Assembly (NCBI GenBank): GCA_021613535.1
Contig: CP075492.1
Span: 14,183,769-14,247,768 of the forward strand
Source of the DNA: Adineta vaga
Lineage: Eukaryota; Animalia; Rotifera
DNA length: 64,000 nucleotides
Direction: 5' to 3'
Part shown: positions 1 through 64,000 of the stretch, in pieces
Layout of the letters: each line of letters begins with the position of its first letter
Position numbering within the stretch: position 1 is the stretch's first letter
Notes under the pieces: model-generated
Databases searched by the model: none
Told to the model about the DNA's origin: nothing
What the model saw: only the letters and a program-made list of their open reading frames with translations
Program-made: the position numbers and the translations under genes

Positions 1-13
1 CCATTATAAGACA

Positions 14-1012
14 ATGTTAACACGTTGGTATCATCTACCGAGCGGATTGAGTTTCTATGTACCATTTCAAGTATTCTATCGTTTATTTTGTATGATCTGT
101 GCATTGATTTATTTCTTATTATTCTGTTTACGAGAACCAATTAGTTCATGTTTTCGAACACGTTATGCTAAAAATGCTTTGCCAACACTGATCACTATTC
201 GATTCTCTCATTATTGTGAAAAAGCAAGATGGGCTCTTGATCTACTACAGCATGCATCAACTCGACATGAAGATGAAAAACAGAAATGTTCGCACAATTA
301 TGTCGAATGTGCTCGTTCGATTCTTACACACATGGTGACATCACTATGGCATACTAGTGGGTTTTCATCCAGTACACCAATATATATTACGCAAGATAAA
401 CGCGTACTGAAAGAATCATCATTAATCATGCATTATGTAAGTGATGAACTGTGTAAGTTAGGTGAGCCAACACTTTATCCTACATCTGAAGTAGAAGAAC
501 TTGTCAATTATTTTGATGAAACACTTGGTGTACATGTACGCCGTTATGCATATTGGATGATGTTTTCTTCGGATGATATGACAATAGAGCTATATCAGTG
601 TTGGCTACGTGGCACAAGAAAGATTGAACGATGGATTCAACGTCATTTCTCAGGTTCTATTCAAGCATTAGCAACTGTTGGAATGCAAGTTCACGAACAA
701 CCTAGTCTCATTTCTAAACAACAAATTGATGAAGTTTTCGCAAAAGTAAATCGGATGTTAGAAAAACATGATGGGTTGTATTTACTGAATACTAACTATC
801 CAACAGCTGCAGATATTACCTTCGCAGCACTAGCCTATCCAGTAATCTTTCCACCGCAATGTGATGACTTAATTTTCGAGTATGATATAAATCGAATGAG
901 TCGAAATTTATATTATCAAGTTTCTATGTATCGTGGTCAACGCGCAGGAAAATTCGTGCTACGAATGTATGAACAGGACAGAATTATTCATCGAATTCAA
1001 CCGATGTCTTAG
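14..1012 (+). CDS. Glutathione S-transferase-like protein (thioredoxin-like N-terminus plus GST C-terminal-like helices). Single exon; an upstream exon outside the window is possible.
   Basis: 332-aa ORF. The motif 'LITIRFSHYCEKARWALDL' resembles the GST N-terminal beta-alpha-beta unit. The C-terminal segment 'TAADITFAALAYPV' is typical of GST C-terminal domains. No internal stops. Confidence 0.4.
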   Translation: MLTRWYHLPSGLSFYVPFQVFYRLFCMICALIYFLLFCLREPISSCFRTRYAKNALPTLITIRFSHYCEKARWALDLLQHASTRHEDEKQKCSHNYVECARSILTHMVTSLWHTSGFSSSTPIYITQDKRVLKESSLIMHYVSDELCKLGEPTLYPTSEVEELVNYFDETLGVHVRRYAYWMMFSSDDMTIELYQCWLRGTRKIERWIQRHFSGSIQALATVGMQVHEQPSLISKQQIDEVFAKVNRMLEKHDGLYLLNTNYPTAADITFAALAYPVIFPPQCDDLIFEYDINRMSRNLYYQVSMYRGQRAGKFVLRMYEQDRIIHRIQPMS

Positions 1013-2891
1013 AAACATCCATTCCTTTCGATATTATACCATATACCCAACGCTATAAAAACGAATAAAATTTCAAGATTGAGTATTTCGTGTCATCTGC
1101 ACGATTATTGTCTTTTATATTGTAGTTCTTTTCTCGATCAAATGGATTTTATTGTCTATAAAATATATTCATCACAAAAGATGAGCATTGTAACGTTAGA
1201 GCAAAGTTCCTAACGACAAGTTCATGAAATAATCACTATGGACTATTTCAGAGTTATGAGTGCAACAATTGAATCTCTGTGTGGACATGGCTTTTTTTTA
1301 AATATGTGAAGTCGTTTTTAAATTTAGAACGCATAGTATTTTGAAAGTACGATATTTATACTTTAATTCAAAACAAAGATCGTATTTTGAATCATATGAT
1401 TATATAAAATCAATAAATTTTATAATAGACTAACATTCTTCGATGATGTTTATTCCATGGAATGTTGCTAATGATATAAAATAAGAAGACTTTTTCTCTA
1501 TTCTTAAATTATCATTTTAATTAGAATATAATGAAAGATAAAAACCATTTTTCTCTCATTAGTACTTCGGTATATAATAATGTATAGAGAAATGTTGTTC
1601 TTCATATGGTAAAATCTATTAGTGATATTATGAAAATTACACTTTAACACAAAGCACGAACTGAGTTAATAACTTGAAGTGATGTATTCACAGATCATGT
1701 CATAAAACTCATCAATTACCGCTGTGAGAGTAAGAGTTCTTTTAGAGGTAATCTATTGTTAGATGAGAGTATATATTTAGGCATTGTCAATCAATTTTTA
1801 TCAAATGAGTAATTCCACTTCAAAACTAACTAGTGTTCCATCAAGTTGGCAAAAGTTGAATTTTCATTAGTTTTATTCGATCGAATCGTGTGATCCTATT
1901 ATTGCTATACTATAAATTTCTAAATGTGACAATTTATTAATCTTTGACATTATAGATTATAATCGTTTCGGGTATGTGTCACTTTTTCATCCTGTTTTGT
2001 GTAACTCATATATATTTTTTGGAGAAAAATAAGTGAGTGTAAGTGTTCAGTCGAGAAATTTGGCCCGCTCTCATCTCCCCCTGCCCTTCATTACAGATAT
2101 TAGCCCTAAAGGGGCTAAGCTGAAAAGCTTTTTTGTCTCATTTGGCAATTTATTCATCATACAATTGGGCATGGTGATATTTTGTTGATGTTATGGGCAT
2201 CATTTGAAAGATATATTTTTGTATATCACTCACATCTAGTTCAAACTATACGTGGATATATTTTGATTCGTTATAGATCGATCTTGTATTTCTATTTAAT
2301 TTTTCTTTTTCCATGTGATCGAAAATGCTCGATTGGTTTAATCTATATAATTTCTTTGTTTTTATAATGCGCTTACAATGAACAGTGATATTGCGTCAGT
2401 GTCGGAAGATGATTATTCAATTGATACTCATCTGTCAAAGAACGAATAAGTCTATTCATACGCTCGAACAGGATATTTCTGAATAAACGAATACAATTTA
2501 GAGAAAAATAATTTTTTTTTCTTTCTTTCGTATAACTTGTTTTGTCATGTATAATCAACCACGTGATTCATTTATTTATACAATTATCGATGCGTAAAAC
2601 AATACTATCGTTAACTTTTTTGTTACATGGAAAAAGGCGTAACCCAACTACTGTTATTAAATTCGATACACACTGATAAAATCTCATAGAATAACGCATT
2701 ATTCATTTTCAATCAATATTTTATAATATAGAAAGTTCCAAGTAACTCGTTCTTTCTTTTCATTATACATTGTTATCAACACATATTGCACCACGTATTT
2801 GATTACGTCATTATCATTCACGTATTATATTCTTTTTGTTTTGTTTAATCGATAATCAGAAAAGAAAAAGTACAATATATCTAGTATAAAA

Positions 2892-3828
2892 ATGGCGTCC
2901 AATGAAAATATGAAAATTCAACAAAAACATGAACTATACGAAGTTGGATCAGGATTTTGGAATATTCGTGGTTGTTATAAAATGTTTGCTCAAAAAGTCG
3001 ATATTGGAACACATATGTCGATTGTTCGATTAAACGATGGAAATTTTGTTATTTTCGATACAGTCGAACTTGATGATCATCTTAAAGAACAAATTGATGA
3101 ATTAACTGATAATGGACATTTAATTGAAGGAGTTATTGGTACACATTCATTTCATACTCGATCATTTCTAGACTTCTATAAAACTTATCCCCTAGCAGCA
3201 TATTATGGCACACCAAGACATTTACGACAAATACCTGAAATTCCATGGTTAGGTAGTCTTGATGATTGTAATATAAGACAAAAATGGGAGCCAGATGTAG
3301 AAATGCGTATAACTGCAGGTGAGTTAATAAATCTTCTAATAATACAAAAATAAAATTCATTATTTATTTATGATTCTAGGCGGTGAATTTGTCAATCCTA
3401 GACATGGATCTAGTCATCTGATGAGTGTATTTATATATCATCGAGCATCAAAAACACTTCATGTTACTGATACAATTATGTATACGGATAAATTTAAACC
3501 CATTCTGAGATTCTTTGGAATGACTCGTGGTGTTATAATTTTTCATCCATCAATTAAAACACATGGTTTACATCCAACAGCTGATGCTCCATTGTTATTT
3601 CGAGATTGGATGCGTAATATGTTACAAGATTGGCCATTTGAAAATCTCTGTTGTGCTCATCTTGATGTGAAATTAGGTGGAGCACATCATCTCGTTACAC
3701 GACTTTTAAATAAAACAGAACCAACTTTAATTAAAGTAAGCAAGAAGAATAAGAAGAAAAATCCCAATGGAGAATTACCAACAGGTAGTTTTCCTAATAC
3801 AGATGTTGTTGGAGATGAATGTGGATAG
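2892..3828 (+). CDS. Conserved hypothetical protein (DUF4336-like, metallo-beta-lactamase-like fold); 2 exons join(2892..3318,3380..3828)
   Basis: Two same-strand ORFs are joined by a 61-nt intron (donor CAG|GTGAGT at 3319, acceptor TTCTAG| at 3379). The intron is phase 1 and the frame is verified: G+GC=Gly. 'GFWNIRG...VIFDTVELD' is reminiscent of DUF4336 proteins. Confidence 0.55.
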
Positions 3829-3957
3829 TCTGATTTGTTATTATACGTTAATAAATTACTTATAAATTGACAGAGAAATAGATATCTGTCTATATAGTTA
3901 TCGATGTGTAAAATTAGAATCTATTCATATATTATAACATGAAAAAGAAAGAATGAT

Positions 3958-5690
3958 TTATTTTCGTATGAAATATAATTCGATCCATCGAAATAATGGA
4001 TAAGTAATTCCTGTAAATAGAAATCCAAATTCAAAACCAACATCTGCACCTTCTCCACTATTATTATCACTACCGACAATGGCTTTTGCAATTGGTCCAA
4101 TCAACCACGTTTGTGACATACCAAGTCCAATACCAATAACTCCCATCATACCAGACAGTATTGCTGCTAGACTAATTGGTAATTCTTTTCGATTATTCCA
4201 AATATGAAAATTATAATTTTTAAATGAACAATGTCGAAAGAAAATATGATCATCAAATATAACAACCACTAATATTACTGACAAATATGAAGTTATACTC
4301 ATAAATGATATTAAAACATCATTAAATCTATATGCAGCAATAATTGCTAATAGAACATAAGCTATTGTACCAATAATTGTATATAAAATACGTGGTATAC
4401 GTTTAAATATTGGTGCAATAACTTGTGCCGATAATGATAATGAATAATTATTTGGTATATTACAAGAAATAGTTGATAATGCAAAGAGAATAAGTATCAA
4501 TTTACCAAAAATACCCAGAGATGAAAGACAAGCACCGAATAATCCACCGATATTATTTGTTTCATAGGCATACTTCCAATCAGAATTAGTATATGTACCT
4601 GTATATGTTGCTGCTCCAAGTAGTTGCAGTGGAGTCATGGATAAAAAATTACCAAAATAGGTTAAAAGAAAGATTTTCAATTGACTTGTATCCTCAGGAA
4701 AATAGGCATTGTAATCCGCTGCACATGAACACCAACTAGATGATATACCAAAACATGCTGCACCAAAACTTAATACATGAGATAGTTTTAAACGAGAATT
4801 CGGACTATTTGTTATCGTTGTATTGAAAGATACCTATAAAAAAAAGGAATATATTAATAGTAAATATTACTTTCTTTATCATTAAATATGCGTATTACTA
4901 TTGGAGATATGGTAAAATATTTTGCACCAACTCCAGCTAATATACAATATCCTATAAAAACTGGTATCCATGAATAGCGTTCATAGATATGAATCCATTT
5001 ATAACCAACAAAGGAGACAATCATTGATAATAGACCGATAATAATAATACCAACAGTAACAGGAAATGTATCATTGAAAACAACACGAAGTGTTTGTGCA
5101 CCAGTGATACTGTTTACAGCGGCCCAACCCAGTGAAAGAATAACATTGATACATGACATTATTGAAGCACCATAATAACCCCAACTATAACGCGATACAA
5201 GCATTGTACGTAGACCAGACGCTGGACCAAAGCATGCGATACCTGCTACTGGAATAGCACCAAGTAAATTGAAAACAAGAATTGTTATAAATGAATCATA
5301 GAGATTCAAATTAAAAAGTGCTGGACCGAGTAAACCACTAGCAAAACTTGGTATAATCATATTAGCACCCATCTAAATAACAAGGTCATACTGACCTTTA
5401 ATCTATAATATAACGAAATTTCTTACCCACATCATTGCTGTATTGATGATAGTTGAATCCGTACGATTTTCTGGTAATATTCGATCACTACCAAGTGTTT
5501 CAACATTGAGACAATCGAATTTCTTCAAAGTACGCATAATCAGACTGCATTTTTCACCGGTAATATTCGAATTTGAACTCATAATATGATCATTTTTATT
5601 CAAACGAATTCCTGTAAGTTCTATTTCATAGTTTTTCGAAATAGATGATACAATAGGAAATATTGTTGATGTACTCGAATTATCTCTCAT
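3958..5690 (-). CDS. NCS1-family purine-cytosine permease (Fcy2-like); 3 exons complement(join(3958..4833,4899..5372,5427..5690)), about 537 aa
   Basis: Three minus-strand ORFs with multiple TM segments and the NCS1 hallmark 'RYSWGYYG'. Both introns were mapped by hand. Intron 1 is 5373..5426 (54 nt, GTAAGA...TTTAG). Intron 2 is 4834..4898 (65 nt, GTAATA...TTTTTTTTATAG). Phases are consistent (both 0). Confidence 0.75.
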
Positions 5691-6274
5691 GTTCTATTGA
5701 AATAATTCACTAAATAAAAAAAGACGTATCCTATGGCACATTTGTTTTATGCTCTATACTGACCTCTTGTTTGTTTTGTTGTTCCTTGCTTTCTTTTATT
5801 TGACTGATCACTTCATTTATAAACGAAATGTTATAAAATAACATGGGCATATGAAAACTGAAAGACATAGATACGATTTTTATTACATATCACCACGATC
5901 TTTTTTCTTCATATAAGCGATGTACATGTAGGTTAAATGAAAAGAACGACATCATAAACAATAAATGGAAGAATTGTAATTGATCATAAATAATAAAATT
6001 CATATTTTATTTCACATATCAGTTACTATTGTCAAGGTTTTTTTTTATACGGATATTTCAGTAATACTTCTGAATTAAAAGCTTTTCAATTGTGAAAAAA
6101 ATCTATATACGATATACTTCTATATCTCCATCGACGATATAATTACAGAGCTTATAGAAAATGGTTTTTCTTTCTTAATCCATTTTTTCATTATATTTTT
6201 GCATCTATATTTCATCGATACTTATTTTCAATTGAAATACATATCTACTGTTTAACTTCATTTCATTTTACCTC

Positions 6275-7024
6275 ATGTTATCATATCTGTTATTCATTAC
6301 TATCACATTTTTCACTTTGAATACTACTCAAAGTGATAGCATCAATTATAATCAGGGTAAATCTAGTTATCTGAATAATGGTCAATTACATTTAATTAGT
6401 GGAGCTGTTACCGCTCAATCTAAACAAGATGTACTCTATTCACTTTTACTTGTTCAATTGGCTGCGAATGCAAAAGCACCTCGAACATCTATTTCTGCAT
6501 GGTATGAAAACTATGAACGTACTTTACCTAATATTGCTTGGGTGCTGACATCGTCTGCAAAATTGACTCCATTTATTCCATCTACTGATCGTATTTCTCT
6601 CAAATCTGTCATAACAACATCGCTAGCCGGTCGAATCACTCCCGAACTACAAGATATATTAAGTCGTAGTTTTGTGGAAATTCAACAAATGAAAGCTACT
6701 GATCCAGCTATCGTAGAATTTACGAAGGATGTAGGTGATGGAAAAACTTTTAATTTTCAAGTGCAATTCATTGATGAAAGAAATACTGATGTATCAGCTC
6801 TTCAATTTTATGTTACATTGACAACTTCGGCAAGTATTGGAGATGATATATTCTTATTACATCAATTTGACAAAAATGCAGTTACAATTCAAGTAGCCTA
6901 CGAAAGTATTACTTTGAATAGTGATCTATATGCTACTATTCGTCAAAGTGTTATTAACAAACTAGGACCTGATCGAATTAATCAATTCATTTCGAAGATA
7001 TTTGATGATGGATCTAAAATCTGA
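6275..7024 (+). CDS. Hypothetical secreted protein (N-terminal signal peptide), function unknown
   Basis: 249-aa uninterrupted ORF with a hydrophobic N-terminus 'MLSYLLFITITFFTL'. No recognisable domain. Confidence 0.4.
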   Translation: MLSYLLFITITFFTLNTTQSDSINYNQGKSSYLNNGQLHLISGAVTAQSKQDVLYSLLLVQLAANAKAPRTSISAWYENYERTLPNIAWVLTSSAKLTPFIPSTDRISLKSVITTSLAGRITPELQDILSRSFVEIQQMKATDPAIVEFTKDVGDGKTFNFQVQFIDERNTDVSALQFYVTLTTSASIGDDIFLLHQFDKNAVTIQVAYESITLNSDLYATIRQSVINKLGPDRINQFISKIFDDGSKI

Positions 7025-7099
7025 TCGTTTAGTTTGAAAATGCTTTCTCTGATAATAAACGAAATAAAGTTTGTGAGTATGTAGAATATACTCTCATGA

Positions 7100-7942
7100 T
7101 TAAGATGTTTCTCTAATAAATCGAGGAATTAATTCAGCAGCTACGTCATTACCAGGTTCTGTTAATGATAGGTGATGAACACCACGTTCCACAATCAAGA
7201 ATTTCCATAATTTAGGTAATTTCAATGTCCATACTTTTGCTTCTTCAATTGGAAAGATGCGATCTTCTTCTCCATGAAGAGCTAATATTGGCATAGTAAG
7301 TTTTTCTAGTTCATCATCAATCGCATCACGATCTAGAAGACATGTCATTGCTGGATCATAACCTTCAGCACCAGCATATCGTTCAATCCACATTTCTTTG
7401 ATCTTTTCAAATACTTTCTCATTGAGACGTACAGGTCCACCAAAAGATGCTGCTCTTGTCAAAATTGCTTCATCACTTGGAATCTTCGTTTCACACCATT
7501 TATCCCGAGCTTTTAGCATCATGATTTTGATTTGTTCTGCAGTTGAATAGACTGAAGTTCCCAATAATATCAGTCCTTTCACTCGATGAGGTTCAAGTAG
7601 AGCCATTCGAAGTGCAATGAAACCACCTTGAGTCGTTCCCATGGCATAAAATTGATCGATACCAAGTTTAGTAAGAAGTTCTAACGAATCTGAAGCAGTG
7701 TCCCAAAAAGTAAATTTCTCATTACGACCTTTAGTTTGTCCATGACCATGTGCATCAATGGAAATGAGATTGTAGTTAGAATATCGAATGTCTTTCATTT
7801 GTTGATCATAGAATCGTGAATCCATGAGAAAGGCATGATGCATAACAATGGTTGTTAATGGTTTGTCAATTGGATGAGAAAGACGATAAGCAATGGTAAC
7901 ACTATCATCCAATGTCATATAAAGTAGTTCTTTATGAAACAT
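7100..7942 (-). CDS. Alpha/beta-hydrolase fold protein (AB hydrolase-1 type), single exon; the nucleophile elbow reads G-T-T-Q-G-G
   Basis: 280-aa ORF with an 'HHAFLMDS' oxyanion region, elbow motif 'AMGTTQGGF', and C-terminal 'GEEDRIFP...GVHHLS' (acid/His). Confidence 0.7.
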   Translation of the reverse strand: MFHKELLYMTLDDSVTIAYRLSHPIDKPLTTIVMHHAFLMDSRFYDQQMKDIRYSNYNLISIDAHGHGQTKGRNEKFTFWDTASDSLELLTKLGIDQFYAMGTTQGGFIALRMALLEPHRVKGLILLGTSVYSTAEQIKIMMLKARDKWCETKIPSDEAILTRAASFGGPVRLNEKVFEKIKEMWIERYAGAEGYDPAMTCLLDRDAIDDELEKLTMPILALHGEEDRIFPIEEAKVWTLKLPKLWKFLIVERGVHHLSLTEPGNDVAAELIPRFIRETS

Positions 7943-8263
7943 GATATATTAGATCGAAATCGAATACAATTGATGATTATTCTTTATACTTTTCGAATAT
8001 AGAAATAAGTGGCAACAGATGTGCTTTTTATCATACTATGAGAATAGAAGAATGAGAGAAAAAAACTTCACAGAACTAAGTGTAATAGGAAAATATATCA
8101 TAAGCAAACGATCAAGCACTTGTGCTCATTTGAAAGTTAGGTGAAAATACGTACGATAATTCCATATAGCCATACTCTTATTTGTTCGCAATATTTTTTG
8201 TTTCAATTTACAGAAGTGATTCATATGAAAGATAAAAAAAGGTGAGAAGAAAAGAAAAAAAAG

Positions 8264-8335
8264 AGGGGACACCCGGAATCGAACCGGGAATCGGTCGATC
8301 TGCAGTCGAATGCTCTACCATTAAGCCATGTCCCC
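8264..8335 (-). tRNA. tRNA-Cys (anticodon GCA)
   Basis: Cloverleaf folded by hand from the reverse complement (GGGGACATGGCTTAATGGTAGAGCATTCGACTGCAGATCGA...). 7-bp acceptor stem, anticodon loop CTGCAGA, T-arm CCCGG/TTCGATT/CCGGG. A T-rich tract follows on the coding strand as a Pol III terminator. Confidence 0.85.
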
Positions 8336-8786
8336 GAAGCTTTTTAACAACACTTCATTGTCGCACGAACAACCAATTAAAATTAATATATTCTTCATTC
8401 CAAATAGTATAGCCATCAAATATACAACCATCTTTCACAAAAAAACGACAACATTCATCAAATAAACTTTGAATTGATATGACAATTCTTTCATTAATTT
8501 ATCTAATCAATAAATAGCAGACATATTTTAATATTATATTCAAAAAAACTTTTCAAAACATAAAGAAGCTTTACAATACTGTTTAGATAACGTTAACGAC
8601 TCGTTATGTGCCGTACGTCACATTGTTCATTTTTTCAATTATAGAAATTGTCTTTCTCAAATAGTCATGCATACAATTTGCTCTGTTGGCTAATGTTTAA
8701 CTATTCATTCGTCAGTTTGAAAAAAAAATTTTCAGATACTTTTCATAGTAATAAAAGACAAACTCGTTATCTTCACAACATACAAC

Positions 8787-9888
8787 ATGCTTTGGATAAT
8801 AATTGTTTTATTATCCTTCTCTTGCATTCATTCAGCTATTATTGGCAAAATTGAGAATTATATTCTTAGTAATGTAGTGACTCAATCTTTATTAAACCAA
8901 ACACGTGATCAATGTCTTTGTCAAATGATGAACTTCAATACACTAATATCCGCTATCAACTATTTTTCACAAAATCAAACTTGTCAATTATTTTCTTCAA
9001 ATAATAATTCAATTACTATTCAATATCAAATGAATTCCACTCTCATATTTATCAATCAATCAACCATCTCAATTCAAATAAACAGTAACTCTATCAGTAG
9101 TAGTTATGAGAAATAAAGTATCGAATGAAACGATTGTTTATTCCATTTTCAGAAGTGTTAACTTTGATAAGCAGTTCAACGTAAGACTTGATTTGATACG
9201 CATAAAAATTGATAGAAGTGTGATGTATAATTTAGTTCATCAAGTACGACAAGTAGTACAACAACTGCTACTACGACAGGTAAATTAAATATATTTCATA
9301 CGTAAATGAGCATCTCATTAACATAACTTCTCAGTGAAAACAGCTAAGGTATAGAACAGGTGTCCTTTTTTTATTCTGTAATACTATATTGTGTAACTTA
9401 ACATGTATAATCGATTGTAATACAAATATTCAAACTAAAAGACAGTTATGAGAAAACATTTATGGTAAAATCATCTAGTTACCATGTTTCTTTTCTTGTT
9501 TTCAGCTGTGCCATCAACAATTTGCATCAGTATCGACACTAAAAATCTCTACAATAATGATTTCATCTATTCACCGACATCACAAATCTATGCAGCTGGT
9601 TTGTTAAACAATCAATTCGGTATCTATAGAGCATATGGATATGGAAATGTTACTACAAGTATAATATGAACAGCAGGTCAATGTCCATCGAATACCGATT
9701 GTTATTTGGCGTTAAAAGACGATGGTAGCATAGTTCTTTATAGAACAGGTGATTCAAAAGTTATGTGGGTGGGACGTGGTTATAACAGCAATGTTGATCG
9801 TCCATTCTGCTTGCAAATGTTAGATTCTGGTACTCTAATATGGGTTAATAGTGCTTCGAAAATATTGTGGACATCAAATCCCAGTTAG
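8787..9888 (+). pseudogene. PAN/apple-like + bulb-type (B-) lectin gene, copy A. It is disrupted by an in-frame TGA at 9667-9669 (TGG in the paralog), and the exon 1/2 junction is unresolved
   Basis: Exon 1 (8787..~9113) has a signal peptide plus a Cys-containing PAN-like segment. A Thr-rich micro-segment ends at the donor 9279|GTAAAT (phase 1). The lectin exon starts at 9506 after the acceptor TTTTCAG (phase 1, G+CT=Ala). ORFs 9484-9669 and 9706-9888 share one frame and are separated only by TGA. The paralog at 13159 reads 'atatggaaa' where this copy reads 'atatgaaca'. Confidence 0.5.
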
Positions 9889-11875
9889 AATGAGCTACCA
9901 TCGTCTGCACTTATTTTCATTTACATAACAATCTGATCAAAGTTTAAACGATGTTTTATCAACATCAAGCTGTTACTGCTTCAAAAAGATTGAAAGAAAA
10001 TTTAATTATAATAAACTGCGCTTTTCTAAACATTATTGTAGTATGCATTGTTTACAGCTTAGTTATTGTCTTTTTAAACGTCATACAAAGCGTTTCTTCA
10101 CTTATATTCATATTGCATCAGACAATTGCAACAGAGAAAAAGATTTTCTTTTAATTTACATAATGTCGCGAATGATTCATTTTCAAGAAGCAGAGAGAGA
10201 GAAGGCGAGAAAAATATTATGCAAAAAGTTTGCATCATCTGGGGAAATAAGAAAAATTATGGGGACATCCGAAATCGAATCTTATCAAGAAGACTTCATT
10301 TTGTCAACAGGAACTACTCGAGTTCAATAGATTTGAATATGTATATAGATAACATGAAACAACAATACGAGAGCTGAACATATTATTATTATAATGAATT
10401 TATTGAAGGAAATGGAATAACACGAACGTCAAAAACGTTTTTTCTTATTCTTTTATGTTAATTAAAAGAATGAACACTTATCAACTGAATATGCGAACAT
10501 AAAATTCTAAAAAATTTGATTATCAAAAGTCTTTTTGCTTTCTAACGTCTGAATAGAATTTGAGTACTCACATCTATTTGTTTATCTATTCATAAGTATA
10601 GGTAATAACGATCGGGAACAAATATTTCCTACAAGTTTGAGAGAAATTATGCGAATTGACGTGCAATATATGAATTCTATTTCTCTAATATAATTAAGAA
10701 CAAACTAAAGATACTTGATGCGAAATACCTGAAATTCTTCTTGATGTTTATATACACGTATATACATCACGGGCAGCAGATCTGAAACTTCGTGAAAGAA
10801 CAATTGTGAAATATCTTATATCAGAACAAGAGATTCTTCATGCATCTAAAAACTTGATCTTACTTTAATTTGAACTATATTTTGATTGGTTTTCTTAAGC
10901 TGATGTTTATAGAATTTGCGATAAAAATCTTTACAAATGACTCTATGATCTCGTCCACTATCAATGAACAAAGAATATATGATTATTTCACATATCATGC
11001 TGGTAGACCACTGAATAAAGATGTCCTCGAAAAGGATACATGAAAATAAAACTTCTTTATTTTATGGAATAATGAACGTTTGTGAGTTCTTCTATATTGA
11101 AATATACAGTTACATTGTTGATAAATGATTTAACGGTATTGTTAATATTCGGTCTATATCTCGTTGAGGAAAACATGAATACAGAATTTCAGTAAATTGT
11201 TCAGTAGAAATACTTTAACGAAATCTGACAACTTTTCATTAGCACATCCAAATATTATACAACTTGTAAAGTTAGGATAGATCTAAAACAATCCATGGCT
11301 TTCCATTCATATATACATGTAGTTCATACAATTGCTATAGTTTTTGAAAATAGAAAATGTTTAAAAGAACTTCAATTTGGAATGAAATACAAGTTTTTTT
11401 AGTTGAGATATTATTCCATCGGATTTATACCCAGAAAAAATGAAATTATATGAATTTTAAAACAACACTAGACATTCGATATTTTTGTACTAAGTTTTTT
11501 CATATATATATATATATATTTTTTTTTGATGTCTTAGTAATGATACACTTTTTCTTATTCTAAAATATAGCTTTGTTATTCAATAACGCCATATCTATTA
11601 TTTATATTGTTCTAAAAACAAAAAATAGATTTATTCTAAACATTTTCTTTTTCTTGTTAATGAAAATCATTACGACTATCTTTTCCACTTATTTTTCTCG
11701 ATTCAATAGTAAAATTTCTTTCGAATAATTACGATCACACAGTCGGAATGAAGATTGATAGGATTTCGTTAAATGAAACTCTCACAAGTGTTTTTTTGTT
11801 TTTAATCTATTGATTGTTTTATGAGTGTAAACAGATTCTTTTCTCATTTCTTTTTAACAGATTTATTCAAATAAT

Positions 11876-13400
11876 ATGACTCAAAGAAGAATTCTTTTTT
11901 TATTTATCTTTATTCTTATCAAACAATCAATTTTACAAGATATGAATTCATTTCGAATGTCTCTTTTGTATAATTCTCAATTTCAATGTAGTAATACAAC
12001 TTGTTTTCCATTTCATACGAAAATTGTATCAAAAATTCGTATGTGTCAAATTGAATGTTTACAGCAGAAACAATGTAAAGCAGCGAGTTTTGATCGAACA
12101 ACTTTTCATTGTCAATTGTTTGCTAATTTATTCAATGAAAATAGTACGATGTTAAATGACAACAACATTGATAGTATGTTTCTTATATCTCAAACAAGAT
12201 CTCCACCTGGTATGTATTAATATGTTTAAAAAATGATCTTTGAATATACATTAGACAAAAGAGTGCATAAGATTTCGATTCGGACAATTGTTTTGAAATG
12301 TATATAAAAACTAATTCGATATATTAAAAATAATCAGCGCGAGATTATTATAACCATTCTTAGTTTGTTACCATCTCATAGACTTTAACTCATTTCTTTC
12401 TTTGTTATCTTATACGCAGCAACTATTTTAAAGTATTGTTTATGTAAACTATTATTTTCCTCTGTGTTCTATGTACGCAAGTTTTATTTTCTAGTTATAA
12501 AATCTTTTCATCTTTTTTCCCTAAAATTTTTCATAGGAGAAAAGGAAACTTTGATATAAACAGAACGAACAGTTCATATATGACCAATAACGATATAACT
12601 ATTGATAAGAATCATTCTATGAAAATGAAAAGTGTAATCGAGTTTGTAATTTATTGTAATAAATATTGTACCATATAGCTTACATAAAAGCAATACTGTA
12701 TGACACAATTATACATGGATAGAAGTTCGATTCTAAGATAAAAATCAACATTTTTTCTTGAAATAGACCAGAAGAATAATTCAGAATATTTTTATTTTAA
12801 AGATCTATTGGATTAGAAGTGTTATACATTTTAAATTACTTATCTACGATTCAAAACTGAAGTTGTATCTTTAGTTTACTACAAAATATATTAATTAAAT
12901 TGTTTTTAAGTCAATATGCAGTAGATGTGTAAATGATTTAAACTTAGTATATTTCTTCGATTTTCTTATAAAAAGCGTGTCTAATTATCATATCTCTTTT
13001 AGCTCCATCACTATCGAGTATTTGTGTGTGGAATACACTCGATGCATCTCTTTATAATAACCAGTTTATCTATTCACCAACATCACAAATCTATGCCGCT
13101 GGTATGTTAAATAATCAATTTGGTATCTATAAAGCATATGGATACGGAAATGTTACTACACAAACAATATGGAAAGCACCTCAAAGTTCAACGGCAAATG
13201 AGTGTTATTTTTCGCTTCAAGTTGATCGTAATTTAGTTGTTTATACAGTAGTATCAAAAAGTGTAATGTGGACAGCTGCTGTTTACAATAGCGGTGAAGG
13301 AAAGCCATTCTGCTTGCAAATGTTCGATTCTGGAAATCTAGTATTGATTGATAATACTACTACTATTTTTTGGCAAACAAATACTGCAACAATTGGATAG
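11876..13400 (+). CDS. PAN/apple-like + bulb-type (B-) mannose-binding-type lectin, copy B; join(11876..12209,13003..13400) with a 793-nt intron
   Basis: Exon 1 has a signal peptide plus a 6-Cys PAN-like domain (CSNTTC...CQIEC...CKAASFD...CQLF). Donor CCTG|GTATGT at 12210 is phase 1. Acceptor TCTTTTAG| at 13002. Exon 2 has the B-lectin motif 'QVDRNLVVY' and 'CLQMFDSGNLVL'. The splice gives G+CT=Ala, matching copy A. Confidence 0.6.
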
Positions 13401-13685
13401 TTTTTTTGTTCGTATTACTTCAGATATAAACAGCCGAAGAAAACCTCCTTATCTTATGTATAAAACATAATTTCCGAGAATTGATATACTTTTTAACACC
13501 ATATTTTTGTAAGTTTACGGTGAAAGCTATGCGATGCGCAACCGATATCTTAATAGAAAAATGAGGGTGACGAAATAAGTCTTCATTGCATCATTCGGAA
13601 TGTCGCATTTTGTGAAATTACACAGCTATTGCATGGATCGAAAAGAATGAAATTCAGAGAACCTATGAGTTTTGTTGATTAAAAA

Positions 13686-13757
13686 AAGGGACACCCGGAC
13701 TTGAACCGGGAACCTCTCGATTTGCAGTCGATTGCCGTACCATTGAGCCATGTCCCC
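13686..13757 (-). tRNA. tRNA-Cys (anticodon GCA), second copy
   Basis: Reverse complement GGGGACATGGCTCAATGGTACGGCAATCGACTGCAAATCGAGAGGTTCCCGGTTCAAGTCCGGGTGTCCCT. Anticodon loop CTGCAAA. Followed by T7 (plus-strand A7 at 13681-13687). Confidence 0.85.
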
Positions 13758-13821
13758 TGGTATAATTAATCGGTCTTTAATGAGCGGCAAATGTAGCTTT
13801 CATTTTACAAATTTGTAATAT

Positions 13822-14220
13822 CTATGATTTGATTCGAGATGGCATTACTTTCAGCATAAACAATTGACTTTTGTTCAATTTCTCATTTTTTTTGCTGTAT
13901 AACATCAGTACAATGACATCAGAATGAATACCAAGAACTGGGACCTCTGTTCTCAACCATTTTACAAGTTCAAAGTCGATGCTTTTATCCACAACAATGA
14001 CACCATGTGCTTTGTTTAGAAAAGAAAAAAATGTCGATGCGTCACACTTGTATCGTACAGAAAGAAAGAAATAACGCACGTGCGTGCTTAAAAATACTTT
14101 TCGTTCGATTCGTCTTGTTGACTTATGTATAGTCAGTATTTCTTTGCCGTGAAAAATATCACACAGGCCATCCGTTAAATCTTTATAAAGATTCGAATAA
14201 CTTGATATTGAAATGAACAA
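13822..14220 (-). CDS. Hypothetical ORF (132 aa), no recognised domain; possibly part of a larger spliced gene
   Basis: Open reading frame only; contains '...KAHGVIVVDKSIDFELVKWLRTEVPVLGIHSDV'. Confidence 0.2.
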   Translation of the reverse strand: MFISISSYSNLYKDLTDGLCDIFHGKEILTIHKSTRRIERKVFLSTHVRYFFLSVRYKCDASTFFSFLNKAHGVIVVDKSIDFELVKWLRTEVPVLGIHSDVIVLMLYSKKNEKLNKSQLFMLKVMPSRIKS

Positions 14221-14413
14221 GTATGAATATAGATGTCATTAGAAATTATAGTATGTTGAGAATAATGTTTTTCTTATCGTTTATTAGTCGAGAAAGATAA
14301 ACGAAAATGCGCAGAGCCTTTCTATATTACAGATATCGTTGAAATGATACACATTGAAAAATTTGGTTGTTTTTTTTTGCATTTAGATTATTTCATCTGG
14401 AATATACATTTCA

Positions 14414-15424
14414 ATGTCATCCGATATTGGAATATTACGTACACCTGATTCATCATTTCTCAATCTATTAGATTATTCTTTTCAACCGAATTATATTGAA
14501 TTATCTAATCCGGGTTCGATTGGTAATGGTAAAACAAAATTACGTTTACATTATTTAGATGAAGGAAATAAAAATAGTCCGGAAACAATACTATTATTAC
14601 ATGGTGAACCCAGTTGGAGTTATTTATATCGTCATTTTATACCATCATTGAAACAATATCGAGTTATTGCAGTTGATTTGATCGGATTTGGAAAATCGGA
14701 TAAACCAGTGAATAAAACTGATTATACATATCAAAGACACGTTAACTGGATACGAGAATTTATTGAAAAACTGAATTTAAACAACATAACATTATTTTGT
14801 CAGGTAAAATGTTCTATAGAGAAAGAAATGTGGTAATTGAAAATATTTAATATGTAGGATTGGGGTTCTTTGATTGGTCTACAATTAGTTGGTACACAGG
14901 AAATAGGTGATCGTTTTGCACGAGTAGCTGTTGCTAATGGTGGATTACCTACGGGTGATGGAAAGATTTCTAAAGGTTTTACTCAATGGCTTAATTTTGC
15001 ATCACAACAAACAGAAATGGATGTTGGTAATGTTATTAAACTTGGAGTTGTCCGAGATATGAAAGAGGAAGAAATGGATGCATATAATGCTCCTTTTCCA
15101 AATGAAAAATATCAAGCTGGTGCTTTAGTATTTCCATTATTAGTACCAATCACTCCTGACAATCCATCGTCGGAATATAATCGTCAAGCTTGGCAAAATT
15201 TGAAGAATTTCAATCGACCATTTCTTACTCTTTTTTCTGATTCTGATCCGATTACAGCAGGTCTTGATAAAATCTTACAATCCATGGTGCCAGGTGCTAG
15301 AAATCAAGCACATACAACGATTACTCAAGGTGGACATTTCTTACAAGAAGATAAACCATATGAAATCGTTGAAAATCTAATTAAATTCATTAAAGCTAAT
15401 CCTTTGATATCTGCACGATTATAG
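14414..15424 (+). CDS. Haloalkane dehalogenase, HLD-I / DhlA-type (alpha/beta hydrolase); join(14414..14803,14858..15424), 318 aa
   Basis: Aligns along its length with Xanthobacter DhlA. 'LHGEPSWSYLYR' matches DhlA 'LHGEPTWSYLYR'. Nucleophile elbow 'FCQDWGS' matches 'VVQDWGG'. Second halide-binding Trp is in 'FTQWLNF'. 'AYNAPFPNEKYQAG' matches 'AYAAPFPDTSYQAG'. Catalytic His is in 'GGHFLQED'. A 54-nt intron (GTAAAAT...TGTAG, phase 0) sits between Q and D of the nucleophile elbow. Confidence 0.85.
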
Positions 15425-15723
15425 TTCTAAAAATACTTTAATAAATACAAAACATATTTTCTATGTTTTAATTGACTCTACATCTTATGTAACTAACAGG
15501 ACAGGTTATCATCACAAGTAAGTTTTATTTATCACGACAAATATTGTCCTTGATCTTATAATAGAAGGAAAGTTGTTACGTGATATCATTCCTTTTTTGA
15601 AAGGTATTTGCTCTCCATAAAAAGAAAAAGAACAGGTGAAATTTGTTCTCTTATGTAACACAGCCACAATATCAGTATATATACTCATAGATTTTAAAGA
15701 GAAGACATATTCTTGAAACAAAA

Positions 15724-17834
15724 ATGAGCAGCCAAATTTCACCAACGGATATCGAAAATGGTTCAGTATTGACACAATCCACGGGTAGCAATGATGGACA
15801 TAGTCATGGTTCTGTCATAAGTTTTCATTCGATTAATTATACTCTTCCTCTGCCAAAATTTTGTAATTGTATTCCAATACCATGTTTAAAGAAAAAGCAA
15901 CAACAAATTCTGTTTGATATATCAGGTGTTTTTAAACCTGGTATGAATGCTATCCTTGGACCAACAGGAAGTGGTAAATCTTCATTATTGGATATCCTTG
16001 CTGATAGAAAAGATCGTGAAGGTCTCGAAGGTCAAGTACTCATGGATGGACAAGTGCAAACAGTAGATTTTAAATATCGTGTTGGTTATGTTGTTCAAGA
16101 TGATATTATTAGTGGAAATTTAACTGTTAGAGAAAATTTACTTTTCTCAGCTAATACTCGATTATCTGGAAAAGTTTCATCAAGAGATAAACTAACAATA
16201 GTTAATGAAGTTATCGAACAATTAGGTTTAGAAAAATGTGCTGATAGAAAGGTTGGCACTGAATTAAAGCGAGGAATTTCAGGTGGTGAACGAAGACGAA
16301 CGAATATTGGTATGGAATTAGTTCTGTCTCCTCGAGTACTTTTCTTAGACGAACCAACTACAGGTAAATCATATAATATAAATGAAATATTATTCAATCA
16401 TAATTTATGTGTACAGGATTGGATTCATCAACAGCTCGAAATGTAATGAAATACTTGCATCAGTTGTCGAGAAAAGGCCGTATGTTTTTCTATTATATAC
16501 TAATTTTAGTATGATCTACTTTTTAATGAGATGTAGGTACTATCATCTTTTCAATTCATCAACCACGTTATTCAATTTTTAAATTATTTGATACTCTTTT
16601 TCTCGTCGCTGCTGGCCGTTGTATTTATCAGGGACCAAGTAAAGTTGTTCTTTCGTATTTCGAATCCATTGGATTTCAATGTGAAGAACATAATAATCCT
16701 GCGGATTTTCTTCTGGATGTTTCTCAAGGTGATTACCTTCCCACATCTCCATCATTCAATGTTCTTGATGAAAACGATTCAGATCAACAACAAGATCAAG
16801 TTGTCAATTACCTCCATGGTGCTTACGAAAAATCAACATTGTTTACTATGATTAAACAAGAGGTAACTGATTTAAGTTCTTCGTTAAATCGTATAAGTCC
16901 AACAATGCATGAAACAACTAAATTACCAAAAAAATCTCGTTTATCCGAAACATTCTATGTTGCACAGCGAACACTTCGAAATGCTTTTCGTAATCCAGCA
17001 TTGATCGGTATGCAAACTGGTGTATCGATCTTTTTAGGTATACTTATCGGTTTGATTTACATTCGAATGGATCATTCGATAGATACAGGTGTAAAGAATC
17101 GTCTTGGTGCAATCTTTTTCATTGTTACAAATCAAGTATTTGGTAGTCTTTCAGCACTTGATCTTTTCATTAAAGAACGTCCTTTATTTCAACATGAAAA
17201 TGTCAGTGGTTATTATCATGTTTCAACCTATTTCATCGCAAAAATTCTCTGTGATATCATTCCATTACGAACTATTCCATCGATTTTGTTCTCATCGATT
17301 GCATATTTTATGATTGGATTTCAACGAACAGCAGCAAAATTCTTTATTTTCTTCTTTGGAATCTACATTACATCACTTTGTGCTTCATCATTTTGTTTTT
17401 TTGTATCGGCAAGTGTACGAGTCTACGGTAAGAAAATACTTTTATTAAAATTCACGCTCATTCGTTTATTTATCATTGTTGTAGCTATTGCAAATTTACT
17501 CGCTGCAATGTATTGTGTTTTAACATTGATATTCAGTGGATTCCTTGTAGAAGTTACATCCGTTACAGCCTTTCTTTCATGGATTAAATGGATAAGTATT
17601 TTTCGATATTCAAATAATTTATTTGCTATTAATGAATTTACAAATTTGAAACTTTGTTTACCAAATGATACAAATACATGTGAAATCGATGGATTAGAAA
17701 TCTTAAAACAACAAAATATTGATGCATCATCCGATTGGGATCTATGGAAGAATTTTGTTGCATTAGGTGGTATTATGTTATGTTTTCTTACACTAGCTTA
17801 TATTCAACTATTTCGAATGAAAAAAACCAAATAA
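15724..17834 (+). CDS. ABC transporter G-family half-transporter (ABCG2/White-like); join(15724..16363,16417..16479,16537..17427,17485..17834), about 647 aa
   Basis: Walker A 'GPTGSGKSS', signature 'ISGGERRR', Walker B 'LFLDEPTTGLDS' (split by a 53-nt intron), 'GRTIIFSIHQPR' (split by a 57-nt intron), and a C-terminal 6-TM domain '...LIFSGFLV...' (57-nt intron). All four splice phases were checked by hand. Confidence 0.8.
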
Positions 17835-17949
17835 ATTTATTTATTTTTTGAATCGATTATTTATAAATAAAGATAAAAATTAGTTGAAGACAGAAAAGTT
17901 AAATGGAAACTTTTTCATAGTAAAGTGATCGATTATATATACTGATGGA

Positions 17950-18740
17950 TTACTACTAAATTGTTTTGTGAAATCATTCAGCCGATGAAAATAACGTTCT
18001 GCAACTCGAAAACTTAGGCACCGTAGATTTGAGAGATAACTTTTCACGAATGTAATATTCTCCTAGTGTATATGGCATATTTGATAAGTCAAGACGTTGC
18101 AGACGAGTTATTCTTTGTAATACATTTGTGCTTAGAATGATATTACTAGGCGAATTGATCTCGATGCTGAGATATATGAGATTAGGCATCGATTGTAAAA
18201 AAAAACATCAGAGCATACCAATCACAGTACATACCTGTAACAGTGGATAGTGTAAAAACGACTTCGTGCCATTTAGGAAACAATACTTATTTGTTCAGTT
18301 TAAACGATATAGATTCTCGATTTGAATATCAGCCAATGATAGAAGACCATTTTGTATATGATATCAAGGAATCCGTCAAGCCACTACAGTGTAAATAAAG
18401 TGAACGAAGTTGTTTGAAGAAGAAGATGTTAATTTGACCAGGTGCGGCACGTTCAGAAAATGTTAACCGTGTTATTATGTGTTGACAATTGGGAAGATGT
18501 TGAATACAAAGACGAAAATCATTTAATCAACAAGCAATAAAGTTAAAATAAAGTTGTTGACTTTGATAGACGAATGCATCAAAACGTTTGTTTAGTCGCC
18601 GATGAAGAAAAGCAAGGAGGAAATCGATCCCATCGATATAGTTCTCGAAAAGATCGAGTCAGATTTCATTAGGAAGCGATTCAAACTTTGAAAGTATGAC
18701 ATCTGTTATGTTTCTGGTGTATTGTCACATGTTGTAGATA
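17950..18740. repeat. Dispersed repeat, copy 1 (about 93-95% identical to 25690..26800). It lacks about 365 bp present in copy 2
   Basis: Direct comparison of the two segments ('gtgaaatcattcagccgatgaaaataacgttctgcaactcgaaaac...' and '...catcgattgtaaaaaaacatcagagcataccaatcacagtacatacctgtaacagtgg...'). Confidence 0.7.
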
Positions 18741-19491
18741 TCTTAGAGAATGTAATTCGTATGTTTATTGCTTTTTTTCTCTGTAGTTAAGTAAGCTAAT
18801 ATATATTTATATCAGTATATCATATGAAAATAAAAATGACAATGACTGATTGTATAAATCATTCTCAAGACATTTTCAACATTAGTTTTCGTTGTTTGTC
18901 ACAGATTTTCTCACGATACAACGTTCCAAATCATATCGTAATGCGCCGCCAGACTGCAGCTGTTCTGTAGAAAAGGTTTCATGATGAGGGTGTGAGTGGG
19001 TGTGGGTGATGTGGTAGTCAGTGATTCGATTATAGTTTAAGACTTTTCAACTATCCAATAGTCGTTCGGCTTTAAAAACTAATTTCCTCTCTTTAAATCA
19101 CAAGCTGAGTCACATTTCAAGTTAAACTTGTATGTAATGGTTACAAACTCCACCAATTTTATTAATTAACACCGCTAAATACATATCATATTCTCTTTAT
19201 CATTTTAAGGACTGATAAGCATGAATATAAAAAGACACACTTAGAGATATAGTTGAAGGTACGCAATTTCATACTAAAGAAGTCGGTATTTGAGTTTATT
19301 CATTTTCGATTAAAAATCAAATACAAAATAAAAACGTTTTCTTTTCAATATATTTATGTTATAAAAGATTGATTGAATCGAATAATCAATGCTGCCGAAC
19401 GTTCTCGAACTTCAATTGTACAACGTTCAATAAGTAAAAATAATTCTCTACGAAACATTCGCGATGTTAATGAATAAACAATAAATGATAT

Positions 19492-20507
19492 CTACAAACA
19501 AAAATTACTTTTACTTAATTTTATAGCAAAATCTCTTACAGCTGCATTGATATATTGTAAGAGAGTACACATTTGATAGATATAATTTTCGATAAATATT
19601 CGAAATGAAGATTTTCGTTCATATTGTGTTAAACCATTATAACACAAATAAATTGTAATAGGTAATGTTAATATAATTGTAACGAATAATTGTATGAGTA
19701 GCATTCGAAAAAGAATCCATTCTTCTCTTTTTCTTCTTTGAAAACTATGTATTATATTCACATGAATTCGATTACGAACGGATTTTATATTTCGAAGTGT
19801 TAAGAAACCGAATAGAATCATGAAGAATGGTATTGATAAACCGTTGATGAATATTGAATAAAAACTCAAAAATGTTGAATACGAACCAGGTTGATTCGAA
19901 CAAATACGTTCAGTAGAATTTGATGAGACTTGAATATCATAAAAGATTATATTATGAATACATATGATCATCCAAAATACACAATTGATGAATATCATTT
20001 TCCATGTTACAGGACGACGTAAAAACCAGTGTTGATTTGTTTTACTCATCAAATATCTATAAATACATGTTTTATTTCAATGATCGATCTGTACTGAAAA
20101 AAAAAAAGAAACGAAAAATCTTCATACCTATCAATAGTAGCTAATACCATATACGATCGAGGTAACATTAATAGAAAACCAACAGCAAAGAATCGTAATT
20201 TACAAAACCATGACCATTGTGCTGATGGATCAAAATTAAAACCAATTTGAAGAAGTCTTAATAGAGATACGGTATTTAGATAAAGTCCGTAACCAATTGA
20301 TGCAAATATTAAATAAAGTGAGCAAGCACTTGAACGAAGTTTAGTGCTACGAGAAAAAACGATGACATTTAAAATTGAACCCAAATTACCAATTAAAATT
20401 ATTAGAGGAATGGAAATAAGAAACAGAGTTTTTTGAAAGTTGATCAAGTCATCTCTACTCCACATTGTTAAGTAAATGATAGAAAAAAACACAAGGATCG
20501 TCTTCAT
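19492..20507 (-). CDS. Rhodopsin-like (class A) 7TM receptor; complement(join(19492..20056,20128..20507)), about 314 aa
   Basis: TM1-3 with 'LATIDRY' (E/DRY) at the exon boundary. A 71-nt intron (GTATGA...TATTTATAG, phase 2) gives AG+A=Arg of DRY. Exon 2 has TM4-7. Confidence 0.65.
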
Positions 20508-20950
20508 TTAATATACTCAACTTACGTGAAGCATCCAGAGAAGTCTATGAAATACTAAACGATTTTAATTATAAGATATCGAATGGTTCAAAGACGTAAT
20601 TATGGACACGAGCTTCTGTTACCTTAAGATGTAAATGAAATCTTTGAGTTCTGTTTTATGAAAAAAGAGCGTTTTGGGAATTCCTAAATCATCATCTTCA
20701 TACCACGATACGAGATACCTTTTGACGAGTCTGACAATTCAAACTTATTGAAAACTAGATCACTATATAAAACGGTGTTTTCAAAGTGTAACGACGAATT
20801 AAATGTATAGGATTTTGTTTTTCGAATGCATTTTCGCCGGAAATCAAATAGAATGGATTTTATCATTATAAACTGTGAGAATAAATGGCACTGTAGATAT
20901 ATTTCACCTTATAATAAAAGATCTTGCATCGTTTATTCCCACTAGTCAAA

Positions 20951-21463
20951 CTAGGTTACAATTCTCACAAAAGTCATCTTCCTGATAGGTGTCCTATTAT
21001 ACAGAATGTACTTTTGTTTCTGGCGATTTCGGTAGAAAAAAGAAGCAATATTGGAAGGGCGTGGAATAGATACTGTCTGGTTGATGCGTAAATTATGACT
21101 AACTGGTGCGTTAGAAGGAATCGTATCATCATATATTTGACCAACACTGTTGTTGACCATTTGAAATGGATCAAAACCATGTTCCTTCAAAAGTGATTCC
21201 ATCATTGCTGCAGGAACTGTAATTCGTAGTTAGTATATAATTCTTGATCAAGTATTACTTCAGTATAGCGTCTTTCATGACATTCTCTTTAAACCACGAA
21301 AGGCATAAGTGAATGTAGTACAATTAGAACATAATGCATGTACTGGTGTTGACCATGATATAAGATCTCGATCAAGAAGACATCCTACTGCAAGATACAA
21401 TGAGAGGTGATGTGTGTCCTTGTCGATGAAATCCAGCTGCTCATTAACCGATAATTTCACCAT
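20951..21463 (-). CDS. Hypothetical protein, probable 2 exons (weak GTTTAA donor); no recognised domain
   Basis: Two minus-strand ORFs can be joined in phase 1 across an approximately 71-nt interval ending in TTACAG. Confidence 0.25.
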
Positions 21464-23382
21464 TTTTCAGTGTTAAGCCAGGCATATGAAATTGTAAATG
21501 TATACGTTCCAAAACAGTGTTCAGATTGTTCCTAAATATTTCTTTTTAACAGCAAATGAAAAATACTGGCATATATATATTACTATGGTTCATAATAAAG
21601 TCACATTTCATATATTTCATACTTTCTATTGATCAACTAGACGTAGAGAGTGAACTGGTACATGTACTGATACTGCTGAAAGCGTACTGCGTAGTCAAAC
21701 ATTTTGAAGTAAAAAGTTTTTACGCAAATATCGCACATATTCATTGAAATGAATGAAACATTTTATTCATAATTGTCTTGGGATATAACTATATCATATA
21801 CTAATCTATAAGCATCATTATTGAAAAGATTTCTAATATGGTTTCAAAAGAGAGAAATATGCTGAAAAATCTTTTGTTATAACTATAGAAAATGAACAGA
21901 TATACACGTGGAAATATTGCGAAAAGAAGGCTTCGATCAAGCTCTCACTATCATCCACAATTTATTTGAAATTTACTTATCAAACATAATAAAAGCTGTG
22001 AAATTTACAATACAAAGAGAAAGAAAAATGGAAAAATAATTATTTTATTGTCCGATTTTCGATAAAGAATACACGAAATCCATTTGTTACTTGTGTGTAA
22101 ATGATGGATTTTGTTGAGGATTGATGTTTATTGTGACTTTCTCATCTTGTGTTACCGAACAAGGTGGATAATTTATAGAAGAAATTGTTGTTCGAATTAT
22201 ATTTAAAACCGATAATTTCGATTTTGATTGGCGTGGTAATGCATTTGGATTGTGTGACAATGATTGTTTTTCAGTTGAAGACAATGTATTCGATATTTCT
22301 GATTGATAGTCGGATGGAAAATACCAACTAACAAACATTTCTTCGAACGTTACGTTTAATCTAAAAGACATAAAACATATTTTAATAGCCATATTTATTC
22401 GTAAGAGAAAGGAAACAAATAATCATCGTAAAAAAAAGTACATGTATAATACTTCAATAAGACATATATATACATATACATCGCCTTTTGCGTCTCTCCC
22501 ACTTGGAATGTGATATGAAAGGGAGTATAGACAAGAAACGAAATAGAATAAGGACGTGAGAGGAGGAGCAAACCATAAATACGTGAAATATTATAATCAA
22601 TGCCTACGATAATAGTGTATTCATTTGTTAGTTTACATTGCTGAATAGTTAATAAATCAGCAAATATGATTAGAATATTTACGTGATAAAACAAACGAAA
22701 TTTATGAGAATGTGTGTACGTCTAAGAAACTAAAATAGAAAAATATTGACATAAAAATCAAATCTTTAAACAGATGAAAATGTTTGTTGTAACTTAGAAA
22801 CAATAATTTATCACACGACAACATATGTATATAAAATGATTATATTAACTCGACAAAATTTTTTGGAGAAAATGTACAAAGAAAATATCAGATTTTAATG
22901 TGACATTACGTCACCTTAGAAACAGGGTAAAGTGCTTCTGTTGAGAAAAGAAAAAAAGTAGATATCTTTTGATTTTTCGCTGCTTTATTTTAATATTCAA
23001 AAACATATTTTTCTCGATTAAAATTAGTCATAGAATATCATACAACTTCAGCAGCAAGACTGGTCTTAAAATCAACGAACGTTTCGATAGAATGCCTTCT
23101 ATATATTCCAATATTATAAAAACAGCTGCAATATTAAATTTTTTCGTTCTATCATCAGATCATTATCGTTATTGTTTATCGTACTTTTCTTAATGTTCGT
23201 TATCGATATCATGAGTACAATGATCATTTTGAATCTTGAGGGTGCGTGAGTGAAGGTCTGAGTGTGATGATGATGAGGATGGATAGAGACACTGACTTGC
23301 ACTCATTTACATCCACCATTTTTTGTATGAGCATTTATTTACAAACATATATAAAACAACATCCAAACCAGTTTTCGTTCAA

Positions 23383-24349
23383 TTAACTAATTGTTTTCAG
23401 TGGGCAAACTGTTTGTCTATTAGATATGGGAATTGGTACTACTTGATTTATTCTTCCCGTTCCTCTTGTATTTATTGGTCGCCCAGTTAATTTAGCAAAA
23501 AGAATTTCTTTCACTTGTTTGTTTGTAACGAACAGAAATATTGAATGAACTGCAGCAGTAAACGGAAATGATAAAACTTGAATTGAATAGAATGGCCATG
23601 GTGCGTAATTAATACGATTCATTATTAAACAAAACAGATATGAAATACCAGCAATGCCGTAGAGATTAAACGTAAAAATAATATTTTGAAAAATCCTTTT
23701 GTTCCTTCGAGCTTTTAATGTACTTTGACTGTTTGGATTGATACGAGTTTGATAAATTGTATAACGAAGAACAATTCCGTACAGAATCATTAGTATTAAC
23801 AGTGATACCAATGCAAAAAGAACACTAACTGAAATTGCTGTTGGAAAATGGTGTGCTGTTAACATACAATAAAGAGATTCTGGATCATATTGATAAGCAT
23901 AGGGTGATATGAACATTCCAACTGCAATGATAACATTGATTAACCAACTGATGATGATTATCATCCACGTTGTACGAAAAGTTAAAAGAGATTTACGTTG
24001 ATAAAGAACTGATGAAAAAGCGAGTTATTGCTTGAACTATACACGAATGTGCCACTACTCCAGTACTCAATATTGTTAAACAAGCACTAATTTGACAAAA
24101 TAGTGCACTCGATGGTAACCCATCGAAATAAATTTGTTGAATAACTGAAGGTGTTTGAATGGAATAAGTGATTGCACAGAAAAATAATGCAAAACATGAA
24201 TTACATATCAGAAGATTAACAATAGATCGACAATGAGAATGCCAGTAACGAAGAATGACAAATAATACAGTTGATGTACATAATATAATTATAAACCAAA
24301 ATATTAGAAACAGAACATTCATTATTTCATGAAAACGTTTATTTTCCAT
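23383..24349 (-). CDS. Rhodopsin-like 7TM receptor, paralog of 19492..20507; complement(join(23383..23947,23997..24349)), about 305 aa
   Basis: Seven hydrophobic segments, with 'CIVQAITRFF' at the TM3 end. A 49-nt intron (GTAAAT...CATCAG, phase 2) is at the same relative position as in the paralog. Exon 2 is exactly 565 nt in both genes. Confidence 0.6.
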
Positions 24350-37202: not shown

Positions 37203-38157
37203 ATGAATTCATCAACACCAGTACATCAAATACCAAACATTATCATTGATTGTTCAATTATCACAGGCTCTTCAATTACTATTTGCGTTTCACTTGCAAT
37301 ATTTCAATTGATTTGCTATGATTTAATCAAACAGAAAACTTCTTTAGATCGAGTTGCACTTCTTCTAACAGCAAATGTTTATTTATCATTATTCTTCTTC
37401 TCCGCATTAGTTCTTGAACAGTTTATACGTGCATATCTAGGACATCGCTATTTGATGTATCATTAAGTGATGGAATCTATTGTCAATTTCGTTCTTATCT
37501 TCCATGGGTGTCCATTTGTGGAATCATGTACTCGAATACTTTGCAAGGAATCTATCGTTTATGTCGAATTGTTTTTCATACTAAACAAATGCTTCAATCA
37601 TTTCACTTCTACATGAAAATGATCGTTATTCAATGGATTCTATGTTTCACAATTCTCATTCCTTCATTTTTTCTTGATGGTTTTAAATATTCAGTGAATA
37701 ATTATTATTGTGAAAATGATTATAGAAATATTCGAAGTACAGTTTTTAATGGTACTCTCTCTTCTACCATTCCGATAACTCTAGCGAGTATGTGTTAGTT
37801 TATACATGGAGAAAAATGCATCGAAGAGATAATCATTTATTACAAACAATGACACGAATTCAAGAGATGAACGCACGACGTGATTTAGTTGTACTGTTTC
37901 GAATTTGTATTATTCATGGATTCTTATCCATATTCTTTACACCTTCTTCAGTATTACTTTTCATTTATATTGGCACTGGGTATGAACCTTGGTGGTCACC
38001 ACAATTTCAATGGTTATTTTTGTGTCTGTCAACTACCTGTATTAGTGTTACACTATTATTTATATCACCTCATGTTCAAAATTTATTGAAAAAAAGATTT
38101 CATCGACGTCGTCATCAAACATCTGTACATATTCATATGAGAGTTACTTGTCCGTAG
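37203..38157 (+). CDS. 7TM receptor-like gene spread over three frames (37203-37466, 37508-37798, 37792-38157); introns or frameshifts unresolved
   Basis: Hydrophobic TM segments throughout, 'AYLGHRYLMYH' near the TM3 end, and a basic C-terminus. The exact exon junctions could not be fixed by hand. Confidence 0.35.
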
Positions 38158-38497
38158 AGAATACTGAACTGATTATTTGTAATAATATATTCTCTCATTC
38201 ACATTTTCAAGAGTATCAATTTTGTTGTGAAATTAGAAAATGATGATAGACGAACAGTATGTTTATCACAGTGAGAAAAAAAAGTACTAAAATACCTAGT
38301 GATTACACAACAAACCTATTGGCTGATTTTTATATACTATGAATTTGATGAATCGAGTAGATCGATAAGTTTTCTTTCTCTCATCTTTTGACTCGTACAC
38401 TCGAAAGTGTTTACATACTGATGTCATATAGATGAGAAAAACAAAAATAATTAGATGATAGTATTCATAATTATAGAAGCGTAAGTGATAGTTTGGA

Positions 38498-40646
38498 TTA
38501 CCATTGATAAAATTGCTTGTTATTCTTCGTATCATCACTATTACAACCTGATAACCATTTCGAAGGTTTCGTAATATTTACAAATCCAAGTTTGGCTGCT
38601 GGACTATTCCATTTCACTGTGAAAAAATTACATTGATTTGTATCACCTGAAAACAATGGATCATCTATAATACTTCCATTGTCTTGACCTGTCTTTTGCC
38701 AATCAATAAATGATAGCTGTTGTGGACCGAATAGTAATTTAGTACCATACGGATTGAAATAGATATTATTATTCAATACTGCTCTAACGTTTGGATCAGA
38801 TTTATAAGCTGAATGATTTGTTCCTTGAAATGTATCATAAACAATATTACGTGTGTATGTCCATGATGTATGATTTTCTGCTAATTGAATACGAACATCA
38901 CCATCGGGAAAAGGGTCACCTGGTTGTGATGGTTGAATCAGTGATGCACGAGCAAAAACATTATTTACAATCGTATTATTTGCACCATAATGTTGAAATA
39001 AAGAACTCCAACCTGTATTGTATACAACATTATTTGAAACAAGTATATTTGATGCACCATCATCAAGATAAATTCCCCACATATATGTTGCATAACTATA
39101 CACGTTTTTAATAACATTCCCATGGATAACTGTACCTGATTGAATACCGATCGTATAAATACCACCTTGATCACAAAGTATATGTTGACCAATTGTATAA
39201 ATATAATTTTCTAAAATGAAAATTTTTGTTGTTAATGATTCCGTATAACCATTTTGTGAACCAACAGATATACCATTATATCGATGATGATGAATACTAT
39301 TATCTGCAATAATGATATCATATGCACGAAAAACTAATACTCCTACACCACTGGGAAAAACATTTCCTCCATAACTAATTTCATTGGAAATGATCTTATT
39401 TGAATTTGCTAATATTGATGCTGGTGTTAGCCAATCACCAATCCAAACACCACCAGCACCTGTATCATTGACTAATGAATTCATAAAAATAATATTCGAT
39501 GTCCCTTCTCTTAATCGCAATCCATATGATCCTGTATGACTAATTTCAACATTAGATATAGTGATTGATGTTGCATTGGCAATAAAAAATGCAACCGATG
39601 TAAGAAATGAGGCTGATGCTGAATTGGCTTGTTCAGTACGACCGATATTCCATGCACCATGTTGTATAGCAATATTATCAATAATAATATCTCGAATGGG
39701 ATCTGTTGTACAGTTGCTAGCTAAGGAAACAACAATTTCTTGAACTGATGTAATGATTTGTGCTTGTGTTGGATCATAGGTACCATCTGTCATCAAGTAG
39801 ATCGTTTTCGTTTCATTGACAAAACAGAATGAATTTGGAATAAGTGCTTCACAAAGATTTTCAATATGAAATCGTCGTTGAGCTTGAGTTGGAAATTCGC
39901 CAATAGGATATTGAGAAGGATTAGTAAAGAAAATAGTATTATTCGACGGTATGAGTCGATCAATATAATGATGGGATTCTGTCCAACTATGATAAATAAC
40001 TACCATTGCATCTGTTAATGATGTATAATTGAATTGTCCAGGTGCATATTGAAAACCATATCGTGATTGAATGGAATCATTTAAAGGTGCAACATATTGC
40101 AAATATTCGGAAAAATTAGTTGGAATACGTGTACGAACAATTCGTTGATTATTTACGAATAATTGATTAACGAAGGATATTGATGAAGCAATTGCACTAT
40201 AAATATTGCCGCTAACATGTATCCAACCAGTCACAGGTACTCCACCACTAATCACTGCCGTCTTTGAACGTTGATAGGAACTTTTATGCCGCGATCGATC
40301 CATCAAACAAGGTAGTCTCTGCTTCATTCATTGTTGTTAAACGTATATGACTATGCGCTTGTGTGATGTGCGTAGTGTTAACAAAATGATAGGTTGGATA
40401 TAAATGAATGGTTATTCTGATTGATGATATCATATTATTACGATTATACCGATGTTCAATATGTTGAAGTGCTTGGTGTAATGATGAGTAAGGAAATGCA
40501 AGTGATCCATCACTATCTTTATTAAAATTTAGAAATGGAACAACGTACAAATCGTTCGATAAAGTCGATGAAAGAGCTGACGTTTGATATAATTCACTAA
40601 TAATTAAAATTAATGTCACTAAAATTTGATCTTTCGTAATTTTCAT
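38498..40646 (-). CDS. Secreted right-handed parallel beta-helix (PbH1 repeat, pectin-lyase fold) protein, bacterial-like; about 2 exons (40300..40646 signal peptide/N-terminus; 38498..~40280)
   Basis: 609-aa ORF with repeated beta-helix rungs ('NVVYNTGWSSLFQHYGANNTIVNNVF', 'GNVIKNVYSY', 'ISNVEISHTGSYGLRL'). The upstream ORF 40284-40646 begins with signal peptide 'MKITKDQILVTLILIISELYQTSA'. The junction near 40284-40330 is probably the acceptor TTCAAAG|ACGGCAGTG (giving 'TAVISGG'), but no canonical GT donor sits in phase. Confidence 0.6.
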
Positions 40647-40873
40647 TGTATTTCAAAATTCTATAAAGATTCAAACGTTCTTTTTAAAATTTCTATTTAC
40701 TAACAGCACACATGTTGTTCGAAGGTAAAGATGCATACACTTATCTCTCTGTTATCTATACAAAGTTCTTTTTTTTGATCAAGTTGAAATCAGCAACATG
40801 CATCTTCTATTTACATCCAGCATTAGATAGTTTTTTTACTGTCTATGCATTAATTTTGAAATAAAATGAAATT

Positions 40874-41750
40874 TTAATAAGAGTCTATTGAATTTTGTAT
40901 TAATTTGAAGAGAAAAATGATTAATTTAAGAAATAATAAGAAAAAATTATCTTTTCTAAAGTTTCTAACACATCTTTGACATTTCACTTCGTCCACCACA
41001 TCCATTGAGGAAGACTCACACCATAGGTACCTAGAAAAAAGGTTAATAGAATTCAAATAGAATCGAAATGGATAAAAGTTCTTACATTTTTTACATTCAC
41101 CGCAATGCCATTCTCGCCAACCGACACATTCTTGACATACAATGCAATGCCATTTACAATTATCTTGTTCAAAATCTTCTCGACAGAATGAATAATAATA
41201 GCTCGAAAGCTTATTTGATAGAAGCATACGAAATAATTTTTGCATATGATTGAGTTTTTCGTCATCGTCAATATCGTTCCATTCTTCCACCCATTCTCCA
41301 AGTTCATGATCAAATTCACAAGCATCTGAATAACTAAAACGATACATATATTTGATTAGATTTCTTGATAAAGAATAGATTATATATTTACCAGGCGGCT
41401 TGCATGATACGTTCTCGTAATTGATTTCGATCTATTTGTTTCAATGCATCAGCATTTTTAACATTTTCCACAAGCCAACTGGAAAAACAAGGATGAGCTG
41501 AATATTTCTTTTCATTACCAAAGAAATATTCCAAATTATTGAACATATTTTGACAAGATGATTGACATCCACATGATGAATTACATCCACTACCAAATTT
41601 GAAACAAGCACAAGTTCGTTTGGTACATCCTTTGGAGCAATTACATTTATCTTTCTTTTCATAATTTGGATTTTTTTCCGTAATTTGACCACTTTTTGGA
41701 CCTTGATTTTGTTGTTCATCGGCACTATCAGAATAATCGTCGATCCACAT
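40874..41750 (-). CDS. CXC (tesmin/TSO1-like) cysteine-rich domain protein with a C-terminal Cys/His zinc-finger-like region; complement(join(40874..41333,41392..41750)), about 272 aa
   Basis: '[32 protein letters not shown]' matches the CXC pattern. A 58-nt intron (TG|GTAAAT...CGTTTTAG, phase 2) gives TG+T=Cys. C-terminal '[18 protein letters not shown]'. Confidence 0.6.
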
Positions 41751-42047
41751 GGTTGATATTTTTCAAATAAACGAGACGATCGATCGATTTTACTATATCT
41801 TTTTCTTTCACGGCGGTCGACAAAGATCTTACATATGGTTATCATATATTAAACATGAAATTTTATAAGAAAAGAATAAATGTTTTCAAATTACATTATT
41901 AAAATAGAGAATTATTTAAAATAATGAATTTCTTTCGATTTTCCAAAAAAAAAGATGTCGCTGAAAAATGGTTTACTTTCCGCATTCTTTTATGTTTTAT
42001 TGAAATCTAGTCAATGAAACGATATAATTCAATTGAGAAAAATGTGT

Positions 42048-43396
42048 TTATAATGATCGTAACCATGTTTGTAAAATCATTAGAGCAATTCTTGTTGGTA
42101 TTGGTAATGATTCTTCTAATAATACTAATGAAATTCTTTCTAAAATATTCGGTATACATTGTGGTAATGTTTTCAATGCTTGAATCAATCCATCGGCAGT
42201 GAATAGATCTTTGCCAACAATAGAAGCGATCGTAATCCAATCGAATACTGGCAATTCACAAACTCCACCTTTTACGTAGCATCTGGGATGAGAATTGAAT
42301 GCAATTTTTTGTAAAATAGAACAATTCTTTTCACAGTTTTCCAAGGGAGATACGAGAGATTTTTGCAAACAATTCATCGTCTTCCCTATCCATCGTTGTC
42401 CTCGTGGACTAAATGTTTTTAAATTATGAGTAAATTTCATACAATATTTCATTCCATAACCTAATGCATATCCATTTGCACCACATGAAACTTTCTCTTC
42501 CATACAATCAGAATAAAATGCACAACTATGCATAGGTGGATTTATACATGACTGACGACACATGGGATCAGATGGACATTTTGTACAATCTTTGTTACAT
42601 TCATCACATGTTGGTTGGTTGACAATCATAGTTTCTGTTCTACTACTATCGGGTAAGAGAATAAGATCAATCGGAGATATTGAAGGTATCATCCCAACTA
42701 CATCTATTTGATGCTGCTTCGTACGAACAAAAATAGAGATTGGCAACGTTGGTACATTTTTGAAAATAACTATGCCATGATTATTCGTTGTACCAATGTG
42801 TCCTACATGAGGATTCTCTGTTAAATTCAGATTGACTATAACATTACTAGCAACAGTTCCATTGTTGAATAATACACGAATTGGTATCATGATCAATCCA
42901 AAATATAAATGAAATGACGTAAATATTGGTACATTATATATATCCAAAGCATATACACTAAGAACTGTAGATGTATCGAATTTTTCTCTTACAATTATAG
43001 AATCTTTTGTATGAGATGTATTCATTATTGGCTGTCCATTAGCAAATATTGCGTAATTATTGATATTGAATATTGGAAATGACGCCATTATTCTTACATC
43101 TGTATTTCCATTGTTAAATGAAAATTCATCGACATTGATTAGATTAACTTCTACCTTTGACAGTTTCTGGTTGGAAAGTTTTGAGGCAAATCTTTTTGCA
43201 GCGCGAGTAACTATAAAATAAAAATAAAATCATTATGACAATAAATGATATATTGTATAAATCATACATACATTCTGATGAATCAGCTAAATAGATTGAA
43301 ATGAGACTGATAGTAAGAACTATTTTAAAAAACTTTCTAAAAACAAATAAGATATTTACGAATATTATATTCGAAATTTTACTTTTGTTGTTCCAT
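42048..43396 (-). CDS. Secreted Cys-rich protein of unknown function; complement(join(42048..43210,43272..43336,43383..43396)), about 413 aa, with a 14-nt first exon
   Basis: ATGGAACAACAAAA|GTAAAAT (14-nt exon), then a 46-nt intron. The 65-nt exon 2 encodes signal peptide 'KFFKIVLTISLISIYLADSSE'. A 61-nt intron (GTATGT...TTTTATAG) follows, then the long exon. All phases check. C-terminal 'CDECNKDCTKCPSDPMCRQSC'. Confidence 0.45.
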
Positions 43397-43872
43397 TAGT
43401 TTGCACCACACCCCTCAACTTTTTCGTTTGTTTCTATAAATGTAAACGAGACTATATTGTAGAATATTTCTTTATATTTTTCAATGTAAGAACAATTGTT
43501 TACGTCATCATTATGTAAAGTAGATATGATATCATTTTTTCGAACAGAATTCGTCGACTAAACTTTAATCTATGAAAATACTTCATCATAAGTGTATATG
43601 CAATTTTTCTATCGGAGATATTTTTATACGAATCAACAAATATGTTCCGTAATGACGCACAAAGATGAAAATATGATTAAAATCTTTTTCAAATATTATA
43701 ATAATAAAATTGAACGACATTCATATGATAGATGCCACAGTTTGATTAGCATGAAATTTTCCAAGTAATTGTTTTACAGTCAATCGTATTTCATTTGAGA
43801 TGTACATACAGAGTTCAGATGATATGAAATAAACGAAAACAATTGACTACTAATCGTTCGATCGCTGCTCGG

Positions 43873-43975
43873 AGATCACTTTTTTGCATCCTGAGGGTGT
43901 GGGTGAAGGTGCGGATTGGGTTTGGGGTGAGGAGGACTAGCTAATCGTCTACACCCACACCCACACCCTCAAGAT
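43873..43975. repeat. Telomere-like G-rich inverted repeat. 'GAGGGTGTGGGTG' (43893-43905) pairs with 'CACCCACACCCTC' (43958-43970); it contains (TGTGGG)2-3
   Basis: A perfect 13-bp inverted repeat separated by a G-rich spacer of about 52 bp. Related motifs occur at 18986-19014, 23235-23282, 25217-25262, 31801-31830 and 32126-32186. Confidence 0.6.
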
Positions 43976-44205
43976 CTATTTCAATCAGATCTCCTGTCTA
44001 TCATTTCGGCGGTTTTATGGTACGAATTTACTGGTAGCAGAATAAACAAGATCATGATAGATTCAAATATAAATATTTATGAATAAAGATATAAAATATG
44101 AGTGATAGCACATGAATTTTACGAACGATATCAAGCAAGTGTCATTTAAACATCACACATGGCTACAACATTTTCTAATTTGTTACACTGTACTTTATTG
44201 ACTTC

Positions 44206-45192
44206 TTATTCTTTTACAGTATTTAGTACTGGTGCTCGTGGTCGTTGTGTAGTTGTTTGGCCAGGTATCACTCGGGCCATTGCCATGTTCTCTACACCAA
44301 TCATACGTCTACTTCGCCAGAAAAAAATAGCACCTTTACATTTTGTTCGTAATTCAGGTAATGACATGACACTTGCAAATGGAGTAAGAAAGATAATCCA
44401 ATAAAGTAAAAATAAACCATCATTAAAGTATTGGGATCCAAAATTCCATGGTAGACCAGCTGAATATGCAGCATACAAAGTCATTGGTGGAAGATCAAAC
44501 ACTAGATATAATACTGAGATTGGTAATAATTGACTGACTAATTTTTTATAATTTCTTAAATCTACTCGTTGTTGAATACGATGTCGATGGTGAATGACAC
44601 GCACGGGAAGAGCAAAACTGGACAGCACAGTGATAAATGCAGGTAGTATAAAATGCACAATACTTTCCCATAAAGATGGTGAACGAGTTTGAACATAACA
44701 AGAATATCGATTACACATCCAAGCATTGTACGAAAATGGAACTGAACATGGTAGAATGAACAATACGATAGCATAAAATATGCATGGACACATCATACAT
44801 ATGATTAAAGGTAGATAATGAAAGAAGAGACGTTTCGATTTTGTTGCATACCAAGTTGAATGAAATATGAGAATGTGTCGTTCAATTGAACCCCATGCCA
44901 TTAGTAAAAAGGACGCGATCAAAAATATTGAACGAATATATGTCCATGTAAGACAGAATACAGGTGTCCATATGAGTACAGTTTGTGTACGATAATAATA
45001 AATTTGCCAAGTATCATCAGTGAGTTCTATGAATAATCCACAAGATAAAAGACAAATAATAACATGATTATTGAGAGCATTTCGAAGTGTTGGATTTTTC
45101 AACAGATGATATAAAGTGAAGATGCTAACGATAATCGATGGAATGAGAGGTACTATTAGAAGCCACGATCGAGTATTATTAGATATTGGCAT
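44206..45192 (-). CDS. Rhodopsin-like 7TM receptor, single exon (328 aa)
   Basis: Seven TM segments, 'WGSIERHILIFH' (E/DRY-like ERH at the TM3 end) and a basic C-terminal tail. Confidence 0.65.
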   Translation of the reverse strand: MPISNNTRSWLLIVPLIPSIIVSIFTLYHLLKNPTLRNALNNHVIICLLSCGLFIELTDDTWQIYYYRTQTVLIWTPVFCLTWTYIRSIFLIASFLLMAWGSIERHILIFHSTWYATKSKRLFFHYLPLIICMMCPCIFYAIVLFILPCSVPFSYNAWMCNRYSCYVQTRSPSLWESIVHFILPAFITVLSSFALPVRVIHHRHRIQQRVDLRNYKKLVSQLLPISVLYLVFDLPPMTLYAAYSAGLPWNFGSQYFNDGLFLLYWIIFLTPFASVMSLPELRTKCKGAIFFWRSRRMIGVENMAMARVIPGQTTTQRPRAPVLNTVKE

Positions 45193-46964
45193 TTGATAGT
45201 ATTTGTTTTGTCAAATGTTGATGTAAAACAACAGAGAAAATGAACGAGTATTATTAGAACTTTGTCTCTTTTATAAACAGTAGATGGTAAGTAGTTTAAT
45301 GTAGAAAATGAATGTTTTTTTGAGATGATCCTTGGTGTTTTCTTTCATCGCTCATATTTTATTAATTAGAAGCGAATTGTCTTCCGCAGACATCTATCTC
45401 ACTTTTCTCATGGTTTTCCTTTATAGTTTCGAAGAACAAGATTCTTCATTTATTTTTGAGTACAAAAAAATACTTTCCGGCAACTAGTTAGATTCGAAAG
45501 TGCTTATTTTCATGACATGAATATTAATGTAATATAGTACAATAAAAGAGGACACTAGAAAGCTGAAAGGAAATGTACTTAGAAACAAAAGAAATCCATT
45601 ACGAACTCGTGATGACGTCAAAGCTAGATGTAATTTGAAAAATGATTGTCAGTTGTATTTATAATTAAACAATATAATAGAAAAAAAGGTAAGATGACGA
45701 CTGACGTCCGTTAATAACACTGTTGCAACGTAATTTTATCATTGATGAGACAATATAATTATCTGCTAAATTGTGTCAGTCGAATAAGAATGAAATAGTG
45801 TAGACTATATGTCATGAATAATTAATGTTTTTAAACTGATGATTTTGATGAAATCTCTTTTCATACTTTTACAATAAAAAAAAGAAATCTTTCATTTTCT
45901 AATACCTGATACTAATTCTTCGACAATTATTTGTTAAATGAATCATTCGTACTCTTCTTATCTTGCTTTCGTTATAAAACCATTCGGAAAATCGTACACA
46001 TCATCGAAGTCAGATGACCAGTCAGAAAACAATTCAATAAAAATGAACGAATCAATAATAGAACTTCAAATAAACATCTGACTAGATGTTATGGAGTGTT
46101 TCGGATTGGACAAAGATTGTTGCTTTAGCTACTTGTACTTGCTTATCATCAGATCGACACCAATACTAAATAATACAATCGAAATGAATCTTTGATATTT
46201 CCGACTTTTGTACTACAGTAGTTGTACTAACAAATATGAGAAGAGGTATTTTGTAATGTTCTACGGCAAAAAAGAAGGATGTTTAAGGAAATTACTGAAA
46301 TCATCAAGTATAAGCATGAATAGATAACCATATAACGTATGAATATTTATTGAACTAACATCGATACTGTATTCAAAACACATTTAACTACTGTTTTTTT
46401 CCTCTGCGACATGTTACATTATATGATATTATACAGTTTTGCTTTTTCTCGCTACATCCGTATCTTCCTGACTTTCTTTGTTTGAAATTAACAAAATAGA
46501 GCTAGAGTAATAAGTATTAGTTTCCGGCTCGACTAGAACGTGTTTACTCTATGAACAGTGCCGTTTAATTTAGATGTTATTCTATTGGATAAGTATCATT
46601 AAATGATATTCAAAGTCGTATATTATATCTTGGCGGCAAACAACACCTTCGCCGCATTAAATGCGCACAAAATAATTTTTCTCCGATGATACAGAGATAA
46701 GATGAAGTCTGATGTCTTATTTTATCGCATCAGCAACTAAACTAGATGCCGACAAAACTTGTGAAGACTACCTTTTTTTGAAGAATAAAAACAATTGTTT
46801 TCTTTCAAACATGTTACAGGAGGACGTAGGAAGAAAAGAAAGAAACGGTTGTCGAATTATGATGTAGTTTTTCGAAGAAGTCTAAGTTGGTAATTTCCAA
46901 TTGTAGAGATTTTCATAGTTATATAAGCTTCAATTAATCTCAAAACGATATATTTGTCATATAT

Positions 46965-47456
46965 ATGTCGAATCGTCAGAAGAGTGCTAAGCGTAACAAA
47001 TCTACAATCGAATGTGGTTTTGGCGAAACGTGTGCTCGTCCAAATTGTACGTTCATTCATCCTGAAACTCGTAATCTTCAAGCAAATATAAAGACAATTG
47101 AGCAAAAGAAACACGAGAATATGATGCATCTTCAGACACGACAAATGGAAATGATTATGCAATTGTGCTCGAATTACAAAGCATGTTGTCGATTAGATTG
47201 TCCTTATAGACATCCTCCTCTTTGGAATCCTGTGAAAAATCAACAATTAGCTGAAGCTAAACGTCTTCAAAATGAAAAGCGCAGAGAACAAGAACAACAA
47301 CATGCTTTAACGGTTTACCGTGATCAACATCAATCGAGAAATATTTCACAATTAAATAATCGGCTTAACGATGATTATGACTATGATGAAGACTATTTTA
47401 ATGTTCACGAAAAATTTTGGCAGAAACAAACTAAACGTCAGGTTGACCAATGGTAG
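46965..47456 (+). CDS. Small tandem CCCH-type zinc-finger protein (163 aa)
   Basis: Two C-x6-C-x4-C-x3-H-like units ('ECGFGETCARPNCTFIH', 'CSNYKACCRLDCPYRH'), a charged Q/E-rich middle and a D/Y-rich tail. Confidence 0.55.
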   Translation: MSNRQKSAKRNKSTIECGFGETCARPNCTFIHPETRNLQANIKTIEQKKHENMMHLQTRQMEMIMQLCSNYKACCRLDCPYRHPPLWNPVKNQQLAEAKRLQNEKRREQEQQHALTVYRDQHQSRNISQLNNRLNDDYDYDEDYFNVHEKFWQKQTKRQVDQW

Positions 47457-47924
47457 AAATGACTGAAAATCTTTCATATATAATGTACAGTAATATATAT
47501 ATATACGTATTAAGTGAGAGTGAAGATAAAAATAAATAAAACGATGTCGGCATGCGTAAACCTATGATGAGATTGCTCGGCCTCATAACAAAAGAGAAAC
47601 AAAATATGTATTTCTTTTTTTACTGTTGATTCTCGATTTAAAAATATCAAATCAGATGATCAAAGTATTGCGGAAAAGTTATAAGAATATTGATAATGTT
47701 TATACAAAGAAAAAACGATTATCCAAATGCATTGAGGAAGGTCATTATGATCAATTTATAAGAAATATCGACAAGCATTTCCTCCGACACATCCCGATGT
47801 AATTCAGACCGAAAAAAATATGCGAAATATCGCATCAAAATTGATTTAATTTGTTTCTTTTTTTATTCTACGAACAAAGCTACTGAATGCTTTACATAAA
47901 CCAATGAATCGTTCTATTGTTTGG

Positions 47925-48577
47925 TTAAATAACAGAATCACGGTGGGCAGGTCTATGTCTGTGAGGATTGTTCAAATGATGTACTTGAGGACCATGTCGA
48001 TGGTGACTTGGTTTCATCTTATGCATGCTCTATAAAAGAAAAGAAAAGATAAAAATCAGATTCATTTCAATATATCTACCGAAGGTGTTAATAGTCTATG
48101 GCGATGACCGATAAGGGGTGTACGGTGATGTTGTCCATCAGAATTGGATAATTTTGCGGTCAGAACAAAACTATGAACGCCCATAGCAAATGTTAAACGT
48201 TCTTTACCACTGACTAATTGTGCTTTTAGTTTGTCGAATCTATTTTTATAAGTACGACTTCGTAGTAATTGTTCAAGAGAGGATGCATCACTAAATTTTT
48301 GTACAAGTTCCAAACACTCTGTAAGACATACCTCTAAATTCATCAATGGCTGATGAAAATTTTCATCATTTAAATGGTTTGGTGGAATGGATTCTAAACA
48401 ACGAATAACTTCAAAAACATGTTCATCTAATTCATTACAATTCTTTTCATTTAATTCATAAGCAACGATTGTACTATGAATTTGTCTGCCCAAAAAGAGA
48501 ATGGCTGAAACTAAAGGTGGACCAACACTTAAGGCCAGGCCAACGGAGATTGGTTCGCGATCATGACGTCTTTGCAT
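47925..48577 (-). CDS. Hypothetical protein with a His-rich C-terminal tail; complement(join(47925..48029,48080..48577)), about 200 aa
   Basis: A 50-nt intron (TCG|GTAGAT...CTTTTATAG, phase 0) joins the 166-codon exon to the His-rich exon 'SMHKMKPSHHRHGPQVHHLNNPHRHRPAHRDSVI'. Confidence 0.4.
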
Positions 48578-49132
48578 CTTTGTATAGAAAAATAACTATT
48601 AAACGATGTAAAATATAGTGAGGATAGGAAAATAACCATAGGTAATTTATATACCAATCGTAGGTATGGTCTAATCCTTCTTTTTCCAATAAATTACACA
48701 TTATCGTTAATGCGTCAGGTAATTTTCCAACTGCATTTCCTTTTCATGAGTCACATGAAATATTGTCATTCATGTCAAATCCTGATCATTTTTCAGGTGA
48801 AAAAAAATCATATCTTATATTATAAAAAAATAATATCATTGATACAAAACGATGAGACGAAAAGAAATTATGAGTTTTATCAAACACAGAATGTCTACGA
48901 TTTTATTTTTTCTGTCGGCTGTTGATGTTTTTAAATTAAATCGAACATAGAAAAGAAAGAAAAATCCATGCACATGTTGATCATTCAACAGTTTCATTTG
49001 TTTGACGAGCAAAGCAAGTAAATCAAATAATGTCAAAATTCATAAACGACTCACGTAATTCGTCTAATAATTAATTGAATGCATGATTTCTAGTATAGAG
49101 TTTGTTATTTTTCTATTTCAGCTGTATTCATT

Positions 49133-58732: not shown

Positions 58733-60530
58733 ATGGTGACATTATTCGAAAATCCACATGAATCATCATTAGCAATGTTTCTATTACAAGTATTTATCAC
58801 ATTAATTGTATGCAAAATTCTTGCAAAACTTCTCTCGTTTGTTCGTCAACCACAAGTTATTGGACAGATTATTGCGGGAATTATTTTTGGTCCATCGATA
58901 CTTGGTTTGTAAACATAGAAGAAAAAGAACATGATTTGTAATTGATATAAATTTCATTTAGGTTATGCTAAAGGATGGTCATCAGCTATTTGGCCAACAT
59001 CATCATTGAAAATCTTTCAATTAATCGCAAATTTAGGTTTAATTTTCTTCATGTTCTTTCTTGGTTTAGAACTTGATTTAAATCAAATTAAAGCTAATTG
59101 GAAAGTTACTATACCTGTAGCGTGTGTTAGTATTATCTTTCCTGGTAAGTTGATTTGAAGAAAACAAAAATATCAATGAAGTATGTTTTGTTCTAGTTGG
59201 AATTGGTTGTGCTGTTGCTCTATGGTTCTATGAATTGAATGATGGAATTGTTGCAAGTAAAACAGCGTTTATTCTATTTATTGGTAAGGATCAATTTTTG
59301 AAATGATATCTTCTTTGTTGCATTGTTAAGTTTTCATTTAGCTTCTGGATTTGGTTTTTCGGCATTTCCTGTCTTGGCAACACTATTAAATTCGATGAAT
59401 TTACTCAATGAACCAATTGGTATTCAAACAATATCTTTAGCGGCTGTTGAAGACATCGTTGTTTGGGTTGTATTAGCTGTTGCTAGTGCTTTTTCATCAG
59501 GAGGCTCGGCACTTCAAGGTCTTTATACATTATTGTTAACATTAGCTTTTATTGGAATAATGGTATTTATTATTCGACCGATTTTCAGTCGAATTCATGA
59601 CTTTTATCATCGAAAAGAAGACGATTGTAATGTTTATATTGTTGTTGGTTGTTTCCTTTTACTTCTTATTTCATCATTTACAACTGAAGTGATGGGTAAA
59701 AAAATTTAACAGTAAATTTCTTTACTATTGTTGATTTGTTTAGGAATTCATGCATTCTTTGGAGCATTTATTGCTGGTCTTTGTATTCCACGAAAAGGTG
59801 AATTAGTTGAATTTCTTTCCATACGTATTGAATTAATAATCGTTGAATTTTTCTTACCGTAAGCAAATTTTCTTGTCACAAATCTTTTCCTTCTCTAATT
59901 TTAATCGATATTTTAGTCTATATTTTGCAAATAGTGGTTTAAAAACACGTTTAAATCTTTTAAATACTGGCCGATCATGGTGGACATTAGCTGTTCTGAT
60001 TATTTTAGCAACTGTTTCCAAAGTTGTTCCAGTGACAATAGCAACGAAAATCTTCGCACGACGCTCTTGGTATTACTGTTCATCTGGGTGTTCTTATGAA
60101 TACACGTGGTATTGTTCAATTGGTTGTTTTAAATATTGGTGTTCAATTAAAAGTTATATCACCGGTTATTTTTGCAATGTTCGTTCTAATGGCAACAATT
60201 CTTACACTATTAACATCACCGATTTTATCGTTTCTCTATAAACGTGATTCTGATCCGAAAGTTTTAGAAGAATCTAAAACAGCTTATGATTTACATATGG
60301 CTTTAGAAGGTGAAATTGATCTTGAAAAGGTCGGAGAAAATGGTACAATAGATAAAGATTCAAACCAATCACCAAAAGAAATATCGAATGGTTCAAATAG
60401 AATTATGAAGAGAAATCTAAGTTCATCGAATGCTCTACATCCTCGATTAAGTGCATTTGATCTAGAAAATCCGCCAACAAATAATGAAATAACTCGACAA
60501 AGAAAATGTTCTCGAATGACTTTATTTTAA
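58733..60530 (+). CDS. Cation/H+ antiporter, CPA2 family (KefB/KHA1/KEA-like), 6 exons (58733..58904, 58962..59144, 59196..59283, 59342..59695, 59744..59858, 59917..60530). It needs two frame corrections (near 59219-59222 and 60042-60090), so it is a possible pseudogene or sequence errors
   Basis: CPA2 hallmarks 'GQIIAGIIFGPSILG', 'FFLGLELDL', 'SLAAVEDIVVWVVLAVA', 'GAFIAGL' and 'GVLMNTRGIVQLVVLNIG'. Five introns of 49-57 nt all have consistent phases, but exon 3 and exon 6 each switch frame by 1 nt internally ('GIGCAVAL|WFYEL', 'FARRSW|ALGITVHLGVLMNTRG'). Confidence 0.55.
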
Positions 60531-60876
60531 TTTTGCTTTGTGTGTTTTAATGTATCTTTTTACACGTTTTTAGAATGTTGTTTTAGTTAGATTTCACATC
60601 AATTGTTTTTCATGAGATATAGAATTTCTATTTGAAATATTTAGTTAGTATGATATCGATAAGATTCTATTGTGCAATAACGTTACAAAATTTATCTTCT
60701 CTTTACTTATGTGAAAAAAGATGCATTTGTCACCGTTTCTATAAGAAAAAAAGATAACGATAACAATATTTCATGTGATATGTATCGTTGAGTAGAAATA
60801 TGATTTAAAGAGAAGTTATGATGCATCTTATATCATTTTAAATCATTGATAGTTTTAGATTGAGGTTTATAGAACA

Positions 60877-61761
60877 ATGTCAATTGGTTGTCCATTGTTT
60901 GATATTAATCAATTAACTTCTGAACAACAGGAAAAATTCCAAAATGTTTATAATGAATTAAAACCAAATCATACATCTTATATAGAGTATAAACTTAATT
61001 TACGATTGAAAAATCCGATGGAAAAAGACGAAGAAGAAGAAGAAAATGAATGGAAATATCAATTATATCGATTTCTTCGTGCAAGAAAATGGAATGTAGC
61101 ACATACAATAAAATCAATTCTAGAAATGTTAAAATGGAGAATGGATAATCACGTTGATTCAATTTTAGAACAAGAAAATGTGAAAGAACGTATGGATAAT
61201 CTTCGAAAAATAGTTCCAAATGCTCACCATGGTTATACTAAAGTTGATCGTCCGTTATACATCGAAAAATCTGGTTTAATTCATGTGGATAAAATCTTAG
61301 ATAGTTATTCAGTAGAAGAATTAATTGAATGTCATATCTATTGGTTAGAATTCTATTCTCAATTAACTCGAGAACGTAGTCGACAAATAGGAAAACATAT
61401 TGAGAGTTTTGCTATAGCTTATGATTTACATGGATGTAAATTAGATATGAGAAAAATCCTTCCAGTTTTAAAACAATCACTTTTTATCGATGATAATTAT
61501 TATCCCGAACGTTTAGGACAATTGTTTATTATCAATCCACCCATGATTTTTCCTATTCTCTGGAACCTCGTCAAACATTGGCTTGATCCAGTAACAAAAA
61601 CAAAAATTTTGGTGATTAAAAAAGGTCCAGAAACAGCAGCAACGTTATTACAGCACATAGATTCAGATCAATTACCACGAGAATACGGCGGCGGTTGTCA
61701 ATCATGTCCAGCAGCGCCTAACTGTATTCCAATATATGAAGAAAATAAAGAAGATATTTAA
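60877..61761 (+). CDS. CRAL-TRIO (Sec14-like) lipid-binding domain protein, single exon (294 aa)
   Basis: N-terminal CRAL-TRIO_N helix 'LYRFLRARKWNVAHTIKSILEMLKWR'. Lipid-binding domain '...LGQLFIINPPMIFPILWNLVKHWLDPVTKTKILV...' and 'QLPREYGG'. Confidence 0.8.
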   Translation: MSIGCPLFDINQLTSEQQEKFQNVYNELKPNHTSYIEYKLNLRLKNPMEKDEEEEENEWKYQLYRFLRARKWNVAHTIKSILEMLKWRMDNHVDSILEQENVKERMDNLRKIVPNAHHGYTKVDRPLYIEKSGLIHVDKILDSYSVEELIECHIYWLEFYSQLTRERSRQIGKHIESFAIAYDLHGCKLDMRKILPVLKQSLFIDDNYYPERLGQLFIINPPMIFPILWNLVKHWLDPVTKTKILVIKKGPETAATLLQHIDSDQLPREYGGGCQSCPAAPNCIPIYEENKEDI

Positions 61762-61814
61762 CATATGATTTTATTCTAATATCTATAAACTGTTTATATC
61801 CAATAAGAAAAGTC

Positions 61815-63623
61815 TTAGAAACGAGAGTTCTTTGTTGATAATGATGATGCTACTTGAATATTGTTAGTTGTTTTCAGTTTTTCTTCTTCATATTTTTTCC
61901 ATCGATATTCAATTAATGCATAACCACTAATACCTACGGTAAGAAATACAATAAGAATGTAGAGAATAATCCGAGTTCGTATATAAGGTGTAATTATGTA
62001 GAAAAAAGCAAATCCAGCTGATTCCCACAGACGATAATTTGAAAAAGCTGCTTCGTTTGTTTCATTGAATAGAACTCCGTAAAGTGCACTTGTTTGTGAT
62101 TGCCAAACAGAATCAGCGACACCCCAAAGACCAGCAATGATAAAAAGAACAATGATTTGATTACTTGACGGATACCAAAAAAGCATTGTAATCATTAGAG
62201 CATAATTAATCAATGCAGCTATGACAAAACAAGGCCAACGTCCAATAAGTTTAACAAGTTGACCAAAAACAAAACTACCAATCGAATCACACAATCCAAA
62301 AGCAATCATTATAAGACCAACATATTTTGCACTAAATGTACACGAAATAAAAGCCTAAAATAGATCCACTATTTCCTTCGAAATAAGATAAAATATATTT
62401 GAAATTTACTTTCGTAAATATTGTAAAAATATATGTTAATTCTAGACCACACCATATACTCATTGGAATCAAAAGAATTTGATCCATATGACGCATATGT
62501 TTAATAGTCGATACAAGTAATTTCACTGAATTACGTATCATGACAGACGTTTTGTCTCGAGACGTTGTTCGTCGTTGATCAAGAAAAATAATTAAGAGTA
62601 ATATTGAACTAATACAGAGACAAACATAGATTATGCAGAGAATATCAACCTGAAGAGAAAGATATTTGTTTTGAAATTTGAACATTTTTCAACTGACTGT
62701 TTTACGATCAATCTTATTAGGAACTTCTGTACTTTGATATTCTTGTTCACTGAATTGTGCGCCACATTTATCATACATAGTAAACAATATGGATGTACTT
62801 GTGTTGATTCTTGCAGCAGAAACTGATGATAATTTATTTTCTGGTGTCAATATGAGATACGAGATTAGATTACCCCAGATTTGACCTATTTTAAATAGAA
62901 TTATGAGATAGAACATGAAGAAAATATAAACATCACTGACAAGATTGAAAGAACATGAAAAAAATGCCAAAAAATCGATTGATAACAGCAGTTTTATCGA
63001 GATTCTTTTCAATGGCATAAACTGTACCCATATTAGATAAATAACTACATTTTGATGTCCACAGAGGAGCTGCAGCTAAACCAACCAATACAGCAGCTAA
63101 TATAAAACAAAAATAACTAGTCAGTAATAAAGACAGGACAAACATATCTTACCTGGATACATCAGATAAGCTTTGGGATAATAATTGGCAGTCATGAAAA
63201 TAAGATAACTGAAAATAGGATATCTAATCGTGGCTTTTCTTGTGGAATGCAACTCGGAAAAGAATCAGATACGTACGGTACTTGTGAAATGATTAAAGTC
63301 CATTTCAAACCTAAGATAGTCATTAAGGGATGTGGTAAGAAGATGGATGAAAATATAAGAAATACATAAATAATTGATAATGAATTGACACCAACATTTG
63401 CTTCAGTATTCAATGAACTTTGAAGATTTCCCATGCCATTAAATGCTGTAAATTGAAGTAAAAATGCCATACTAATTGCTAAAACATTTTTTATTGTTCG
63501 AAAATCGAATCGTTGTTTTTTTATCGTGGTAATTTGTTCATCGATGTCATTTGCAACTACTTGCATTTCTAATTCTAAATTCAAACTCATTGTAGATATG
63601 TATGTGTGCAAATCAACCTTCAA
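61815..63623 (-). CDS. UNC93-like / MFSD11-type major-facilitator membrane protein, at least 5 exons on the minus strand; introns not individually mapped
   Basis: Five consecutive minus-strand ORFs with about 11-12 TM segments. 'NVGVNSLSIIYVFLIFSSIFLP...LGLKWTLIISQ' matches the UNC93-like/MFSD11 N-terminal motif. Short gaps (10-50 nt) between ORFs contain GT..AG candidates. Confidence 0.55.
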
Positions 63624-64000
63624 AAGAATATATTAATGTGCTATATATCTAAAAAAAGAAGTGAAGAAGATTACGAAAATGTCGCTATGATGATATATAA
63701 CATTATTGATTAGAACTTTACCATTTCGAATAGTTCGTTATTACTTTCTTTCTTCTATACTTGCTCTATTGCTTCGTTATTTTAGTCTCACATATAAATT
63801 GTGAACAACGTACATTCGTCTTTTGTCTTCTATTCGTGGCGGATTGAAAATGAAATAAACGTAAGAAGAAATCATGAACTATCGGCGTAAAATGTGCTCG
63901 CATGGACATAGTCGCTTCTTATACTATACCATCGAAAGTGAAATTCATAGGTTACGAAAAAACAAATTTATTGGAAGGTTAAAGAATCAGGTATAAGCTT

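Follow-up and report, generated by a model that had tools for sequence, protein, structure and literature searches.

The Adineta vaga gene I4U23_015407 very probably encodes a subfamily-I haloalkane dehalogenase (HLD-I) that passed a single time from a bacterium to the bdelloid rotifers and was domesticated there, with detoxification or use of haloalkanes as its presumed role. The gene lies at 14414–15424 of the window (the whole stretch of DNA that was analyzed, 64 kb in length). It presents a clean, well-supported case in which a bacterial enzyme gene appears to have become a working animal gene, and it combines a single old transfer, a full shift in codon usage, and an intron between the codons of an active-site Gln and Asp with purifying selection across genera and the decay of a duplicate copy.

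Foreign genes make up ~8 to 14% of the bdelloid gene set (PMC3499245; PMC5916493), transfer candidates account for 12 to 15% of bdelloid genes (Nowell et al. 2018, PMC5916493), and ~80% of clan-supported transfer candidates are present in all four species examined (PMC5916493). Haloalkane dehalogenase (EC 3.8.1.5) was listed as a foreign, expressed activity in Adineta ricciae (Boschetti et al. 2012, PMC3499245), the only report of such an enzyme from a rotifer or bdelloid in the literature searched. The A. ricciae transcript (contig 57916; HGT index, 48.5; PMC3499245 supplement) was mapped to a genomic contig also bearing metazoan genes (PMC3499245); its orthology to I4U23_015407 is not certain. 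Like known bdelloid acquired genes (PMC3499245, PMC5916493), I4U23_015407 codes for an enzyme and has non-metazoan relatives, metazoan linkage, an acquired intron, and a presence across genera, and it does not differ from them in kind. A foreign haloalkane dehalogenase in bdelloids is an already known kind of gene and ordinary for these animals; because foreign bdelloid enzymes, a haloalkane dehalogenase included, have been reported since 2012, the picture of bdelloid genomes is unchanged. Apparently new within the literature searched are the assignment to HLD-I, the fixed position of the intron, and a tail resembling a type 1 peroxisomal targeting signal (PTS1).

The features of the gene are as follows (a caret marks a splice junction).

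14414–14803, + strand, exon 1: 390 nt, residues 1 to 130, phase 0; ATG at 14414, last codon CAG (Q130)
14606–14608, + strand, codon of Glu65 in exon 1: oxyanion-hole residue in HGEPSW, invariant in alignments
14804–14857, + strand, spliceosomal intron: 54 nt, phase 0, GTAAAA...TGTAG, 22% GC, at a CAG^G proto-splice site within the nucleophile elbow (Q^D)
14834–14836 (TAA) and 14855–14857 (TAG), + strand, in-frame stops of the intron, read from the sequence
14858–15424, + strand, exon 2: residues 131 to 318 plus stop; opens GAT TGG GGT TCT (D131 W132 G S)
14858–14860, + strand, codon of the nucleophile Asp131 in exon 2, from alignments
14861–14863, + strand, codon of the halide-binding Trp132 in exon 2, from alignments
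14987–14989, + strand, codon of the halide-binding Trp174 in exon 2, from alignments
15245–15247, + strand, codon of the catalytic acid Asp260 in exon 2, from alignments
15335–15337, + strand, codon of the catalytic base His290 in exon 2, from alignments
15413–15421, + strand, C-terminal tripeptide Ala-Arg-Leu: end of a rotifer-specific tail of ~5 residues, fitting the PTS1 consensus [SAC][KRH][LM]
15422–15424, + strand, stop codon TAG, end of exon 2
15440–15445, + strand, candidate polyadenylation signal AATAAA, 16 nt 3' of the stop codon (sequence match only)

In the open reading frame listing, the unspliced frame from the ATG at 14414 closes at the stop at 14834–14836, and a second frame extends from the stop codon at 14855–14857 to 15424, its start placed by the lister at a TTG (14870). 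Joining 14803 (…TGT CAG) to 14858 (GAT TGG GGT…) drops 54 nt (GTAAAATG…ATATGTAG) and yields a 318-aa product identical, residue by residue, to GenBank UJR11224.1 (hypothetical protein I4U23_015407, Adineta vaga); the public A. vaga annotation of this gene has the same exon-intron structure. Unspliced read-through would truncate the protein because of the two in-frame stops. Rederived from the sequence, the exons, the 54-nt intron, and the split between Q and D proved to be exactly where the first-pass annotation had put them, and every motif that it had named (QDWGS, FTQW, GGHFLQED, LHGEPSWSYLYR, and APFPNEKYQAG) was found in the spliced protein. A second copy of the gene was sought within the 64-kb window, and none was found.

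By homology, the product is a subfamily-I haloalkane dehalogenase of the DpcA/DmrA/DccA (PRK00870) group. The top matches among PDB sequences (phmmer) were haloalkane dehalogenases only, led by DpcA-like 6f9o (E value, 1e-112), DmrA 4mj3 (7e-100), and DccA 5esr (3.5e-97), with much weaker matches to DppA, DpaA, and DhlA (1e-47 to 1e-54; DhlA 1edb, 2.7e-47). The NCBIfam model NF002043 (PRK00870, haloalkane dehalogenase) scored 414.8 bits (cutoff, 265) over model positions 3 to 301 of 302, and the HLD-II/HLD-III type models NF002938 and NF002873 scored under their cutoffs. Pfam PF00561 matched at 7.9e-22, and the protein comprises an alpha/beta-hydrolase core and a helical cap domain. The AlphaFold model (39-sequence alignment; mean pLDDT, 92.9) is matched by Foldseek most closely to DpcA (TM score, 0.93; rmsd, 0.9 Å), with DhlA further off (TM score, 0.85; 34% identity), and the 50 best PDB matches listed for this predicted structure were all haloalkane dehalogenases or engineered derivatives.

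The catalytic residues agree with this assignment. The acid of HLD-I is an Asp after strand beta-7 and that of HLD-II is a Glu after beta-6, and the halide-binding pair of HLD-II and HLD-III is Asn-Trp, versus Trp-Trp in HLD-I. The A. vaga protein has the HLD-I signature of a Trp-Trp pair (W132 and W174) with an Asp acid (D260), and neither of two alignments, of 39 and 124 sequences, shows any variation at E65, D131, W132, W174, D260, or H290. An 11-sequence alignment that set DhlA D260 opposite S259 was off by one at this residue; both larger alignments give an invariant D260. The phmmer matches, the NF002043 score, and the invariant residues uphold the HLD-I assignment made from the letters in the first-pass annotation, and the pentad that it had described as apparently conserved (Asp-His-Asp plus two Trp) is invariant in all five positions.

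Comparison with characterized enzymes places the protein within the subfamily. DpcA (Psychrobacter cryohalolentis K5, 6f9o), DmrA (Mycobacterium rhodesiae JS60, 4mj3), and DccA (Caulobacter crescentus, 5esr) are bacterial PRK00870-type HLD-I enzymes, with which the rotifer protein is collinear over its full length (50 to 56% identity in structural alignments; TM score, 0.90 to 0.93; rmsd, 0.9 to 1.2 Å). All share the pentad, a short cap-domain loop, the SDSDP acid motif, and the GHFLQED base motif. The rotifer gene is set apart from these three by its intron, AT-rich codons, and candidate poly(A) signal, and its protein has a 4- to 5-residue insertion (33-36/41), a 2-residue insertion (145-146), a deletion of 2 residues after residue 81, a DWGS elbow where theirs is DWGG, and a tail of ~5 residues ending in ARL. 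DhlA (Xanthobacter autotrophicus GJ10, 1edb/2had; the reference sequence used was an exact match to 1edb), the archetype of HLD-I, shares 37% BLASTP identity with the rotifer protein, and its D124, W125, W175, D260, and H289 correspond to rotifer D131, W132, W174, D260, and H290.

The cap-domain repeat segment and the cavity Phe residues of DhlA are associated with its adaptation to 1,2-dichloroethane. The 10-residue repeat segment, including Phe164, is absent from the rotifer protein, Phe128 is replaced by Leu, and of F128, F164, and F172 only F172 is kept, so that neither the tandem repeat of the cap domain nor the small Phe-lined cavity was recovered by alignment. With the cap segment missing and Leu at the position of Phe128, the protein therefore belongs on the DpcA/DmrA/DccA branch and not close to DhlA. 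The label "DhlA-type" given to the gene at first reading thus holds at the level of the subfamily and fails in the narrow sense, at 37% identity to DhlA versus ~56% to DpcA-like enzymes. Since the repeat is absent, identity to DhlA is low, and Phe128 is replaced, good activity on 1,2-dichloroethane would not be expected; the DhlA-like substrates expected earlier are a weak expectation for this protein, and by analogy its substrate range is probably nearer to those of DpcA, DmrA, and DccA.

The mechanism of haloalkane dehalogenases was established by crystallography of DhlA. If the rotifer enzyme follows its family, the carboxylate of Asp131 would make an SN2 attack on the halogen-bearing carbon while the indole NH groups of Trp132 and Trp174 hold the leaving halide; the alkyl-enzyme ester would then be hydrolyzed by water activated by His290, itself oriented by Asp260, with the backbone amides of Glu65 and Trp132 stabilizing the oxyanion. 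The reaction would yield an alcohol and release a halide ion together with a proton, and the biological role would be to detoxify or use natural or man-made haloalkanes.

The reading that best survives against this one is that the fold and the catalytic machinery are those of a dehalogenase but the rotifer reaction is another, directed at a different class of electrophile or amounting to general ester or epoxide hydrolysis, in which case "haloalkane detoxification" would be wrong as the biological role. We consider this unlikely. To our knowledge, the natural substrates of the PRK00870-type group are not known, even in bacteria, and the rotifer clade has 18 fixed diagnostic residues (each in <3% of bacterial homologues), the two insertions, the one deletion, and the elbow Ser described above. 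This Ser, in place of Gly after the elbow Gly, is found in the rotifer clade and also in 5 of 117 bacterial sequences. A halide site would not be expected to be needed by luciferase or esterase derivatives, yet all six mechanistic residues are invariant, both halide-binding Trp residues included; the predicted structure superposes on DpcA at 0.9 Å, and the low dN/dS ratios among bdelloids (see below) indicate that the ancestral design has been conserved. Changes of function are nonetheless on record among relatives of haloalkane dehalogenases, as in the coelenterazine luciferases (PMC12059646).

The nearest nonrotifer relatives of the gene that carry a source name are bacterial. The best 120 database hits comprised 7 bdelloid or rotifer-like sequences (73 to 88% identity) and 113 others (52 to 57%), about one-quarter of which carry a source name, in every case bacterial; the remainder are metagenome proteins without a name. 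Psychrobacter, Paraglaciecola, Halopseudomonas, Leptospira, Parvibaculum, and Acidobacteria are among the named relatives, several of them on genome-sized contigs, and none of the named entries in this set of 120 is a nonrotifer eukaryote. Orthologues were found in three Adineta and three Rotaria species. A tree was built by neighbor joining only (124 sequences rooted on DhlA, 200 bootstraps, sampled from the best 120 hits). The rotifer sequences were monophyletic in 200 of 200 replicates, Adineta in 199, and Rotaria plus an environmental contig in 193, and by this method the rotifer clade is nested several nodes deep within the bacterial sequences and has a long stem branch (0.25). The pattern fits one transfer that would predate the split of these bdelloid lineages, followed by vertical descent. 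Profile search and phylogeny had both been proposed in the first-pass annotation as checks; beside the PF00561 match given above, the phylogeny places the gene among bacterial HLD-I sequences and not in a eukaryotic epoxide-hydrolase clade.

Vertical inheritance of an ancient eukaryotic gene, with loss from most other animals, is a highly improbable source of this pattern. Patchy animal gene families are sometimes explained by loss, and other animals do possess dehalogenase-like genes (PMC12059646). In a 2025 survey, however, those metazoan genes (sea urchin, brittle-star DafA/AfLuc, and Renilla luciferase) were all HLD-II (PMC12059646), whereas the rotifer gene has the Trp-Trp pair and Asp acid of HLD-I and groups with bacterial HLD-I. 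Vertical descent is further opposed by the absence of nonrotifer eukaryotes from the named best hits, by the nesting of the rotifer clade among bacterial sequences, and by the gene having just one intron, when A. vaga genes average 4.1 (PMC5916493). The metazoan HLD-II genes are likewise animal genes of dehalogenase fold attributed to bacterial transfer (PMC12059646); as all of the metazoan sequences surveyed are HLD-II, the rotifer HLD-I gene is a separate acquisition. Dehalogenase enzymology gains in it an animal source of HLD-I, of which the metazoan survey reported none (PMC12059646).

Horizontal transfer remains the preferred origin, and the intron bears on what would have followed it. 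The orthologous loci of five other bdelloid species were examined, with the intron of each derived from its annotated protein. Each has a single phase-0 GT-AG intron at the identical Q^D position, with the shared junction pattern …TG(T/C) CAG ^ GTAA…(T/A)AG ^ GA(T/C) TGG GG…, and with the following lengths.

A. ricciae orthologue, Q^D intron of 49 nt
A. steineri orthologue, Q^D intron of 62 nt
R. sordida orthologue, Q^D intron of 148 nt
R. magnacalcarata orthologue, Q^D intron of 697 nt
Rotaria sp. Silwood1 orthologue, Q^D intron of 1561 nt

None of these five lengths is a multiple of 3, and removal is therefore obligatory in each species. Sequence and length vary among the orthologues at a fixed position, where the nucleophile elbow supplies the CAG^G proto-splice site through its conserved Gln-Asp codons. 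At 54 nt, the A. vaga intron falls in the same size class as the 53- and 57-nt introns of the adjoining ABCG gene; the median intron of A. vaga is 58 bp (Nowell et al. 2018, PMC5916493). This comparison identifies the GT-AG intron that separates Q130 from D131 as a genuine U2-type spliceosomal intron.

On L011, a 1074-nt environmental contig from JGI, the coding sequence runs without interruption and matches the spliced coding sequence of the window at 82% nucleotide identity. Its junction is contiguous (…ttttgtcag^gattggggt…), its untranslated flanks are just 31 and 92 nt, and its protein clusters with Rotaria in the neighbor-joining tree. Most simply, the contig would be derived from a metatranscriptome and represent the spliced mRNA of a different bdelloid; alternatively, it could come from an allele that lacks the intron. 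When metagenomes were scanned for further rotifer contigs of either genomic or transcript origin, the only loci returned were two bacterial-like ones (47 to 51% identity). The spliceosomal intron called at first reading thus recurs at the identical site in the genomes of five further bdelloids, and its flanking exons are found joined on the intronless contig. From the annotation, the comparative data, and this cross-species contig, we infer that the A. vaga pre-mRNA would be spliced at 14803^14858 to encode the 318-aa enzyme. Expression in the host is suggested indirectly, by the same contig and by the EC 3.8.1.5 transcript of A. ricciae.

Codon usage and selection complete the picture of domestication. 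The gene has a GC3 of 0.16, and pairwise dN/dS is 0.07 to 0.25 across all 21 rotifer pairs; by these ratios, it is kept under purifying selection across bdelloid genera. The course of events suggested by the comparative data is that a bacterial gene entered the bdelloid lineage once, before the Adineta/Rotaria split, and that its codon usage then drifted to the extreme AT bias of the host. One U2-type intron would have been inserted at the CAG^G proto-splice site of the elbow codons, a eukaryotic poly(A) signal (the candidate AATAAA) would have been acquired, and a short C-terminal tail would have been gained, ending in Adineta in a tripeptide resembling a peroxisome-targeting signal; purifying selection would have maintained the gene since. 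Horizontal acquisition followed by domestication, as proposed from the A. vaga letters in the first-pass annotation, is borne out by the bacterial relatives, the nested clade, the shared intron, and the purifying selection.

Copies of the gene can decay. In A. steineri, an additional copy (L009; gene model, the 294-aa P0007) retains the Q^D intron and is a pseudogene: the codon corresponding to W111 has changed from TGG to the stop TAG, and the DWG codons have lost 1 nt. That the A. vaga copy is likewise a decaying or unexpressed pseudogene is very unlikely: its reading frame is intact, its splice sites are canonical, all catalytic residues are retained, and its dN/dS against six orthologues is 0.09 to 0.22.

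The rotifer proteins end in a C-terminal tail 3 to 6 residues longer than the bacterial median. Four of the seven rotifer sequences close with a PTS1 consensus, namely, ARL (A. vaga and A. steineri), SRL (A. ricciae), and SKL (R. magnacalcarata), and the others close with SKR (Rotaria sp. Silwood1), PQE (R. sordida), and SSE (the environmental sequence), which lie outside it. The consensus [SAC][KRH][LM] occurs in 0 of 113 bacterial homologues. Peroxisomal targeting of the Adineta enzyme is a hint from these tails, not a finding. A bolder account would make this the only known animal HLD-I, acquired apart from the HLD-II genes that yielded coelenterazine luciferases, with its intron gained at a preexisting CAG^G in an active-site motif and the Adineta enzyme redirected to peroxisomes by a new ARL/SRL signal; taken as a whole, we hold this account only tentatively, at rather less than even chances.

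The gene sits on a 20,354,754-bp A. vaga chromosome, and the window is uniformly AT rich (27 to 36% GC), with the GC3 of the gene matching the 31% GC of the host. Two further features were located in the window.

7100–7942, − strand, second gene of the window: 100% identical to I4U23_015402 of the same contig
13026–13400, upstream of the gene, lectin-like open reading frame: a counterpart with 58% identity lies upstream of the A. ricciae orthologue

The exact identity of two proteins of the window to A. vaga entries places the window on this chromosome. The upstream lectin counterpart in A. ricciae supports the orthology of the two loci. Downstream lies an ABCG half-transporter (ABC_tran followed by ABC2_membrane) split by short introns of 53 and 57 nt, and beyond it are rhodopsin-type receptor genes (7tm_1); the intron-containing ABCG transporter in AT-rich DNA that the first-pass annotation had seen beside the gene is real. 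Bacterial contamination or an assembly chimera, for which it can be said that the named nearest nonrotifer relatives are all bacterial, has a negligible chance of being correct and was rejected, given the spliceosomal intron with its in-frame stops, the host-like GC3, a setting on a 20-Mb chromosome in which ABCG, receptor, and lectin genes with introns flank the gene, the same-intron orthologues in independent assemblies of five other species, and the upstream lectin gene common to A. ricciae. The host-like AT-rich chromosome and the intron-bearing metazoan neighbors likewise agree with the view, taken at first reading, that the gene is not contamination. An intronless alpha/beta hydrolase gene was also observed ~6.5 kb upstream of I4U23_015407; its nearest named nonrotifer relatives are Taphrinomycotina fungi.

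The haloalkane dehalogenase gene I4U23_015407 lies in the window among the following features, given with coordinates and, where assigned, strand.

6275-7024 (+), ORF of 249 aa whose hydrophobic N-terminus resembles a signal peptide
7100-7942 (-), alpha/beta hydrolase, 280 aa, intronless, 100% identical to A. vaga I4U23_015402
11876-12220, PAN-domain ORF
13026-13400 (+), ORF resembling bulb lectins, upstream of the dehalogenase; its Pfam B_lectin match scores under the curated cut-off
15413-15421, PTS1-like C-terminal tripeptide of the dehalogenase (consensus match)
15724-17834 (+), ABCG-type half-transporter, nucleotide-binding domain followed by an ABC-2 membrane domain

The alpha/beta hydrolase gene, some 6.5 kb upstream of the dehalogenase, is probably likewise of foreign origin. 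Homologues were found in Adineta, Rotaria and Didymodactylos, and the closest named matches outside rotifers were from fungi of the Taphrinomycotina, with Taphrina at 49% and Protomyces at 47%; actinobacterial matches came next, at ~30 to 36%. A paralogue with 85% identity, I4U23_015479, is encoded on the same chromosome.

The half-transporter begins downstream of the dehalogenase gene, at a distance of 300 nt, and has two introns (16364-16416, 53 nt; 16480-16536, 57 nt). This arrangement, which places a detoxifying enzyme beside an efflux-type transporter, is conserved at neither the A. ricciae nor the A. steineri locus. The sole conserved neighbour found was the lectin-like ORF, which has a counterpart with 58% identity upstream of the A. 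ricciae orthologue (positions 1377-1724 of that locus, L001). The PAN-domain ORF has a weak counterpart close to the R. sordida dehalogenase gene, and the 249-aa ORF had no Pfam or NCBIfam match.

Rotifer dehalogenases carry a short additional tail, and its endings (ARL, SRL, or SKL), judged by their residues, are candidate peroxisomal targeting signals matching the PTS1 consensus, both in the window and at the C termini of three rotifer proteins (P0001, P0002, and P0006). Endings of this type were absent from the R. sordida, Rotaria sp. Silwood1, and environmental dehalogenase sequences and from all 113 bacterial homologues.

Features of the dehalogenase at other loci were as follows.

L009 (A. 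steineri, CAJNOG010000116.1) 7082-8108, second dehalogenase copy
L003 (Rotaria sp. Silwood1) 6391-7951, dehalogenase intron, 1561 nt
L008 (R. magnacalcarata) 6394-7090, dehalogenase intron, 697 nt
L011 (environmental contig; JGI sample 3300050370, Ga0506604_063792) 1-1074, rotifer-type dehalogenase CDS with short flanks on a gene-sized contig

The second A. steineri copy retains the intron common to the orthologues (61 nt) and is a decaying duplicate, because the W111 codon has changed from TGG to a TAG stop, the DWG codons contain a 1-nt deletion, and the damaged stretch is left out of the public 294-aa model (P0007). At the shared site, the intron measures 49 to 62 nt in Adineta, whereas the two Rotaria introns reach 1561 and 697 nt; this enlargement agrees with the longer introns reported in Rotaria (PMC5916493). 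The environmental coding sequence is intronless and AT-rich (33% GC), and its contig probably represents a bdelloid mRNA within a metatranscriptome.

Follow-up and report, generated by a model that had tools for sequence, protein, structure and literature searches.

Facing telomere-like tracts in Adineta vaga, a rotifer of the bdelloid group, are copies of an abundant family of short non-coding elements and possible scars of rejoined chromosome breaks

Chromosome breaks are frequent in desiccation-tolerant bdelloid rotifers, which survive massive breakage, and how these animals protect and rejoin broken chromosome ends is the question touched by a set of G-rich tracts in Adineta vaga. The stretch of DNA analyzed here (hereafter the window) comprises 64,000 nucleotides of A. 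vaga DNA, an identity borne out by a 100% protein match, with a background GC content of ~30%. An original prediction had picked out six intergenic sites in it as possible remnants of telomeric repeats, left by the healing of chromosome ends or the capture of retroelements, or else as the termini of a family of small hairpin elements. All six tracts are found where they had been placed, and the unit invoked, TGTGGG, is the telomeric repeat of A. vaga itself (PMC7943196, PMC8494291). We show herein that these sites belong to a family of short non-coding elements that is abundant in bdelloids. As a whole, the original idea is partly supported.

In the window, GAGGGTGTG was matched 12 times with up to one mismatch against 2.66 expected, a count reached in none of 100 shuffles, and TGTGGGTGTGGG was matched 11 times with up to two mismatches against 0.73 expected; G-rich motifs were 5-15 times commoner than in shuffles. 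Three sites have a reverse-complement partner, as had been claimed, and the decayed element at 23235-23318 has a weak one besides (Table 1). The ends first assigned to two of the three (25217-25262 and 32126-32186) fall a few bases short. At the best-preserved element, the 13-bp inverted repeat of GAGGGTGTGGGTG (43893-43905) with CACCCACACCCTC (43958-43970) is exact and extends to 24 nt with 88% complementarity, its right arm holding ~3 CCCACA units. The weakest of the six sites, 31801-31830 (GGGCGTGAGTGATGGTGGG, which lacks CTTGAG), is doubtful as a family member, and a seventh copy at 43404-43424 had been missed. The description of the sites as intergenic is uncertain for 32126-32186, where the element overlaps a possible F-box-like open reading frame (ORF) on the minus strand.

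Table 1. Copies in the window and two copies inside A. steineri genes (a slash separates the outer motif from the repeat arm)
Type	Composition	Position	Strand	Paired arms	Remark
Lone G-rich arm	gaTGAG/GGTGTGAGTGGGTGTGGGTGATGTGG	18986..19015	+		C-rich partner absent
Decayed element	G arm ATCTTGAG/GGTGCGTGAGTGAAGG..., then weak C/A-rich partner CACTCATTTACATCCACCA	23233..23318	+		
Paired, decayed element	TTTGAG/AGTGTGAGTATGTG, 21-nt T/C-rich spacer, CATATCCACACT/CTCAATGG	25214..25272	+	25215-25233 and 25255-25272	
Weak lone G-rich tract	GGGCGTGAGTGATGGTGGGAGTCTCACAC	31801..31836	+		Junction motif absent; doubtful member
Paired element	TATGAG/GGTGTGGATGTGAGTAGG, spacer, CACCCTCACCAACATC/CTCAAGATGG	32124..32201	+	32125-32147 and 32160-32201	
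Extra lone copy	TTGAGGGGTGTGGTG	43404..43424	-		7 nt upstream of stanniocalcin-like gene ATG (43395)
Best-preserved paired element	ATCCTGAG/GGTGTGGGTGAAGG..., spacer, CACCCACACCCACACC/CTCAAGAT	43888..43975	+	43890-43932 and 43949-43975	
Possible lone C-rich arm	AACCACACTCACACCC	50565..50580	+		
Intragenic copy, 82 nt		L004 12506-12587			A. steineri
Intragenic copy, 45 nt		L007 15431-15472	-		A. steineri

That the tracts are telomere-like and that the motif recurs elsewhere had also been proposed, and the same structures do recur widely in other bdelloid loci. They share a common plan, (ATC)TTGAG/GGTGTGGG..., an unrelated spacer and ...CCCACACC/CTCAAG(ATGG), within a total of 45-300 bp. A spacer of about 10-30 nt, and up to 70 nt, is present in every paired element. 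Within ~160 kb from Adineta and Rotaria, neighboring opposite arms separated by at most 150 nt had the G-rich arm first 14 times and the C-rich arm first never. Arms are of unequal length, from 12 to about 220 nt, and their preservation varies from perfect telomere repeats, with runs of 2.5-4 units at 43949-43966 in the window and at L001 5045-5066 and L004 12566-12588, to heavily decayed ones. Degenerate tracts of ~165-220 nt occur at L007 9045-9205 and L001 5077-5290, and such long, unequal arms look like decayed telomeric arrays; (ACACCC)n and (TCACCC)n variants are present within arms. The two arms of an element are independent of each other, since the alignment score of an arm with its own partner was 19.7 and with the arms of other elements 19.3 (permutation p = 0.31), and their decay was uncorrelated (rho = -0.02). 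In an all-against-all comparison only the arms matched, the spacers being unrelated apart from one pair, and spacers matched their own flanks no better than shuffles did.

The junction between flank and repeat has a pattern of its own. Some 20 of ~36 real arms end outwardly in ATCTTGAGG...CCTCAAGAT, while about 15 arms lack CTTGAG and have AG alone in common. Immediately before the repeats, A stands at position -2 in 48 of 82 cases and G at position -1 in 50 of 82, and AG is no part of TGTGGG. The outer motif is recurrent over lengths up to ACCATCTTGAG, and occurs in discrete variants (ATCTTGAG, ATTGAG and CTAGAG) with no smooth truncation series.

One suggestion of the original prediction, that the tracts cap truncated retroelements, was rejected. 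Retroelement caps would be direct repeats, whereas the tracts here stand head-to-head (14:0). The ORFs adjoining the sites belong, by Pfam and synteny, to 7TM receptors and to F-box-like, galaxin-like, ankyrin, CXC and stanniocalcin-like genes; in Pfam only 7tm_1, galaxin, ankyrin and CXC were matched, so that neither a reverse transcriptase nor a transposase domain, and no co-occurrence with reverse-transcriptase ORFs, was found among them. A hammerhead ribozyme was likewise not found, and matches to Rfam were to tRNAs only.

The part of the original prediction that fits best is end healing, in which the conserved non-telomeric junction motif needs explaining. We favor, at a probability of about 0.37, the reading that each element is a repair scar, formed where telomerase or a related reverse transcriptase added sequence to the two ends of an internal break, which were then rejoined. 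After an internal chromosome break, telomerase, or a related Athena-type reverse transcriptase, would extend both 3' ends, with the first copying round beginning 3' of the RNA template, at a distance of a few nucleotides; the product would be GGTGTG repeats preceded by (ATC)TTGAG or by AG alone. The outer AG or CTTGAG would then be a copy of RNA next to the template, and CCCUCAAGAU would be expected beside the template of A. vaga telomerase RNA or Athena 3' terminal repeats. Two very short, non-protective new telomeres might next be joined with some filler DNA, which would leave, on either strand, flank, AG, (GGTGTG)n, spacer, (CACACC)n, CT and flank. Such a scar would decay neutrally in non-coding DNA, and inside a gene would persist only if spliced out.

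Several observations argue for such a scar, although the break, the enzyme and the origin of the junction motif are what we infer. The arms consist of A. vaga's own telomere unit, and two chromosome ends facing each other must give exactly the G-then-C order. Unrelated spacers, independent arms of unequal length, the AG junction and the lack of transposon or retroelement signs also count in its favor, as do varied placement (copies are found inside genes and in intergenic DNA between tandem, divergent or convergent genes) and a lineage-specific density, with one element in ~2.5 kb of A. steineri DNA and one in ~10 kb of the A. vaga window. Elements are nearly absent from a syntenic stretch of A. 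ricciae and present in Rotaria; by extrapolation, bdelloid genomes would hold roughly ten thousand copies or more. There are precedents for the proposed steps. Telomerase has inserted interstitial repeats at breaks in rodents, the few preceding nucleotides being copied from beside the template, and twin priming from both ends would place template-side nucleotides at the break site (PMC2246262). In A. vaga, telomeric repeats occur at breakpoints, and a 2026 study proposed transient neotelomeres "leaving only scars" (PMC13564844). Against a scar stand the uncorrelated decay of the arms, although a single event predicts equal age for both, which was thus rejected, and the constant presence of spacers that are not templated from the flanks; filler of the kind made in polymerase-theta joining was rejected on the same spacer-flank comparison. 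That no empty orthologous site was found, with A. steineri isolates and the syntenic A. ricciae locus as the comparisons, and that one pair of elements (L001/L004) shares a spacer are further points against it, and a long recurrent outer motif in discrete variants suits a mobile element or a binding site better.

A mobile element is accordingly the first rival, plausible and rather less probable than the scar. The copies would be tiny non-autonomous, foldback-like DNA elements moved by some enzyme, their terminal inverted repeats starting with ATCTTGAG and carrying variable-length arrays of telomere-like hexamers. Conserved palindromic outer ends, a very high copy number and a fixed G-then-C order, as terminal repeats require, all suit such elements, as does the internal sequence common to L001 9647-9694 and L004 8553-8617. 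No offset gave a consistent target-site duplication, however, and direct repeats of at least 5 nt were at chance level overall; in three elements, direct repeats of 5-7 nt do lie outside the junction, at a distance of 7-12 nt. The hAT-like inverted repeats at 52328-52709 and ~52914-53334 of the window served as a positive control, and these keep perfect 8-bp duplications. A short-read contig breaks exactly at one element (L001 versus L002), a point in favor of mobility, but this difference is a scaffold gap; among A. steineri isolates, 99.5% identical, there was no indel at any element and no presence/absence difference was seen. The elements are missing from the syntenic A. ricciae locus, and its intergenic DNA is not alignable. 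Also at odds with a foldback element are the otherwise unrelated spacers, arms of such different length, the arms that share only AG, the lack of an ORF-bearing copy in ~160 kb and of a transposase nearby. The original prediction of a hairpin element family is partly right: inverted arms and conserved outer ends do define a family, but its arms are not specifically complementary, its spacers are unrelated and it has no consistent target-site duplication.

The surroundings of the copies raise a second rival, namely that the element is a cis-acting promoter, boundary or terminator to which a telomere-repeat-binding protein or one of the KLF/Sp type (CACCC/GT-box) would bind, by analogy with plant telo-boxes and with yeast Rap1/Tbf1 sites in promoters. 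Copies are nearly always located in non-coding DNA. In the window, the lone arm at 18986..19015 has a 7TM gene (3' end at 19492) on one side and an F-box pseudogene (ATG 18702) on the other, and the best-preserved element lies ~500 nt upstream of one minus-strand gene (stanniocalcin-like) and 236 nt downstream of another (7TM); lone arms have their C-rich strand pointing towards the downstream gene, and a lone copy lies only 7 nt before a start codon. The A. vaga stanniocalcin-like gene and three A. steineri paralogues have an element 300-560 nt upstream, and A. ricciae has a 10-mer remnant pair at the matching place. The two elements with common internal sequence, which lie upstream of paralogous stanniocalcin-like genes, share 18 of 18 spacer nucleotides, while the coding DNA is only 67% identical, which points to selection or copying. 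In addition, CCACACCCT is what we take to be a classical CACCC box, resembling a KLF site. We nonetheless regard a cis-acting role as unlikely. The window has only 6-8 copies for ~35 genes, and at the density of A. steineri an element upstream of a given gene is unsurprising. Copies in convergent intergenic DNA and inside genes do not suit a regulatory site, nor do long degenerate arrays resemble binding sites; the syntenic genes of A. ricciae manage without the elements, and a strict G-then-C order with 10-70 nt spacing is hard to derive from protein binding. Two more specific forms were rejected: a bidirectional promoter of divergent genes, since most paired elements lie between tandem genes, and a start codon or core promoter, since the ATG often found at the end of the C arm belongs to the extended motif CTCAAGATGG(T) and ORFs behind the terminal ...CTCAAGATG stop after 3-25 codons.

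A hairpin selected as a small RNA precursor or DNA cruciform is very improbable. Some copies do fold better as single strands than shuffles (z from -2.2 to -4.5), including 25214..25272 (z = -4.5) and 43888..43975 (z = -3.6), but several are at shuffle level (z = 0.08 for 23233..23318, and -0.78). Complementarity within elements is no higher than between them, and the stems are the generic repeat only, with no Rfam match.

The element is palindromic and therefore offers GT..AG on either strand. Both intragenic A. steineri copies have GT..AG ends, and their removal restores the reading frame, which was the case for these two copies only and for no site of the window. The AAG acceptor of these copies is weak, and the 32124..32201 element, which lies at the edge of a 4-kb stretch missing from the syntenic A. 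ricciae locus, has no AG after its minus-strand C arm. A bolder proposal, which we hold to be improbable, is that double-sided telomerase capping and rejoining is routine in bdelloids, so that their genomes would carry thousands of palindromic scars whose junctions record the flank of telomerase RNA (predicted 5'-CCCACACCCUCAAGAUGG-3') and whose genic copies could survive as new spliceosomal introns. If true, it would provide a break-repair route to intron gain.

If the elements are scars, they would constitute a genome-wide, datable record of past breaks, a direct sequence signature for irradiated lines and a predicted sequence for bdelloid telomerase RNA. If instead the family is mobile or regulatory, it would be an abundant component of bdelloid genomes, and TGTGGG counts that serve as a proxy for "telomeric context" would in part be counts of these elements. 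No description of such a family was found in the literature searched, and public scans with GGGTGTGGGTGTGGG (metagenomes) and CCACACCCTCAAGAT (viral and prokaryotic genomes) gave almost only unrelated GC-rich or chance matches.

Introner-like elements are insertions that generate introns, and the two intragenic copies of 45 and 82 nt with GT..AG ends resemble them, whereas most bdelloid copies are intergenic; no report of introners in rotifers was found in the literature searched. Drosophila FB and ciliate TBE1/Tel-1 have inverted arms of short tandem repeats in variable number, conserved outermost ends and a variable center, and TBE1 and Tel-1 bear telomere-type repeats at their termini. Unlike these, bdelloid copies are far smaller and without coding members, their arms are unmatched within a copy, and no target-site duplication is consistent. 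Human 2q13, the relic of a head-to-head telomere fusion, has the same G-strand-then-C-strand order of two arrays. It is, however, a single site, where the arrays are long and the flanks subtelomeric, whereas bdelloid copies are tiny, number thousands and are flanked by unique genic DNA.

In A. vaga itself, telomeric repeats cap 5'-truncated Athena/Terminon retroelements and form neotelomeres (PMC6431247, PMC3846280, PMC13564844). The organism, the repeat, its (ACACCC)n/(TCACCC)n variants and the link to break healing are the same, but neither a retroelement nor a reverse transcriptase ORF nor a hammerhead motif adjoins the present elements, which are head-to-head rather than direct repeats and lie among ordinary genes. 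The interstitial repeats of primates and rodents described by Nergadze et al. (PMC2246262) differ in being tracts of a single orientation, whereas bdelloid tracts come as facing pairs with a spacer in the middle, the G strand leading; insertion into an empty site was demonstrated in mammals and is proposed for the bdelloid elements. The likeness is otherwise close. In both, short tracts of the organism's own hexamer lie internally and mostly in non-coding DNA, exact when new and then decaying, and begin with non-telomeric junction nucleotides, in mammals attributed to RNA beside the template (PMC2246262) and in bdelloids forming a longer motif of up to 8-11 nt.

All six G-rich sites of the original prediction were found where it had placed them. 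In the window, whose background GC is 30%, GAGGGTGTG had 12 matches with at most one mismatch, compared to 2.66 expected, and none of 100 shuffles reached 12; TGTGGGTGTGGG had 11 matches with at most two mismatches, compared to 0.73 expected. The 13-bp inverted repeat 43893/43958 proved exact, and is 24 nt long at 88% when extended. The assignment of the DNA to a bdelloid was right, since the product of a 346-aa ORF (42048-43088) matches an Adineta vaga protein from a 20-Mb contig at 100% identity. TGTGGG, which the original prediction named as the bdelloid telomere repeat, is the telomere unit of A. vaga and is present at all chromosome ends of the assembly (PMC8494291, PMC7943196).

Telomere-like elements, tRNA genes and hAT-like elements in the window
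Feature	Position	Strand	Description
tRNA gene	8264-8335	minus	Rfam, 66.8 bits
tRNA gene	13686-13757	minus	Rfam, 58.2 bits
Site 1	18986-19014		lone arm
Site 2	23235-23282		G-rich arm with decayed partner
Site 3	25217-25262		G-rich/C-rich pair
Site 4	31801-31830		lone arm, marginal
Site 5	32126-32186		G-rich/C-rich pair
Seventh copy	43404-43424	minus	7 nt upstream of start codon
Site 6	43893-43970		G-rich/C-rich pair
hAT-like/MITE-like palindrome	52328-52709 (stretch 52320-52717)		382 bp; perfect 8-bp direct repeat ATAAAGCA
Second hAT-like inverted repeat	~52914-53334 (stretch 52905-53345)		perfect 8-bp direct repeat GAGTCACA

The unit of these elements is 5'-(ATC)TTGAG/GGTGTGGG...-3', a 10-30-nt spacer and 5'-...CCCACACC/CTCAAG(ATGG)-3', where the slash marks the junction between a non-telomeric motif and the repeats of the arm. 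In all 14 cases in which opposite arms are neighbors within 150 nt of each other, the G-rich arm precedes the C-rich one. Arm lengths are unequal (12 to ~220 nt), and the state of the arms varies between perfect telomere repeats and heavily degenerate tracts. An AG precedes the repeats (A in 48/82 at -2 and G in 50/82 at -1, counted in a list with some noise hits); outside it lies CTTG or ATCTTG, with ATTGAG and CTAGAG as variants, and the junction consensus of the best copies extends to ACCATCTTGAG. The sequence AGATGGGAAGAAA(A/C)ACA, which lengthens the CTCAAGATGG junction motif, was seen in the spacer of site 3 (25234-25254, minus strand) and directly 3' of the C arm of site 5 (32197-32216), and may be a further part of the same template or terminus. 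Folding z-scores of the elements were mixed. Own arms aligned no better (19.7) than arms of other elements (19.3; permutation p = 0.31), and the predicted "hairpins" are two independent telomere-like tracts and not selected stems; a selected hairpin was ruled out by the same comparison.

No target-site duplication was consistent across the elements. The window also has two genuine inverted-repeat elements that are hAT-like, and these served as a positive control for this test, 8 bp being the hAT-type duplication length. The first has 186-nt arms that are 84% complementary and end in CAAGGGGGAAAAGGCGAAAAG; the second has related ends, AGGGGGAAAAAGYGATACTCC, and many subterminal TACTCCA/TGGAGTA repeats, and GC in the window peaks in its stretch (52905-53345), at 0.36. 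Spacers are unrelated between elements, except that an 18-nt spacer is common to the elements upstream of two paralogous stanniocalcin-like genes whose coding DNA has an identity of only 67%. A mobile, foldback-like family whose ends are telomere-like would account for this shared spacer and for the conserved ends, but leaves the missing duplications and the unrelated centers unexplained.

The genes around the sites are ordinary, namely 7TM receptors, F-box-like genes, an aldo-keto reductase, a galaxin-like gene, Mpv17, a beta-helix gene, a CXC protein and a stanniocalcin-like gene. None of them showed a reverse transcriptase or transposase domain, and an Rfam search of the window returned two tRNAs only; the proposal that the motifs cap truncated retroelements lacks support. 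The two tRNA genes lie 5.4 kb from each other and are 84% identical; their stretch contains another repeat pair (9546-9742 and 13049-13245), 79% identical and 3.5 kb apart, and no single duplicated segment was shown. An F-box-like gene is a recent tandem duplicate (17880-18735 and 25489-26800, minus strand, 92-99% identical, ~8.06 kb apart), with similarity stopping just upstream of the start codon; the copy at 17880-18702 is probably a pseudogene, since it carries an in-frame TGA and a 1-nt indel within the F-box. The galaxin-like gene (minus strand, secreted, cysteine-rich; Pfam Galaxin_repeat, E = 2e-13) contains three tandem 78-nt repeats at 30216-30449, 67-82% identical. The 4-kb stretch from the aldo-keto reductase gene to site 5, which holds a 100-nt direct repeat (28425-28524 and 29762-29861, 78% identical), is without counterpart in the syntenic A. 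ricciae locus.

The stanniocalcin-like locus was compared among A. steineri (several paralogues and isolates), A. ricciae, Rotaria sordida and an environmental bdelloid. Elements occur throughout the A. steineri loci at ~1 per 2.5 kb and are present in Rotaria, and are nearly absent from the 15.8-kb syntenic stretch of A. ricciae. In the latter (L003), an exact TGAGGGTGTG lies immediately 3' of the 7TM gene stop codon (2193-2202), and CAGACCCTCAAGAT lies 345 nt beyond it (2538-2551), at a position matching site 6; together they may be what remains of a pair with a long center. Downstream of an element, two A. steineri assemblies (L001 at 9693, L002 at 1801) agree at 100% identity; upstream of it they are unrelated, and one N marks the join. 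Because the breaks in short-read contigs fall exactly at the repeat, assemblies of bdelloid genomes may be fragmented or mis-joined by these elements.

Elements were located in tandem, divergent and convergent intergenic DNA, and also within genes. In A. vaga and in A. steineri paralogues, one is found 300-560 nt ahead of the start codon of the stanniocalcin-like gene; this is unsurprising given the high density in A. steineri, and such a coincidence has a chance of ~0.17 when the window has 6-8 copies for ~35 intergenic regions. A promoter, boundary or terminator element would explain the non-coding placement and the conserved spacer pair, but would not account for arrays that are long and degenerate, for copies in convergent regions or for the lack of elements in A. 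ricciae. Two of the A. steineri copies inside genes are bordered by GT..AG. When the first (L004, 12506-12587, 82 nt), which contains the branch-point-like motif TACTAAC, is removed, two ORF segments are united in one frame that stays open for 55 codons downstream; without the second, a 45-nt copy (L007, 15431-15472, minus strand) in the gene at 13747-16420, the frame is preserved and a stop codon is lost. These reading frames suggest that copies landing in genes may persist as introns.

We tentatively regard the elements as repair scars, in which broken ends were capped with telomere repeats and rejoined, with a probability of roughly 0.37. Both ends of a break would be extended with telomere repeats and then rejoined, and two capped ends so joined would necessarily show the G-then-C order. 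If nucleotides flanking the template were copied as well, the telomerase RNA is predicted to carry 5'-CCCACACCCUCAAGAU(GG)-3'. Repair scars also fit the independent, unequal arms, the unrelated centers, the missing duplications, the decay spectrum and the lineage-specific abundance. Against them, the junction motif is long and occurs in discrete variants, decay of the two arms within an element is uncorrelated, templating of spacers from the flanks was looked for and not seen, and no empty site was found among the loci compared. The original prediction is partly supported, in its telomere-derived and end-healing part but not as to retroelement caps.

Interstitial telomeric repeats are already known from bdelloid subtelomeres (PMC2861651, PMC8494291). 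A limited literature search found no account of such mini-palindromes, head-to-head and with a fixed junction motif, nor of how abundant they are among ordinary genes or of copies inside genes that resemble introns. Repair scars have precedents. In A. vaga itself, deletion breakpoints carry telomeric repeats, and it was proposed that neotelomeres form transiently, "leaving only scars" (PMC13564844). In mammals, telomerase inserted short interstitial telomeric tracts at breaks; in mouse, nucleotides copied from next to the template often stand in front of them, and twin priming from both ends would put such template-side nucleotides at the break site (PMC2246262). The bdelloid elements have the layout that such twin priming would give.

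Follow-up and report, generated by a model that had tools for sequence, protein, structure and literature searches.

A single intronless beta-helix gene of Adineta vaga, related to glycoside hydrolase family GH141, is split in the assembly into two open reading frames by one extra base

The interval 38498–40646 (minus strand) of the window, a stretch of 64,000 nt of A. vaga chromosome sequence, is a single intronless A. vaga gene with an intact protein of ∼715 aa. The gene is located on a 20.35-Mb chromosome. Both ORFs described in the sequence-only reading are present on the minus strand and are in different frames: a 609-aa ORF (38498–40327) and an upstream 120-aa ORF (40284–40646). As judged by comparison with relatives, the two ORFs are one gene broken by one extra base and not two exons, because the A. 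ricciae orthologue and a metagenome relative are uninterrupted and the sole non-triplet indel is 1 nt long. We give a probability of about 0.6 to the explanation as a whole, namely an old GH141-like family of bacterial origin with a one-base inactivating lesion in this copy. The features of the gene are as follows.

40575–40646, minus strand: predicted signal peptide, residues 1–24 (MKITKDQILVTLILIISELYQTSA), with a putative cleavage site; its start codon (40646–40644) is the first ATG to follow a stop in the same frame.
40291–40574, minus strand: N-terminal cap and first beta-helix rungs (LYVVP...DGSLAFPYSSLHQALQHI...RITIHLYPTYHF...HIRLTTMNEAETTLFDGSIA) in the upstream frame, from tblastn homology, dN/dS and the AF2 model of the orthologue.
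40277–40302, minus strand: frameshift zone, net +1 nt versus all intact relatives, from pairwise and three-way DNA alignments.
38498–40288, minus strand: remaining coding sequence in the downstream frame (HKSSYQRSKTAVISGGVPVTGW ... NNKQFYQW), the predicted beta-helix catalytic body and C-terminal region, from identity to A. ricciae, Pfam Beta_helix and the GH141-like fold; it stops at TAA 38500–38498.
40325–40327, minus strand: internal ATG, the start of the GenBank model I4U23_015417 (609 aa), from frame comparison.
39170–39172, minus strand: Asp codon in HILCDQGGIY, aligned with the first essential Asp of the GH141 enzyme BT_1002 in a profile alignment to PDB entry 5mqp.
39062–39064, minus strand: Asp codon in GIYLDDGAS, aligned with the second essential Asp of BT_1002 in the same profile alignment.

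The 120-aa ORF and the 609-aa ORF belong to one protein, to which the former contributes the signal peptide and the cap at the N-terminus. In a tblastn search, residues 22–110 of the A. ricciae orthologue (P0002) matched the window in frame −3 with 70% identity (E = 1e-29), while the remainder of the protein matched in frame −1; the part in the downstream frame is 84% identical to P0002. The N-terminus of the 120-aa ORF has a hydrophobic core at residues 7–16 (Kyte-Doolittle values up to 3.7), which fits a signal peptide; both this call and the cleavage site come from a hydrophobicity heuristic rather than from SignalP or another dedicated predictor. Intact members of the family have N-termini that align with the predicted signal peptide. 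The earlier description of the upstream part as signal peptide and cap thus holds; its description as a separate exon does not, given that the relatives have single uninterrupted ORFs. No record of the 120-aa ORF was present in the contig collection searched, and Rfam and tRNA scans gave no match near the gene.

The A. ricciae orthologue (locus L001, 6001–8136) is one uninterrupted ORF of 2136 nt in two assemblies. The two genes are 83% identical, syntenic, of equal length and of matching architecture; they differ in that the A. ricciae gene is intact whereas the A. vaga gene is frameshifted. The neighbours are conserved with A. ricciae in both assemblies as well: a stanniocalcin-like gene is situated upstream, and Mpv17-like and aldo-keto reductase genes downstream. 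The metagenome relative (L083) also has a continuous ORF, its ‘610-aa’ gene call reflecting the choice of start codon only. A truncation or intron shared by the homologues of ∼610 aa (P0003 and others) was considered and rejected, as the ORF of L083 has no break and its short call simply begins at a conserved Met, that of RLTTM.

In the three-way DNA alignment of the A. vaga gene, the A. ricciae orthologue and the metagenome relative, all indels but one are multiples of three over 2.1 kb, the exception being a single additional base in A. vaga. In this alignment the gap falls opposite G 40290 (GCG[G]CAT), adjoining a GG dinucleotide in a rotifer-specific loop, though the exact base is ambiguous. 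The loop in the frameshift zone is poorly modelled by AF2 (pLDDT 59 for residues 111–120 of the orthologue); this setting of the extra base counts against the explanation given above. The frameshift leads to a premature stop, TAA 40286–40284; this TAA would count as a second lesion if the insertion were 3′ of 40284. With one base removed, a 715-aa ORF with no further stop is obtained, and an open frame of 715 codons after removal of a single base, in DNA of 31% GC, is far beyond chance. The ‘N-terminal exon junction’ of the sequence-only reading is therefore replaced by one extra base near 40290.

Six A. vaga-specific residue changes within 12 residues around the junction raised the question of a complex replacement mutation; this candidate was dropped, since a 1-nt gap suffices. 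The 24-nt windows of lowest DNA similarity fall in the signal-peptide and cap part (40534–40588), and the junction is not one of them.

Splicing was assessed by enumeration of the in-phase GT/GC–AG joins at the junction. Every one of the joins (n = 75) deletes conserved sequence, the shortest being 28 nt, and this bore out the earlier remark that in-phase joins need a weak GTTTGA donor or lose conserved residues. No join without loss of conserved sequence was found, nor any intron in the orthologue or the relative. A length of 61 nt is plausible for a bdelloid intron. A two-exon gene with a short or non-canonical intron, e.g. GTTTGA...AG of 28 nt (40308–40281) or of 61 nt (40308–40248), could draw on this length and on the presence of in-phase GT–AG pairs. 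Still, the donor is weak, the orthologue and relatives are intronless, and across the putative intron their DNA lines up base by base as coding sequence; a 28-nt intron, besides costing nine residues, would be very short for the spliceosome, and the 61-nt join loses 20 residues, including the first two of the ISGG motif, Ile and the invariant Ser (S128 in P0002). We consider the two-exon gene very unlikely. Of the ‘non-canonical splice or frameshift’ proposed earlier, the frameshift stands, as a single 1-nt indel at ∼40290, and the splice falls with the conserved residues that it would lose.

Both halves of the gene appear, from coding-sequence comparison, to be under strong purifying selection. 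Versus A. ricciae, dN/dS is 0.19 in the N-terminal part and 0.098 in the remainder, with dS of ∼1. Unique changes number 4–7 in A. vaga against 5 in A. ricciae for the N-terminal part, and 28–32 against 33–35 for the remainder. Neither half evolves faster in A. vaga; therefore, the frameshift either arose very recently, in which case it may be heterozygous, or is an error of the assembly. The missing rate acceleration in A. vaga is equally expected of an intact gene.

The extra base could be an assembly or consensus error, or a collapsed heterozygous indel, in which case the real gene would be an intact single-exon gene of 715 codons encoding a functional secreted GH141-like enzyme. The lesion being single in 2.1 kb, the purifying selection on both halves, the lack of excess in A. 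vaga-specific changes and the integrity of both putative catalytic Asp codons agree with such an error. Against it, the sequence context (GATCGATCGCGGCAT) is not the long homopolymer typical of indel errors. Pseudogenes are common in large redundant gene families, which also speaks against an error. We regard an error or collapsed indel as possible but rather doubtful, and take the lesion to be biological. It is somewhat favoured that the lesion is a real, very recent and possibly heterozygous inactivating mutation in a member of a redundant family; the A. vaga copy is probably disabled. Neither allele turned up when metagenome contigs were scanned with a gapped pattern.

The protein I4U23_015417 (P0001) annotated in GenBank is 100% identical to the 609-aa ORF. 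One may ask if this product of the internal ATG at 40327 is itself a functional enzyme, cytosolic and without the cap. It has the GenBank gene model on its side, and a Met (in RLTTM) is conserved at about this place in relatives, where prokaryotic gene callers sometimes start. This ATG, however, is in the shifted frame, so that the first 13 codons of I4U23_015417 (MKQRLPCLMDRSR) are out of frame relative to the ancestral protein. The product would also lack the signal peptide and, going by the AF2 model of the orthologue, the capping elements of the helix, i.e. strands within residues 27–100 and a helix at 51–65, and the upstream part is constrained as expected of a part of the protein. A functional capless enzyme is highly improbable.

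A real frameshift could also be bypassed in translation, by +1 ribosomal frameshifting at GCA-UAA-A (40289–40283), yielding a protein of ancestral length. A +1 slip at the stop codon does restore the exact 16-residue spacing of the orthologues, but any single-base skip within the overlap yields the same length and the fit is hence unspecific; moreover, overlapping frames occur in no relative and no stimulatory element is known. The likelihood of such recoding is close to negligible. Taken together with a very short cryptic intron as the other route, the possibility that the insertion is real and fixed and that the full-length secreted enzyme is still made remains extremely slight. If true, either route would explain why both halves look fully constrained, and with the former, an animal would be using translational recoding to rescue a gene of horizontal origin. 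Unless it is bypassed, the frameshift is of little general interest.

The 609-aa ORF matched Pfam Beta_helix (PF13229) in three stretches with E = 5.7e-16 and 59 bits, above the cut-off of 25.9, in agreement with the initial description as a beta-helix protein of bacterial type. A pectate-lyase character, also suggested there, was not supported: no Pectate_lyase family, including Pectate_lyase_3, was among the Pfam matches at E ≤ 1, and pectin lyase A (1idj) was matched at E = 0.042 only. Among the NCBIfam models, nothing beyond a generic beta-helix repeat was matched, and that below threshold. AF2 builds the orthologue from rungs of short strands (pLDDT 87.5, pTM 0.90), and the top PDB matches to this fold were all beta-helix enzymes. 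The best Foldseek match was BT_1002 (5mqp), with E = 5e-25, TM-scores of 0.62/0.73 and ∼613 aligned columns; the next was the GH120 enzyme XylC (E = 1e-12, TM 0.41). In sequence searches, the E-value of the 5mqp match went from 1.2e-7 for the single sequence to 3.6e-16 for a rotifer-only profile and 1.7e-84 for a profile with bacterial relatives. Profile and model comparisons thus indicate that the family is closest to GH141 and not to pectate lyases.

The essential, catalytic aspartates of BT_1002 are D523 and D564 (PMC12786026, PMC5593877). The Asp residues of HILCDQGG and IYLDDGAS that align with this pair are present in the window and are invariant in alignments A2 and A3. In 5mqp the aligned residues are 41 residues apart, the same spacing as D523–D564, and we tentatively identify them with that pair from this spacing, the chain index of 5mqp then being offset by 5; in the rotifer family the spacing is 36 residues (D487 and D523 in P0002). 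By analogy, the two invariant aspartates would be a candidate catalytic pair.

At E ≤ 1e-3, the search with the 609-aa ORF gave 214 homologues, of which the best 120 are 63–83% identical; ∼710 aa is the typical length. Apart from the identical I4U23_015417, no sequence above 83% identity was present in the protein search. All close matches with a named organism came from Adineta or Rotaria. As far as database matches can tell, the family is bdelloid-specific and much expanded, with hundreds of members. Among cluster representatives, 7531 matched at E ≤ 1e-3, and scores fell from ∼1100 bits for the rotifer type to at most 360 bits. The best non-rotifer match was to a transcriptome of the amoebozoan Phalansterium; the nearest bacterial relatives that could be named are at 27–33% identity. 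Relatives in this identity range are encoded at 590 loci of bacterial and archaeal genomes, among them Armatimonadota, Planctomycetota, Verrucomicrobiota, Hydrogenedentota and Bacteroidota.

The gene has 33% GC and 17% GC3, similar to the neighbouring genes. Its location in an A. vaga chromosome, the synteny and the host-like GC and GC3 identify it as integrated among host genes rather than a contaminant, and the host-like composition together with conserved synteny would make the transfer an old one. The proposal of a foreign gene in an animal genome is supported, with bacteria as the probable source. That such a gene is unusual in animals is true in general; for bdelloids it is expected, with a family of hundreds of members. 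Bdelloids carry many horizontally acquired genes, as is known from the A. vaga genome literature, and a beta-helix gene of probable bacterial origin of this kind is ordinary for A. vaga. A literature search found no paper linking GH141 to rotifers and none on bdelloids and beta-helix proteins; the assignment of the rotifer family to GH141 may be a new annotation.

In the explanation that we prefer, an ancestor of Adineta and Rotaria would have acquired the family from bacteria long ago. In the intact protein of ∼715 aa, signal peptide and N-terminal cap would be followed by a beta-helix body with homology to GH141, and the enzyme would presumably be secreted to act outside the cell or in the gut lumen. 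Its putative activity would be polysaccharide hydrolysis, both the glycosidase activity and the substrate being predictions, with the aspartates of HILCDQGG and IYLDDGAS possibly serving as the catalytic pair, as in BT_1002. In the A. vaga copy, the extra base at ∼40290 would shift the frame, the signal-peptide and cap part would end at TAA 40286–40284, and translation of the body, now lacking both, could begin only at the internal ATG (40327).

Two changes of annotation follow from this explanation. The model I4U23_015417, now 609 aa from an out-of-frame ATG, would be corrected to an ancestral gene of ∼715 codons with a signal peptide. The large bdelloid family, named ‘right handed beta helix domain-containing protein’ in databases, could be labelled as GH141-like glycoside hydrolases with two candidate catalytic aspartates. 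Should the intact paralogues prove active, they would extend the picture of bdelloids that digest complex microbial, algal or plant glycans with enzymes acquired from bacteria.

Among known systems, the closest is BT_1002 of Bacteroides thetaiotaomicron, an alpha-L-fucosidase and the founding member of CAZy family GH141. The motifs ISGG-x-ITGW, YxGIS-GW-W, D-x-GG-IYTLG and Y-x-DEGSS, which include both essential aspartates, are shared; structure-based identity is only ∼19%. Unlike BT_1002, the rotifer proteins begin with a signal peptide of eukaryotic type and contain an extra helix/loop, the site of the frameshift. They also have conserved cysteines absent at the aligned positions of bacterial relatives (alignment A3) and 9–14 N-x-S/T sites versus mostly 0–7 in bacterial relatives.

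A second related structure is PDB entry 9rx2 (‘Parallel beta-helix repeat protein’, 717 aa), for which a literature search found no paper or functional description. It matched the profile of rotifer and bacterial sequences over its full length (E = 1.9e-120), including the N-terminal cap (YVS-x-G-x-D-x-WSG...DGPFATI) and the C-terminal DP-x-F-x-D...DF...SPA...G; the match to the rotifer-only profile was weak (E = 4e-14) and mainly in the C-terminal half.

The breadth of GH141 is illustrated by Xyn141E (XynE), an endoxylanase of Clostridium thermocellum that is 20.7% identical to BT_1002 and keeps both catalytic aspartates, 37 residues apart. Likened by description, the rotifer family comes near it in Asp spacing (36 versus 37 residues), whereas Xyn141E, a multi-module protein of the cellulosome, carries CBM6 and dockerin modules that the rotifer protein does not have. 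With the horizontally acquired carbohydrate-active enzymes of bdelloids, finally, the gene shares the intronless structure, the apparently bacterial nearest outside relatives, the host-like composition, the location among ordinary animal genes and the membership in an expanded multigene family.

The beta-helix gene on the minus strand (38498-40646) is split between two ORFs in different frames.

38498-40327, minus: 609-aa ORF, frame different from that of the 120-aa ORF
40284-40646, minus: 120-aa upstream ORF, the signal-peptide/cap part
40286-40284, minus: premature stop TAA, ending the signal-peptide/cap part in the A. vaga copy
39172-39170, minus: first candidate catalytic Asp codon (HILCDQGGIY), intact
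39064-39062, minus: second candidate catalytic Asp codon (GIYLDDGAS), intact

The ORFs overlap by 44 nt. The 609-aa ORF and the GenBank entry "hypothetical protein I4U23_015417 [Adineta vaga]", located on a 20.35-Mb contig, share 100% identity, so the window is chromosomal DNA of this bdelloid rotifer. The ORF matches Pfam Beta_helix (E=5.7e-16, 59 bits vs a cut-off of 25.9). The 120-aa ORF had no match of its own in the Pfam search; tblastn shows its homology to intact family members over their residues 22-110 (70% identity, E=1e-29), and it starts with a hydrophobic stretch compatible with a signal peptide. The sequence-only reading, which described a beta-helix ORF preceded in another frame by a signal peptide and N-terminal part, was thus correct in this observation.

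Typical homologues are ~710 aa long, the length of the two ORFs summed. The closest, the intact Adineta ricciae orthologue P0002 (83% identity), is encoded by one 2136-nt ORF in two independent A. ricciae assemblies. Some metagenome relatives were called at ~610 aa; an interruption common to these was ruled out, as at one such locus (L083) no stop breaks the frame from the signal peptide on, and the short gene call begins at a Met conserved in RLTTM. With P0002 and L083 both uninterrupted, the proposed N-terminal exon junction was not borne out.

The coding-DNA alignment of A. vaga, A. ricciae and L083 contains indels of 12, 3, 3 and 3 nt and exactly one 1-nt gap, an extra A. vaga base aligned at G 40290 (GCG[G]CAT), with position ambiguous within ~40277-40302. 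Deleting one base at ~40290 leaves a 715-aa ORF free of further stops. The TAA at 40286-40284 would be a second lesion if the extra base were located 3′ of it. Among GT/GC-AG pairs of 20-400 nt, 75 give an open frame, and every one of these joins loses conserved residues. The least damaging joins are 28 nt long, the sole GT-AG among them (40308-40281, donor GTTTGA) losing 9 residues; a 61-nt join (40308-40248) loses 20, among them the invariant Ser of the ISGG motif and the Ile before it. In-phase joins do, as had been remarked, need the weak GTTTGA donor or lose conserved residues. A non-canonical splice and a frameshift had been left as alternatives; the single 1-nt gap favors the latter, and the losses in all 75 GT/GC-AG joins speak against splicing. 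Judged by these alignments, a one-base frameshift rather than an intron accounts for the junction.

The extra base sits in a helix/loop specific to rotifer proteins, where bacterial relatives are ~15 residues shorter and confidence of the AlphaFold2 model of the orthologue falls to pLDDT 59. Around the frameshift (40253-40300, residues ~116-131 of the repaired protein) 12 residues include six A. vaga-only changes (L>S, R>H, E>K, H>S, H>Y and L>S) at which four relatives agree or nearly agree, vs only ~5% A. vaga-specific positions in the rest of the protein. At the DNA level this segment has no exceptional divergence, and the 1-nt gap is sufficient.

On whether the lesion is real, the indirect evidence cuts both ways. 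Values of dN/dS against A. ricciae were 0.19 for the part preceding the frameshift and 0.098 for the part following it (dS ~1). Lineage-specific changes, counted with three outgroups, were equal in number in the two species: 4-7 in A. vaga vs 5 in A. ricciae before the junction, and 28-32 vs 33-35 after it. Given these low ratios and equal counts, the A. vaga copy has evolved under coding constraint over virtually its entire history; therefore, the frameshift is either very young, possibly carried by only one of the haplotypes that the assembly collapsed, or an error in the consensus. We put the probability that the extra base is a real mutation at roughly 60%. The artefact, equally compatible with long constraint, is a less likely alternative, given a sequence context with no long homopolymer and the fact that large redundant gene families often have fresh pseudogenes. 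That a real frameshift is bypassed, by recoding or by cryptic splicing, is highly improbable; if true, it would be the sole remarkable reading. With a real mutation, the A. vaga copy was probably just disabled. The annotated 609-aa product would start with 13 out-of-frame residues and would have neither signal peptide nor cap, and for this latter reason is probably non-functional.

A profile of 21 rotifer-type sequences, searched against PDB, matched BT_1002, the Bacteroides thetaiotaomicron alpha-L-fucosidase (5mqp, E=3.6e-16), and 9rx2, a "parallel beta-helix repeat protein" for which a literature search gave no description (E=4e-14). With the nearest bacterial-type relatives added, both matches became full length (1.7e-84 and 1.9e-120, respectively). 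The orthologue model is confident (pLDDT 87.5, pTM 0.90); its best PDB fold match is again BT_1002 (E=5e-25, TM 0.62/0.73, ~613 columns), followed by a GH120 xylosidase (1e-12) and, far behind, by capsule depolymerases, tailspikes and epimerases. Glycoside hydrolase family GH141 was founded on BT_1002. Pfam Beta_helix was the expected hit; the Pectate_lyase_3 expectation failed, with no pectate-lyase family at E<=1 in the Pfam search of the 609-aa ORF, so "glycoside hydrolase of GH141 type" is a better label than pectate lyase.

Residues D523 and D564 are required for BT_1002 activity (PMC12786026; PMC5593877). In the HMMER alignment two Asp of the 5mqp chain (motifs D-x-GG-IYTLG and Y-x-DEGSS), 41 residues apart like D523/D564, pair with family-invariant Asp; in the rotifer counterparts, HILCDQGGIY and GIYLDDGAS, Asp is invariant in both alignments. 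We infer that intact members are secreted and that the N-terminal cap and beta-helix would form a cleft where this Asp pair cleaves a glycosidic bond by hydrolysis; the animal would likely use the enzymes to digest complex glycans in its food, be it microbial, algal or detrital. In the A. vaga copy the frameshift ends the signal-peptide/cap part at 40286-40284.

An exhaustive profile search at E<=1e-3 matched 7531 cluster representatives, with scores dropping from ~1100 bits among rotifer-type sequences to <=360 bits for all else. Bacterial and archaeal genomes have 590 candidate loci encoding relatives (27-33% identity), among the matches listed (80 of 590) mostly from Armatimonadota, Planctomycetota, Verrucomicrobiota, Hydrogenedentota and Bacteroidota. 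Close matches with an organism name are all Adineta or Rotaria. Gene GC (33%) and GC3 (17%) are like those of its neighbours. Rotifer proteins have conserved cysteines, missing at aligned positions of bacterial relatives, and 9-14 N-x-S/T sites vs mostly 0-7. These observations fit an old bacterial transfer into a bdelloid ancestor followed by secretory-pathway adaptation and expansion; the prokaryotic relatives and the exclusively bdelloid named close matches make the suggested foreign origin of bacterial type probable.

The best-scoring named non-rotifer relative, P0132 (EukProt, Phalansterium solitarium transcriptome; 358.6 bits, 30% identity, 709 aa), might reflect a second acquisition by a eukaryote or, alternatively, bacterial sequence contaminating the transcriptome. 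P0122, a 1751-aa predicted protein from a 78.6-kb ENA contig outside the window, has two stretches matching the family profile, the best-scoring of which (residues 171-869) spans almost all of the profile at 980 bits; either a genuine fusion or a tandem duplication annotated as a single gene could account for this protein.

The following features surround the gene:

42048-43088, minus: stanniocalcin-like gene, 346-aa ORF, upstream (Pfam E=1.9e-8)
37203-38157, plus: three consecutive hydrophobic ORFs in different frames, no Pfam match
34115-35083, plus: ankyrin-repeat ORF, in the extra A. vaga segment
about 33176-33845: Mpv17/PMP22-like gene, downstream
downstream: aldo-keto reductase gene

The stanniocalcin-like, Mpv17/PMP22-like and aldo-keto reductase neighbours are common to the A. 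vaga and A. ricciae loci. In A. ricciae the counterpart of the stanniocalcin-like region (positions 340-3112 of locus L001) is modelled as a single 765-aa MACPF + Stanniocalcin protein in one assembly and as two genes in the other. Between the beta-helix and Mpv17/PMP22-like genes A. vaga is ~4.6 kb longer (33900-38400), the A. ricciae distance being only ~220 bp. The three hydrophobic ORFs probably represent exons of a gene with introns. Elsewhere in the window are two minus-strand tRNA-Cys (GCA) genes 5.4 kb apart (8263-8335 and 13685-13758) and an uninterrupted 280-aa alpha/beta-hydrolase ORF (7100-7942, minus; Abhydrolase_1 E=7e-22), which could be a further candidate for foreign origin, being an enzyme gene without introns.

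Bdelloids are well known to carry carbohydrate-active enzymes gained by horizontal transfer, and the GH141 label is an annotation refinement rather than a surprise; it may be new for rotifer proteins, since our literature search found no paper connecting GH141 with rotifers. BT_1002 and the Clostridium thermocellum GH141 endoxylanase Xyn141E are only 20.7% identical (PMC5593877), so the rotifer clade could lie inside GH141 or form its sister group.
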